From NCBI RefSeq assembly GCF_011745625.1, contig NW_027191477.1, positions 62,001 through 126,000 of the forward strand: a stretch of DNA of 64,000 bases, given 5' to 3'. The stretch comes from Cladosporium halotolerans (Eukaryota). The notes beneath the pieces are model-generated. The model searched no databases, had not been told where the DNA came from, and saw nothing but the letters and a program-made list of their open reading frames with translations. Shown here piece by piece: positions 1 to 64,000 of this stretch (positions are counted from its first letter, which is position 1; every line of letters starts with the position of its first letter). The translations under genes were made by a program, and so were the position numbers.

Positions 1-474
1 CGACTCGCTCTCCTTACCAACAGGGCCCCAACCACCACCGCCAGGCGTGTTGACAATAATACGGTCTCCAGCCTGCATACTAGCAGTGTTCTTGCCGCCC
101 AAGTTGATATACCTGACCTCAGCCTGCGCGTCCTTGTCTCCGTTCACATCGGCATCACTGCCCTTCAACTTCGGCACATTGCGGACCCAAATATTCTGCC
201 CGCACTGCGCGTCCTCGCCGCCAGCCAAACCATACGGGTGGTACACTCTTCTCTCAGAGAGGATGCTGACCTGAACCGGGATCCTGAACTCAATATCCCT
301 GACAACACCATCGCCACCCCGATGCTGGCCCTTACCAGCACTGCCCTCTCGCAAGCTGAACTCGCGTAGCAAGACTGGATATCTGCGCTCAAAGACCTCT
401 GAGTCCGTGATGCGTGTGTTAGTCATGTGGGTGTGGACGCCACTAGTGCCGTCCCAGGATTCGCCGGCGCCGGA

Positions 475-506
<32 letters not shown>

Positions 507-3500
507 CCTTGACTTCTTCTTCGCCAGAGACGTTGCCTCCGAAGCCGAAGGTCAGGTTGTTGCAGTCGCCCTGGCTGGCGGCGCAGGCCTGGAAAGCCTT
601 GAGGACGACGTCGGTGATGCGCTGGGAGGTGAGGACGTTGCCGCCGACGACGGCGGCGGAGCCCGAAGGCGAGAGGAACGATCGCGGGGGGATGATGACC
701 TTGATTGGGCTGAGGCAGCCTTGGTTGAGCGGGATGTCTTCTTTGATCAGGCAGCGGAGGCAGTAGATGATGGCGCTGTAGGTCACGGCTTGGGGGGCAT
801 TGATGTTGCCGTAGACTTCGGGGCCGGTGCCGGTGAAATCGAAAATGGCTTCGCCTTTGTCTGCGTCGATCGTCACCTTCAGTTTTATCGGGCTCCCGTC
901 GTCCATGTGGTCCATGGCCGACAAATCTTGACCTTCGAAGCGTTTGCTGACGTCCTTCAAGAGGTTGCGCACACTCAGCTCGGCGTTGTCTTGAATGTTG
1001 TGCATGTAGAATTGTACCACTTCCTCGCCGTAATCTTCGATCAGCGAGCTAATGAGATTAATACCCTTCTGATTAGCTGCGACTTGTGCTTTTAGATCGT
1101 TAAGGTTATCTGCCAAGCATCTTGTGCCGGAGCAGCCAGGGTGCTGAGCCGGCTCCTTGAGGAGCAGTTCTGTGATGCGCTCTTCGTCGAAGCGGCCTTC
1201 AGAAACGAGCTTCTCGCTCTTGATAGCAGCACCTTCTTGGAAAAGCTCGCGGGAGTGGGGAGGCATGGATCCCGGCAAAATGCCGCCAATGTCCGCATGG
1301 TGAGCGCGAGAGGCAACGTAAAAGACGATCTTGTCGCCGCTGAAAGCAGGCGTGATCACTGTGATATCGGGCAAGTGGGTTCCTCCAAACATGGGGTGGT
1401 TCGAAACCAGAACATCGCCCTTCTTCAGCTTGCCGCGCCAGATCTCAGACTGCTTTTGCACGCAAGTTGACATGCTGCCAAGATGGACGGGTAGATGGGG
1501 TGCGTTGGCTACAAGACCACCGTCGGCATCAAACAGTGCACAAGAGTAGTCCAGGCGCTCCTTGACGTTCGTGCTCACACTCGTCTTCTGCAGTGCCCGG
1601 CCCATCTGCTCGGCAATGGCCATGAAGCGATGAGAGAAAATGCTGAGCATGATGGGGTCAACTTCCTTGGTGGTCAGCTGTTTGTCCGAGCTTTCACTTT
1701 CGCCCACGTTGATCACAACATGGGTGTCGATGAGCAGGGCAGTCGCATTTGGAGTGACGACGATGGTCTGAGTGCCGTCCGCAATGATAGCAGGACCCTT
1801 GATACGATCGCCAACCGCGAGGTCCTCAAGCTTGTAGATCGAAGTTTCTTGCCTGCCTCCATCGAAATAGACAGAACGAGAGCCGTACACCTTCTCGCCC
1901 TTTCCGATGTCCTTCGGTTTGATGTCTTTCAGCTGCTGATCGACAGTCCGCTCCAAGCCTTCGAAGGTCTTGCCAATACCACGAGCGCGGACGTCATCAA
2001 TGATGATATCACGATCCGGAAGTGTGAAACCAAATTCCTGCTCGTGCTGCTTGACGAAAGCCTTGCCAAAAGCCCAATCCTCACCACCAAACTCCTTCTC
2101 GACTTCCTCCGCGCTCGGCTTCAAAACCATGAGCGCGGACTCAGTACCGCGGTAGCGCATGTTGAGATATTCCTCGAACTTCATCTGGCCTTCTTCGAAG
2201 CCTTGTTCCTTCAAGGTCGCAGCAGACTTCTTCTTGAGCTCCTCCATCTTGCCTTGCAGGTACCTTTTCGTTTCTTGGTCTTTCTCAGACCACGTTTTCG
2301 ACTCCGGCTCCTGCCTCTCGTCTACCACGTCAGCTAGCGCCATGCCATACGCGGACAAGACCGAGGAGTATCTGTGGACAAGAATCTGAGTGATACCGAG
2401 AGCTTCGGCGATCGCCACCGCATGCTGGCCTCCAGCACCACCGAAGGTCGCCAAGCGGTGCTTCGACGTATCGTGTCCTCTGGCCTCGGTCAAGCTGCGA
2501 ATCGGGCGGGTCATAGTCTCGTTGGCGATTTTGATGAACCCGTAAGCGACCTCGTCCAAGCTCATGGACTTGTCTTTACTTCCAGCGATGTCGCCATTGA
2601 TCTGCTTCGTCAACTCTTCGAACTGCTTCTTGCTCGCCTCCTCGTCAAGACCCTCGTCTTCATTCTTGCCGAAGATCTTGGGGAAGAAGTCGGGAAGCAA
2701 CCTGCCCAGGAACAAGTTCGCGTCGGTGATGGTCAGCGGGCCGCCTTTGCGGTAGCACGCTGGGCCAGGATGCGCACTGGCACTCTCGGGACCAACAACG
2801 AAAAGACCATTCCGCCAGAATAACCTGCTACCGCCGCCAGCTGCCACAGTATTGATGTCAAGCTGTGGGCTTTGGATAGTGACACCGGCTGTCGTGGTTT
2901 CGAAGACATGGTCGTACTTGCCACTCCCATATCGGCTGACGTCAGTACTTGTTCCACCCATGTCGAATCCAATGACGGGAGTCTTCGTGGCAGGATCATA
3001 GCTTGTCAAAGCGTAGCCCACAACACCGCCGGCGGGGCCGGACAAGATTGCTCTCAGACCAGAGAAGCCGTCGACGTCCACGAGGCCGCCGTCAGACTGC
3101 ATGAACTCGCACCTCGCACCCTTTGCTCCCTGCTCCTTCTTCACCGACTCGGAGCCGAGACCGCCCTCGAAACCTTTCTGGAAACCGTCGATGTACTTCC
3201 TGATTGCAGGCGTGAGGTACGCATCAGCGCAAGCGGAAGTTGCTCGAGGGACGAGCTTGATCATAGGCATGAGCTCGTGTGACAGCGAGACGTGTGTGAA
3301 ACCAATTTCCTTTGCGATCTTCCCCACCGCGGCCTCGTGCTCGGGGAAAGTGTATCCGTGCATCAGACAGACCGCAATGCTCTTCAACCCAGAATCATAG
3401 ACCTCCTGCAGCTGCTTCCGTATTTGCTCGTGGTCCGGCTTCTTCAATATCCTGACAGCCTCGCCTGACAACCCTCTCACGATCTCACTCTCCGCTCCCG

Positions 3501-4002
3501 CCTCTTGTAAGCTCTTCGCGTCCGTCTGATGTCTCGTAGGGTCCTCCGCGTAGTCCTCCAGCGTAACCCTCTCATCAATCTCCACAACCTTCTTATACAG
3601 CACCTCAGGCTTCCTAATGGCCAAATCGAAAATATTAGGCCGACTCTGATTCCCAATCTCCAAACAATGCCTAAACCCCTTCGTGACAACCATAGCAATA
3701 TCCTCGCCCTTCCTCTCCAGCAGCGCATTGGTCGCAACCGTCGTGCCCATGCGAATACTCTCGATCTTGCTCGTGTCCAGCGGCTCCCCGCGCGGGATGT
3801 CCTTGCCCTCGAAGCGCGAGAGCAGCCGCCGGATGCCCTCGAGCGGCGCGTCGTCGTAGTTCTGCGGGTCGACGGACAGCAGCTTGATGAGCACGTCGTC
3901 TTCCATTCTGCCGGTGCCGGGGTTGCCCACGCAGTCGGTGAACGTGCCGCCGCGGTCGATGGCTATGCGGATGCCGCGCTCTGATTTGTGTGGTGCTGCC
4001 AT
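1..4002 (-). CDS. OXP1: ATP-dependent 5-oxoprolinase (hydantoinase A/B), 3' end beyond window
   Basis: ATG at 4002 gives MAAPHKSERGIRIAIDRGGTFTD...IRMGTTVATNALLERKGE. The same frame at the window edge reads VNTPGGGGWG. Absent from the ORF track because no stop falls in the window. Confidence 0.95.
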
Positions 4003-5321
4003 ACTGGAGTGTGAGAGGGGCGGGTGTTTCTATGTTTCGGTATAGATCGGTGTTTCTAGATGGGAGGAGATGGTGAGGGCTGCGCTACAGGTGATGTGGA
4101 AACATGCAGAGCTCGGTATGTGATAGTAGCTCTTGGTTAGCAATGTGTGGAAATGTAGAAGATTGTATCTGTCTAAACAATGAACGACATGACGGCGAGG
4201 CAAGTATATATGCGGTCATAGTCGATCGCCGAATGCCCCACCCTCCGCTATCTTTTGAGGGGAGCTGTCGGCAAGATGGAACTCCCGATCTCGGCAAGAT
4301 TGGAGAGGCCTATCGATAAGGCAGGTGAGCCCTCAGGCATCAGTCAGGTTGCGCCCTCACGGCCCTTCCGCCAGCGTGCGCCGAGGTGCCGTGGGTGCCA
4401 AGCGGCAATGCGATGTCTTGCTCTCTTTGCCCTAGTCTTGACTCTGCCTTACGGTGCTTGTTTTGTCTCGCGACTCAGACTTTGACAGCTCTGGTGGCAC
4501 ATCGTCTGGTCCGATGCGGACTTGATATCGCCGACCCTGGCTGTCACTTGCTGCGGACATCGACCAGGACTCCTCATCGATGCTTCTTTTGGTCCAGCAT
4601 GGCACGGCAAAGATGCTGCTCAAAAAGAGGGCCAACAACAACCGCCAAGCACATCGTCCAAGCAGCTGGAGCACCTATCGATGTTGGGAGACGGGGCAGG
4701 CAACCCGTGCTTCATCAGGCGCGTCCACAGCAGGCGTAAACTTGCGCAAACGGAAATCCCCATGGCACGGTGCACGCAAAACCTCAACCACGACATAAAA
4801 ATTACATAGCAGAAACGCCCGACTGAGTTTGGCGCCAAAGTTCGAGGCAACGGACCCTTGACGGAGCTGGCTGCGCCGCTCCAACGTCTGCGAAACTTCT
4901 TCTCCGTTGCGCTTCGACCGGCCCGAGACTGTAGAATCGATTCGCAAAGCTTAGGACTCTTCCATGTGCTGGCCTCATGAACAGCGACAATAGGTAGGGA
5001 AACTGTCGTCGGCATGATAGAAAGACTTCGCGCAGCGTCTCAGACTTCGAGACGAGCTCTTCTTGCGACTCCAACCTCGTCCTTAAAAGACCCCAACCCT
5101 ACCGACTACAGCCGCAACTACTTCGCCGCCTCGGCCACTTGGGACGCCAGTCCGTGTTGCGCCGCAGAAATTCCTTCCACCGACTCCACTTCGCCATCTA
5201 GGTTTGTCAAGTCTCCATCTAATTATACATGCCCACGAGCATTTCTCCAGATCATGTGTCGTGTCTTCCCTTCCTGCTGTCTAGTCTGGTCGCCTGCATT
5301 TCGTCTTGACAAACAGCAACG

Positions 5322-6722
5322 ATGACAACTCCACAGCCCATCCAGTCCAGCGGGGACGAGCTCCCTTCTGGAAAGCCTTCTACTGACAGTGGTCGGAGCA
5401 AGAAGCAGGCTGATCTCTCCAAACTGACCAGCCACGACCATGAGCTCGCCATCAACACCACCATCGAGAGGGGAGAGCAGAAGTACAGCCGACTGGGATG
5501 GAAGCGGTTGACGATCTGTCTGATCGTGGAGGCCGTTGCTCTGGGAGCTCTTAGTATCCCGTCTGCCTTTGCCACGCTTGGCCTCGTTCCTGGTGTTCTG
5601 ATCACAGTCGGTGTCGGCCTCATCGCCATTCATACCAGCTACCTCATCGGAGAGGTCAAACTCAAATTCCCCGACGTCGCCCACTATGCCGATGCCGTCG
5701 GTCTCATTTGGGGCCGATTCGGAAAAGAACTCGCTGGTTTCATGTTCGCCGCCCACTTGATCTTGTCGACCGGCTCGCACGCTCTCACAGGAGCCATTGC
5801 CTTCAGAACCATTGCGGAGACCGGCACCTGCGAACTGGTCTGGTCCATCGTGTCTGCCATCATTCTGTTCTTCCTGGCTCTTCCGCCCTCCTTCGCCGAG
5901 TTCGCCATCCTGGGCTATATCGACTTTGCCTCGATTCTCATCGCTATCGGCGTTACTATCATCGCCACCGGTGTTGGCGCTGGCAACGCTCCTGGTGGTA
6001 CGGCTGCTGTCGATTGGCAACTTTGGGCTCCCGAATCGACCTCGTACTACGAGGCGTTCCTCTCGGTGACCAACATCCTGTTCGCCTACTCCTTCGCCAT
6101 GTGCCAATTCAGCTTCATGGATGAGATGCACACCCCGAAGGATTACATCAAGTCGATCTGGTCGCTCGGTATCATCGAGATTTTCATCTACACCATCACC
6201 GGCGCCCTAATCTATGTCTTCGTCGGTACCGGCGTCGAGAGTCCCGCACTACTCTCCGCGAGCAACATCGTATCGCGCGTCGCCTTCGGCATCGCCCTCC
6301 CCGTCATCTTTATTTCCGGTTCGATCAACACCACCGTCGTCGGCCGCTACATTATCGACCGAGCGTATAAGAACTCCGAGATCCGTTACACCAACACCAA
6401 GCGCGGCTGGGTTATCTGGATCGTGCTCGTGGCCGTTATTACCGTCGTGGCATGGGTGATCGCCGAAGCTATTCCCGTCTTCAACGCCCTGCTTGGCCTG
6501 ACGTCCAGCTTGTTCATTAGTGGCTTCACGCTGTACTTCCCGCCTCTGTTCTGGTTCGGCCTGTTGAAAGAGGGCAAGTGGAATGCAAGCTGGCGCAACA
6601 TTGGGCTCTGCCTCGTCAACGGAATTGTCTTCCTGCTTGGGTTGCTGGTGCTCGGCAGTGGAACGTACGCGAGTGTGCAGGATATCATCAAGTCCACCAG
6701 CAGCGCGCCGTTCTCCTGCTGA
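5322..6722 (+). CDS. Neutral amino-acid permease (Aa_trans/AAAP family, Mtr-like)
   Basis: 466-aa intronless multi-TM ORF with LGWKRLTICLIVEAVALGALSIP and FSFMDEMHTPKDY motifs. Confidence 0.9.
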   Translation: MTTPQPIQSSGDELPSGKPSTDSGRSKKQADLSKLTSHDHELAINTTIERGEQKYSRLGWKRLTICLIVEAVALGALSIPSAFATLGLVPGVLITVGVGLIAIHTSYLIGEVKLKFPDVAHYADAVGLIWGRFGKELAGFMFAAHLILSTGSHALTGAIAFRTIAETGTCELVWSIVSAIILFFLALPPSFAEFAILGYIDFASILIAIGVTIIATGVGAGNAPGGTAAVDWQLWAPESTSYYEAFLSVTNILFAYSFAMCQFSFMDEMHTPKDYIKSIWSLGIIEIFIYTITGALIYVFVGTGVESPALLSASNIVSRVAFGIALPVIFISGSINTTVVGRYIIDRAYKNSEIRYTNTKRGWVIWIVLVAVITVVAWVIAEAIPVFNALLGLTSSLFISGFTLYFPPLFWFGLLKEGKWNASWRNIGLCLVNGIVFLLGLLVLGSGTYASVQDIIKSTSSAPFSC

Positions 6723-6822
6723 TTCTGATGAGGCTGTGGGTTGTCAAGCTGTATGATTTAGTATGATAGGAAATGCTGTATGATAAATGTCTCAAATCGA
6801 GTTGTTAGTTCCCCGACACGCC

Positions 6823-7941
6823 TCAACTGTATTTCGCTCCCTCTGCAAACTCCGCTGTCCAAAGCCCTCGACTCTCCTTAGCCTTCAGCTGCACAGCCTT
6901 CAGCATCGCATAAACCGTCTCCAGCGTCGGCACCGGCACTCCAAGCCGTCTCGCCTCCCTCACGGGCTCTCCTACAATGACCTCAACTTCCATCAAATTC
7001 CCCTAAAAGCAACATCAGTCAGTAAACTTAAACCCACACTTGAAACCCCACACCAATGCAACCCGAAAGCAAACCAGCAAAGAACCCACCTTCGCCGCAT
7101 CCTGCCCCATACTCGGCACGAACGCCGTATCCGTCGGATCGACCCTGACAACGCGCTCCTCCACGCCCTCCCCCAACTCCACGCCCGCCGCCCTCGCAAC
7201 CGCCTTCACCTCCCTCATAACCGGCAGCACCAGCTCGTCGACCACAAACTCGCTCATGCGCATCCGCGCCGTGTCCAGCCCCGTGACGGCCGCGACGCTG
7301 TTGAACGAAGAGTTGTACAGCAGCTTGCGCCAGCGCGTGGCCTTGACGTCGAGGTCGAGCGTCCAGCCCACGCGGCCGCAGGCGTTGTACGCTTGGACGA
7401 GTCGGCGGGCGTCGGCCTGCCAGGCAGCCGGGGGAGTGTTGCCGCCGGGGAGAGGGAAGGGGCCGACTTTGCAGTCGTCCGTGTCGTCGTGGCGGACGAT
7501 CCCGGGGTGAGTTTCTGTGGCGCCGATGAGGGAGACGGCGGAGAGGATGGGGTTGGTGGGGAAAGCGGCTTGGAGGGGGCGTTCGATGTTGAGGCCGTTT
7601 TGGAGGAGGAGGATGGACGTGTGGGTGCGCGTGAGGGCTGGGGAGATGAGGTCGACGACGGTGGGTTTGACGTCCGGGACATTTTTTGTGGCGACCAGGA
7701 TGTAGTCAAAGGGCGCCTCGGGGGTGGCGTTTGGGATGGATTGGACGATGCGGTGGGGGCGCCAGTTCTTGATGTCGTGGCCGTGCTGGATGGAGTCTAT
7801 TGTGAAACCGTCGCGTTCGACGGCGGCGAAGTTCGAGCGCAAGACGATGGTCACGTCGGCGTGGCCGCCGGTTTGGAGGGCGTAGGCGGCCATGGTGCCT
7901 ACGCCGCCACCGCCGATGATGAGGATGCGGAGTTTGGCCAT
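6823..7941 (-). CDS. 2-dehydropantoate 2-reductase (ApbA/PanE family)
   Basis: GGGGVG Rossmann motif, LLLQNG, RWRKLLYN, PSMGQD. Intron 7003-7089 (GTGGGT..TAG) joins to GNLMEVEVIVGEP...AKYS*. Confidence 0.9.
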
Positions 7942-8396
7942 TGCTTTGAGATCACATTGATTTGCGTCAAAGCAGAAGGATCAAGGTGTTTTTTTTTTCT
8001 TTACAAAACACAACGGGGTTCTGAAGACGATTGTAACGACGACTAACCTGGTGTCGAGATAAGGTAGGGCGTGTAACGGATGTAATCGCAAAGGACCCAC
8101 CAAAAGCTTGTTTTCCCCGGGGTAGGTGGGTTGGACATACCTAGGAATAATTTGGCGTCTTCGCGAGAAACGAAAGACTTATGCAGAGATTGATAGAGCT
8201 CAACAGGCTTCATTTACTAGTCGTCTTTGCGATTGCAGTTGAGAATACCTGATATAGTTACAATCGCTATCGTGACATGCATATCTGTGGTTCTATAATC
8301 GCATGATCTACCTCTATACACTTAAGATTAAGGGCACGTTCGAGCAGCATTTCGACGCACTTGAACAAAGTCGCTTCCAACACAGCATCAATGACT

Positions 8397-10920
8397 TCAG
8401 ATAGATGCCCTCAACTTCCCCAACTCCGGGCTAACAGCCTGCGCGCTCTTCAACGTAAGCACCGCCGCCCTCTGCGCGACATCCACGCACTCTTCAACCC
8501 CAACATCCCTCCCCTCAGCCTTCCCCCTCGCCATCAACGCAATCAAAGTCCCTGCAAAAGTGTCGCCAACGCCGTTCACGCTCACGATATCCTCCGGCGC
8601 AACCTCCTCCACAGGCGGGAACAAGCGCATATACACGCCACCCACCCCGAGCTCCTCCTCCGTGCCATTCGAGCAGCGCGAGAGGATGAAAGGCGCGTGT
8701 GTGCCGGACGTGAGGCGCGGATCGCCGGCCTTCAAGAGCTGCGTGACAAGCACGCCCTTGGAGCCGAGTTTGGTGCAGATGGTGGAGATGAAGGGGAGCA
8801 GCTGGACGCTCTGCTGGGGAATGCCTTGGTCGACGAGAGCCGGAGACGTTGCGAGCGACATGGCGGTTCGGGCGCCGGAGGACGGAATACCCAGGGCGTC
8901 GATGACTTGCCACCAGTCCTGGCGTTCGAAGAAGCCGCGAGAGTGGGCTGCGGAGTGCATGGCCGCGAGCTCATAGATGTTCGGGGTTGCGAGGTGGATG
9001 GCGGGTGAAGGGAAGGTGGTCAGGGTCTCGCTTTGTTTGTGGCCGGGTATTGCGGGCAGTTGGAAAGGTGTGGTACATTTGGCGTTGCTGACAGGCTCGA
9101 AAGTGACGTGCGCGTTGATGCTTTTGCCTGCTTCGAGCCAGCGGGAAAGATATTCGGGTGGCCAGTTGGCATCGATGGCGAGATGAGTAGGGCGAGATTC
9201 TTGGATTTGCGGTAGCCAGAGATTCTCGAAGGCTTCAGCGATCACGTCCTTTTCGCCAGCCATTGCGACATCTAAGATGCTCATGTCGGCCATGGCGACA
9301 GCCAAGTCCTTGTTGTGATCGTTCACAGCGATGTATTGCGCCGTACGTCTTGAAGACCCACTTGGAAGGACTTTGACGGCGGAGTCACCCAGACCTTCAG
9401 CAGACAAGGCTTCCAATGCAGCCTTGCCACTAAGATCGTCTCCGACAGCACTGCAAAATTTGACGTTGCCTCCCATAAGGTTCGCGGCTCTCGCCACATT
9501 GTGGCCAACGCCACCAAGCGACTGCGCGATGCTGGCCGGATTTGATGTGTGCATTTCGAGAGTAGAAGCCGAGTTTGATCGAGGCTTGTGGTCACAGGCG
9601 AAGTCGACAGCAAGTATGCCAGCCACGAATACATCCGACCTTGATACCGTAGAGGCTGGTCTCATTGGAGCGGGTTCAGACTTAATCGGGGCGTTCTTGA
9701 CCTCTCCTGTCACTCCTCTGGAGACGCCGGAGGGATGAAAGTTGATGCTGCCTGGGCCGACGATGTGCTGACTGGGCTCTGGGGATCTACGGTCTGTGCT
9801 ATGAGCATGGATACTATTTTGGGACAAGAACTACTTACTTCGCAGAAGAACCTTCGCTTGACTCTACCTCTCTCAGCGCCTTCGCGACACGTGTTCCCAT
9901 AATCACGTTTGACTCAATGAGAGCGCTGTTTGCAACAAGGCTCTTGTCACCCGTCAGCTCCTTAATCTTAGCCAGGATGAACGGGGTGGCTCTGGCTCCG
10001 CTGGCGCCGGCCGCGGTAGCATCTGCAACAGCCTGCTTGATAGCAATCTCCATCTGGTCAAAGGGCACCTCGACCTCTCGCGGGATAGGGTTGCCAAAAA
10101 GCATCCCAGATTGCAGCCCAAGCGAGTTGTGTGCATTGATCATCTTAGCAGCATCTGCCGCATCTTGAACCACCATTGGCGACGCTACACCACTTTCTCT
10201 GCTGTAGAATGCAGGAAACTCGACCTTACCCGTCCGCCCATCCGCAAAAGTAGCCACAGCGACGCCTTGTGTCTCTAGATACTCGACAGTCCTAGGAATG
10301 TCCAAGAACGACTTACAGCCTGCAGCAATGACGGCAATCTGTGTCCTCCCGAGTTCAGTCAAGTCAGCACTGACATCCATCGTCTGCTCGACACCGCGGT
10401 GCACGCCGCCAAGTCCGCCGGTGGCGAAGACTTTGACCCCGGCGAGGTGCGCGAGTACGGAGGTCGCCGAGACAGTGGTACCGCCGTTAAAAGCTTTGCC
10501 GTTCTTGTCTTTCACCCCAAGAGCATAGCCAAGGTCACGCCGTGACACCTTGAGAGCATCGCTTCCGGTAGTGGAGCTCGATGCAAGCCTGACCAACTCA
10601 TCAGCAGCCAAGCCGACGCGAGCAACGCCGTCGAGGATACCGATGGTAGCTGGCACGCCGCCTCCTAGTCTGACAAGAGACTCCAGTCTAGACGCGAGAG
10701 CGATATTCTCCGGGTATGGGTATCCGTGTGTGTAGATCGTGCTTTCAAGAGCGACCACTGGCCGCTTTTCGGAGAGAGCCTGTTGGACTTCTTCTGACAC
10801 CTGAAAGAACCTGCTGTTCGATGAGAGTAGCCGCCGATTAGAAGTCCTTGTCAGCATAGTCCGAGAGGCCGGTTCTTTCGTCAAGGCCGCTCGCCGGCTG
10901 GCGCGACATAAGGACTGCAT
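8397..10920 (-). CDS. Bifunctional pseudouridine-5'-phosphate glycosidase (PsuG/IndA) + PfkB-family pseudouridine kinase, with likely mitochondrial presequence
   Basis: VVALESTIYTHG, GGTTVSAT and FATGGLGGVHRG in the first ORF; GGVGHNVA and VNGVGDTF in the second. Joined by intron 9787-9838 (GTAAGT..CGTAG). Confidence 0.9.
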
Positions 10921-11255
10921 GGCTTGTGGTTTGCCGACGGGTGGTGCGGCGTTTGTATCTACCGCAATGCCTTAGAGCCGGAAAAGACAAAATCAGAGTC
11001 TTCTATTGATTAAGTCCCCGGAAAAAGACTGCCCTTGCTGACCTGTTTGCAGCCGATTTCGCGCAGCCTCTCCGCGAGTCGTGTCTGTTGTCTGACGTCG
11101 GGCGTCGCGCGGCGGCGACATGTGAAGTCGGCCATTGAACTTGGAGCTCTGGCGGGACCGTTCCGCCGCGCCCTCGAACAGCTGGCTCCAAGCGTCAAGC
11201 GGACGATGCGATCACGCCCATTGCGCGCCAACAACACAATCCTCCTGCGGGCAAG

Positions 11256-12859
11256 ATGAGATTGATACATTGGGCCGTCGCCGGCTTCCTAGGCCTTGCG
11301 GCCGCCGACTCGAACCTCACACACGGCTCGAAGAACATCCTGCCCTCAACCTTCAAGCCGCCGCAGCACTTCCGCAACACCAACCTCGTCCGGAACATTA
11401 ACCTGGAGAAGAGCTATCCGCGTGAAACGATCAATGTGGTGATTGAGAATGTGGACAAGCAGCCGCAGTCGGAGTATTACCTGCCCTTCGAGCAAGATGT
11501 GATCAGCAGGATTGGAGGCCTGGAGGTCAAGGACAAGAAGGATGCTGCGAAGCCCGCCTTCGATGTTGAGATTGTTGCGCTGGACCAGGGAAGGTAGGCA
11601 CGAAAAACGAGGGCATCATTGGATCAATGGACCGTTCTGACTTCTCGCAGCGAGACCGAGTACTACAAGATCACCCTCCCTACACCACTGGCCAACAAGG
11701 AGCAACTCACCCTCTCCATCACTTACTTCGTCCTTTCCGCTCTCGAGCCGCTACCTGCGCAGATCCAGCAGAACGACAAGCAATACGTCCTTCACAAGTT
11801 CTCCGCCTACGCTCCCAGTGCCTACACAACTAGCAAGCAGAAGACGAAGCTCAAGCTTCCTACAACCGACGTCCCGGATGCCACCGTCCTCCCCGCGGAA
11901 CTGAACACCGAAGGCAAGGCCGACCCGCAGAAGCAGGGCACGACCTTCACCTATGGCCCATACGGCGAGCTTCCCGCTGGTGCTCAGGAGGAGGTCAGCG
12001 TGCGCTACGAGTTCACCAAGTCCCTGACCCACGGTACTCTTCTCGAGAGGGACATTGAAGTCAGCCACTGGGGCGGCAACGTCGCGACCGAGGAGCGCCA
12101 CTGGCTCACGAACCGCGCCGCGAAGCTCAAGAACCACTTCAGCCGCGTCACATTCCAGCAAGCACAGTACTTCAACCCGCCCTCCTCCGCGCTGAAGGAG
12201 ATGCGATTCCCGCTCGCCGTCGGCTCCGTTGACGCATACTTCGTTGACGACATCGGCAACGTTTCCACTTCGCGCTTCCGGACAAACGAGCGTGAGGCCA
12301 ACCTCGAGCTGAAGCCCAGATACCCACTGTACGGTGGCTGGAACTACAGCTTCAAGACTGGCTGGAACGCCGATCTCAAGACCGTGCTGCGCGCCATCAA
12401 GGGCCAGTCGGAGCAATTCGTCCTCAGGGTCCCGTTCGTCGAGGGGCCCCGTCAGGCCGAAGGAGTGGAGTACGAGCGCGTTGTTACCCGTGTGATCCTG
12501 CCTGAGGGTGCCAGGTAGGCCAGAAAGATCTCCATACCCCGTACACCGCAATCATTGCTAACCCACGACGCAGCATCATCGATTTCTCGACCTCCGTTCC
12601 CCTCGCCTCCAACACCACAACCCTGCACCGCACCTTCATGGACACGGTCGGCCGCACGACGCTGAACCTCGTCGCCCTGAACGTGGTCGACGAGCAGCGC
12701 GAGCGCGACCTGATCGTGACGTACACGTACCCGTCCTCGGCCAAGTTCCGCAAGCCGCTGACCTTCGCCGCGGGCCTGATGGTCGTCTTCGCGCTCAGCT
12801 GGGTCATTGGCAACCTCGATGTCAGTATCGGCAAGAAGGAGAAGCAGAAGACTGTCTGA
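11256..12859 (+). CDS. OST1: Oligosaccharyltransferase alpha subunit (ribophorin I)
   Basis: Signal peptide, IEVSHWGGN, DDIGNVSTS, PRYPLYGGWNY, C-terminal TM. Introns 11594-11650 and 12515-12573. Confidence 0.95.
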
Positions 12860-13422
12860 GTTTCGAGAGTCTGGGAATTGTACCCTGTGTGTGCATTTAG
12901 CTTTGAGCCTTGAAAAAGCGACTAGATACAAAGACTTTGCTTGTATGATCTAAGAAAATGCCTTAAGTTGAATTTTCGGGTGTGTCTCATAATGTCATGT
13001 TCACGTTTCTCTCTCTCTGAGTCTAAGTAGATCGTCTGCCATCCACTGGACAAAACGCTGATGGAAAATCGTCTGCTTGGTGAAGCACGATGTGTCGCAT
13101 CATGAGCTATTCAGTTTGCCTTCAGACAACGCAATTTCACAATGACACTTTGGGAGAACCAACACTGCATCAACTTTCTCATTGTGAATTTCTCTCGCTC
13201 AATTTCAGATCGCCGGGCGATCGAGCGGCTATTGTACACGGATTTTGGAAGAAAAGGAAAATTGCTCGGAAAAGAACCCAGGCGTGCTGGTCCAGATCCA
13301 TCCTGCCAACCCATCAACACCAACTTGAATAGCACGCCTTGCAAGCGAGAAGACGCAGTGACCGTTCGATCCTCGATGTAGGGTGTTGTCCCTAAGCAGC
13401 CAAGAACCGTCTCAAACCCGGA

Positions 13423-13590
13423 TCACCCCGTCGGACCCCTAGGACCCATCGGGCCTGTCGGGCCTGTCGGACCCGTTGAACCTCTTGGACCCGTTGGGCC
13501 TGTCGGGCCCGTTGGACCTCTCAGACCCATTGGACCTGTCGGGCCTGGCGGACCTGTTGGACCTGATGGACCCGTCGGACCCCCCAGGCC
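13423..13590 (-). repeat. 9-bp-period tandem repeat (GGYCCRACR-like) encoding collagen-like (Gly-X-Y)18, in frame with the HRP1-like stop
   Basis: Minus strand reads [55 protein letters not shown]. Confidence 0.9.
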
Positions 13591-13605
13591 ACGCATCGCG
13601 GGATT

Positions 13606-16483
13606 CTACTTCGCGTTGCGTCCGTAGGGATCAAACCTGCCACCGCCACGACCGCCACGTCCGCCGCCGCGGTAGTTGGAGCCAGGCATGCCAGCATTCT
13701 TCGGTCCAGTCGGAGCATTGGCCGGAGCATTTCCAGGGGTCCCGCCGCCGCGCGGAGCAGCAGCGCCGCCGCCACCACGGCCTCCGCGGCCAGCGAATCC
13801 GCCGCGGTTGTTGTTATTGTTGTTGACGCCCGCGGGCGCCGGGACGTCGTCGTACATGCCGTCCCAGGCGGCGCCGGCGGCGAAGTTCTGGCCCTGCATG
13901 CGGGCCATCTGCTGGCGCTCGTACTTCTGCTGTTCGAAGGCCATCTGCTCCTGCGGGTTGAAACCGGCCTGCTGAGGCTGCTGTTGCGGTTGCTGTTGCT
14001 GGCCGGGGCCGGGGGAAGCGGAGCCAGGCATGCCGCCGCCCTGCTGGAACCCGCCGGCGCCGCCCATCTGCTGCATCATGCCTGGGTTCATGCCGCCGCC
14101 GTTAGCGCCGGGCTGCTGGCCGCCGCCGCGGCCCATGTTGGCCATCATTTGCTGCATCATCGCCGGGTTCTGCTGCATGGCGGCCATCTGCGGGTTCATG
14201 CCGCCTCCCATGCCGCCTCCCATGCCGCCGCCCTGCTGCATCGTCTGCTGCATCATCTGGAAATACTGCTGCATGCGCTGCCAGTACTGAGCCATCATGG
14301 CCGGGCTCATGGCATTAGCACCGCCGGCCTGAGCGGTCTGGTCCTGCTGAGCGCCGAAACCGCCCTGGTTGGCAGCGCCGCCTCTGCCAGCGCCGCCGAA
14401 GCGGCCGCCGCGACCGCCGCCGCCTTCCTCGCGCAGGTTGCCGCGGGGCTCGGCGCGCTTGACTTCGATGGGCTTTCCGTGGATGGCGAGGGGCTGGGAG
14501 AGGGCGCGCTCGACGGCCTGGTCGTCGTCGAAAGTGACAAAGCCGAAGCCACGGGGACGGCCAGTGTCCTTGTCCATCATAAGGGTGCAGTCAAGGACGT
14601 TACCGAAAGCGGCGAAGAACTGGCGGAAATCGGTCTCGGTGGCCTCCTGGGACACACCTCCGACAAAAATCTTGGAAGTCTTCTCCTGCTCATCACGCGG
14701 AATAGCGCGCTTGGGGTCGATCTGCGAGTGAGTGTTAGCTGGTGTAAGCTATAATGTGAGCTGCGATGTGCCATACCAGCTTGCCGTCAAGGAGATGCTC
14801 CTTGACCATAACGACGTTGACGACCTTGGGGTCCTTGAAGGTGAGGAAGCCAAAGCCACGCGAGCGTCCAGTGACGCCGTCGCGCATGACTGTGCATTCG
14901 GTGACTTCGCCGAATTGAGTGAAGTAATCCTTGAGTGATTCTAGATACTTGGTCAGAAAAGTGTCAGATCATATGTGAGTGATGGTGCTTACGATCTGTG
15001 GTCTCCCAGTTAAGGCCACCAATGAACATTTTCCTGTTGACATGTTAGCGATTAATTTCTCCGGTAACTCCAACCGAGCATTTTTGCTATCAGCGTGCGT
15101 GCAAGTGGCATCGTGTGCAAAGGCGAGAATAAGATCCAGGATCGCGGAAGCCGTTGCAAGTTTATACAGCCACGGTCCGCGTCGTCGGGGCTGGCAAGGC
15201 CAAGCTCTGTTTCGGGCAATTGCAGATATGTGTTCGACAACACAAGCCGAAGTTACGTGGGCGGTTGACGTCGAGCCGCGTAGAAAGAAGCATGATGTAT
15301 GCTCAAACGCCAGGCCATACAGAGTTCCGGCTTTGGTTGAGCCGTACGCCTACAAGCATCTTCTCATCGCCGCCTCGAGAACAACCCCCATGAGCCGCGC
15401 ATCAATTGTGCGTGCAAGCTGAGAGACAGACAGGATGGTGCTGCTTGTATGCTTCGTTATACGGAGCTGCATGTCCGCTGGCCGCTCTTAAAGAGCCGCA
15501 CAGCTGAGGTATATCCACTATCTTCTCATCTGCTTGCTAAGTAGCTGCGGTTATCGACTTGAAGCTATGGTTGCTGAAGACTGTATGGTATGTTCGACAA
15601 TTTCCAGAAGGCCAGGTTCTGCACGTTCCCCACGTGCGAGCAAAAATAAGAGTATACTGGCACCGCAATGCCGACCCAGTCCGCTTCCATGCCATCTTTT
15701 GACCCAATGCACCAAGCTTGCAACCTCCTCCAATCGTGTTCATCCAAGTGATGATATAGTCTGCCGTAGGTGTCGGCGACAAGGACTAGTGGCAATGTCC
15801 TTTGCAAGACTCATTCCATCCTCGGAACTGCAGTATCCTCGAGCCGCTTTGCTCTTCAGAGTACAGACCGGTCCAATGAACCTCCACTCGCTCTCAAAAC
15901 GTGCGAAACAGAACAAGCTCGAGTGGCAACCGAGCTTTTCGCTTCGTTCTACAAGGTCGCATGACCCACCGACCAGTTCCCAATATCACAAATTTTGGTC
16001 GTACGTGTCCGCGATAGAATCCAGAGGCAAATCCTCTCAGTAGTGTCTTGCACACCATGGCGCGCACATTGCACGCGCGCTGATAGTATACTGCTTTCGT
16101 TAGTAAGGGCGGTGAAACTCACCCGTCATCCTTCATGTGCACCGGGGTACGGTCGACTTCGGGTGCGGCTTCATAGCTAGGCTGAGCTGGGGCGGTGGCA
16201 ACGCCGTCCATCTCTTCAGCCGAGGGGTCAAAGGGCTTCGCATCATCGTCGTCCTGCTGCTGTGCGGGTGCGTTGCCGTTCGAGTCGGCTGCCGGAACGG
16301 ATGCCTCAGGCTCGGGCTTGGGCGCCTCGGTCGCAGGGCGGGCGGCTTCCGGTTCGACGTCCTCGCCGTCATAGCTGTGTGTGAGTTAGTCCTGCTGCTG
16401 CTACTGCTGCTGCTGGCTGCTGTTCGGTGTTCGCGGGGTGCTTACAGATCGGCGAAGAGATCCTCGTCGGCGGTGTCGGCCAT
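13606..16483 (-). CDS. HRP1: Two-RRM hnRNP/Musashi-type RNA-binding protein, Hrp1/Nab4-like
   Basis: [14 protein letters not shown]...[12 protein letters not shown]...[10 protein letters not shown]...KIFVGGV...[13 protein letters not shown]-rich and RGG tail, PY-NLS-like RFDPY. Introns 16375-16445, 15034-16122, 14941-14992, 14722-14776. Confidence 0.88.
16392..16421. repeat. (CTG)n microsatellite in HRP1 intron 1
   Basis: ctgctgctgctactgctgctgctggctgctg. Confidence 0.7.
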
Positions 16484-17045
16484 GGTGATGGTCGTGTGCG
16501 CGAGTCTCGAGTGTGGGTGTGAGTGAATGCCGACCGGTGAGGGTGAGCAGCTTAGGGAGCGACTCAGTGCGCGCGCGCGGTCGCTCGCGGGTCGGGATGT
16601 AGTATGCGAAAGTGGTGGTAGAGGGAGGAAAGGTGAGGAGACGAGAAGTGGAGGTGGTGAGGAGAAGGTTGTGGTGGATGCGAGGAGGAGGTGATGGAGG
16701 TTGTTGTCAGCGCGAGCGAGCTCTTAGTGAAGCGGGCTGCGGTCGCGGCGGCCGGCAACAAAGGCGGGCAAAGGCGGGCCGAAGCCGTCGATCAGCCGGG
16801 GCGACGCGGGCGACGCTGGTGGCTGCCCGCAATCGTAAGGTTGCCGCGGCGGGCCAGTGCTGTCATGAGCACATGAGCGACTACTGACCGCATACCGCAT
16901 ACCGCGACCGCATTGATGGATGGCGCGCCTGCATTGTACAACGCCTGCATGTTAACGTCGACATGAATTTCCAGAAGCCGTCTCAGCAGGTAAGCAGCAT
17001 TCACTGCTGGCAGTCACACTCATCCGTCTAACGCGTATACAGGAG

Positions 17046-19059
17046 ATGGTCCAGGTCGGTTCGTATCCAGCCCGCATAGCAACCGAGATCAACTCAGGCT
17101 AACGTCCACCTTTACGATGCTAAAGACCGATCTGAGTATGCACATTTACAAGACTCCTATTATTGTATTTCCAAAATGCTCATCCCAGTTCTAGATCTGC
17201 GTCTCCGTTCTGGCGCACGGCGAGCGCCAACAGCCAGCGCGACAAGCGACAACAACATACATCTCTCCCCGAGAAAGAGCGCAAAGTGATTGGCGCAAGT
17301 TATTCGCATGCCGACATCTTGAATTTCAGCAATCTGTACGTCTTCTCTCAGCGACTAGCAGCGTCACCGCTAATTGAGCAAGCAATCTATCGAGCAACTC
17401 GCGACCACGAACCCCTCCAACGCTCTCGAGGAACAAAAGCACGCCTCCTCCGAATACAACCGCTTCGCCTCCTCAGCGGCGCATGTACACAAGCTTTCTC
17501 TCGAGTTCAGAAGACGTCCGCGTCGCGGAGCAAGATGGGGAAGATGAGGATCTCGGCTTTGATGAGGACGAGGACGAGTTCGGTCTGCCCAGCATAGCTT
17601 CCATGCGGCGGAAGGGCAAGAGGACACTCAACAAACCTGCGAGGGAGTACGCAAACGCCACGAATACAGCGAACAACCTGCGGAACGGCAACAATGCGGC
17701 GAGTACGCTGGCTAATTGGGCACTGGACAATGGAGATGTCGCGGAAGAGCGCACACTCCCCACCTATCCTTCAGCGAAAAAGATCGAAGGCAAGATCCTC
17801 AGACCGCAGTACAAGGATATCCTACGAGATCCGGCAAACTCGTTACACCTCATAAGCCATCCACCAGTGCCTCCAGGCGCGTCGGCCAAAGAGTTGGAGG
17901 CGCATTCCGCGCGGATAACACGCATTAACAAGTTCAAGCGAATCTTGCAGGCATCTACGATCAACGTTGGCGAATTGCGGGAGGCTGCATGGTCAGGGCT
18001 GCCATCGGAGGTCAGAGCGATGTCATGGCAGTTGCTCCTTGGATATCTGCCGACCAGCAGCGAACGACGCGTTGCCACGCTGGAGCGAAAACGCAAAGAG
18101 TACCTCGACGGTGTACGACAGGCTTTCGATCGAGGCGGTGCCAGTAATTTCGTACCCGCGACAGGTCTCGCTGCGCTGCAATCATCGCCGGCTTCGCAAT
18201 TGCGTGGCAAAAACAGAGGGCTTGATGAAGCAGTGTGGCACCAGATCAGCATCGACGTCCCGCGGACAAATCCACACCTCGAGCTCTACAGCTACGAAGC
18301 GACGCAGCGGAGTCTGGAGCGAATACTGTATTTGTGGGCGATTCGACATCCCGCGTCTGGTTACGTTCAAGGAATCAACGATCTTGTCACACCTTTCTGG
18401 CAAGTATTCCTGGGCCAATACGTCACGGATTCAGAAGTGGATTCGGGCATGGATCCAGGGCAACTGCCAAAAGCCGTCCTGGACGCTGTCGAAGCGGACA
18501 GCTTCTGGTGTCTGACCAAACTTCTCGATGGCATCCAGGACAACTACATCCACGCTCAGCCAGGCATCCAACGGCAAGTCGCTGCGTTGCGTGACCTGAC
18601 AGCGAGGATAGATGGCACATTAGCCAAGCACATGGAGCGGGAAGGAGTCGAATTCATCCAGTTCAGTTTCAGGTGGATGAACTGCCTTCTCATGCGTGAG
18701 ATCAGCGTGAAGAACACAATAAGAATGTGGGACACGTATCTTGTGAGTGCAACCCTTACAGCCGACTCACAAATCGAATACAACAAAGCTAACCAACCGT
18801 CAATCCGTAGGCTGAAGACCAAGGCTTCTCCGCCTTCCACCTCTACGTGTGCGCCGCCTTCCTCGTCAAATGGTCGGACAAGCTCTGCAAAATGGACTTC
18901 CAGGAGATCATGATGTTCCTGCAGGCCCTGCCAACGAAGAACTGGACTGAGAAAGACATCGAGCTCCTGCTCAGCGAGGCGTTCATCTGGCAGAGTCTCT
19001 TCAAGAATAGCCAGGCACATGTGCAGAAACGAGAGGGCGCCGGCACGCTCACCTTGTGA
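17046..19059 (+). CDS. GYP1: TBC-domain Rab GTPase-activating protein
   Basis: QISIDVPRT, GYVQGINDL, EADSFWC, QFSFRWMNCLLMRE. Proposed exons 17046-17058, 17126-17135, 17195-17335, 17383-18742, 18811-19059; the 5' exons are less certain. Confidence 0.9.
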
Positions 19060-19238
19060 GGGAAGCCGCTGATGAGATGAGGAACGATGAGATGACAACA
19101 CACTTAGCATAGGGGATCCGCGGATCTTTCCCAAAAGACTAACTCCATTAATGTTCAAAGGTCGCCGCTTCCAGCGGATCGATCATCGCTTTCCATTCAA
19201 GCATTCATTCGTTCATTCGTTCCCACACCACCATCCAA

Positions 19239-20350
19239 TCATACACCATTCACAACCTTCCCTTCCCCCTCCCCACCCCCAATAACAACCAACCCCTCCC
19301 TCGGCGGCGAAAACTGCCTCAAGCTGACCCCCGCCTCGCTGAAAATCCTCGCCGCCTCCTCATCCATATGATAGCTATTGCTAAACACGACCTCGGCAAT
19401 CCCCACCTGCACAATCTTAATGCTGCACGTCAAGCACGGACACGTATTGCAATACAACACCGCGCCACCGCCAACCCTCTCCCTCCCGGCCTCCAGCAGC
19501 GCGTTCTCCTCCGCGTGGATGCAAAGGCACGTCGAGAGCGCCAGCCCGCCCGCGGAGCCCGCGGCGTCGTTGCAGCGCGGGCAGCCGCCGGAAGCGCAGT
19601 TGGTCAGGTGGCGCGGCGTGCCGTTGTAGCCCGTGCTGATGACGCGGTGGGCGCGCACGAGGACGCAGCCGACCTGGCGGCGCATGCAGTTGCTGCGGCG
19701 GGCGGCGAGCGACGCGAGCGTCATGTAGTAGTGGTCCCAGCTGGGGCGGAGGCGGGCGGGGTCCGGGAGGTTGAGGGCGGCGAGGGAGGCGTGCAGGGCT
19801 GCGAGGGAGGGGGCGGAGTTGAGGATTTTGATCTGGGCGCGGGAGGCGAGGGAGGCGAGGCCGGTGGCGGGCGAGTAGTGGTGTTCGTCGTTGCGGAGGA
19901 CGAACTGCTCGAGGGTTGGGGGCGGGAGGGAGGCGGACTCGCAGCGGGTGCGGAAGCGGGCCCAGCGGGCGCTGATGGGGCTGTCGACGTGGAGGAGGAT
20001 GAAGAGGGGGCGGCGGGAGAGGACGTCGAAGGTGTGTTCGTTGTGGATGGAGGTCGTGACGAAGTCTTCTTGCCAGTGCTTGGTTGCGTAGTCGAGGAGG
20101 TCGTCGACGGTGGCGAAGGTCTGCGGTGCGGGCGTGGTCTCTGCTGAGGGGATGGAGGCTTCAGAGGCGCTTTTCTCCACGCTGGGAGTGCCGGCGGGAC
20201 GGTCGATCTTGAGGGGTCGGAACCCGTGTTGTTCGATGAGGTATTGTTGGATGGACGATTTTCCGGCACAAATGCCTAGCGAGAGTTAGTATCATTTTGT
20301 TTATCATGAGAAAGTTTATGCTACTAACCGCCGCATATGCCGATGAGCAT
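19239..20350 (-). CDS. DCD1: dCMP deaminase with N-terminal P-loop-like domain
   Basis: RPSWDHYYM, RSNCMRRQVG, TGYNGTP, HAEENA, PCLTC. Intron 20276-20328 after MLIGICG. Confidence 0.93.
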
Positions 20351-20540
20351 GGCTGATGGATTTGGTGTGTATAGAGTCTTGTTGGGTGTTCAACGTTGTG
20401 TTTAGACGGATAACCTTGAATGCAGAGTCTCGTGTCTCGATCATAAGTAATTAGGATACATATTCACACAGTATACATAGTCTTGGCGACACTCAGCGAA
20501 AGTGAAGTCCAAGCACAAAGTCCAGTCCAAGCACGCACCG

Positions 20541-20546
20541 ACGCGT
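20541..20546. promoter_or_regulatory. MCB-type element (ACGCGT) in the DCD1/ATG7 divergent promoter
   Basis: Exact ACGCGT about 190 bp upstream of DCD1, a dNTP-metabolism gene. Function is inferred. Confidence 0.35.
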
Positions 20547-20816
20547 CCGACCGGCGTCCGGCGCGCGCGTGCTTCGCTCGGTTCCTGCAGCGGCAGCCCC
20601 GCAGGATGATGCTGCTGCTATAAGCTCTCGTCACCTGCGCCATATCACTCATCCGCCCCCAGGCGTGACCACTGCTTATAGTCCCCTGACCTCTTCTTCG
20701 CACTCACACCTACTACACTGCCGACTGGCAAAAGTCACCGTGCATGAAGGCCACACCGGACGACCAAACCAACCACCTCCACACACATCACCGAAGCGCA
20801 TCACCCCGCAGCAGCC

Positions 20817-23352
20817 ATGTCGGTGCCCCTCCAGTACGCGCCGTGGATCTCCGACATCGAGCTCGCCTTCTACTCCGCGCTCGCCTCGATCAAGATCAAC
20901 CATGACAAGCTCGACTCCTCCGCGCGCAAGGTGCTCGGCCTCTATGAGATCAACCCGAAAGACGCGCCCGAACGCTCCACCCGCATGCAAATCCACGGCA
21001 ATGCGCTGACGACAGACGAGTAAGTGCGGTATGCGCGACGGATGATCGGATGGCCATGTTGACGCCTGCTGCAGAAATCCGCTCAACTACTACCGGGCCG
21101 AAGGCATAATTCGCAATTTCAACACGATCGAGGAATTCCGGCAAGTCGACAAGGCGGCGCTTGTGGAGCGAGCCGGCAAGACGATTTGGGAAGCTGTGAA
21201 CGACGGGACGATCTACTCGTGTCCTTCTTTGTTGACGTCCTTTTCCGCCATCTGCTTCGCCGATCTGAAGAAGTACAAATTCACATACCATTTCGCATTC
21301 CCGGCACTGCACTCAGACCCGCAGTGGAGGATCGTAACGCCAGGAGAAGACGTGCAAAGCGGAATCACAAAGCTCGGCTCAAGGGAGACAACAGCACTTG
21401 TCGATACAGTGCAAACATGGCGGTACAGTGTGGACACGCGACAGCATGGCTTCTTCCTGGCGAAGCGAATGAGAAAGGATATGTTGGAGATGTACAATGA
21501 CAGTTTGGAAGAGGAAGACGGCAACCTCCACAAGCAGAAGGAGGCAATCACACCTACAGTTGACGAAATCGGTTTCAGATGGTCGGTTGGCTCGCTGGCA
21601 AGTTACGAGAATGGCTTCTTCAATCACGCTGAGCCTGAAGACCGCTTTGTGTGCTTCGCGGACCCTTCAAATTATGCCTCAAATCCTGGATGGATGTTGC
21701 GTAATCTCCTCATCTTGGTGCGACAAAGGTGGCATCTCGACGATGTGCAGATCATGTGCTATAGGGACACTCATGCTCGACGGGAGCATCCTAACAGTCT
21801 GATCATGACACTAAAGTCGGCCAGCCCCGTTCACAAGGATCTCACGCCGCAAAAGCTCAGCAGAGACATCCCCACAATGAAGTCCTCATCAGCCTTGTCG
21901 CCAGACGATGTGGACGCATTCGGAGAGTTGATAGAGAGACCCAAGGAGCCTGCTCAACCCGAACCGAAGCCTTCGCCACCTCGAGAAAAGTCGCCTCCGA
22001 AGCTGCCTCCACTTCCGAAGGTGACAGGATGGGAACGTACGGAGCATAACAAGCTTTCGTCGCGAACAGTCGACCTTGCAGCATATCTCGACCCTGCCAG
22101 ATTGGCAGACCAAGCAGTGGATCTCAACCTCAAACTGATCAAATGGCGCATATCTCCCTCGATCGACCTCGAAACAATCAAGCACACATCATGTCTATTG
22201 CTCGGCGCAGGTACGCTGGGATCTTACGTTGCTCGGAATCTAATGGGTTGGGGTGTAAGGAGGATCACCATTGTCGACAACGCCCGAGTAAGCTATAGTA
22301 ACCCTGTGCGGCAACCGCTGTACAATTTTCAAGACTGTCAGAAAGGCGGCGCAAGGAAAGCAGAGAGGGCAGCCGAAGCGTTGAAGGAGATCTATCCTGG
22401 TGTCAATGCGCAAGGCCACAGTATCAGCGTGCCCATGGCCGGGCATCCTATCCTGGACGAGGACAAAGTGCATAAGGATTTCACCAAACTGAAACAGCTC
22501 ATCGACGACCATGACGCGATCTTCTTACTCATGGACACCCGAGAAAGCCGATGGCTGCCAACGCTGATGGGCAAGGCAGCTGGCAAAGTCGTAATTAACG
22601 CCGCGCTCGGCTTCGACACCTACGTCGTCATGCGCCACGGCCAACGAGTCATCACGAAGACCTCTCAAACCGCTGAAGGCACCACAGTTGCCCACGCCGA
22701 CGACCTCCCCTCGCCTGTCAGAGCTGCCGCGTCTGACCCCATTGAAGCCCCCAAATCGCGCAAGTCTTCCGAACTCCACCGCAAACCCTCCCCAACAACG
22801 TCAGAAGGCGTCGAGCTCGGCTGCTACTTCTGCACCGACGTCGTCGCACCCGCCGACAGTCTGAAATCCGCTACACTCGACCAGCAATGCACGGTGACCC
22901 GCCCTGGCTGTGCGCCGCTCGCTTCTGCGCTCGCCGTCGAGCTCCTCGTCAGCATAACGCAGCACCGCCTCCGCGGCCGCGCGCCGGCTCCAGCCCCGAA
23001 TCCCAGCTCACACAACTCGATTCTCCCCGCGCCGCCCACCGACCCCTCGCTCCCCGACTCTCACCCCCTAGGCACTGTCCCGCACACGCTGCGCGGCTAC
23101 CTCAGCACATGGCAGACGCTGGCCGTCGTCGGCAGTGCGTACGACTGCTGCGCGGCGTGCTCGGCGGGTGTGCTGGCTCTGTACGAGCGGGATGGGTGGG
23201 ACTTCGTCAAGCGGGCGGTCAACGAGAAAGGGTATGTTGAGGAAGTGTCTGGGCTTGCGGAGGTGCAGAGGCGTGCGGACGAGGTGGCACGCGCGATGGA
23301 AGCTGAGGAAGAGGATGAGGTTTGGGATGAGGAGGAGGGGGAGTTGGTTTGA
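20817..23352 (+). CDS. ATG7: Autophagy E1-like enzyme
   Basis: [55 protein letters not shown]. Intron 21020-21074. Confidence 0.96.
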
Positions 23353-23855
23353 TGGGTTCGATGACTGGCGTTTGGAGGGAGGGGATGGTGAAATCTGGGA
23401 ATGAAAGGTTTTCTTTTAGGGAGGGTCTCTTGCTTGTGAGTTGAGCAGAGCGTATGGATTGAAGTGTCGAACGAGAGAAATGCAAATTGACCATTGCCAT
23501 CGGTCTTTCTCAGTACTCTTTATCAGTTTCATTGCAGACCATCACCTGACGCTCGTAGGGGTTGAGGGTTGAAGGCTTAGAGAACTGCCCAACCTTACTG
23601 CAATCATTCGAGTGACCAGAGAAACACTTGTACCTGAAATGCCAAATTCACCGTGCAACAAGGCGAGGTAAGGTAGGTTGATGTTGATGGTGTAGGCCGG
23701 CGAGCGGACGGAAGTCCGAGGCATCTCCGCATGGAGGCAATCCAGATGATCGACCGGCGCCAACAGCATCATCTCCAAAATAATTTCCCAAACATACTCC
23801 CGGCCGTATCTCTACACAAAGCGAGCACCATCTGGCACAACCGGTCTCGCCAACC

Positions 23856-24602
23856 ATGTCACTCCGCAACAGCCTCCTGCGCGCCCCCGCGACTCTCCGA
23901 CCTCTCCTCGTCCAACAACCTGCCCGCGCCCTCTACCACTCCTACGAACACAGCCCAGCGCCTCCCTACCCAGAAACCGAAACAAAGATCCTCTCGTCCG
24001 CTCTCACCCATGTTCCCACCCACGGCTTCACGCAAGAAGCCCTCAACCTCGGCGCCCGCGACGCCGGCTACCTGGACATCAGCACAAACCTCTTCCGCAA
24101 AGGCGCCTTCGACCTGATCCTCTACTACCTTGTAACGCAGCGCCTCGCCCTCGCCAACCGCGTGCAATTCCCCGACACCACTACAGGTGTCGGCCTCAAG
24201 GTCCGCTCGCTGACGATGTCCCGACTGCGCGCGAACGGCGAAGCAGGCGTAGTGCCGCACTGGACAGGCGCGCTGGGCCACATGTCGCTGGCGGAGAATA
24301 TCCCGGCGTCGCTGCGCGAGCTGGCCAAGCTGAGCGACGAGATCTGGTTCCTGGCGGGCGACAAAGCGGTGGATGCGTCGTGGTACACGAAGCGGGCGAC
24401 GCTGTCGAGCGTGTACGCCGCGGCGGAGATGTACCAGACGCAGGACCAGAGCACGGACTTCAAGGATACGGAGGCGTTTTTGGACAGGCGGTTGGAGGAG
24501 GTGAGGGTCATGGGTAGTGCGGTTGGGGGGACGATGCAGTGGGCGGGTTTTCAGGCGGGGGCTGTGGTTAACTTGCTGAGGAGTAAGGGGATGAGGATAT
24601 AA
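23856..24602 (+). CDS. COQ9: Ubiquinone biosynthesis protein, mitochondrial
   Basis: LSDEIWFLAGD...SWYTKRATL...QDQSTDFKDTEAFLDRRL, with an Arg-rich presequence. Confidence 0.93.
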   Translation: MSLRNSLLRAPATLRPLLVQQPARALYHSYEHSPAPPYPETETKILSSALTHVPTHGFTQEALNLGARDAGYLDISTNLFRKGAFDLILYYLVTQRLALANRVQFPDTTTGVGLKVRSLTMSRLRANGEAGVVPHWTGALGHMSLAENIPASLRELAKLSDEIWFLAGDKAVDASWYTKRATLSSVYAAAEMYQTQDQSTDFKDTEAFLDRRLEEVRVMGSAVGGTMQWAGFQAGAVVNLLRSKGMRI

Positions 24603-27050
24603 GGTGCTGTGGAGGCAATGTTTGCTTCACTTTGGAAAGATTGGTCAGCTTCTCGGGGTCGGTGACTGACTGGAATTGGTCACTGCTGCCGTTGGAGGGC
24701 GGGCACTCGTCGTTCGCTGGATATTCGATTCAGGCTGGACTTCTGGACTTCGCACCCTACCGACGTCTTAGTCGCCTGGCCTGGCGACACAGAGGAAGCA
24801 TATCAGTGCTATTTCGTGCCGCGGTCCACTCATCGCATGCCTTGAGCACCAGGGTGTTCATTCCAGCCTATCTGGCCAAACTTCACTACAATCCCGTGGT
24901 TTATGACTACGACGAACAGCACAGTCGTACCATGCGGCGGTCTTCCGAATGTTTCTTCAACACCAATGTCACGGGCAATCGGTGCTCGTGAAACTTGAAG
25001 TTAAGAAAAGCACACCGTGCTCATATTTCGTTGGCGAAGCGGCGCATCTAGATAGAGTCCCCCTGCCACGATTCCGCCTGCCATGGTCCTGAGTCGTGCG
25101 ATGAAAGCACTCGAGGATGAAGACGTGCATTCCGTCTTGAAACTTTGGAGGAAGATGTGGTTCCTGAATATAAATGTATCTATAGACGTGTACTTTACCA
25201 AATTACTTTCACTTCATCAGGATAGTCATCAACTATGATTCTGGATTCCTTGTGATCTCGTTGAGATTCATCATCGTTCGCTGAGATTCCCACGGCCCCA
25301 GTTGACCTTGTCTTCATTGTGGTGACCTTGCAGTTGTCGAATGTGAATGGTTGAATCAATTTCAAAAGTCAACATATGTAACGGCCCCCTCCTCTTATCT
25401 CCTCTGTACCATCTTATAGCTCTTTTCGACCGTATAAGAGAGGACCCTAAGCATTAGTGGAGTTTTCTGAGAGCCTAGAACGCGTCCAAGTCCATAGCAA
25501 CACAAAGACCAGTCTCAACCTCCTGTATCGTCCGTCCTATGAAGACCAGACGACCATTGGGTCAGATGTTGATTATCAGCCATTTGCGTTGATCGAAGCC
25601 GATGCAATGGCTTCTATAGATGGGCCTTGTGTTCGAAGACTCGCTGTCCCTGTGTTCGTGTCCAAGCCCTAAGATTAGTGCGGTATTTTCCGTCTCAAGC
25701 AGCCCGTCCGAGGGAAAAGGCATACTGGCTAAAACTCAACCATCGGTGTACCTAGGTACCACAAAAATACTCTCATTGTGTTCGGGTCGTTAAGCACTCT
25801 CTTTTGGTAGCTTGTGGGAGTTGGCAGACTTCCGGTATGCTCGCAAAAGGCAAAAATATCAGAGAATTGTTAATACTTCTGTGAAGAATACCCGATTTGA
25901 ACGGATGACCTTGTGGATATCCCGATAACTGGAATCACACGCGCTACCACTGCGCCAATTCTCCTCAATAAATCAGTTGATTTGATGGCCAGATGGCTGA
26001 AAATAAAAATATATACCTTGTTATTCCGTTTGAGACAATTCCAGCCATCAGACCTTACACACATGGAAAATCATTGATTTTAACGACGCCAGGACGTAGC
26101 CCCAACCTCTAATGACCTTGAGACACAGTATAAACCCATTAACACAACGATGGCTGAGTAAAATTGCACACGAGGAGGATGAGGCATACCGACAAGCGCG
26201 AGTTGACTTGGTGAAAATTTCCACACCTCGCCCGGCTTTGTGCGGGATCGATCCGAACCAATTCTCAGATGGTTGAACACATCGAAAACATCGTTTGAAT
26301 GATACAATGGGCTCGATCAATGGGTTTGGGAGGCTCATTTGAGAGCACAGTGGGCATTCATGTCGTTCGAAATCGCCATCAGCATGCAGGACGTACAGCG
26401 CTGAAAGTGAACCAAAGACCGTCGTCCTAAGAAACAACAAAGAAGACACTGATTCGCATGATGCACACATCAAATTACGGCATGGTTATTTCTTCAAATG
26501 ATTGGATCATCGTGGAGTACTCATATTATACCCTAGAGCCCTCGACTACGATCCAATTGCCAACTCGTGATCACAGGCTGGACACCAGGGTTAGGGTTGG
26601 GGTTGTTACACCGGCATCATCGAACGGTTCTCGACCACCAACCTTCTATCCTGATGTAGGGTACCTGGCTCGATTGCCATTCTAGGGTGGCTACTTTACG
26701 CTTGCGATCATGTATTCATCATAAATCTGGACCTAGTCGCCAGGATGCAAATACCACGGAGATGAGGTACTCAAATCGCATACTTGCCACTGCACTTGCG
26801 CCATGCTTTTGGAAAACATGCTTGAAACAACAGAAACGACTCACACGAAACTTTCATTCCTGAATATCTGGCACAGAATGATGCACCGCACTGGAAAGAA
26901 TAGCCTGCAGGCCGCTTGAACGAGTCTAGGTATCTAACAAAACGAAGTAATAGAAATCGCTTTAACTCCAAGGTAATCATGATCATCACTCAACACCGGC
27001 CTGCTGTAATCGACCGTCGATACCCACGCCCTCCCCAGGCCACACCCACT

Positions 27051-29492
27051 CTAGTGACTGATGTATTGAAACAGCGCGCTAACATCGTTCTCTGCCGCCT
27101 CCTGCCTAAGCAAATGATCCTGAATCTTGCTCATCGGACCCTCCGTACCATCGTTCGTGAAATGATTCCACGTGCTAGTATCACCATACAACATCGCCTG
27201 CGCCTTGATGAACTGCTTACCATCTTTGCAGCGCTTGCACTTGAAGGTATCGTGAGTGTCGCAGCGGGTCTTGTCGTTGTACAAGAATAGCTCACGCAGC
27301 GAGTCCGCGCTAAAGTGGCGCTCGACGTCCTCGGCGCTGTCGACGACGCAAGAGGACAGTGACTGCTTGTGCGACTGGCGCTGGAAGATCTTCTCCTCGA
27401 TTGTGCCGGTGGCGATGAAGCGGTAGACGAAGCAGTCTTTCTTCTGTCCATCACGCCAGACACGGGCGAGAGCTTGTTGGTCGGCGGCGGGATTCCAGTC
27501 GGGATCAAAGAGGACTAGGCGGTTGGCGCCGATGAGGTTCAGACCGCAGCCTCCGGCTTTGGAAGAGAGGAGGAAGACGAATTCGTCACCATTGGGGTCG
27601 TTGAACTTCTCAACTAGCTTTTGACGCTTGTTGACGTTCATCGTACCATCTAGCCGGAGTGAGCCATAGCGGCGACTGCGACAGAGCTGCTCGAAGACGT
27701 CGAGAGTTTGCGTGTAGTTCGAGATCAAAACAATTTTGTCGTTGGTGTCCTGGCGGATGCGAGCGAGCATGCGATCAAGGACCGACATTTTCCCAGACCA
27801 CCATGGCTTGATGTCGCGGTCACGTCCTCGAGCATCCTTGGGTACAAAGTCATCAGGGAAGTGCTCTTCGCATCCTGGCAAGTCTTCTGGCAAATTGAGC
27901 AAATCCGGATGATTGCAGAGCTTCTTCAAGAGGCCAATGGCCTTCAGCGGCTGACTTCCCTTGCCGCGGAGAAGCTTTTGAATCTCAGGTGATCGGATGA
28001 AGTAGTTGTAAAGGTCCAGCTGGAAAGGTGCGAGGTTGCAGAAAACGACATGCTCGTACTTGACAGGCAAGTACTTCGACAAAATATCGTTGCTTCGTCG
28101 GATAATGAACTTGTTGACCTTCTCCAGAAGCTCGTTCAATCGCTCTGTTCCCTTCTGCACATCCGCATCGGTACCTGCAGCATCTCGACCGCGGAGAATA
28201 GGAATCTCATACTGCTTGCGGAACTCTAATCTCGTGCCCAGGTATCCCGGATTGGCGAAGTTCAGAAGGGCGAAGTACTCCGAGAGATCGTTCTGGATGG
28301 GCGTTCCAGAGAGGATGACCCGCTTGCGTACATTTAGACTGTTGAGTGCCTCAAATGTCTGACTTTCGCCGTTCTTCAAACGATGCCCCTCGTCACAAAG
28401 CATCAAGCCGATCGGTGTATTCGAAAGCTCCTGGACGTACATTCGTAGAGTTTCGTAAGATACGATCAAACAGGGTCTTGTGACTGCTCGACCGGTAGCC
28501 GAAGCCCACTGCCGCATTTGTAATGTCAATTCTTCCTTGCTCGCCTTGCCATCGACGGCGAAAGCATTGATGGCATTGGGCCCAAGCCACTTGGTCAATT
28601 CGTTTGCCCAGTTCTTCACCAGTGAGGACGGACAAGCCACGATGCACTTCTGGATTGTACCCTTTCCAGCATCCGGAGATTGCTTGAGGAGCGTCCACAT
28701 GAGCGTGATGCACTGCAGCGTCTTGCCCAAACCCATCTCGTCTGCCATAATGCAGCCCTGCGCACCCTCATCAATCAGACCAGTCGTACATCGGTACATG
28801 AATTTGACACCCTCAACCTGATGTGGTCGCAGCGTCTTCGCTAGCCGCGGATCTATCACCACCGGTACCTTCGGCCGATCTGTGTCCACCTGTTTCTTGA
28901 TGCCTAGAATGTCCGCCAAGCTCTTGTGCATCAGAGGCTCGTCCAGCTTCTTCTTTTCCTTCTGGCTGCTGGTGAGCTCTGCGTCCGTGCCTTGCTCTAC
29001 CGGTTTCGGCTCAGGCTTCTCATCTACAGTCGGGTCGTAAAGCACAATGGCGAACTCGCCTGCGGGGTCATGCAATGGCTTCGCGACAAACACAGCGCCG
29101 GTCCGCAGACCTAGAAGCGGCGGAGGCCTCGCAGCATTATACGCAGTGCTGTCGCGATTCTTGAGCGGGACAGCAAAGCGCGTTCTGAACGCAGCGTCCT
29201 TGTCTCTGGGTTTGAAGACTGGGAATCTGTTGACGTCGCGCGTCGCTAAGGCGAGTCGGTCGTCGTTGCTGTACGGCTTATCGTCGTCCTCGGTACTGAC
29301 GTCTCCTCCGCCATAATTGACCTTACGTCTCTTGCGCGTCGGCTTGTCTGATGTTCTGGGGGCGACATTGGCGCCAGGGCATTTGAACGGCTTGAAGAGC
29401 TGGCCCGTGGACTGTGGCGTGCCTCCATACAAGCGGCCACGAGGCTTTGTGGGTGTTGGGGCGACGTTCTCCTTGCCAATGGCGACAGTCAT
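27051..29492 (-). CDS. RAD54: SNF2-family DNA repair/recombination translocase
   Basis: Rad54 N-terminal PLHDP motif, ADEMGLGKT, CDEGHRLKN, SGTPIQNDL, QALARVWRDGQKK. Confidence 0.97.
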   Translation of the reverse strand: MTVAIGKENVAPTPTKPRGRLYGGTPQSTGQLFKPFKCPGANVAPRTSDKPTRKRRKVNYGGGDVSTEDDDKPYSNDDRLALATRDVNRFPVFKPRDKDAAFRTRFAVPLKNRDSTAYNAARPPPLLGLRTGAVFVAKPLHDPAGEFAIVLYDPTVDEKPEPKPVEQGTDAELTSSQKEKKKLDEPLMHKSLADILGIKKQVDTDRPKVPVVIDPRLAKTLRPHQVEGVKFMYRCTTGLIDEGAQGCIMADEMGLGKTLQCITLMWTLLKQSPDAGKGTIQKCIVACPSSLVKNWANELTKWLGPNAINAFAVDGKASKEELTLQMRQWASATGRAVTRPCLIVSYETLRMYVQELSNTPIGLMLCDEGHRLKNGESQTFEALNSLNVRKRVILSGTPIQNDLSEYFALLNFANPGYLGTRLEFRKQYEIPILRGRDAAGTDADVQKGTERLNELLEKVNKFIIRRSNDILSKYLPVKYEHVVFCNLAPFQLDLYNYFIRSPEIQKLLRGKGSQPLKAIGLLKKLCNHPDLLNLPEDLPGCEEHFPDDFVPKDARGRDRDIKPWWSGKMSVLDRMLARIRQDTNDKIVLISNYTQTLDVFEQLCRSRRYGSLRLDGTMNVNKRQKLVEKFNDPNGDEFVFLLSSKAGGCGLNLIGANRLVLFDPDWNPAADQQALARVWRDGQKKDCFVYRFIATGTIEEKIFQRQSHKQSLSSCVVDSAEDVERHFSADSLRELFLYNDKTRCDTHDTFKCKRCKDGKQFIKAQAMLYGDTSTWNHFTNDGTEGPMSKIQDHLLRQEAAENDVSALFQYISH

Positions 29493-29958
29493 GTCTCTCG
29501 CAAGGAGGTGAAAGACTGTTGTCGTATCACAGACTGGAGCGAGGTGTGCGAGGATGTAAGAGAGTCGCCACCAAATGTTATCGAAAGCGATCTAGGCAGG
29601 CGCGTCGAGGAAGACGCGACCCGCAAATCGGGGTCTTTGCTCCCCGCGCGCTGTCACGGGACCTCGGGACTTCAGGCCTAGCACGGACTTCCTGAGGGCA
29701 CCTTTCATCGTCGATCTGGGTAGTATTGGGGATTTGATGAATCGGCCATGAAATTTCATGGGTATGTCGATATATTTCAATTGCTACCGTCTATTGCTCT
29801 CAAGTGGATCGCGAACTATTAGGGCCATATGTACCAAGCAAAGGGCCAACCTAAGCAAATGAACGCCAGTTTCATGCGCGTGTATGTTCAAAGGAAAAAA
29901 CAAAGCACGCCCGCCAGAACATCCAATACACATTCTGAAATGAAGGAAAAAGGGGTAT

Positions 29959-30670
29959 CTAGATGCCAAAGATGGCGACGTGGGTGTTGGGCACGCCAGG
30001 AATGCGGTCCTCAAACCACAGACGGTCGGCCTCCTGAAAGATCACATTAGTTTGTGCCGAACGAAAATACACTCATGACTGCTAGGCTTACCCAAGTGAT
30101 GTTGTTGTAGGCGTTCATGACACATCCGACAGTATCAATAATGAAGATGAGCATGTACATCAGCCAGTAGGTGATGTCGTCTAGGCTGTCTCGCTGGACA
30201 TATGCTGGGATGAACGTGCAGAAGGCAATGAGGGCCGTGGGCTGTTTTAGTCAGTAGAGGGCCATCAGGCAAGGGAATATTAGGTCATAACACACCAGCA
30301 TCAGTCTCTGCAGTCTGACCGCAAACCACAAAAACTGCACTCTCTCCTCCAAAACCTCCTCATCGCGTCTCCAGCTGGCTCTCTGCACCATCGCAAATGC
30401 AGTCTGGAACCATGCCGCCCAATGCAACACCCAGTAAACAGAGACGCAGGCGATGAATGCGGGATGGCTGGAGCGAACGTAGGGTCCAAGAGCAGCGGCA
30501 GCGATTTCAGCGCCCCAGCAGACAATGGCGAAACAGTAGAAGATGACCGTCTCGGTCTTGCGGTGCAATCCCCAGTGAAGCTTGAGGGAGAGAAGATGCT
30601 GCGGATCGGGGCGGATTTCGTCCATCGACTCATATTTGTCGCGGATCCAGGGTTCTTGTGATTCCGACAT
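29959..30670 (-). CDS. Hypothetical multi-pass membrane protein
   Basis: MSESQEPWIRD... with about four hydrophobic segments. Canonical phase-0 introns 30242-30295 and 30034-30091 keep the frame to TAG at 29959. Confidence 0.7.
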
Positions 30671-31159
30671 GATGTTGTGCCTGTGGTGTGACGGTGGGCG
30701 TATCTGCTGTCCCTGAACACAAGGAGTGGTGGCGAATTCGAGGTTTGTTGAAAGTCTGCCCACTCCAAAGTCGGGGTTCGCGGTCGCGGTGGGAACGCGC
30801 GGAAGGGCGGGTTATCGCGCGTCACCTAGGTGGGGAGGCAAACACGCGACAGGAAGAACTCTTTCGGAAGAGAAAGTTGAGCGGCTGGAGGTAGTGTTGA
30901 GGTAAAGCACTGATATCGCTCCTTTGAACCGGCCTGCAACAGGACTCAACTCAGCACAAGTTGGCATAGGAGGGCAGCGGCTTCATCATCTGGCGCGGGC
31001 TAAGCTCTCTTGGCGTGCATCACTGCTGAACTAGCGAGTAAGCACAACTCCACACGCTCCACGGTGGACCAACGGCGGAGCTTCACTTTGCGACGCGCGC
31101 TCCCGCGATCAACAGCGCGTCACATCGAAATCGAAATCGAGGCCCAGTTGTCGCCCGCC

Positions 31160-33565
31160 ATGGGCAGCACGTCCTCACAGGTTGCGCCGTCAGAGTCGCA
31201 GGAGGTCCAGCAGCGACCGGCAAATACTCAGGACTCTAATGCGCAAGAGAGCGGCGAGGGTTCAGGCAAAGAAATTCGCGTGAAGAAGCGGCGCAAAGAC
31301 GATGAGGATGCGAATCGGCCTCCTAAGCGATCAAAGAAGAGCTGGCATTCAGGGGACGGTGTAGACAACTCTGCCTCAAAGGAAGAGGTGGCGAAATTGA
31401 AGGGTGTCGGCGAGGAGAGTATACGCGGAAGTCAAGAGATTGTACGGAAGCGCAGTAAGAAGAGGTCGGAGGAAGAGACGCAGCGGGAGGATGGCGAGGG
31501 AGGACTGCGATCTCCGTTGGCCACCCAGGAATCCTTTGTGTCGGAGGGACTGCCTCGATCAACCGCCGAAACCGCGAATGGGGGAGGTTCAGATAAGCCA
31601 GCGAAAAAGAAGAAAAAGAGACACACTGGAAGGCCAAGCGGGTTGAATCTAGCGCCTGCGGACCTGTCAGAGCAGGGTACGCAGGAAACCCCAACCCAAG
31701 AAACGCAGCAAGCGACTCCTATGAATCACAACTCGAGGCATGATGTAGATGCAAGGTCACCAAGTCAATCACAAACGCTCACGCTGTCTGCCTTGAGGAA
31801 GTCGAAGGACAAAGGTCGTAAGAAGCGACGATCGGATCAGTGTTCTCCTGAAATAGCCGAAACTCAGGACACCCAGCATTCATCGCGAGACGTTACGTCG
31901 CCGCGCAGTCCAAGAATCCAGCGGAGTGTACCTGCAGCCATTGAATCCACAGATGAGGTCCAGCCGACCCCCAGTACCCCAAAAAGCAAATCTTCAAGAA
32001 AAGCGAAGAAGCAGACGCCGGAGAGAGAGAAAGTCAATGGCGCAAGAACGCTTCCTACCCCACCGGATGCGTCGCAGCTTGCGGTGCGAGAGCCTACGTC
32101 GTCGAACACTGCGCGAGGCGATCGTGGTGGGCGGCATGACGATCACTCCAAGGCCGTGCCTAAGCGGAAGAAGTCAAAGCCATCCAAAAATGCGGTTGCG
32201 GAGGATATTGAGGAATCGCCCGCGCAGGTGTCATCCCCACAACGTAGCAAGAAGCGAAAAAGCGCATCTGGAGGAGACGACAAGGAATACTTGGAAACCA
32301 ACCCTTCAGAATCAGACGTGCCGAGCCAGCAAAATTCGAATCGAAAGCGGCGGAGCAAGAAGCCAGTTGACGGCGAGGCCGAGAAAATTGACTCTGCTGC
32401 AGATGAAGATGTCGAGCCGTCGAAAAACAACAAAAAAGGCAAGAAGAAGTCCGCACCCACCAAAGCTCAGTCGGCAGACGGCAGCGACGCGTCCGTGGCC
32501 AAGGGCCCTTTCACTGAAGCGGAGAAAGCAAAAGTCGACGAGATCTACAACGAGATGCTGCAGAAAAGTGGCATGAACGAATCCGACTTCCGCGCATCAC
32601 TGAAGACATGGAAGGACGCGACGGACTTCAAGATGGCGGTGGAAAGCGCTCTTCCAGCCCGTCCCAAGCCGGCTATTCGAAAATTTTGTCAAAGACGATA
32701 TCATAATCTCGAGCGTGGAGCGTGGTCTCCAGAAGACGATGAGAGCCTCAGGAAAGCATTTGCAGTGCACGGCCCACGTTGGACAGAGGTCAGCGCACTA
32801 GTCGGCCGATTCCCTGCTGATTGCAAGGACCGATGGCAGAAACATGTCTCGATCGAAGGAACCCTTCAAGTGGGCGCGTGGACCCAAGAGGAAGAAGAAG
32901 CCTTGACGAAAGCTGTCGAACAGGCCCTGAAAGACCTGAAGAAAGCCAACAAAGGCAACAAAGACTTTCCCACCAGTCGCGACGAACAGGAGCAGATGAT
33001 CAACTGGGCGCAGATATCGAATGAGCTCGGCAACACGCGGAGTTTCAAGCGCTGCAACGAGAAATGGCAAAAGCTTAAGAAAAGGCTGAGAGCTGCCGGT
33101 GCGGACGGAACCGGCAATGCCGCACGCGTCCATGTCGTCCCCTTGGAAGGCAGCAAGAGACTGGCAGCAGCGGCTCGCTTATACGATCGATGCGACGTTG
33201 GCGACCTGTTCGACATTCTGACGGAAATCCACACTGCCATTCCCAACCACAGTCAAAACTTCGATCTTGAGACAACCTTCTGGTCGACGGTGTCCACGAA
33301 GAACCCAGATTCCAGATTCTCGTCTTCCATGCGCATTGTTGCTTTGCGTGACGCGGAGAGCGTGTATGGCAACGACGTCACGCCTCAGCCAACTTATGCA
33401 GCTACGGCGAAGGCTCTGGCAGATCATCTGGAAGAACAGTGGGGTCTTGAAGCATTGTCAGAGAAACGCAGCTTCGAGAAAAAAGCAAAAACTCGCAAGG
33501 ACAAGGCAACGAAGTTCAAGTCGAGCGAGCACATCGAGAACGATGAGGAAGAATCTGATGAGTAG
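31160..33565 (+). CDS. Myb/SANT-repeat DNA-binding protein, Reb1/Nsi1/TTF-I-like
   Basis: Long K/S/E-rich N-terminus then GAWSPEDDESL..WTEVS..R...CKDRW and GAWTQEEE..INW..IS...R...C..KW repeats. Confidence 0.8.
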   Translation: MGSTSSQVAPSESQEVQQRPANTQDSNAQESGEGSGKEIRVKKRRKDDEDANRPPKRSKKSWHSGDGVDNSASKEEVAKLKGVGEESIRGSQEIVRKRSKKRSEEETQREDGEGGLRSPLATQESFVSEGLPRSTAETANGGGSDKPAKKKKKRHTGRPSGLNLAPADLSEQGTQETPTQETQQATPMNHNSRHDVDARSPSQSQTLTLSALRKSKDKGRKKRRSDQCSPEIAETQDTQHSSRDVTSPRSPRIQRSVPAAIESTDEVQPTPSTPKSKSSRKAKKQTPEREKVNGARTLPTPPDASQLAVREPTSSNTARGDRGGRHDDHSKAVPKRKKSKPSKNAVAEDIEESPAQVSSPQRSKKRKSASGGDDKEYLETNPSESDVPSQQNSNRKRRSKKPVDGEAEKIDSAADEDVEPSKNNKKGKKKSAPTKAQSADGSDASVAKGPFTEAEKAKVDEIYNEMLQKSGMNESDFRASLKTWKDATDFKMAVESALPARPKPAIRKFCQRRYHNLERGAWSPEDDESLRKAFAVHGPRWTEVSALVGRFPADCKDRWQKHVSIEGTLQVGAWTQEEEEALTKAVEQALKDLKKANKGNKDFPTSRDEQEQMINWAQISNELGNTRSFKRCNEKWQKLKKRLRAAGADGTGNAARVHVVPLEGSKRLAAAARLYDRCDVGDLFDILTEIHTAIPNHSQNFDLETTFWSTVSTKNPDSRFSSSMRIVALRDAESVYGNDVTPQPTYAATAKALADHLEEQWGLEALSEKRSFEKKAKTRKDKATKFKSSEHIENDEEESDE

Positions 33566-34344
33566 TGTGCAGGCATCTTGCGCTGGACTTTGCAGCATTC
33601 ACAAGCAGACGATCCGAGCCTCAGCTGGAAGGTCGAAACTTTGCTTCATTAACGGTATGAGATGCAGCGTGGGAGCACGCCGATGCGATTGATCGATAGA
33701 CACGGTAACGGTGAACTTCCGATGTATGAAGCTATCAATTTCAGGCCATGTTGTCGAGCTGTTTGCGAGCCTCTAGCCGGTTGATGCGAAGCTACTTTAA
33801 GCTTAAACCGACAGTGTTTCATAAGTTAACTCCGTCATTGTCAAAATGGCACCTGCGAGGAAGTCATAGGTCGTCACATGTCAATCCTCCAAAACCGGCT
33901 AATTGCGTGAGATTACATATGCCATCTGCGCCCCCACGGGGGATCTCACGGCATTTGCCGGGCCCTGTTCGGCGTCGGCAGTTTTGATGACCCAATAGCA
34001 CAAGCTTGGTCTGGATCTCCGACCTGCCGGAATCTGAGAACGTTAGCAACTGCGGCAACGGTGATAATTGCCCTCTCCTTGAAGATCATGTATCTTAAAA
34101 ACACCGTATGCCTAAGAAATGACGTTGTCGGGCGATCCTGTGCGGTCCGGACCATGTCTCAGACGCCTTATAGAAACGGCCGGTTAAGGAGGTGGTGCAA
34201 GGCGCGATCAAGGTTTTGCGGGCCAGCTCCGCCGACTAACTTCTGACCGCACCCTCGTATCTCTTCGTATGCTCAAACGTCGGGCGTTCAGGCTTAGGGT
34301 ACGGTATTAGCCAGTGCCAGACGCGCCGCAATCGCTTGCCTGCC

Positions 34345-35740
34345 ATGCCTATGCGCAGGTCGCATGCAAAGAGCCGCCTCGGCTGCCAGCAGTGCAAAGT
34401 CCGCAGAGTCAAGGTGAGTGTCCCCCCTGCCGTCTGTCTACATTTCCCCTACACCAATAAGCGCCCTGTTTGCCTGCCGCCTGCGGTCCCTGACGCGCTC
34501 GCCAACATTGCTACTCGGTGAACTTTGAGATCATCACTCCCGCCGCCCGTTCTGGACTTGTTCTATGCCATGGCTGACCCGGCATCCCACGCCACAGTGC
34601 GACGAACAGACACCAGCCTGCACGCGCTGCGTCAAGCGAGGCGAGAAATGCTCTTTTCTCACCAGCCCAGCTGAGCAGGACTCTCCAAGCTCCAACAGCC
34701 ATGGCACGCCTCACGACTGCTCCCAAGAGCAGCATTCCCGCCACTTGCTCGAGCTTGAGCTCATGCAGCAATGGACCACCATAACCTACAAGAGCATGGC
34801 TTATGATCGCCCGGACGCGCAGCCTCTCCTGACCATCGACCTGCCGCGGTCTGCACTCAACCATGAATATCTCTTGGACGCCATATTCTCTTTCACAGCC
34901 CTCCACCTCGCCTCGCAGAGTCAAGACGATCCCTCGACAGCGGATTACTACGTCTCAGCCGCCGTGCACTTCCGGGACCGTGGGATGGCACGCGTCGCGC
35001 CCGTGCTGCAGGACGTCCATCTCAGCGAAGACGATCCGGAACCTCGCGAACTCTACGCCCTCTTTTGGTTTTCCGCACTCGCGGGGGTGGTCACCATGGC
35101 CATGACCGTCGTAACCCAGCACTCACCCTCCTGTCCCGCATTTCCCGACGTGCCTATTGGCAAGCGCTTCATCAGCATGGAAATAGCGCTTGCCCAGCTT
35201 TGGCGAGGCACAAGAGCCATCATGGACATCGCCTCGAGCCTCAGAGGGGGGATGAACCTAGGCACCGCTCCCCCGCCTGTAAAGCCGCACGGAAAGATCG
35301 ATAAGGAACTAGTTTCCTTCATAGCCCAGCTAGAAACGCTCGTCGAGCAGTCTGACAGCCCTCGCTCGCCTGCAGATGGCCAATTGGAGGCCAAACCACT
35401 GTATCGACAGAGTGTGGAGCTCATGCGCAAAGCTATTGAGACGTTCTGTGTGAGCGGTTCACTCGAGGAGCTGATGGCGTTTGGTCCCGTGTTGGGCGAA
35501 AACTTTGCAACACTGCTCCAGGAGGGCGAGCCGTTGGCGCTGCTGAATACACTGTGCTATGGTACGCTGTTGGATCTCGTCTCTCACAAGTGGTGGATTG
35601 GGAGCGCCGGCAAGGCGCTCGTAGACGAATGTTCGACTGCCCTGAGGGGGTGTCCTGAAGAGTGGCGGGATCTGATCAGCCGAGCGAGAAGGAAGGTCGG
35701 CTTGGCTGAAGCATTGTCTCCGTCTATGAGTGTTGGCTGA
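34345..35740 (+). CDS. Zn(II)2Cys6 transcription factor (Upc2-like subgroup)
   Basis: RRSHAKSRLGCQQCKVRRVK|CDEQTPACTRCVKRGEKC split by intron 34414-34597; LELMQQWTT and YLLDAIFSFTALHL motifs. Confidence 0.88.
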
Positions 35741-37229
35741 AGATCTACCGATTTTCGTGCTTCTCACGGGAAAGGCGAGCAGAAGCGCAAGACATCAGGC
35801 ATGGCACCAACCTTGGTCAAACGTCGTGACCACTAGCGACGTCTCGGCATGTGACGATCTCTCCAAAGAATATTTCCCTGCTTCATTGCACCGACAGCCA
35901 AGGGCTATAATCTTCCGGCGCCACCGAATTTCCTAGTATCTGACGCCGGCATCTGCATACTACGAGATGAAAAGGGATCCCAACTGTGCGGACCTACTGC
36001 GGCCCGACGGAATATTTTACGCATCAATCAGTTTTTTAGATCCGTTGAGAAGAGGACCGGAAATCGATTCCACAAAGTCAAGCAAAGGCCAAGAACGAGT
36101 ACGCAGACATCGGCAGGTAGCCGACACCGCGCGAGACCGATATGCCTTCAGTCACGACCGTTATCACAAGCGTTGCTTGACTAGGCACTGACGGAATACA
36201 TCAAAGCAAATGAATCCTTACGAAAATTCCAGATTAATGTGTGATCTGCTACGCCTCTGATGAACATCTCACAGCATGCACCTAGATTGGTACGTCCGCG
36301 ATGATCGTATCATAGTCCGGATTTCCCATGCCACTTCGAAAACTGCGTCTATTTTCTCGGCGTGTTGCGTGTGTAAGTGATCATACCAGAACATTGCAGT
36401 ATGTTAGTCAAGCGCATACCAGGACCGCTAAATCTGTTGAAAACCTGTCGAGCTGACTTCACAAAGACACAGTAGTCACAATTGCTTTGACAATGCTCGA
36501 GCCCCGTCCCACACCGATCAGGTAATCGCGACAGGATTTAAGCATGACGAGGAAAAGCAAGCAGAGTTTCTCGAATGAAGATAATCAGAAACGATGTTGG
36601 TACGCAGATCTCACTTTGATCGTAAAGCGTCTCAAAGACGCTATGTTTGCTGCGATGACTCTGTCCAGCTTTCCCTGTAAGAACCACGCGCGATGGCCTT
36701 CGCAGATGGTCAAAGATTTGGACGTTCCCGTAAATCGATCGCCGGTCAATTGGGAGACCCTTGAAGCTAGAAGACCAAGTACTTAATCGTAGTAGTGTTT
36801 CCACTTCCATTCGGTAAGATCCAGCCACCTTGTTATTATACGAATTCACTTGCATTGCGGATAGTCTAGAACAAAGAGACGAAGCAGGTGAAGATAGTGA
36901 ATATCGAGCTCTCGGCTTAAGGAGCTGCAGGTCTCGCAGATGTCGTAATCACCATACTTCACTGACAAGTGAAAGCCAAGACGCGCGACTGCCCTCCCGC
37001 CTGCGCGCAACGTTAGTGAATCTATTCTCAGCGGCGCGTTCAATATTCATAGTGCTCCCGACTCGACGCAAACGCCGCCTCCACTTCTCACCAACCCACC
37101 ACCAGCAACAACGACCAACACATCCTGCCTTGAATCCCTGCAACACACAGCAGCATCAAAACGAGGCACTCCTCACCCTGGCTTGCCTGTCACTCCACAC
37201 TCTTCTCGGCTCCAAGAACATTCATCACC

Positions 37230-40199
37230 ATGTCTTCCAACCCCAACAGTAACGGCAAGAGGCCGCGGCTGCAAGACCGCGACCCTAATGAAAGCATGAA
37301 GTACCGCAAGGTAACATCAAAGGATACCACCCAGCCTCAAGAGAGGTCTACTCACAAGTGCTCAACCTCAATCGAGGAAGCGATCAAGCAGCGTGAGACC
37401 TTTCTGGCCACCGACGAGCAGCTTGATCATGACGACGAAGAGACCTCTACCGTCAACGCTGCCGTGACGAGCAGATCAAGAACCCGTCGTGGAGCATCTC
37501 CGGCTGATCCCTCGAAGAATCAACACGTCGGCAGCGATCGACCCATCGCCACACCTCGCAGAAGGCTCCCTGCATCGCCTCTCAGTCAAGTTCACAACCT
37601 TGAATCGGACAACGACGCGGCGCCGGTGAATACTGCTGCCCGCCGTGCGACCACTGCTGCTGCTGCTCCTAAGAAGAAGCCTGCGCGTATCCTACTTCCC
37701 GACGACGAGCCTAAGCCAAAAAAGCAGACTCAGCCGAAGAAGAGGAAGGTAGCACCCAAGCCGGCGCCCAAGATCGCCGGAGCACTCAAGCATTTCAACA
37801 GCAAAGCGGCACGCGACAAGTACGAGAATGAACGCATGGCTCATGCTCACGATATCAGCGGCAACATCACACTCCCCGACTTCAAACGCTACGGAACCGG
37901 CAGTGTCGAGTCCGCTATTGGACCATCGACGCTGGTGAAACCGAAAGTGCCTGAGCCGATCAAAGTGCCGGAGAACAAGAACTGGCTACAGGAATACCTT
38001 GACGAGCAGAAGAAGCGCGTGGAGGAGAATGCAGAGCAGGATGAGTTCAACCAGCCGAAGGAGGTTGTGGCTTCGAAGATGGCGGCGCTTGGGAATCTGA
38101 CTGCCATGGTGTCATCGTCTCCCTCGCCTGCTTCTCCAAAGCAGCCTTCTACGCCGAAGCAGACTGTGGCTACCAATGTTGCTCAATCCCCGAAGGAGCA
38201 GCAGGCAGCTACTCAGAACCCAGTCCCTGTCTCGAAAACTGCGCGCATCTCAACGAAGCCAGCTGAGGTCTCTACCACGCAGCAAAAGCCGACTGTCGAT
38301 GCCTACGACGGAACCACCGCGGAGTCTCCTGAGAAGAACCTATCTTTCGATCAACAAAACGCTACTGCAGAGGCTGCAAAGCAGACGACCAAGGACTCTC
38401 CTTCGAAGAGCTCCGAAGAGATCGCAAACGGCGCCGCATCCGGGACACGTGACTTTGTTGAGAAGTCGTCTCTGAAGGGCTTCAAGGCCAAGTTCGTGAA
38501 GATTCCCAGAAAGCCGGTCGAGGCTCCCGAGACCGAGGCAAAGGCGTCTTCGCTAACCGGAGTGTCGCACAAGGATTTTGCCAGAGTGCCTGGAAGCGAG
38601 GATGCTGGTCAGAAGTCAGTGATGCCGGAGAAGACTCAGCTGTCGCAGAAAGAGAAGGAAGGACAGATCATCAAGGTCTCAGAAGGCCTCAAGGGTGGCA
38701 ACAAGTCGGCGCCGCCGTCTGATAGAACACAATCTCAGCCAAAGGAGAGCTTGAAGGAATCGACCAACACCGCCACAAAGCAGCTAAAGGCTACTGGCAG
38801 TGAACTGGACTCGAACGCTTCGACTCTCAAGAAGGCAGCTCAGAGCTTAACTGGCATCCCGCAAAAGCAGCATAAGGCTGTTAGCGGTGAAACCACCTCG
38901 AGCACTATGACGTCCAAAAAGTCGGCCCAGGCCCCTTCCGCAACCACCCAAGAGCAGCAGCAGAGCGCACCTGACACTTCTGATCCGAAGACCACCCACA
39001 ATGCCAGCAAGCCTAGTAAGAATATCTCGGAGCCGAAGAGCTCAAGCGGCACCATCACCGCCACTTCAGCGGTTAAAACACCAAAGCCCAAGAGCAAGAG
39101 GAAGCACGATGACTCGCAGCCAGAGAATGACACTCAGGAGACCACTCCAAAGAAGCGCAGCAAGACCAAAGCCGACGATCAGCTGGACGGCTCAGATACC
39201 ATATTCGCTGATCCGCAGACCACCACTGCGGTCGGTAGCTCCCAGAAGAAGACTCCAGAGCCGATGAGCTCGAAGATCGTAGCCACTGCCACCTCCCACA
39301 AAGTGACAAAGTCTCAGACGCCCGAAGCCAAGAGCAGGAGCAAGAGAACAATTGACGACGCTTCTGAGTCGGAGGCTGACAACAAGGATACTCCGCCAAA
39401 GAAGCGAAACAAGACTGAATCTGGCTATCAGCACAAGGATTCGGGCAATACCACTGTCCCGAAGACGACAGGTGCTACCAACAAGTCTTCGCAGACCACT
39501 CCAAAGCCGAAGAGCTCAAAAACTGTCATCACTTCAGCCTCTCCAGCAGCCAACCGTGAAGAGAGCCCTCATACGCCGCTAGCAAAGGACAAGAGAAAGC
39601 TCAGTGCTGCTGAGTCCAAGGAGCCTATCACTGAGGATGATCGCCCGAAGAAGCGCAGCAAAGTCGAAGAAGCTCATGAGTCCTCGTCCGAGGAGAGCTC
39701 TGACGAAGATGACGACGATGATGTCTTGGATCCGCAAGTGGCGAAGGCGGAGGCGCTGGCGAGGCTGAAAGCTGCGAGAGCCGCCAAAGCCACCAGAGCT
39801 GTGAGTACGCCGCCTGTTCAGAGCCCACTGCAGTCCCCGGACCCTGCTTCAAAAGTCTCCAACGAAGTCGAATCTGCGGCTCCGGAGGAAGCCCAGCCTG
39901 AATCCGACGTTGATTCTGAAGTCGATAACAATGAGCAAGTCGAAGACGACGAAGCGAACGAACCGATCTCTACATCCCTCCGCTCAACTGTCTCTACCAG
40001 CAGAGATAGTTCTCCCACTCCCGGCTCTCCCACCGACGCCTCCAGCGACATCAAGCCAAAGAAGGGCGTCGCTAGGAAGACGGATCCGAAGGCTCGCGAA
40101 GCCGATAGGAAGAGGCACGAGAGGAGGACTGCGGCTAAGAAAGTTGTCGGAGACGAAGAGAAGGCCAAACAGCGCGCCAAGAGATTCATCATGGGCTGA
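37230..40199 (+). CDS. Hypothetical low-complexity K/S/T/E-rich protein, probably nuclear
   Basis: 989-aa uninterrupted ORF with several basic NLS-like clusters; no folded domain recognised. Confidence 0.75.
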   Translation: MSSNPNSNGKRPRLQDRDPNESMKYRKVTSKDTTQPQERSTHKCSTSIEEAIKQRETFLATDEQLDHDDEETSTVNAAVTSRSRTRRGASPADPSKNQHVGSDRPIATPRRRLPASPLSQVHNLESDNDAAPVNTAARRATTAAAAPKKKPARILLPDDEPKPKKQTQPKKRKVAPKPAPKIAGALKHFNSKAARDKYENERMAHAHDISGNITLPDFKRYGTGSVESAIGPSTLVKPKVPEPIKVPENKNWLQEYLDEQKKRVEENAEQDEFNQPKEVVASKMAALGNLTAMVSSSPSPASPKQPSTPKQTVATNVAQSPKEQQAATQNPVPVSKTARISTKPAEVSTTQQKPTVDAYDGTTAESPEKNLSFDQQNATAEAAKQTTKDSPSKSSEEIANGAASGTRDFVEKSSLKGFKAKFVKIPRKPVEAPETEAKASSLTGVSHKDFARVPGSEDAGQKSVMPEKTQLSQKEKEGQIIKVSEGLKGGNKSAPPSDRTQSQPKESLKESTNTATKQLKATGSELDSNASTLKKAAQSLTGIPQKQHKAVSGETTSSTMTSKKSAQAPSATTQEQQQSAPDTSDPKTTHNASKPSKNISEPKSSSGTITATSAVKTPKPKSKRKHDDSQPENDTQETTPKKRSKTKADDQLDGSDTIFADPQTTTAVGSSQKKTPEPMSSKIVATATSHKVTKSQTPEAKSRSKRTIDDASESEADNKDTPPKKRNKTESGYQHKDSGNTTVPKTTGATNKSSQTTPKPKSSKTVITSASPAANREESPHTPLAKDKRKLSAAESKEPITEDDRPKKRSKVEEAHESSSEESSDEDDDDDVLDPQVAKAEALARLKAARAAKATRAVSTPPVQSPLQSPDPASKVSNEVESAAPEEAQPESDVDSEVDNNEQVEDDEANEPISTSLRSTVSTSRDSSPTPGSPTDASSDIKPKKGVARKTDPKAREADRKRHERRTAAKKVVGDEEKAKQRAKRFIMG

Positions 40200-40218
40200 C
40201 GGCGGCGCTGATGATGGC

Positions 40219-40237
40219 TGAATGAATGAATGAATGA
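40219..40237. repeat. (TGAA)n microsatellite
   Basis: tgaatgaatgaatgaatga just after the stop of the 989-aa ORF. Confidence 0.7.
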
Positions 40238-41329
40238 TGTTGATGATTATCGCAACAACAGCAGATGTTGCTGCTCTTCAGACTGGAGTTTCTGGACCCT
40301 TTCCGTTTTGTTTTCTGCTTGGCTGACGGCCATGCTTGAGTGGTGCTCGGAGGGCTAGGCACATACCTTGGCTTCGATCAAGTGCGAGTGGCTTGTGGAG
40401 TGTTTCTGATCGTTTCGTCTCCCGACATGGAGTTTATGCATTTTTTTTTTCCTGAACTGGCTGTCATGGCTGCAATAGGAAGTGAAGAGCTAGGTGGCAT
40501 ACCTTGGCTTCGCTTCCCTCTGCTGCGGCCTACATGGGTTTCAAATTGTTTTTCTTCCGCTCTGGACTCTCTTGGAGTTTGGTGTGGTTGGGTTTCCGGT
40601 CACGGCTTCACGGGCTCCAAATTTTCGACCTTTCAGATTGGTGTTTCTTGGAATTTTGATTTCATTGGGATCATGGGACCATGGGACTTGATTGATCAGG
40701 AGCTGATGGGCTAGAGGCATACCCTAGTCTCGCCCGTGAGCTGATCAGTGGTTTGCGAATGGTCTCTTCACTTGCTTCTCTTTCTCCGTAGCACATGGTC
40801 ATTGACCAGAGTTCAAATGAAAACATCATCCATGGAATGTTTTGTGACAAGTAGGTTCATCGGGATCAGCACCGCTCCGTCGCAACGCGTAGATACTTTC
40901 ACGTGGTCGGCAGAGTGTTGAATTCCGAAGTTCAGATCCCTGACATATCCTCGCCACGCAAGAGGAAAAACGACACGAATACCGAGTAATAGTGAGCGTG
41001 CGTATTTTGCGCTATTATGGCAAGATACGAGGGTCACCCTCAGGTACTACATGAACGAAGTGCTGTGAGATGACGAGAAATACACAACACCTGCGTAACA
41101 TTCCCAGTTGCTGACCTATGGCAGCATCCACACTGCAACGAACAGCGATCGTCACCGCAACCCAATGACCTTACCTACATATCAGATTATAAATTGTCCT
41201 CATACGATGCCATCTCCAATTGAAGACAAGTCTATTTATACGTACTCTAATCTCGATACCGCCCCGACCGTTCTGTTCCTCCCCCATCTAAATCTCAACG
41301 AAATAAGACGACGTGGCAAATGCAACACA

Positions 41330-42303
41330 ATGGACGCCGAAGGCCTCGCGCGAATGCGGCAAGACCGCCGCAAGCAAAGCGTGGCGGCGGCGATGATGCA
41401 GCCAGTGAGTCTCGGTGCTTGCGAAAACCTCATCCGATTCCGCGTTTTTTCTAATCCACCTTCCAGTCTCGGCCATCAGCCGCAGTCCCCCGACAGACTC
41501 TCAACAGACCGCCAGTGAGCAGACCTCACACCGCATCTATCGCGAGACCTGCGCGCAACCCGACAATTCGATTCACTGATCCGACGTTCAGAGGGACGGC
41601 TGGGGGCGACTACGGGAGGCCTGCGGAGGAAAGCGAAGCGGCGAAAAAGAGAGCCGATAGCCTCGTAGCACCGTCTGAGAAGTCTCCGCCACGAGGGCGA
41701 GAGCAGGAGCAAGTTGCGGCACGGCGCAAGAGCAGTGCTGCGTCGTTCTTCCAATCACGCTCGTGGTCGATCTTCTATGATCCACGGATACGCGCGACGG
41801 CGGGTGGTGATGAGTCTGCGGATGGGGACGAGTCGACATGGGGGAGAGATGCTGAGTCTATTCCAGCGGGTGGCGGCGAGGATAACAGGCGGCCCTCATT
41901 CATGTCGCGGTGCAAGCGGGACCGACTACTGCACGTGGTGCTTGGCATGGTGATTCTCGTCGGTAGTGCGCTGATCGTGGCTGGCGTCGTGTGGAGCGTG
42001 ACGCACCAAAGGCGAGTGATGGAGGACCAGAGGGATTTCGCCTGCGGTAAAGGTATTGCGGGAGGTCCGAAGTGCTCAGTGCGGCTGAAAGGAGAAGAGG
42101 CGGGAATGCAGAAGGCAAGTTTTGTCGATGGAGAAGTTGTTGACTGGTGGCTGAAGAATCATTGCGTTTGGCGGAATCCAGAGAGAGAATGGTGGTGTGG
42201 CTCCGAAATTGGCGAAAAGCAGGGAGAAGGAGATGATGTGCTGCCGGATGGGACTTGGTTTGAGAAAACTGGGGAGGCAGTTGATGAGCCTCAGATGTCT
42301 TGA
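41330..42303 (+). CDS. Hypothetical single-pass membrane protein with small Cys/Trp-rich C-terminal domain
   Basis: MDAEGLARMRQ...QP, intron 41405-41466 (GTGAGT..CTAAT..CAG), then in frame with ORF 41515; TM LLHVVLGMVILVGSALIVAGVVW. Confidence 0.65.
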
Positions 42304-42423
42304 TCGGGACGCTGTTTTTGGCCGTGGTGGTTGAGCCAGCGGCTTCATCTTGTGTAGGCACTTCCAGCGTTGCTCGAGACGCCATTATTAGCAGCGCAGG
42401 CGAGAATAGGTGCCACCAACCCC

Positions 42424-43059
42424 CTATTCCCATTCATCGTCATCATTGTCTTCCTCAGGCCTGATCTTCTGTTGCCTCCGCATTCTCTCGTCAGTCTCTG
42501 TGATTTTGGCTCTCTCCAGGACACCGCAGTCAAGCAGACGGTCTTCCAGCTGGGCCAGCTTGAAAGAGTCCGGCTTGGTACCCAGACCCTCGAATCCAAT
42601 GATACGATCAACGCCAACACCATCAATGAAAGCCAGAACGCAAGGCAGCACCTGAATGCCCAGCTTGACGACCAGGAAAGAAGCATTCTCTACATTGATG
42701 CTGACAATCCTCGTCTCATAGTGCTTCTCAGCAATGGGCCCTAGCTTCTCGTCCATGATGCGGCAGCGGTTGAAATCCGGCTTCATGAAGTGGACAACGC
42801 AATACTTGCTGCCGGTCGTGATGTCCATCAGCTGCTTCTCGTCCTTGATCTCCTGGTAGGTGCCGTAAGACGCTTCCTTTTGGATCTTGGCGCGGTTGAG
42901 CTCGGCGTGTAATTGCTGCAGACGCTGCTCACGCATGGCGGCGAAGGTGGCATTGTCGGAGTCCTCTTCCAGCTCGGCGATCAGGGCGTCCTCGTCGTCA
43001 GAGTCTGTTGGCTGCTGCCTGTCCAGCACCTTGGCTACCTGAGAGTCGAGAGGAGGCAT
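42424..43059 (-). CDS. PLP1: Phosducin-like / thioredoxin-fold protein (Plp1/TXNDC9-like)
   Basis: REQRLQQL, CVVHF..F.RC.IMD, FLVVKLGIQVLPC, DRIIGFEGLG. Confidence 0.85.
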   Translation of the reverse strand: MPPLDSQVAKVLDRQQPTDSDDEDALIAELEEDSDNATFAAMREQRLQQLHAELNRAKIQKEASYGTYQEIKDEKQLMDITTGSKYCVVHFMKPDFNRCRIMDEKLGPIAEKHYETRIVSINVENASFLVVKLGIQVLPCVLAFIDGVGVDRIIGFEGLGTKPDSFKLAQLEDRLLDCGVLERAKITETDERMRRQQKIRPEEDNDDDEWE

Positions 43060-43538
43060 TGTGGCGTAGCTGAGCTTGGTATCTGTTTCACTTGCGTCTA
43101 CAATTACGCGTGGCGATGCACGTGAGGCCAGACGAGCTGCTGTTTTGGGAAGTCGGAATTTGAGACAGGGCACCGCGCGCGTGCAGCCGCGTGTTGCCTT
43201 AGGCTCTCAGCTGCCAGGCTATCAGGCGGGACGAGCGCCTTGTCCGGCGCCAGCAGACGGGGAGTGGCTTGCCGCCAGCCGCCTGCGGCCCTAACGACGT
43301 CCCTGCATGGATCATCGCCGTCTCAACCTCATCGTCGTCTCCGCCATACCGAGCCCTCGCTAAGGCCACGTCCACTGCCCTATTTCGCTTATACGCAGGA
43401 TATATTATAGCTTCGGACTATATGCCGCCGCACTTCTGTATACATTACACCCTCCAATAGCATCGGCGATCGTTCCGCCGCCCGACGACATCCTTCGCTT
43501 ATCAGGACAAAAGAAAAGGAAACAAAGACAGTACCAGC

Positions 43539-44920
43539 TCATTGGCTTTCAGCCTTGCTCTCGGACCTGCTGATCCCGTCCGAGTCACCGTCGGCGGCAT
43601 AGCTCACCGCGTGTGTGACTTCGACCTTGCGCATGATACCATCCGACTGCGCCGTGCTCTTCTCGCCGGATATCGACACGGAGTTGCCCTGAGCGTGCGG
43701 CACCAATTCCACTTCGTCTGTCGCCGTCTGCGTGCCGTTCGGGTTCTTGGACCTGACGAGCCCATGGCGTGATGCAAAGCTCCTGAGGTTGCTGCCGTTG
43801 GATGCCGTCTCGCGGCGCTCGGCAGAGCGCGAGGACCCGTATGCGCGATCGCGGAAGAATTTGAACTGCCCTACCGCTGCGGGCAGGCAGCAACAGATCA
43901 AGGCAATGCCGGCTTCAGCGTTGCTGTGATAAGTCAGCTTGGGATTTGTCTCCGTTCTTGAGATTCGCGGCCTTACCCGGACAAGACGACTTGGACGAAG
44001 AGAATTGTGAAGTCCGGCGAATCGCCGTCTGTGAGGATAAGGTGCAGACGCCACGCACTGAAAGCAGTCGCAAGACCTCCGACTGCGAGCATGAGGCCAA
44101 CACGGATCTTCTTCTTTTGCGGGATTTGTAGCGACCACGTCAGTGGTAGCGGCAGAAGCAAGATGATCGCGTCGGTCACCGTGCTGATGATCGAGTCGGC
44201 GGTGATGAGAGCAGACTGATTCAAACACTTCTCCGTGTGACTGTGCCAATAGGCCGAGATGGGCGAGCAGATTCGAATCTTCAGGATCAAACCGATGATG
44301 TAGTAGATGGTCAGGAGACCGCCCAGCGCGTAAATGCCTAGGACCTTGTTCTTGTATGGTGCGAAGACTCGCGCGATTAATGAGAGGAGGCTGAGCTTGA
44401 TGAAGAGTGTCATCAATGCGTAGAAGATCGTTGCAGCGTACATAGCCTGTTGGAGTGGAGTCAGTGAGTAGAACGGTTAGATCTGGAAGTCTGCACCACG
44501 TACCTTCATGTACTTGACGAAGGAGACCGTGCTCACTTCCCAGATGTGGTATCCGCCTCCATGCATGCTGACTATAGACGATAAGCTCAGTCAAATTCAC
44601 CCTGTCATGGATTGGAACAACATACGAAGTATACCACTGATGCAGTATCCGAGCAAGAGCACCCATGATAGCGATGTGAGATCTATGAAAGGTCAGCCGG
44701 CGTGCGACCAAAGATAACAATCCGACAGAGACTCACAGTCGTCCACCGCGAGATGAAGAGTAGGCGTTCTCAATTTCTGTACCCCTCGAATGGCGAAGAA
44801 GAATGTGCAAATGCCAATTGTCAAGCCTTGGGTGACGAGGTTAATGGTTCGGATGACATCCGTAGGATTCTGCAGGTCAGCCACAACGCCCGCAGGCGGC
44901 GGCATCACGGCTTGGGACAT
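43539..44920 (-). CDS. PTH11-like integral membrane protein (no CFEM domain), several introns
   Basis: PPPAGV..DL.NP start, GGYHIWEV, IKLSLL..IARVF, C.PISAYW, TD.IIL.LPLP..W.LQI..KKK, AEAGIALICCCLP. Confidence 0.85.
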
Positions 44921-45540
44921 GGCTCCTTTGACCTGGTCGATGGCTCTTTGAGATTCGAGGCGGGCTTCTCCAGATGCCGGGGTGTGTCCATCGACCGGGA
45001 GGAGCAGGATATTAGTAGGAAGCAGATCGACGGATCACAGAAAACCAGGGATAGCCACATCTTGCGCAACTTCTCGTAACTGGTTAAACAACGGACAATA
45101 TCCAATGCAGCGCTATGGCCTATGCAGCTCAGGCCAAGCGCGACCGAGACCAAGCTCGTAGGGCTCCATGGCGCCTAGCCCAGACCCTAATGCAGACTCG
45201 CAGTGGAAACACGCCATCGAGTAAGAATCCCTGACGTGACAAGAGACAACAATCCCTCGCTCCTGCCGGTACTCCACTGCACTCGTAAGAGGCGCATCCA
45301 GGGTTCTCAAACACCGGCACCTGGTAGGCCTATACGCGCGCTCGGCGCACGCGACAACTCATATCCCCCACCACCAGAGCCGACGAGCTCGCCCAATCCC
45401 TGCGTCCCATCCTCAATCGTCCACTGGCAACATTTAAGACCACTCCCACCCTCCCGGGCTCGAGGAGAAGGGAGTCAACGACCCCGTCCCAAACCCCCTT
45501 CTCGCTTCCCACCGACCAGCCCACCGCTCCCAACCCAACC

Positions 45541-47329
<1,789 letters not shown>

Positions 47330-48311
47330 GCTTGAGGTCGATGAGAGGGAGGATGGCCCCTAGGTTAAGCGAATGGCCGGCTGGGGAGGTAGACGATACG
47401 TATGATGTCTTTTTGGACCGGCTTATTATCGTACCTTGGTCGTACTGCTTACATCTGAGGGAGGTGGCTCGATAAATATATCCACAGGGTGGCGTTGATG
47501 ACACGAGCCGGGTGCAAGGTCACGGCCTGGCCGTAGGAAAGACTTGCCTTGGCGTGACGCCCATGCTCTTCCAGGGTATCATCACCAAGCACAAGACTAC
47601 TGCCATCTGATCAGACATGACAGGAAGAATTTCAGCCAAGAAGCATGGCAGCAGGGTGTTTCCGTGAAGCGTCGCAAGCGATGGTCTCCTTGGAAATGTT
47701 GAAACGCCACTTCGGTCAGCTAGTGGCGCCATCCCGTTGCGCCACGCATCGAAAGAGTGGAGCCGGCTTTTCTCCAAGATTGTGAAACAGGGCCACAGCG
47801 GCTGTGGTCGTTGTCTGTCAAGTTGGAAGAAGCGATATATTCACGTAGAAGCGAAGGAATGATGTTTCGAAAAAGTACAATTATATCACCCATTGAACAA
47901 AAGATTCAGCAGGGGTCAGCCCGCCTAAATTTGGCTCGTGTTTGGAGTATTACGACGCTGGCGTGGTGAAAAGCGTCTGCATAAACGTACACGAAGCCCC
48001 TCGGCCCGCAGCTGGCCCAGCCGTTGCCTCGCGGGAGCCCTCAGGCTGCCAGGCCCGTCTACACACATCTCACCTCCCCATCGCTGCCGTTCCAAGAAAC
48101 ATTGGTATTCCGTCTTTCGCTGCGCTACACCCTCCCGTCACCTCCTCCCGCATACCGCGCGCACGCGCAACCCGCCACCACCATTACTTCCTTCATCGGC
48201 GTCTCTTCGTCGCTCGGACGTCACGGTCGCTCCCCTTGGGCCGGCGCAAGATCCCCCCTTACATCCGCTTCACCCTCGCCCTCGCCCGCCGAGAGGCAGG
48301 ACCCGTTCAGT

Positions 48312-49578
48312 ATGGCCGACGACAAGAAGAGAGATCACACCATCGAGCTCGGCGACAGGCAACCCAACAACACCTTCGAGGCCGCCCCTAAGCCCGCGCC
48401 CATGCCCTCCTCCTCTGCCTCCACCATGAACAACCCGCCTTTGTCGATTCTGGCCTACTGCGGCAGCAGTATCCTCATGACATGTACCAACAAATTCGTC
48501 CTGACCGGCACATTCAACCTCAACTTCTTCCTTTTGGCTATCCAGGTGGGTTCATTTGCTAGAGGGTCGGGTTGGAATAGTTTGGCTGACGGAGGGTAAC
48601 AACAAAGAGCGTCGTCTGCATCATTGCGATCCAAACCCTCAAATTCATGGGCATCGCTAAGTTCCGCGACTTCAACACCGACGAGGCGCGCAAGTGGTTC
48701 CCCATCTCCCTGCTGCTCATCGGCATGATCTACACCGGCAGCAAGGCCATCCAATTCCTCAGCATCCCCGTGTACACCATCTTCAAGAACCTGACCATCA
48801 TCCTGATCGCTTACGGCGAGGTGCTGTGGTTTGGCGGCTCCGTCACCAGCATGACCCTTCTCAGCTTCGGTCTCATGGTCTTCAGCTCCATCGTCGCCGC
48901 CTGGGCCGACATCTCCCACGCCCTGTCCTCCCACTCCGGCGACAGCACCACAGGCGAGGCCGCAGACAAGGTCGCGACTCTCAACGCCGGCTACGTCTGG
49001 ATGCTTTTCAACTGCTTCTGCTCCGCGGCCTACGTCCTGGGCATGCGCAAGCGCATCAAGCTGACCAACTTCAAGGACTTTGACAGTACGTTCCTTTGCA
49101 CCATCACCCCATTTGCTTCTCCGCTAACACTTCTCCCCTCACAGCCATGTTCTACAACAACCTCCTCTCCATCCCCGTCCTGCTCGTCTGCTCGCTCTTC
49201 CTCGAAAACTGGTCCTCAGCCAACATCGCCGTCAACTTCCCGCCCGGCCAAGAAACCAAAGTCCTGACCGTCATGATCATCTCCGGCCTCAGCAGCGTCT
49301 TCATCTCCTACAGCTCCGCGTGGTGCGTGCGCGTCACCTCCTCCACGACCTACAGCATGGTGGGCGCGCTCAACAAGCTGCCGATCGCGATCTCTGGCCT
49401 TGTCTTCTTCGATGCGCCCGCCACGCTCGCTAGCGTCAGCGCGATCTTCATCGGTTTCGTCTCTGGTGTTGTGTATGCTGTCGCGAAGATGTGGCAGAGT
49501 AAGAGCAAGGACCAGGGCAAGGGCGTGTTGCCTACTAGCGCGAGTGTGCAGAGCATGAGGGACTCGCTGAAGTCATGA
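48312..49578 (+). CDS. VRG4: Golgi GDP-mannose transporter
   Basis: [36 protein letters not shown] motif. Introns 48546-48607 and 49086-49144. Confidence 0.95.
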
Positions 49579-50189
49579 TTCAGAGAGCTGGGAGAAGAAG
49601 TGGTGGTTTGCGCCTGGCGCCGAGTGTCCGTCGCTGCATGGAAAGCGCCAGATATTTAAGGCACGTCTCATAGAGCACAGGACGTGCTAGGAACGGACGA
49701 AGAGACGTGTCCGCCAGCAGGGCCGGACGAAAAACAAGACGGGTTCTTGTTTTACGCCTCCGAAAAGCCTGCCATCCACGTGGTCGAGGGCCGCGGGTCC
49801 GTCGACTTTGACTGTGGTTTTGTTCAAGACGATTGTGTTACCAAAAAGAAAGAGTCAAGATCTCGCGGCGAAAGTAGCCATATACTTGTATAATAATTGC
49901 ATGCACGGCGCATCGTACCAGCTTTCTTCAGCCTGTCCCTTTGGCAAGGGCCACTAACAAGGGAAGCTGGCGTCTGTTCAATTCTACTTATAGATTTTAC
50001 GCTCTGCTTGCGCACTATATCCACTGTCCGCAGCATCATCCCGCAGGGCATCCCTCTGCCATATATTGTACAATCCCATCCCATCCCACCTCTTCCCCCA
50101 CTCAATACTTCCAATTCCTCCCAAACGCGTCGCTCCAGCTCCAAACCCTCCCAACCCCCCATCTCGCACTCCAAACATCGCAACCCCTC

Positions 50190-50765
50190 TTAAAACGAAG
50201 CAAACCCAGTGAGCGCAACCATAACCGCAAAGCTAACCCTCAGCGCCGCATCGTCCTGCACCGCGCTCCTCAGATTCACGCCCTTGACGTACTTCTGCAG
50301 CGTCTCGTAGGGGATCAGCGAGACGCCGAGGCGCTTCTCCGCCGTGTGCACGCCCAGGAAGCCGAGGCCGAGGAGCAGCGTGAGGGGCTTGCTGAAGAGG
50401 GAGAGGGCGAGGCCGGCGACGAGGCCTGGTTTGTTCGCGTTAGACTAGGCTGATATGTAGAAAGGCGGTGGGGCACATGTGAACGAACCGAGAACGCTGC
50501 CCGTCGTGATCTGCCTTACGGCCTTCGCGTTGAGCCCGCCGCGCTTGTTCACGAGGGGGGTTTTGGCGTCGCGCTGGTACTGGTTGAAGGACCAGTTTTT
50601 GGGGTTCGAGGAGGACGAGCTGAAATCCTGGCTGGTGCTTGGGACGGCGGAGTCGAGGCGCAGGGGGTTCCGGCGCTGGTGGGAGAGGAAAGCGAAGGTG
50701 GCGCCGCTGAGGCCGAGGGCGGCGGTCGAGCAGGTGAGGAGGGGCCGGTGGAGGAGGAGGGACAT
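50190..50765 (-). CDS. FUN14-family mitochondrial membrane protein
   Basis: AVRQITTGSVLG|LVAGLALSLFSKPL; intron 50426-50488; ends AFKISFG-like ALRVSFAVMVALTGFASF*. Confidence 0.75.
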
Positions 50766-51206
50766 TTTGGGCGGGTGAGGTGTATGGATGTGTTCGTGGG
50801 ATTTCTTCAGGGTCTGGGAGGGTTAGGTGTAGCTGTATTTTGGAGTAGGAGGAAAAGAGAGGGTGTAGGTTGTTCGGTATTAGCGACGTGCAGTGCTGGC
50901 CATTGGCGTTCGGACTTTGGTGCTCGTGGTCGTTGTTGCTGACGTCACGCGAGGGTGAGAGCTTCGGACTGCCGCGGCATATCCAATGGTCGCTATATTT
51001 ATCGCTCTGTACACCTCTGGTAAGCAACGTTTGTTGCTTTGCCCTCACCGAATGGGATGAACAGTCTGACGATGCGCGATTTCAGAAACCACTCAGGAAC
51101 TGTTTCAGATCGATAGAGTCGAAACGTCTAATGGTATTCACAATGCTTCTATTGAAAACAGCTTTCTCCACCTCCTTCTAAAGACTCGAGAGGCCATTCT
51201 TCCTAT

Positions 51207-53193
51207 CTAATACGGTGCACATTCCCTCTCCAACCACTTCTTGGTCAACTCGTCTCCCTCAAAGAAACCGACCGTCTTCTCCAAAACCTCCTTGTGGTAA
51301 GCATTCAACCACTCCCTCTCGCCCCCACTCAACAGCGTCACATCGACCAGCTTCCGGCACATGGGCACCATGGTAACGTGCTCGAAACCCAGATACGGCT
51401 TATCGCCAAACCGGTACTTGGTCTGTGCCTCGGTGACAACAATCACGTTCTCAATCCGAATGCCGTAGTTGCCGTCTTCGTAGTACCCAGGCTCGTTGCT
51501 GATGACGTTGCCCGGCGCGAGAGGGACCTCAGAGTACTGCACGCGCGTGCCGATGCCGATGGGACCTTCGTGGACGTTCAAGAAAGAGCCGATGCCGTGT
51601 CCTGTGCCGTGGCGGTAGTCCAGACCGTAGTGCCAGAGGTGCTGGCGGGCGAGGGCGTCGATGGCGAATCCGGAGGTGCCCTTGGGGAAGCGGATCTGCT
51701 CGAGCGCGATATGGCCTTTCAGGACGAGGGTATAGGATTCGCGTTCTTGAGGCGTGGGGTCGCCGAAGTGCAGGGTGCGGGTCGTGTCGGTTGTGCCGTC
51801 AAAGTATTGCGCGCCGGAGTCGCAGAGGTAGACTTTGGCGGGGTCGATGATGGAGCAGTTGCCGGGCTCGGCCTTGTAGTGGATGACGGCGGCGTTGGGA
51901 CCGGTGGAGGAGATGGTGTCGAAGCTGAGGCCGGCAAATTTGTCGTGCTTGCTTCGGATGGCTTCGAGTTTGTCGGATGCTTGCACTTCATCGAGTGTGG
52001 ATTTCTTCTCGATGAGCTCGTGCTCGAGCCAGGCGAAGTATTCGGTCAGGGCAGCGCCGTCGCGGATGTGGCATTGGCGCATACCTTCGAGCTCAGTGGC
52101 GTTCTTGACTGCTTTGGCGTCACCGACTGGAGAGCGGACCTCCTCGACCTTGTCCGGACCGCCGAGTGCTGAAGATAGGGCCCAAGAGGCTTTTGTTGAA
52201 ATGAGGTACTTTTGAGCGGCAGAGCTTGACGCGGCAGATGATGACAATGCGGTGATGTCTGAGAAGATATCTTCGTAAGGGCGGAGAGTGACTCCAGAGA
52301 GATGCGACTTGGCATCCTCAGGCAGCTTGGACTCATCGATGTACAGCGTGACTGCGGAAGGCGTGATGACCGCGTAGGCGAAGAAAACCGGGTTGTAAGG
52401 GATGTCGTTGCCGCGAAGGTTGAACAGCCAGGCGATCTCATCGAGCATGCTGACCACAAAACCGGCGACCTTCTTCTTCTCCATCTCTTTCCGAAGCTCC
52501 TCCACCTTCTCTTGGAAAGGCTTGCCAGCATACTTCTGAGGATGAACCTTGACCGGCTCATTTGGTCGTGCAGGCCTGTCTTGCCCCCAGACCTTATCGA
52601 CAAGGTTCTCCGCAATCGCGATCAAGTCTTGTCCACCCTTCTTCTTGATCTTCTCGGCCAGCTTCCGCGCATCAGGCGCGGTCAGTGTCGTCGGATCGGC
52701 ACCAACAATCTTCTTGCCAGAGCCCTCCGCGGCCTGCTCGGCAGTCCAGTCTTGCCATGTCGGAACATCCTGGAGACCCTGCTTCAGAAGCGTCCAGTTA
52801 CCGTCAAGCTGTTTGCTGGCCTGGTTGAAGTAGCGGCCATCCGTGGCCAGCGCGGCCTTGTCGTGCGTGATGACAGCCGTGCCGGCGGAGCCAGAGAAAC
52901 CAGAGATGAACTCGCGGCGTGCATCGCTCGGGGCTATGTATTCGGACTGGTGAGAATCTTCGGAAGGCACGACTGCGGCGTGCGTCAGTCAGCGTTCGTG
53001 TGCGGCTGCTGCGGCGGGTCGTACTGTAGATATCTACCTTGTTCTGGGTCATGAGCTCCCGCAGCCGCTGCAGGCGGGCGGTTGTGTTGACTTGGTCCAT
53101 ATCGACGGGGCGTTGCAGGAGAGGTGAAGTGGTGAAAGACCGGATCGACACTCGCGCAGAGCTGGAGACTGCGCGGAATGCAGTCTTGAACAT
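51207..53193 (-). CDS. Xaa-Pro aminopeptidase P (M24B; AMPP1/Fra1-like)
   Basis: [59 protein letters not shown]. Intron 52973-53024. Confidence 0.95.
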
Positions 53194-53442
53194 GAGTGAG
53201 AGTGGGTCGCTGTATATGCGGCCAAAGGTGTCCTGCAGCAGCGGAGTCGGTTACTCAAGCCTTCTGAACGCCGACCGCGGCCAAGCGACTCGGGAGGGTA
53301 CAGATAACGCTGCACGGTGACGCGCCGCACGTGACTACTGAGCTCCGACGCTACCGGCGTATGATATATCATTGATTAAGTCTTTCACGTATACAGCGCT
53401 CGCTTCAGGAGTGTAGTAGTATTTTTTGGCATCTATGCATAG

Positions 53443-54727
53443 CTAAAAACTGACGGTCAGTTCAGGCCAACTGGTAGAGATATGTTTCTCCATCTTGTAA
53501 CCCGCAACATCCTCGATAGTTAGTTTTCCAGGCTTCTTGTCGACTGAGCTCCATCCGATGCGTTCAGTGAGGTCCAACCTGGCTCTCAGGCTTGCAGCTT
53601 GCAGCATAGTAGCCCTTGGTTTCCGCAGACTCTCGTAACGCTTGAGCAATACTCCAACACTCTCCTTGCGTACGTTTTCTGCCGAGAAAATCATACCAAG
53701 GGCGCCTGCGTCTTCAAAAGCACTCACAGCACCCTGGCTCTGATCGGGCATCATGGGGTGCGCAGAATCTCCAGCTAAAGCCACTTTACCCTTCACCCAG
53801 TAGGTATACGGCTTGTGATCGTATAGCCTCCACATTTTGATATCTTCCGCCCGGGCAAATAGTCTCTTCATGTTTGGCTCGATGGTATCAAAAGTTTCGA
53901 CCAGTTGTTGCGGTGTTGCAGAAAAATTCCAGCCATCCTCGCGAGTGTCGTTTTTGCTGGCTGGGTAGAAGCAGTAGCAGCATATCATGTCACCGCCGGC
54001 AGCGGGTGACATAACAATCTTCTCAATGCCCATGCCGCCCCAGTACTCGATTGCATTGCGGGTGACATACTCAGTAAGTCCGAGCTCCTCAAGCGTTTCG
54101 ATGGTGACAATGCACCGGAAGCAGCATGACGTTGACGGTGTGGCAATCGTTTCGACGCCCATCGCGGTTCGCAGTTCAGACTGAGATAATTGTCTTAGTA
54201 TTTCCAACATCAATGATTCAATTCTGGGGAAAGCTCACGCGAATACCGTCCGCGGCGATGACAAGGTCCGCCGTGATCTCCAGACCATTCTCAAATTTCA
54301 CCCACCCACGTTCGGCATCTATTCCGATTGCTTTGTGATTCAACAGAAGTTTAGCGGGCGGGCCTTGTCCTTCCGTGGAGGTCGCCGTTCTCTTTAGCTC
54401 AGCGTGAATGTCGCGACGATGGAAGCTGTAGTAGTGTGTTCCAAACTTGCCCTTGTAGTCGCCGAAAGGGTACTTGGACGTGATTTGTCCTGTAGACCAG
54501 TCGTGCCAGACCATGTCTGTGAGAACAACAGGACGGGCCCGTTCTATGTCAACCCCCCATTTCTGAAGGAACCTGGATCCGTTGGAAGCACATGAGATGT
54601 TGGACCCAACCTCCCCTGAGAAATCATATCGCTCGTACAGCGTTACGTGGTGGCCTTCTCGACGAAGTGAGATCGCACACGCAAGGCCACAGAGCCCAGA
54701 GCCGATGATAGCAACGTTGATAGGCAT
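53443..54727 (-). CDS. FAD-dependent monooxygenase (salicylate hydroxylase-like, group A)
   Basis: IIGSGLCGL, DLVIAADGIRS, LAGDSAHPMMPDQSQGA..AFEDA. Intron 54181-54238. Confidence 0.9.
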
Positions 54728-55188
54728 GATGATAATGATACGGTTGAGAACTTGACAAGATTCGATGTGTTGACAGACCGCACTGCCAGTGTTGAAGCGA
54801 TCGTTATGTTCTATATATGTCAGTAAACTAACAGGGCTGGCCACTTAATCAGTGTATTCAGATGATACAACAAGCAATGCCGCCAGTTGGAAGTCTATCT
54901 TTGATAGTTCTGCGTTCCGCGAGGCTCTTTGGGGTAGCAGCGAACCGCATTTCCATTCCTGGCTTGGACCATTTCCGACCCTTTGGGGCTAAGGTATGCG
55001 GGGACCGCCCCCGCACCCCGCACAGCTCACAACGGGGTCAAACACTATTCCAGCGCGCAAATGCTTGCAACGCGGGAAATTCACGAAAAGCGAAGTCTAT
55101 CACTGCGGCCACGATGCACGGGCATTGATGCTCTTTGGTTCGAAGTGACATGCGCAGGGTGTGTTGATAATCTTGTGTCTATGGTACA

Positions 55189-57193
55189 TCATACAACGTC
55201 CAATCCATTATCCATGAGCCATTTGATCCAGTGCGATCCATCACGTGAACCATGCGAGTCAAGTCGAGCCCACATGGCTGAAACAATCTTATCCACCTGG
55301 TCGATGCGGTCTCCTGGAAATACCCCGCGCATGACCATCAAGTGATTCTTTGCAAGCACGCGGGCTTGTGCCGTAGCGACAGTGCTAGTGTCGAGCACTA
55401 CTCGACCGAAGTTGTCAAATGCGGGTCTTGCTATGCGCAATTCAGAGCAGGCAATCGCAAATGGAACAAACTGGAAACGCAGTATTGGGGACCCCCCGTG
55501 TGTTTCCAACGCAAGGTCGATGACATGTCGTGCCATCATGACCATCTTGTTGTCAATTCCAGCCTCATCAGCCAATTGTGACCCGGGACTGGATGAGTTA
55601 TGCTGATCAGCTGACCCTCCACTCAAACATGGAAACACACGATATAGCTGCAGTAGAGCGGCGGCCTGATAGATCTTGGCTAGGCGTGACAGTTGTGTAT
55701 TCGTCGATGCACCATCCCCAGATGACCGCTTGCCTTTCGTTCGATACATCAAAAGTCTCTCCTGAAGTGTTCTCGCTGCGCACTGGTGCGAGATGTGTGT
55801 GCAAGGCCCTTGCTGCATCTCGCCCACTGTGCCTTCGTGATGACGTACGAGTTGACCGACTTTTGTGAAGAGCTTGATGAGATCAGCGGAGTCTCCCGTC
55901 CAGGGATGCAGGTGAGTGCTCGAGGAAGGTGGAAGGTATATTGAGCTCATTAGAGCATCGTGTGAGGCCATACTGCCGAGCCGAGTGAGGGACGGCTCAG
56001 AGGCGCTCATGTAGGTGAAAAACATCTGCCAGTACGTTGAGACGCCCCGACTAAACGGACTGGTATGATTAGAGGGTAGGAATTGATGGGGTAGCATCGA
56101 GAACTTCTTGAATAGATCCACCATCGAGTCCAGTGGCTGCAACCAACCAGCAGATGCGCCTAGCAAGATCAAGCTCAATTCCAGGGAAGGGTTGTGTCTC
56201 TCTGACAAAGATCTTTGAAGTTCATTTTCTAGAACTTCTTTGGCCTCTTGTCGCAATTCTCGAGCCTTCCGTGACAGACTGGGAGTTGAACTTGCCAAAA
56301 ACGCAAGAGACATGCTCTGTATGACTAAAGGTAGTGATCGGGCGCTTTGAGAGGTCCACATGTTTGCGACATCGGTTATAAATGGATTCTCGATTTGGGG
56401 AGAGCATGAGAGGAGCGGTCCAATGCTGCTAAAGTAGAACGAGACAGAGCTTGTTGTTGAATCTGAGAGCATACCCATTGGCGGACGAGTCAACTGCTGA
56501 GATGAGGTCGGGCAGTCGAATATTGGAGCTGCTGTCATCATGGAGTTGATGTCTTGCGACTGATCCATCGATGACCAATCTAGCTCTTGGGATTTGGTGT
56601 TGCAAAAGTCGAAATCGGTGGAAAATGGCCAGCTGGAGTGCTGCTGCCAGGCTTCGAGATCTGGGAGTGGAATCCTGCCATCGGCGTGAGGCATCCTGTT
56701 TGGTTCGGACAAAGAATAAAGATCGTCCTCCATTTGTGACCATGTGTTGAATTCGGTCGTTAGGGAAGTGGATCCTTCTTCGAAGACTGATGGCGCGCCA
56801 TCGAGATCCGTCAGATCATGAAAGTAAACGTCATCCATAGCCGGTAATGTCCATAGCAGCTCCGTTGCGGGCGCAAGTGTCTGGTCGTTGGCTGACTGGT
56901 TGAAGATTGGTTCTGCTGGACGTGCCGAGCAATCGAGCTTATTGTTCCGAGGTGATTCCTTGTTCGTACGTGTTGTCGTGACCCATCTGAGTTGCTGGAC
57001 CCCATACTCGCACGGGAGACTCTTTTTGTTGCAATACTGACATGCTGGTCTCTCTTCACTGCATTTGATCTGTAGGGCCATCAGCCAAGTGCTGTCAAGT
57101 AATGTTTAAGAGAAAGACGCTACGAATAGGACTCACGTGACGTTTTCGGCATCGCTGGCATCCATTGCGTGACTTTTTGGCTGGGCGTTCCAT
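55189..57193 (-). CDS. Zn(II)2Cys6 transcription factor
   Basis: KKSRNGCQRCRKRH|IKCSEERPACQYCNKKSLPCEY; intron 57070-57136; HPWTG motif in the middle region. Confidence 0.85.
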
Positions 57194-57494
57194 TCTATAG
57201 TCTCAAGGCAAGTACCTACGGTGGTTTTGATTCTTGAACAGATGCAGCTTGGTGCAGGATGAAGGACGAGCAGCGAGGGGAGCGCTTAAACCACTAGCCG
57301 ATACCTTATCACGGCGGTTCTCAAAGCGGGGTGATGGTTGATACCGAAACCTTGACTTGACATCGCGTCCAATGGGGCTCATCCCGCCACCCTTGTTCTG
57401 GGCAGCCTGGACCCTTGAAACGAGATTGGGAGACATGCAGTATCTCCAAACAGAATCTCTACATGTGCTAACATTATTGAACTTCTAACTTGCT

Positions 57495-59646
57495 TCATCC
57501 AGCTTTCACATATTCTCTGATGTGCACGTCTCTTTGAATCACAGAAGCACTCTCGCCGTTGCCATCAATACTTTCCTGGACTTTAATGCCTTGAATGGGT
57601 GATGAACGCAGACCGAAACCGCTTCTAAAAAACGAGACTAGCGTCTTCCTGCCTTGCCACAATGGTAGTATTGTGATAGTCAACGCAGCTCCCCAGGCCC
57701 AGAAGAATGTAATGACCTGTCAATGTCAGCGAACGTCTGCCAGAAGCGGTGCTGGGTACTTTCACTAACCACCCAACCTTTGAAAAACCCCTTGGAGAAA
57801 ATGTACCCCGTTCCAAACATGGGAAGAGGCCACAGGACCATCATGGCGAGGAAGAAGAAGATCGTGGCAAAGATTGCCAATCTGGTACCCCTCCTAAGCT
57901 TAGCATCCATTTCCGAAGTCACCACCTCGGCATCCGCCTGTTCACGAACTTGCTCGACCGTCATCCCTGCGACGTCGATATCGTTCGTTGTGTGAATCCC
58001 AGTGGACAGAAGGGACCAGTCGAAAGTATCCACGCCGAAAGCATAAGTCAGAGCCACGGAGTAGATGATACCAGACAATACCGAGACGACATTTCCAATC
58101 AGCAGAGGGTATATAGCACTTGTCGACGCGATCGTGATTGCTCCGTGCATAGCATGAGCGGAACCAAGCCAGGAGGCGATTGAAGTTATTGAGCCTAAAA
58201 TTGGAGCGAAGATCACTGCCATCTGGTTCTGTTGCTTCCATAGCAGAGTCGCATAGAATGGGAAGACGGCGCAACCACAGAAGATACCGATACAGGTCAC
58301 GATGTAATTGACTCCGATCTCGGTCCTTGATATACCTGTGGCAATCACAGCCATAAGTAAGCTCCAGACAGCGACAGCAAGATGTGACATGCGGACCAGC
58401 TGGCCTCCGGATGCATTCGGGTTGAAGTACTGCTTGTAGACATCGTAGATGTAGACCGCTGCGATGGACACAGTATCGGCACTGAAGCCGGAAGTGCAGG
58501 CCATGAAGACCATGATGAGTACTAGGACAGAGCCTGCTTGGCCCATCATGGCGCCTGCGGCGATTGGGAGGGTCAAGCCTTGCGCGACCTCCGTTGGCGT
58601 GATAGCACGGGGAAAGAGAGCAGTGAACTCCATAGCCCTGGCAGAGAGCCCGAAGGTGGTTGCCAGGCAAAATGGGATGCTGAACCACGCTACACCACCG
58701 ATGATGTAGCCTGGAAGCGTTGCTGCAGGGTCTGCAGTTATGGCCTTTTGGAAAAGCTGCACGTCAATCGTGCAGCCAAAGATGGCACACCAAAGGACGA
58801 TACCAAGAAGTATTGCATCTTCGGATCTCATCGTAAGATATTCACCACCAGCGTTGCCAGGCACTGGACTGCGTTCTGCGGCTGTTTTCAACAACTCCCA
58901 GATACGGTCAGGACTGCCGAGAACTTTATCGGGCTTCGCATACGCGACGAAAACTCCAGCGAGAACTGTGCAGTGAATAAAGATCGTGTTGATGTAGTCG
59001 GTGATGATGACAGCCTTGACTCCGCCACTCAAGGTAAAAAGGACGATTCCGCATGGGAGGAGAAAGATCGCTGCGATCTGATTCATTCCCGTCATGATGC
59101 TGAAGACGGCTGAGCCTCCGATGAGAATGTTGACGCAGTTGATCGTGCAGTAAAGGGTTGAGTATGCCATGAAGACGATGTGACCAGCTTTGCCATACCG
59201 AATACGGCTGATTTCGAAGAATGTGTGCGCGGCTGGCGCTCTCCTTTTCAGCTCAATCGCTGACAACACAAAGACGCCAATGACCGTCAATGCTCCAGCG
59301 CCGTAGAAGTAGGCGCCTGCAACACCGTACGAGTAGGACCATGTTGTCGATGATAAGAGCGTTGATGCAATCGTCCAAGATGAGACGACCGCAGACGCTG
59401 TAAGTCCAGATTTGATCGATCTCTTCGCAGTCGTGAACATCTCTGATCCTTGTACTTCATTTTTATGCCTAGCAGACCAAGTGGAAATGGAGTGAACGAT
59501 TGCAACGAACAAGCAACCAAATCCTAATATAATGCCATAACCAGTACCTAGGTCTTATCAGATCCAAGCGCTTGAGCGTGTTAAGGGTGAAACCCGATGG
59601 TGATCTTACCCTGTGGCAACTTGCCAAGAACAGATTGGTCTGACAT
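57495..59646 (-). CDS. Sodium:solute symporter family urea/polyamine transporter, DUR3-like
   Basis: LPQGTGYG, E.F.TA.RS.KSGLTASAVVSSWT, ELKRRAP.AHT, GGVAWFSIPF, LWPLPMFG. Introns 59548-59609 and 57717-57769. Confidence 0.9.
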
Positions 59647-60575
59647 AGATTCAAGTATTCAGTGTTATTGTTTAGTAGAGCAACGATAGTGTTGTGTTCG
59701 AGTATTGAGATGAGTATGTAAAGACTGCTCTATATGTGCTCAGATCTGATCTCTTCAACAATACTAATACGCCAACCTTCCAACGTCGTCTCCTTTGTGG
59801 CCTCTGATAGCATAGAACTTTCGCTATCGACCCCTCAGCCTAATTGGGAAAGGCGTTCCGCAATGCTAAAAGGGAAAGCCACATCTGCGCTAACGTAAAC
59901 GGAGGGGTAGCCAGTCAGGGCTTTAGCGCCATAAAGCCTACGAGTTCATGGATCATGCGGAGGTTTTGGATTCAGCTGGCAATTCTGTGAACGACTTTCG
60001 AAGACCAAGACGAGCTCCGCTCCAACGCTGATACAGTGCCGCTTCGGCATGATCACACCAGCCATACTGGTGACTTGAATACTGTGTTCGGGCGCACCGC
60101 AACCTTTCATCAATGGACAGCGCCTGTCAGCCCACTGCTTCATTGGTGTCTTCACTGTCTCTGCCATAACGCCACACTCACGAGATCCACAAGGGCCTAG
60201 CCCTGTGTCCGTCGTTAACGCTGTCTCTGAACATGACACAGTCCATTCGAACTCTGCTGCTCGGAATACATCGGCATACTCAAATCCAACGCCCAGCGCT
60301 GGCCTTACGTATCCAGACGTGCGACAGGACCTGTCGCATTGAGATCAAACCCGCCGCAATGTCCTAGCAGTGGCGATATCCGAAACCGGCGGTTCGAAGA
60401 TCCGACATTCGCCGCCACGGTCACCACGATGCCGAATGGCAGAATTGTTGCCACGGTTTTGCTCGCCGAGCCAGGCGTGACATTGATGTTGGCTGACACT
60501 TGTAACCGCGTGCCGGGGACCATCCCACAGGAGACCGTTCAATCAATTTTCCCGATCCTCATCAATAGCACTTCT

Positions 60576-61420
60576 TCAGCTATCGATCAGCTTGACACAG
60601 CCAATAGCCGCAGCAGCCGCGACGCCACCAAGAACAACCATCTCCACTGCACTCTTTATGCAGTTGCGCCAGCTCTTCACGCCGATGAAAGTTGTCTTGA
60701 CCTAGCTGAAAACAAAAAAGCGCCAATGCCATGACTGGAATACTCTAGCGAAGAGCGATAGCCGGGTCCGAAACAAGTAGATAAGGCGTGAGCGTAACCA
60801 GCCCACCACAAACATAGACCCAAAGCAACCGTCAAGCTAGGAAGATACGCTCGCGATGGCGGCTAGTCTTCTTCGTCTTTATTATGTTGGAAGCACATGA
60901 GCAACTACTCCATCTGCTCTCCGTCGTCGCCCAGCTCCCTTAGCCGCGCGAGTATAGCGTCCAGCACTGGTTATGGGAAATCGTAAGCTTCGAAACACGA
61001 CCGGACTACCTCTGATTTCTTTGCGAGAACCGTTGAGACAATGGACTTTGTGTCGGAAAGGCTGGCGACATAAGCCTCGCGTTCGCTCTGGGCACTCAGA
61101 TACCCGCCGAGGCCCATCGAGATTGCTCCTACTAAGAGCTCGGTAAGGCCACCTTAGACGATCGATTTCGAGTCGCCGACAGCTAATAGGCCGGCAGTGA
61201 GGGCGAAAGGTACCATGAGGCCGTCTGAAAGACCGATAGGGACATCGCCGAAGAATCGAGCAACGTCGGGGTTGATCCAGGGCCTTCGCAGTGCGACGGG
61301 TAGTAATGATTCTCGATGATGGCGTTCGTACTTATGAGACTAAACACCGTTGTTTGGAAGAGGAGAAGCTAGTGAGGGGTCGTTGTGTTGATCCGCGGAT
61401 TTCGATGTGAAGAAGAGCAT
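60576..61420 (-). pseudogene. Vacuolar iron/manganese transporter (CCC1/VIT1 family) pseudogene
   Basis: IGLSDGLMVPFALTAGL...V*GGLTELLVGAISMGLGGYLSAQSE...EMVVLGGVAAAAAIG, broken by about seven stops and two frameshifts. Confidence 0.88.
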
Positions 61421-62226
61421 ATTGTCGTCGTATCTTGTCGTGCTTTGGACGAAAAGGACGACGAGTGTAGGTCAGTTAAGCGTTGATTGATATTGGAGTT
61501 TATGCAACAAGATAAAGAATTTCCCTTTGCGGTCTCGGAACGATACCAGGGTGGGATAGTTATTAGTAGTAGTAGGAAGCAGCTATGAATCTGAGAAGCA
61601 GGCGTGTGACAGCTCGCAGCCAATGAGCGGCGGGCTAATGGTAAGCTGAGCTCGTTTTCTACCTACTTGCTAAGGTATGGCTTGCCCTGACGCGACAGGA
61701 ACGGAGTGAGGTTGAAAATTCACTTGACAAACGCATAACTCATTCCAGAACATTACAGATAATCAAAGAGCGTAGAGAGGTCAGCAGTATTCCTTTGAAA
61801 GGTAATCGCGGTGTGTATAGAGACTTTTGTGTAGGCCGGACACCAGAAGAGAGATCTCCGGAGCGGAGGTTTCCAGAGCTAAAATTGCTCCGACAAGCCG
61901 ACTCTTGTCTCCGATCTGATATCATACTCTTCGTCTTTGAGACTCACCGTACTGTTTGCGGTGATGAGCGCTTGCGATGTGGCGTTTTTGCCTACGCAAT
62001 TCATCATCAGACCGTGAAGACGGCACAAGAGTTCCTCCGTCGAAGCTGATCCGTGCCGGAGGACGACGGATACATAAGATCTCAGGTCGGCGCATAACAC
62101 GGCTGAGCATTGGAGCAATCTTCCACAGTTCGTATCTTGAGTAATACTACCCTGCTGTACGAGTCAACATCTCAATTACGCTACGCTTCCCATCCCATCA
62201 ACAATCCTTCATATCCCATCTCCAAG

Positions 62227-63159
62227 ATGTGCACCACCTTCGACAGCACCACAATCCCCTCCCTGGAAGGCAAAGTAATTCTCATAACAGGCGGCACTGC
62301 TGGCCTTGGACGCGAAACCATCTTTAGCCTCGCCGCCCATAACCCAGCACACATCTACTTCTCCGGCCGCTCAGAGTCCTCCGCAACAGCCCTCAGCGCA
62401 GAACTCTCCAAGCTCCACCCTCAGGTCCCCTGCACCTTCATCCGCGCTGATCTCGCCTCTCTGGCCTCTGTCAAAGCCGCGACAGCAGCCTTCCTCGCGC
62501 AGGAATCACGCCTTGATCTCTTCTTCGCGAACGCGGGCGTGATGGCGCTGCCGCCGGGATTGACGAAAGACGGGTACGAGGTGCAGTTCGGCACGAACCA
62601 TCTCGGCCACGCAGCACTGGTCAAACTGCTTCTCCCCATCATGGAAGCGACCGCTCAGCGGGGACACGACGTGCGAATCATCTGGAACAGCTCGCTGGGC
62701 TACAAGGGCGCGTCCGGAATCGCTTTCGCAAGCCTGAAGACGCCACAAGCCTATCTTTCGCCGTTTTACGTTCTCAGTGACTGGTTTCGCTATGGGCAGA
62801 GCAAGCTGGCGAATATCTTGTACGCGCGAGAGTTTGCAGCGAGACATCCTACCATCACGTCTGTGTCGATCCACCCCGGAGTGGCCGAGACAGGCTTGGT
62901 ATCGGGATTGGGGACTTTCAATCGGTGGTTTGTGTGGGCTACCACGCTGAAGATTAAAGTTCCGATTGAGCAATGCGCTTGGAACCAGCAATGGGCTGCC
63001 GTGGCGCCAAAAGGGGCCGGCGAGAGAGAAGTGGTTAGTGGTAGATTCTATGAGCCTGTCGGCGTCAAGGGCGACCTGACCAAAGCTGGTGGAGATGATG
63101 TCTTGGCGAAGGAGTTGTGGGAGTGGACGCAGAAAGAGCTGGAGGCGTTCGGAATCTGA
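62227..63159 (+). CDS. Short-chain dehydrogenase/reductase (retinol dehydrogenase/WWOX-like)
   Basis: ITGGTAGLG, NAGVM, DGYEVQFGTNHLGH, YGQSKLAN, HPG. Confidence 0.92.
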   Translation: MCTTFDSTTIPSLEGKVILITGGTAGLGRETIFSLAAHNPAHIYFSGRSESSATALSAELSKLHPQVPCTFIRADLASLASVKAATAAFLAQESRLDLFFANAGVMALPPGLTKDGYEVQFGTNHLGHAALVKLLLPIMEATAQRGHDVRIIWNSSLGYKGASGIAFASLKTPQAYLSPFYVLSDWFRYGQSKLANILYAREFAARHPTITSVSIHPGVAETGLVSGLGTFNRWFVWATTLKIKVPIEQCAWNQQWAAVAPKGAGEREVVSGRFYEPVGVKGDLTKAGGDDVLAKELWEWTQKELEAFGI

Positions 63160-63862
63160 GGGGATTGTACCTAAGCGTAATTTGCGGCAATGTCGGCGTC
63201 AGTATTTGATGACTCTGATAGAATTCCTTTGGAAACTGGTATGAGTCTGACGGATTTCACTTTGGATATCCTTATCTGCTCAGTCAATACGATGAGGACT
63301 CATTCTTGCTTTCCATACAACTTCCGTGCGGTATATCCAGTGTACAGGAGTGACGGCCTTCCCTGGCCGTGGCAACTCGTGATCTTACTGTTACGCGTCG
63401 CCCACGCAATACTGCCGTTCTCATATCCCCTCGCTTCAAGATTGTTCGCTTTTCCACACATCTTTCGCTTAATCATCGTAGCCTTGGGATATCACGTACA
63501 GCGCGCTAGCCGCTCGCCGCGCGCGTCACCTACAGACTCCGGCCAAGCTCAGGCTGGAGAAGGGATCTGCCGAGCAATAGCCGTTTCGCGAGTAGCGCTA
63601 TCAGATCACCGCTTGACTCAACCTCACCTTGGTCGATCGCAGGCATTGAGTGACTCTATCGGCGTCGCCCTCTGCTCCAGGACGCTGCAACGGGCTCAAA
63701 TTGAGTCAATTGACCTGTTTGCCTACACAGCATCCCCTCGTGGGCTGCCAGCGTTCGCTTGCTTGTATCCACGCTCGCCACGGCAATCTTTCCGGCGCGC
63801 ATTGAGACCATTGAGGGTCACTACAGACATTCTTTGAAGCCCTACTGGCCAATATCACCAAC

Positions 63863-64000
63863 ATGGCGCCCAGAACTTCCGCAGCAAAGCGTGCCTTCTC
63901 TGCCGTTTTCCAACTGCGTCAATACTCAGCACCCGCGGACCGCTCTATTCCCCCGGCAAAGCAGAAGTATGTCCCTAGCACCGGCACTTATCCCAAGGGT
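63863..64000 (+). CDS. ARG7: Mitochondrial ornithine acetyltransferase ArgJ, 5' fragment
   Basis: [46 protein letters not shown] resembles the fungal ArgJ N-terminus (presequence, then ..GTYPKGF). Only 46 codons are visible. Confidence 0.7.

Follow-up and report, generated by a model that had tools for sequence, protein, structure and literature searches.

A long-range stem and a conserved UAGC-rich core in the 1089-nt HRP1 intron of Cladosporium halotolerans

The HRP1 gene and its long second intron

The window analysed here, a 64-kb stretch of Cladosporium halotolerans DNA, carries on its minus strand a gene whose product combines two RRMs with a Gly/Met/Gln-rich tail. The RRM_1 domain is matched twice, in exons 4 and 5, and the top solved relative of the protein is yeast Hrp1/Nab4 (2CJK/2KM8, E 4e-45), with hnRNP A2/B1 behind it (1.7e-32). 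Judged from these comparisons, the gene is the HRP1/NAB4 (CF IB) orthologue, its tandem RRMs being closest to those of yeast Hrp1. A search for longer homologous proteins returned only PABPs and gene models of excessive length. All four exon junctions are present in the RNA contigs of runs X16 and X5.

13606..16483, minus strand: HRP1/NAB4 orthologue, five coding exons, 536 amino acids
16483-16446, 16374-16123, 15033-14993, 14940-14777 and 14721-13606, minus strand: HRP1 coding exons, open frame of 1611 nt
15034..16122, minus strand: HRP1 intron 2, 1089 nt, phase 2 (GG/G), junction in X16 and X5 RNA contigs
15044..15049, minus strand: GCUAAC, presumably the branch site in use, its branch A 11 nt upstream of the acceptor AG (15035-15034)

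Hrp1 of yeast and, by support, FgHRP1 of Fusarium act in mRNA 3'-end formation and bind UA-rich elements; according to a Fusarium preprint, FgHRP1 influences which poly(A) sites are used, favouring proximal ones, and how far introns are retained, and its loss results in a genome-wide poly(A)-site shift and more intron retention (10.1101/2021.11.08.467853). The efficiency element described in the same preprint is TAKMTA, UAGCUA included, and FgUPF1 is there suggested as a factor that may not degrade premature-stop transcripts (10.1101/2021.11.08.467853).

Intron 2 sits immediately before the start of RRM1 (KMFIGGLNW). Its donor is GUGAGU at 16122 and its acceptor CAG ends at 15034, and with its junction found in contigs of two RNA runs the length of 1089 nt given in an earlier note on this DNA holds. 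The other three introns of the gene measure 71, 52 and 55 nt. At the same site the intron is long, 772–1648 nt, in all 47 orthologous loci that extend at least 1700 nt upstream, and the branch motif GCURAC is kept in 8/8 sequences of the closest clade (window included). An intron that is much longer than the norm (1089 versus 52–71 nt in the same gene) and that is conserved as such is what is expected of an autoregulatory intron. As far as orthologous sequences can tell, intron 2 is ancient in the HRP1 genes of Pezizomycotina and has been conserved there. A description of this HRP1 intron was not found in a full-text literature search, and the Rfam 15 covariance models gave no match in intron 2 at E ≤1, the only match at that threshold being a chance-level one to a bacterial sRNA outside the intron.

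The stem between the intron ends

The earlier note had described two helices that pair the beginning of intron 2 with its end, and an inverted-repeat search recovered both of them:

16069..16086, minus strand: 5' arm of the main helix, CUAUCAGCGCGCGUGCAA, aligned and kept in 8/8 clade sequences
15087..15104, minus strand: 3' arm of the main helix, UUGCACGCACGCUGAUAG, 17/18 complementary to the 5' arm
16048..16059, minus strand: 5' arm of the second helix, CAUGGUGUGCAA, inverted repeat of 11/12
15109..15120, minus strand: 3' arm of the second helix, UUGCACACGAUG, 11/12 complementary to 16059-16048

The identity of the repeats is 94% for the main and 92% for the second helix and, again as noted earlier, 36 nt precede the 5' arm and 53 nt follow the 3' arm. 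The single mismatch of the main helix in the window is C.A, at a position where seven relatives carry U:A. None of 300 dinucleotide shuffles of intron 2 yields an inverted repeat of at least 18 with at most one mismatch (the longest is 17, in 8/300), and the duplex formed by the first 110 nt and the last 120 nt has an energy of -79.5 kcal/mol compared with -53.5 +/- 8.4, a value reached by 1/300 shuffles. When the whole intron is folded, the stem is present in both the MFE and the centroid structure. In the X15 contig, which comes from a relative, the 3' arm region (15087-15125) has 0 substitutions among the differences listed, compared with at least nine in the 3' linker (15050-15086).

Separately, we note that in runs X15 and X8 the intron is covered by DNA-like contigs that are about 96–97% identical to it. 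Two further pairings were considered and rejected. An outer pairing of the donor (GUGAGUUUC with 15059-15048) is attributed to chance, because relatives pair otherwise and the 3' linker is substituted in the relative's contig; an alternative partner for the 5' arm, the arm-like copy at 15418-15408 that the inverted-repeat search likewise returned, was set aside since it is not kept in relatives.

The stem is kept in seven related metagenome introns, with one compensatory pair. The RNAalifold consensus of the eight clade sequences contains a helix of 16 pairs, 14 of which are standard in 7–8/8 sequences, and the covarying pair is C:G in the window, U:A in six sequences and U:G in one. Lack of conservation or covariation of the arms is what the earlier note had named as speaking against its proposal; with the arms in 8/8 sequences and one covarying pair, the stem withstands that test. 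The helix core of 10–14 bp is invariant within the clade, covariation being limited to the one pair, and the core is therefore uninformative as to structure over sequence. The sequence of the second helix's 5' arm is not kept in relatives, where other helices form at this place.

Several more distant lineages have a stem of different arm sequence in the same place: 19–23 bp in L030, L033, L036 and L050, 17–20 bp in L027, and 15 bp in L039 and L063. In 13 of 31 representative introns, the duplex of the cognate ends ranks among the top ~10% when set against 60 non-cognate combinations, with about 3.6 expected; by the single-helix measure 10/31 are at 0.05 or below and 21/31 are non-significant. 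In the end-to-end duplex test excess end pairing is missing in about half of the representatives (z at or above -0.5 in 14/31), and, by the single-helix measure, stems of at least 12 pairs leave linkers of 42–85 nt in only 6/24. In the window and its clade, the stem at the intron ends is real, non-random and conserved.

In yeast, a helix that reaches from shortly after the 5' splice site to shortly before the branch point is called a zipper stem, and the geometric definition in the Methods of PMC12350175 sets the total length of the two linkers at 42–85 nt. The HRP1 intron 2 stem fits this published definition: it pairs at 17/18 positions with one C.A mismatch, and begins 36 nt after the 5' splice site and ends 38 nt before the branch site, which gives linkers totalling 74 nt in the window; in the related locus L001 the total is 75 nt. 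Like the zipper stems described for Saccharomyces cerevisiae (RPS17B/RP51B and others; PMC2536676, PMC12350175), the HRP1 stem has arm sequences that drift between lineages. It differs from them in that it spans about 960 nt rather than a few hundred, occurs in a filamentous fungus with introns normally of 50–70 nt and, as a predicted stem, has a helix core that is invariant in the clade and encloses a conserved central element.

The central element and unspliced intron-2 RNA

When intron 2 is compared with its relatives by blastn, only three parts align, one of them a central island with a deeply conserved core:

15413..15713, minus strand: central conserved island, one of the three intron parts aligned by blastn, 76–80% identity
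15519..15579, minus strand: deeply conserved core (…CAACCAUAGCUUCAAGUCGAUAACC…UUAGCAAGCAG…), defined by an HMM, UAGC-rich

Parts of the island are invariant in 8/8 clade sequences, and its DNA is more conserved than the coding exons. An HMM of the island matches 10 loci. The HMM of the core matches 35/51 distinct introns, once each, on the sense strand and at mid-length. In the 64-kb window it has a single match (E 3.1e-10), and across 80 loci there is none outside this intron; it misses 16/51 introns (the clusters with L027, L030, L074, L031, L046 and others). The most enriched 5-mer is ATAGC, observed 83 times compared with 35.2 expected (z 8.1), at a density of 2.33 per kb in the introns versus 0.86 per kb in the flanks, with 57/83 copies at relative intron positions 0.4–0.6. 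Its strand bias (83 sense versus 29 antisense) is in part due to the descent of a single homologous element whose orientation is fixed; each island has several UAGC copies, all in one orientation.

The island folds no more stably than its shuffles (z -0.07), which fits linear binding sites and led us to reject it as a stable structured RNA. Hexamers of the TAKMTA efficiency element peak in mid-intron, with 15/38 in the 0.4–0.5 bin. The positioning-element hexamer AATWVA is found 21 times on the sense and 50 times on the antisense strand and not at all in the central bins, where T6 runs are rare; given the depletion of the positioning element on the sense strand, the island was rejected as a full poly(A) signal.

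RNA was available as assembled contigs of unrecorded library type, from which neither strand nor level can be read; total RNA favours long nascent introns, and contigs drop rare forms. With this reading in mind, one X16 contig (15005-16151) spans exon 3, the entire intron 2 and exon 2 at a depth of 85.6, where the junction unitig of intron 2 has 77.3 and the exons have 297–387. In X5, a contig that runs from exon 2 into intron 2 (16151-15642) has a depth of 94.6 versus 83.9 for the junction. This X5 contig ends at 15642 and 15065-15619 is uncovered, a stretch that counts as no evidence and from which we draw nothing. Contig bin means put the cover of introns 1, 3 and 4 at zero in X16 and X5: each mean is fully accounted for by the exon part of its bin at exon depth, and these introns are therefore uncovered. 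A retained intron 2 ends the reading frame at once (GGG UGA), and the product would therefore be one without RRMs. By contig evidence, unspliced intron-2 RNA is thus selective and non-productive and makes up about half of the total, as is expected of an autoregulatory intron. A conserved, clamped long intron about half of whose RNA is unspliced suggests that intron 2 is used to set HRP1's own output.

We also considered whether the long intron might instead be two tiny introns flanking a giant poison exon. This reading was rejected: near the 3' arm there is no usable donor (GUUGGA and GUUACC only, neither of them conserved), and the unspliced X16 contig has no internal joint.

A proposed mechanism, related systems and alternatives

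Our best reading, to which we assign a probability of about 0.5, is a zipper stem in an ancient, probably autoregulatory HRP1 intron. The stem would pair sites that lie 36 nt downstream of the 5' splice site and 38 nt upstream of the branch site, cutting the path from donor to branch from about 1070 to about 74 nt and looping out about 960 nt, and this shortened path would make it possible to splice an intron that is unusually long for a fungus. The looped-out middle would present the conserved, presumably single-stranded UAGC-rich element, the most likely binding site for a regulator, with the Hrp1 protein itself as first candidate. Where splicing failed, the retained intron would stop the frame at GGG UGA and yield an RRM-less product. 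The conserved stem, the long intron with its core element and the unspliced RNA were all observed here; from them we infer a splicing-promoting role of the stem, a core bound by Hrp1 and a circuit of negative autoregulation. Against binding of Hrp1 to the core, the known motif of the solved yeast Hrp1 is UAUAUA and not UAGC (PMC12458251). The fuller version, in which Pezizomycotina HRP1 carries an ancient intron feedback device whose zipper-closed loop of ~1 kb offers the UAGC core to Hrp1, and Hrp1, once bound, prevents excision of the intron or terminates the transcript inside it such that only an RRM-less stub is made, is put forward tentatively, as a possibility that we hold to be somewhat doubtful.

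The hnRNP A1 pre-mRNA, from an hnRNP A/B-type tandem-RRM gene, offers a possible parallel: looping-out is brought about either by hnRNP A1 binding or by inverted repeats that form a duplex, and splice sites far apart come close to each other through UAG-type sites and intron duplexes. The outcome in that animal system is exon skipping, not retention of a single long intron as in HRP1. Yeast HRP1 is not known to contain an intron. Protein feedback on the gene's own transcript is established for this same gene family in yeast, and the earlier note was right in that autoregulation of yeast HRP1 is in print; however, it is described as transcriptional, by premature termination at a 5'-UTR attenuator and not by splicing (Goguen and Brow 2023, cited in PMC12458251), and an intron-based route in Pezizomycotina would be a different mechanism.

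Closer in kind are yeast YRA1 and DBP2, reported to autoregulate via an unusually large intron (PMC12458251). They share with HRP1 the type of gene (an mRNA-processing or export factor), one intron far above the norm, inefficient splicing and non-productive unspliced RNA; HRP1 is another gene in another clade, has a defined conserved core and an end-bridging stem, and its autoregulation is presumed. In RPL7B, likewise a gene for an RNA-binding protein, a zipper stem is described as a splicing enhancer and the intron that contains it as serving negative autoregulation by the encoded protein (PMC12311795). The RPL7B switch is a conserved mutually exclusive structure, whereas in HRP1 the alternative pairing (15418-15408) is not kept in relatives. 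The '45ABC' element of plant RBP45, reported as a structured pre-mRNA element for auto-regulation by alternative splicing (PMC13485355), resembles the HRP1 island in being cis-acting, conserved and carried by the pre-mRNA of a gene for an RRM protein. The two are unrelated in sequence, and the HRP1 island is not predicted to be specially structured.

Of the alternatives, an intronic attenuator survives best, although we consider it unlikely. Here the central element would recruit Hrp1 together with the 3'-end or termination machinery, transcripts would end early within the intron, and the stem would only speed splicing against early termination; the arrangement would correspond, inside an intron, to the 5'-UTR attenuator of yeast HRP1 and to the intronic poly(A) sites proposed for YRA1 and DBP2. 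The transcriptional autoregulation of yeast HRP1 and the intronic poly(A) sites described or proposed for YRA1 and DBP2 (PMC12458251) are in line with this, as are the promotion of proximal poly(A) sites by FgHRP1 (10.1101/2021.11.08.467853) and the mid-intron peak of TAKMTA. However, the sense-strand depletion of AATWVA, its absence from the central bins and the rarity of T6 runs speak against it, and the single X16 contig spans the entire intron, such that many transcripts must read through.

A little less likely still is the switch that the earlier note had proposed. In that proposal a cryptic 3' splice site, made up of UACUAAC and CAG 16080, is masked by the stem, which thereby gates productive versus unproductive splicing: upon opening of the stem, donor 16122 would join the cryptic site and translation would meet a stop 14 codons later.

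16099..16105, minus strand: branch-point-like UACUAAC, 17 nt downstream of the donor; CAGs follow at 16093-16091 and 16082-16080

All of the motifs are in place: UACUAAC, the CAGs ending at 16091 and 16080, the second of which falls inside the 5' arm of the main helix, and a TGA (16039-16037) in frame after a 16123>16079 junction. In the clade, ACUAAY and the first YAG are found in 7/8 sequences and the YAG within the arm in 8/8, the covarying helix pair preserves the Y of YAG (C or U), and structural protection of cryptic 3' sites has been reported for yeast introns (PMC12350175). However, the branch A would lie 22 nt from the donor, compared with 38–58 nt in the gene's three other introns, and the intron would be 43 nt long, compared with 52–71 nt. 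CTRAY within the first 60 nt occurs in only 4/42 distinct introns outside the closest clade, and a first YAG ~30 nt past the donor is at chance level (2/64 triplets). The UAUA that had been pointed out between the two CAGs is present at 16090-16087, but only 1/8 clade sequences carries it. Neither of the predicted junctions, 16123>16079 and 16123>16090, is among the contig joints of four RNA runs (contigs drop rare forms), and the unproductive form that is seen is full retention. Of structure-gated splicing, then, the stem stands as real and conserved and intron 2 looks regulated, but the specific cryptic-site switch is unsupported.

We regard it as improbable that the intron hosts an independent non-coding RNA, the island, with the stem as a processing or stabilising signal such as a site for a double-strand RNase. 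The conservation of the island DNA above that of the coding exons, with parts invariant in 8/8, would suit such an RNA, and the consensus fold shows covariation at a few pairs within the island (e.g. columns 535:547 and 679:689). Yet no Rfam 15 family matches the intron at E ≤1, shuffled sequences fold as stably as the island, and the RNA contigs link the intron to both exons, like unspliced pre-mRNA and unlike an excised product.

More improbable again is a role of the core at the DNA level, either as an enhancer within the intron or as an internal promoter of an isoform shortened at its N-terminus, which would begin at AUG 15029 of KMFIGG; the stem would then be incidental. The fixed orientation and position of the core would equally fit a DNA element, and the AUG lies 4 nt into exon 3. 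On the other side, the UAGC copies share one orientation within each island, no contig begins in the intron and runs downstream only (contigs being weak evidence here), and end stems recur with different sequences, which argues for a signature at the RNA level. Finally, reading the arms as terminal inverted repeats of a DNA transposon or MITE inserted into a normal intron of ~89 nt, with pairing of no role in RNA, is close to refuted: the repeats do lie about 960 nt apart and leave a normal-sized intron outside, but the 64-kb window has no second copy of the intron or arms, no target-site duplication flanks the arms (…GUAUA / CAAAA…), the intron is long in 47/47 orthologous loci, and arms and interior are conserved at the orthologous place, with the core nowhere else in 80 metagenome loci.

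Hrp1 is a core mRNA 3'-end and termination factor, and if a zipper stem in an autoregulatory intron is the correct reading, the long intron, its unique core and the stem at its ends would together explain how a steady Hrp1 level is held in filamentous fungi. Zipper stems would then extend from budding yeast to fungi with very short introns, and the HRP1 intron would offer a compact model, of about 1.1 kb, for the way in which an RNA structure and a protein site jointly set intron retention. Should the feedback version also be true, intron 2 would play in filamentous fungi the part that the 5'-UTR attenuator plays in yeast HRP1, and the UAGC-type element would be an in vivo recognition site of fungal Hrp1.

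HRP1 and its long second intron

The gene, with an open frame of 1611 nt, is divided into five exons:

16483-16446, minus strand: HRP1 exon 1
16374-16123, minus strand: HRP1 exon 2
15033-14993, minus strand: HRP1 exon 3
14940-14777, minus strand: HRP1 exon 4
14721-13606, minus strand: HRP1 exon 5

The four introns measure 71, 1089, 52 and 55 nt, and RRM_1 domains were found in exons 4 and 5. Since the closest solved structure to the second RRM is that of yeast Hrp1/Nab4 (2CJK, E 4e-45), with hnRNP A2/B1 well behind (E 1.7e-32), the name HRP1 is fair. All four junctions, including that of the 1089-nt intron 2 (16122-15034), are present in assembled RNA contigs from two sequencing runs of two studies (X16 and X5). 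Intron 1 carries a (CAG)n-type run of about ten triplets (16392-16422), masked as a repeat in the RNA-contig comparison. Just 3' of the HRP1 stop (13606) lies a tandem array of about 17 GTCGGACCT-like units with 9-, 18- and 45-nt periods (13427-13582); it is open on the minus strand in a collagen-like G-P-T-G-P frame, shows a 36-nt copy-number change (13459>13496) in relatives' contigs from one DNA run and one RNA run, and is probably a 3'-UTR minisatellite. Upstream of HRP1, a plus-strand open frame (17378-18913, 511 aa stop-to-stop) is apparently its divergently transcribed neighbour.

Scanning metagenome contigs with the RRM2 exon yielded 80 loci (L001-L080). The KMFIGGLNW exon was found in 75 of these, preceded by a YAG at the same phase every time, and all 47 loci with at least 1700 nt upstream have a K-[DE]-[DE]-G/GT donor 772-1648 nt from the exon (median 1088). 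The long intron is therefore an ancestral feature shared by a broad range of relatives, with RRM2 74-99% identical to that of the window; the two introns after it remain short. Given its presence at the same site in 47/47 loci and the lack of a second copy in the 64-kb window, we rejected an origin of intron 2 as an inserted element. Within the first ~45 nt of the intron, many of the distant relatives (L013-L080) combine a run rich in pyrimidines with a YAG placed 26-45 nt past the donor, a spacing that by itself is at chance level; L027, L039, L042 and L048 have CUAAU or CUGAU in addition.

Depths in the assembled RNA contigs, for which library type is unrecorded and strand not given, are rough only. 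In X16, a single contig begins in exon 3, crosses the whole of intron 2 and ends in exon 2 (15005-16151); its depth is 85.6, compared with 77.3 for the spliced-junction unitig and 297-387 for the exons. In X5, a contig that starts in exon 2 and reaches into intron 2 (16151-15642) stands at 94.6 versus 83.9 for the junction. Introns 1, 3 and 4 have zero cover in the contigs of both runs, since their bin means are fully explained by exon depth multiplied by the exon share of the bin (e.g. 296.7 x 66/111 = 176.4 for the intron-4 bin). This shows that intron 2 alone remains unspliced at a high level and excludes DNA contamination as the source of its cover. Because the frame across the intron-2 donor reads GG/G UGA, the unspliced RNA can encode only a 97-residue acidic N-terminus with no RRM.

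A long-range stem between the intron ends

The earlier note had described a stem clamping intron 2, and sequence and repeat searches confirmed all its coordinates: a 17/18 main helix (16086-16069 with 15104-15087), a second helix of 11/12, and 36 + 53 nt outside the helices. When the intron was dinucleotide-shuffled 300 times, no shuffle held an 18-nt inverted repeat mismatched at one position or none; the pairing of the intron ends, -79.5 kcal/mol against -53.5 +/- 8.4 in shuffles, was equalled by 1 of 300, and the stem is contained in both the minimum-energy and the centroid fold predicted for the whole intron. With 17 pairs in the main helix and linkers of 36 + 38 = 74 nt, the predicted stem has the geometry by which zipper stems are defined in yeast (Methods of PMC12350175).

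Seven distinct full introns from 12 loci of close relatives (RRM2 98-99% identical) were aligned with that of the window. By blastn, only three parts of the relatives' introns align with the window's:

First ~55 nt of the intron, minus strand: up to the end of the 5' arm
15713-15413, minus strand: central island, 76-80% identity
Last few bases of the intron, minus strand: 3' end

The consensus fold of these eight clade sequences contains a 16-pair long-range helix, 14 pairs of which are standard in 7-8 of the eight. One pair covaries, the window's C:G corresponding to U:A in six relatives and to U:G in one, and a C.A mismatch in the window's helix is U:A in the other sequences. The helix core of 10-14 bp is invariant within the clade and so cannot separate structural from sequence constraint. 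The sequence of the second helix is not kept in the relatives, where other helices form adjoining the helix core. Distant lineages have a stem at the same place, with quite different arm sequences:

L030/L033/L036/L050 group: 19-23 bp
L027: 17-20 bp
L039 and L063: 15 bp
L026, L044, L046, L055 and L064: long, composite

Among 31 representative introns, the cognate 5'/3' end duplex falls in the best ~10% of non-cognate pairings in 13 (~3.6 expected), and 10 are at <=0.05 by a single-helix measure; compared with non-cognate end combinations, excess pairing is absent altogether in 14. As judged by sequence, end pairing across relatives is recurrent, not universal.

According to the earlier note, the stem gates a cryptic 3' splice site and thereby switches between productive and unproductive splicing. 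The small motifs it named can all be read from the sequence (UACUAAC at 16105-16099, CAGs ending at 16091 and 16080, UAUA, and TGA at 16039-16037), and ACUAAY with two YAGs is retained in 7-8 of the eight clade sequences. However, the cryptic branch A lies just 22 nt from the donor, compared with 38-58 nt in HRP1's real introns, CTRAY occurs within the first 60 nt of only 4 of 42 other distinct introns outside the clade, the first YAG near +30 is at chance expectation, and the alternative junction was not found among the joints of the assembled RNA contigs. We retain this switch as a minor rival.

A conserved element at the centre of intron 2

Some stretches of the island are invariant in all eight clade sequences, and its DNA sequence is better conserved than that of the coding exons (73-80%). 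An HMM of its ~60-nt core (…CAUAGCYU…GUCGAKAUA…) matches 35 of 51 distinct introns, once per intron, on the sense strand and at 0.43-0.55 of intron length. Across the 80 loci, 43/43 matches lie inside the HRP1 long intron, and the sole match in the 64-kb window is at 15579-15519. In an unbiased count over the 31 representative introns, ATAGC is the top-enriched 5-mer (83 versus 35.2 expected, z 8.1), at 2.33 per kb in the intron versus 0.86 per kb in the flanks, with 57 of the 83 copies at 0.4-0.6 of intron length; its strand bias (83 sense versus 29 antisense) is owed in part to a single inherited element of fixed orientation.

Because the island folds no more stably than shuffles (z -0.07) and no Rfam family matches it, it looks like an array of candidate linear protein-binding sites, not a structured RNA. 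A full poly(A) signal is disfavoured: going by the Fusarium motifs taken from 10.1101/2021.11.08.467853, TAKMTA efficiency hexamers peak in the intron centre, but positioning hexamers (AATWVA) are scarcer on the sense strand than on the antisense strand (21 versus 50) and missing from the centre.

A hairpin in the island, GCACG…CGUGC (15621-15638, minus strand), lies immediately past a U-run; in the seven relatives it reads GCGCG…CGCGC in the same columns, with pair 535:547 changed from A:U to G:C. Clusters without a core match (L027/L039/L053, the L030 group, L074/L076/L080 and L013/L014) have mid-intron blocks conserved within the cluster, with several UAGC copies and AGACAGACA-type runs. 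At the island's 3' edge, the window clade instead carries CUGUCUGUCUC, the reverse complement of a AGACAGACA-type run.

Possible feedback through intron 2

HRP1 intron 2 is conserved, clamped, poorly spliced and long, with a unique central element. We infer that the stem would join the donor and branch-site regions and so promote productive splicing, while the core may bind a regulator, most simply Hrp1 itself, that would keep the intron unspliced and thus provide negative feedback; less likely, the core-bound regulator would terminate transcripts within intron 2. Feedback by Hrp1 is plausible because of published precedents: yeast HRP1 is autoregulated via a 5'-UTR attenuator, and YRA1 and DBP2 through unusually large introns (PMC12458251), RPL7B autoregulation consists in blocking a zipper stem (PMC12311795), and Fusarium FgHRP1 influences both which poly(A) sites are chosen and the retention of introns (10.1101/2021.11.08.467853). 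Counting against Hrp1 as the core binder, the yeast protein's target is given as (UA)n, not UAGC (PMC12458251). Both zipper stems and the autoregulation of RNA-binding proteins through introns are already known; in the portions of the literature searched, we found no account of the long intron of HRP1 or of the core element and stem within it. There is a good chance that HRP1 intron 2 is a real, old regulatory device.
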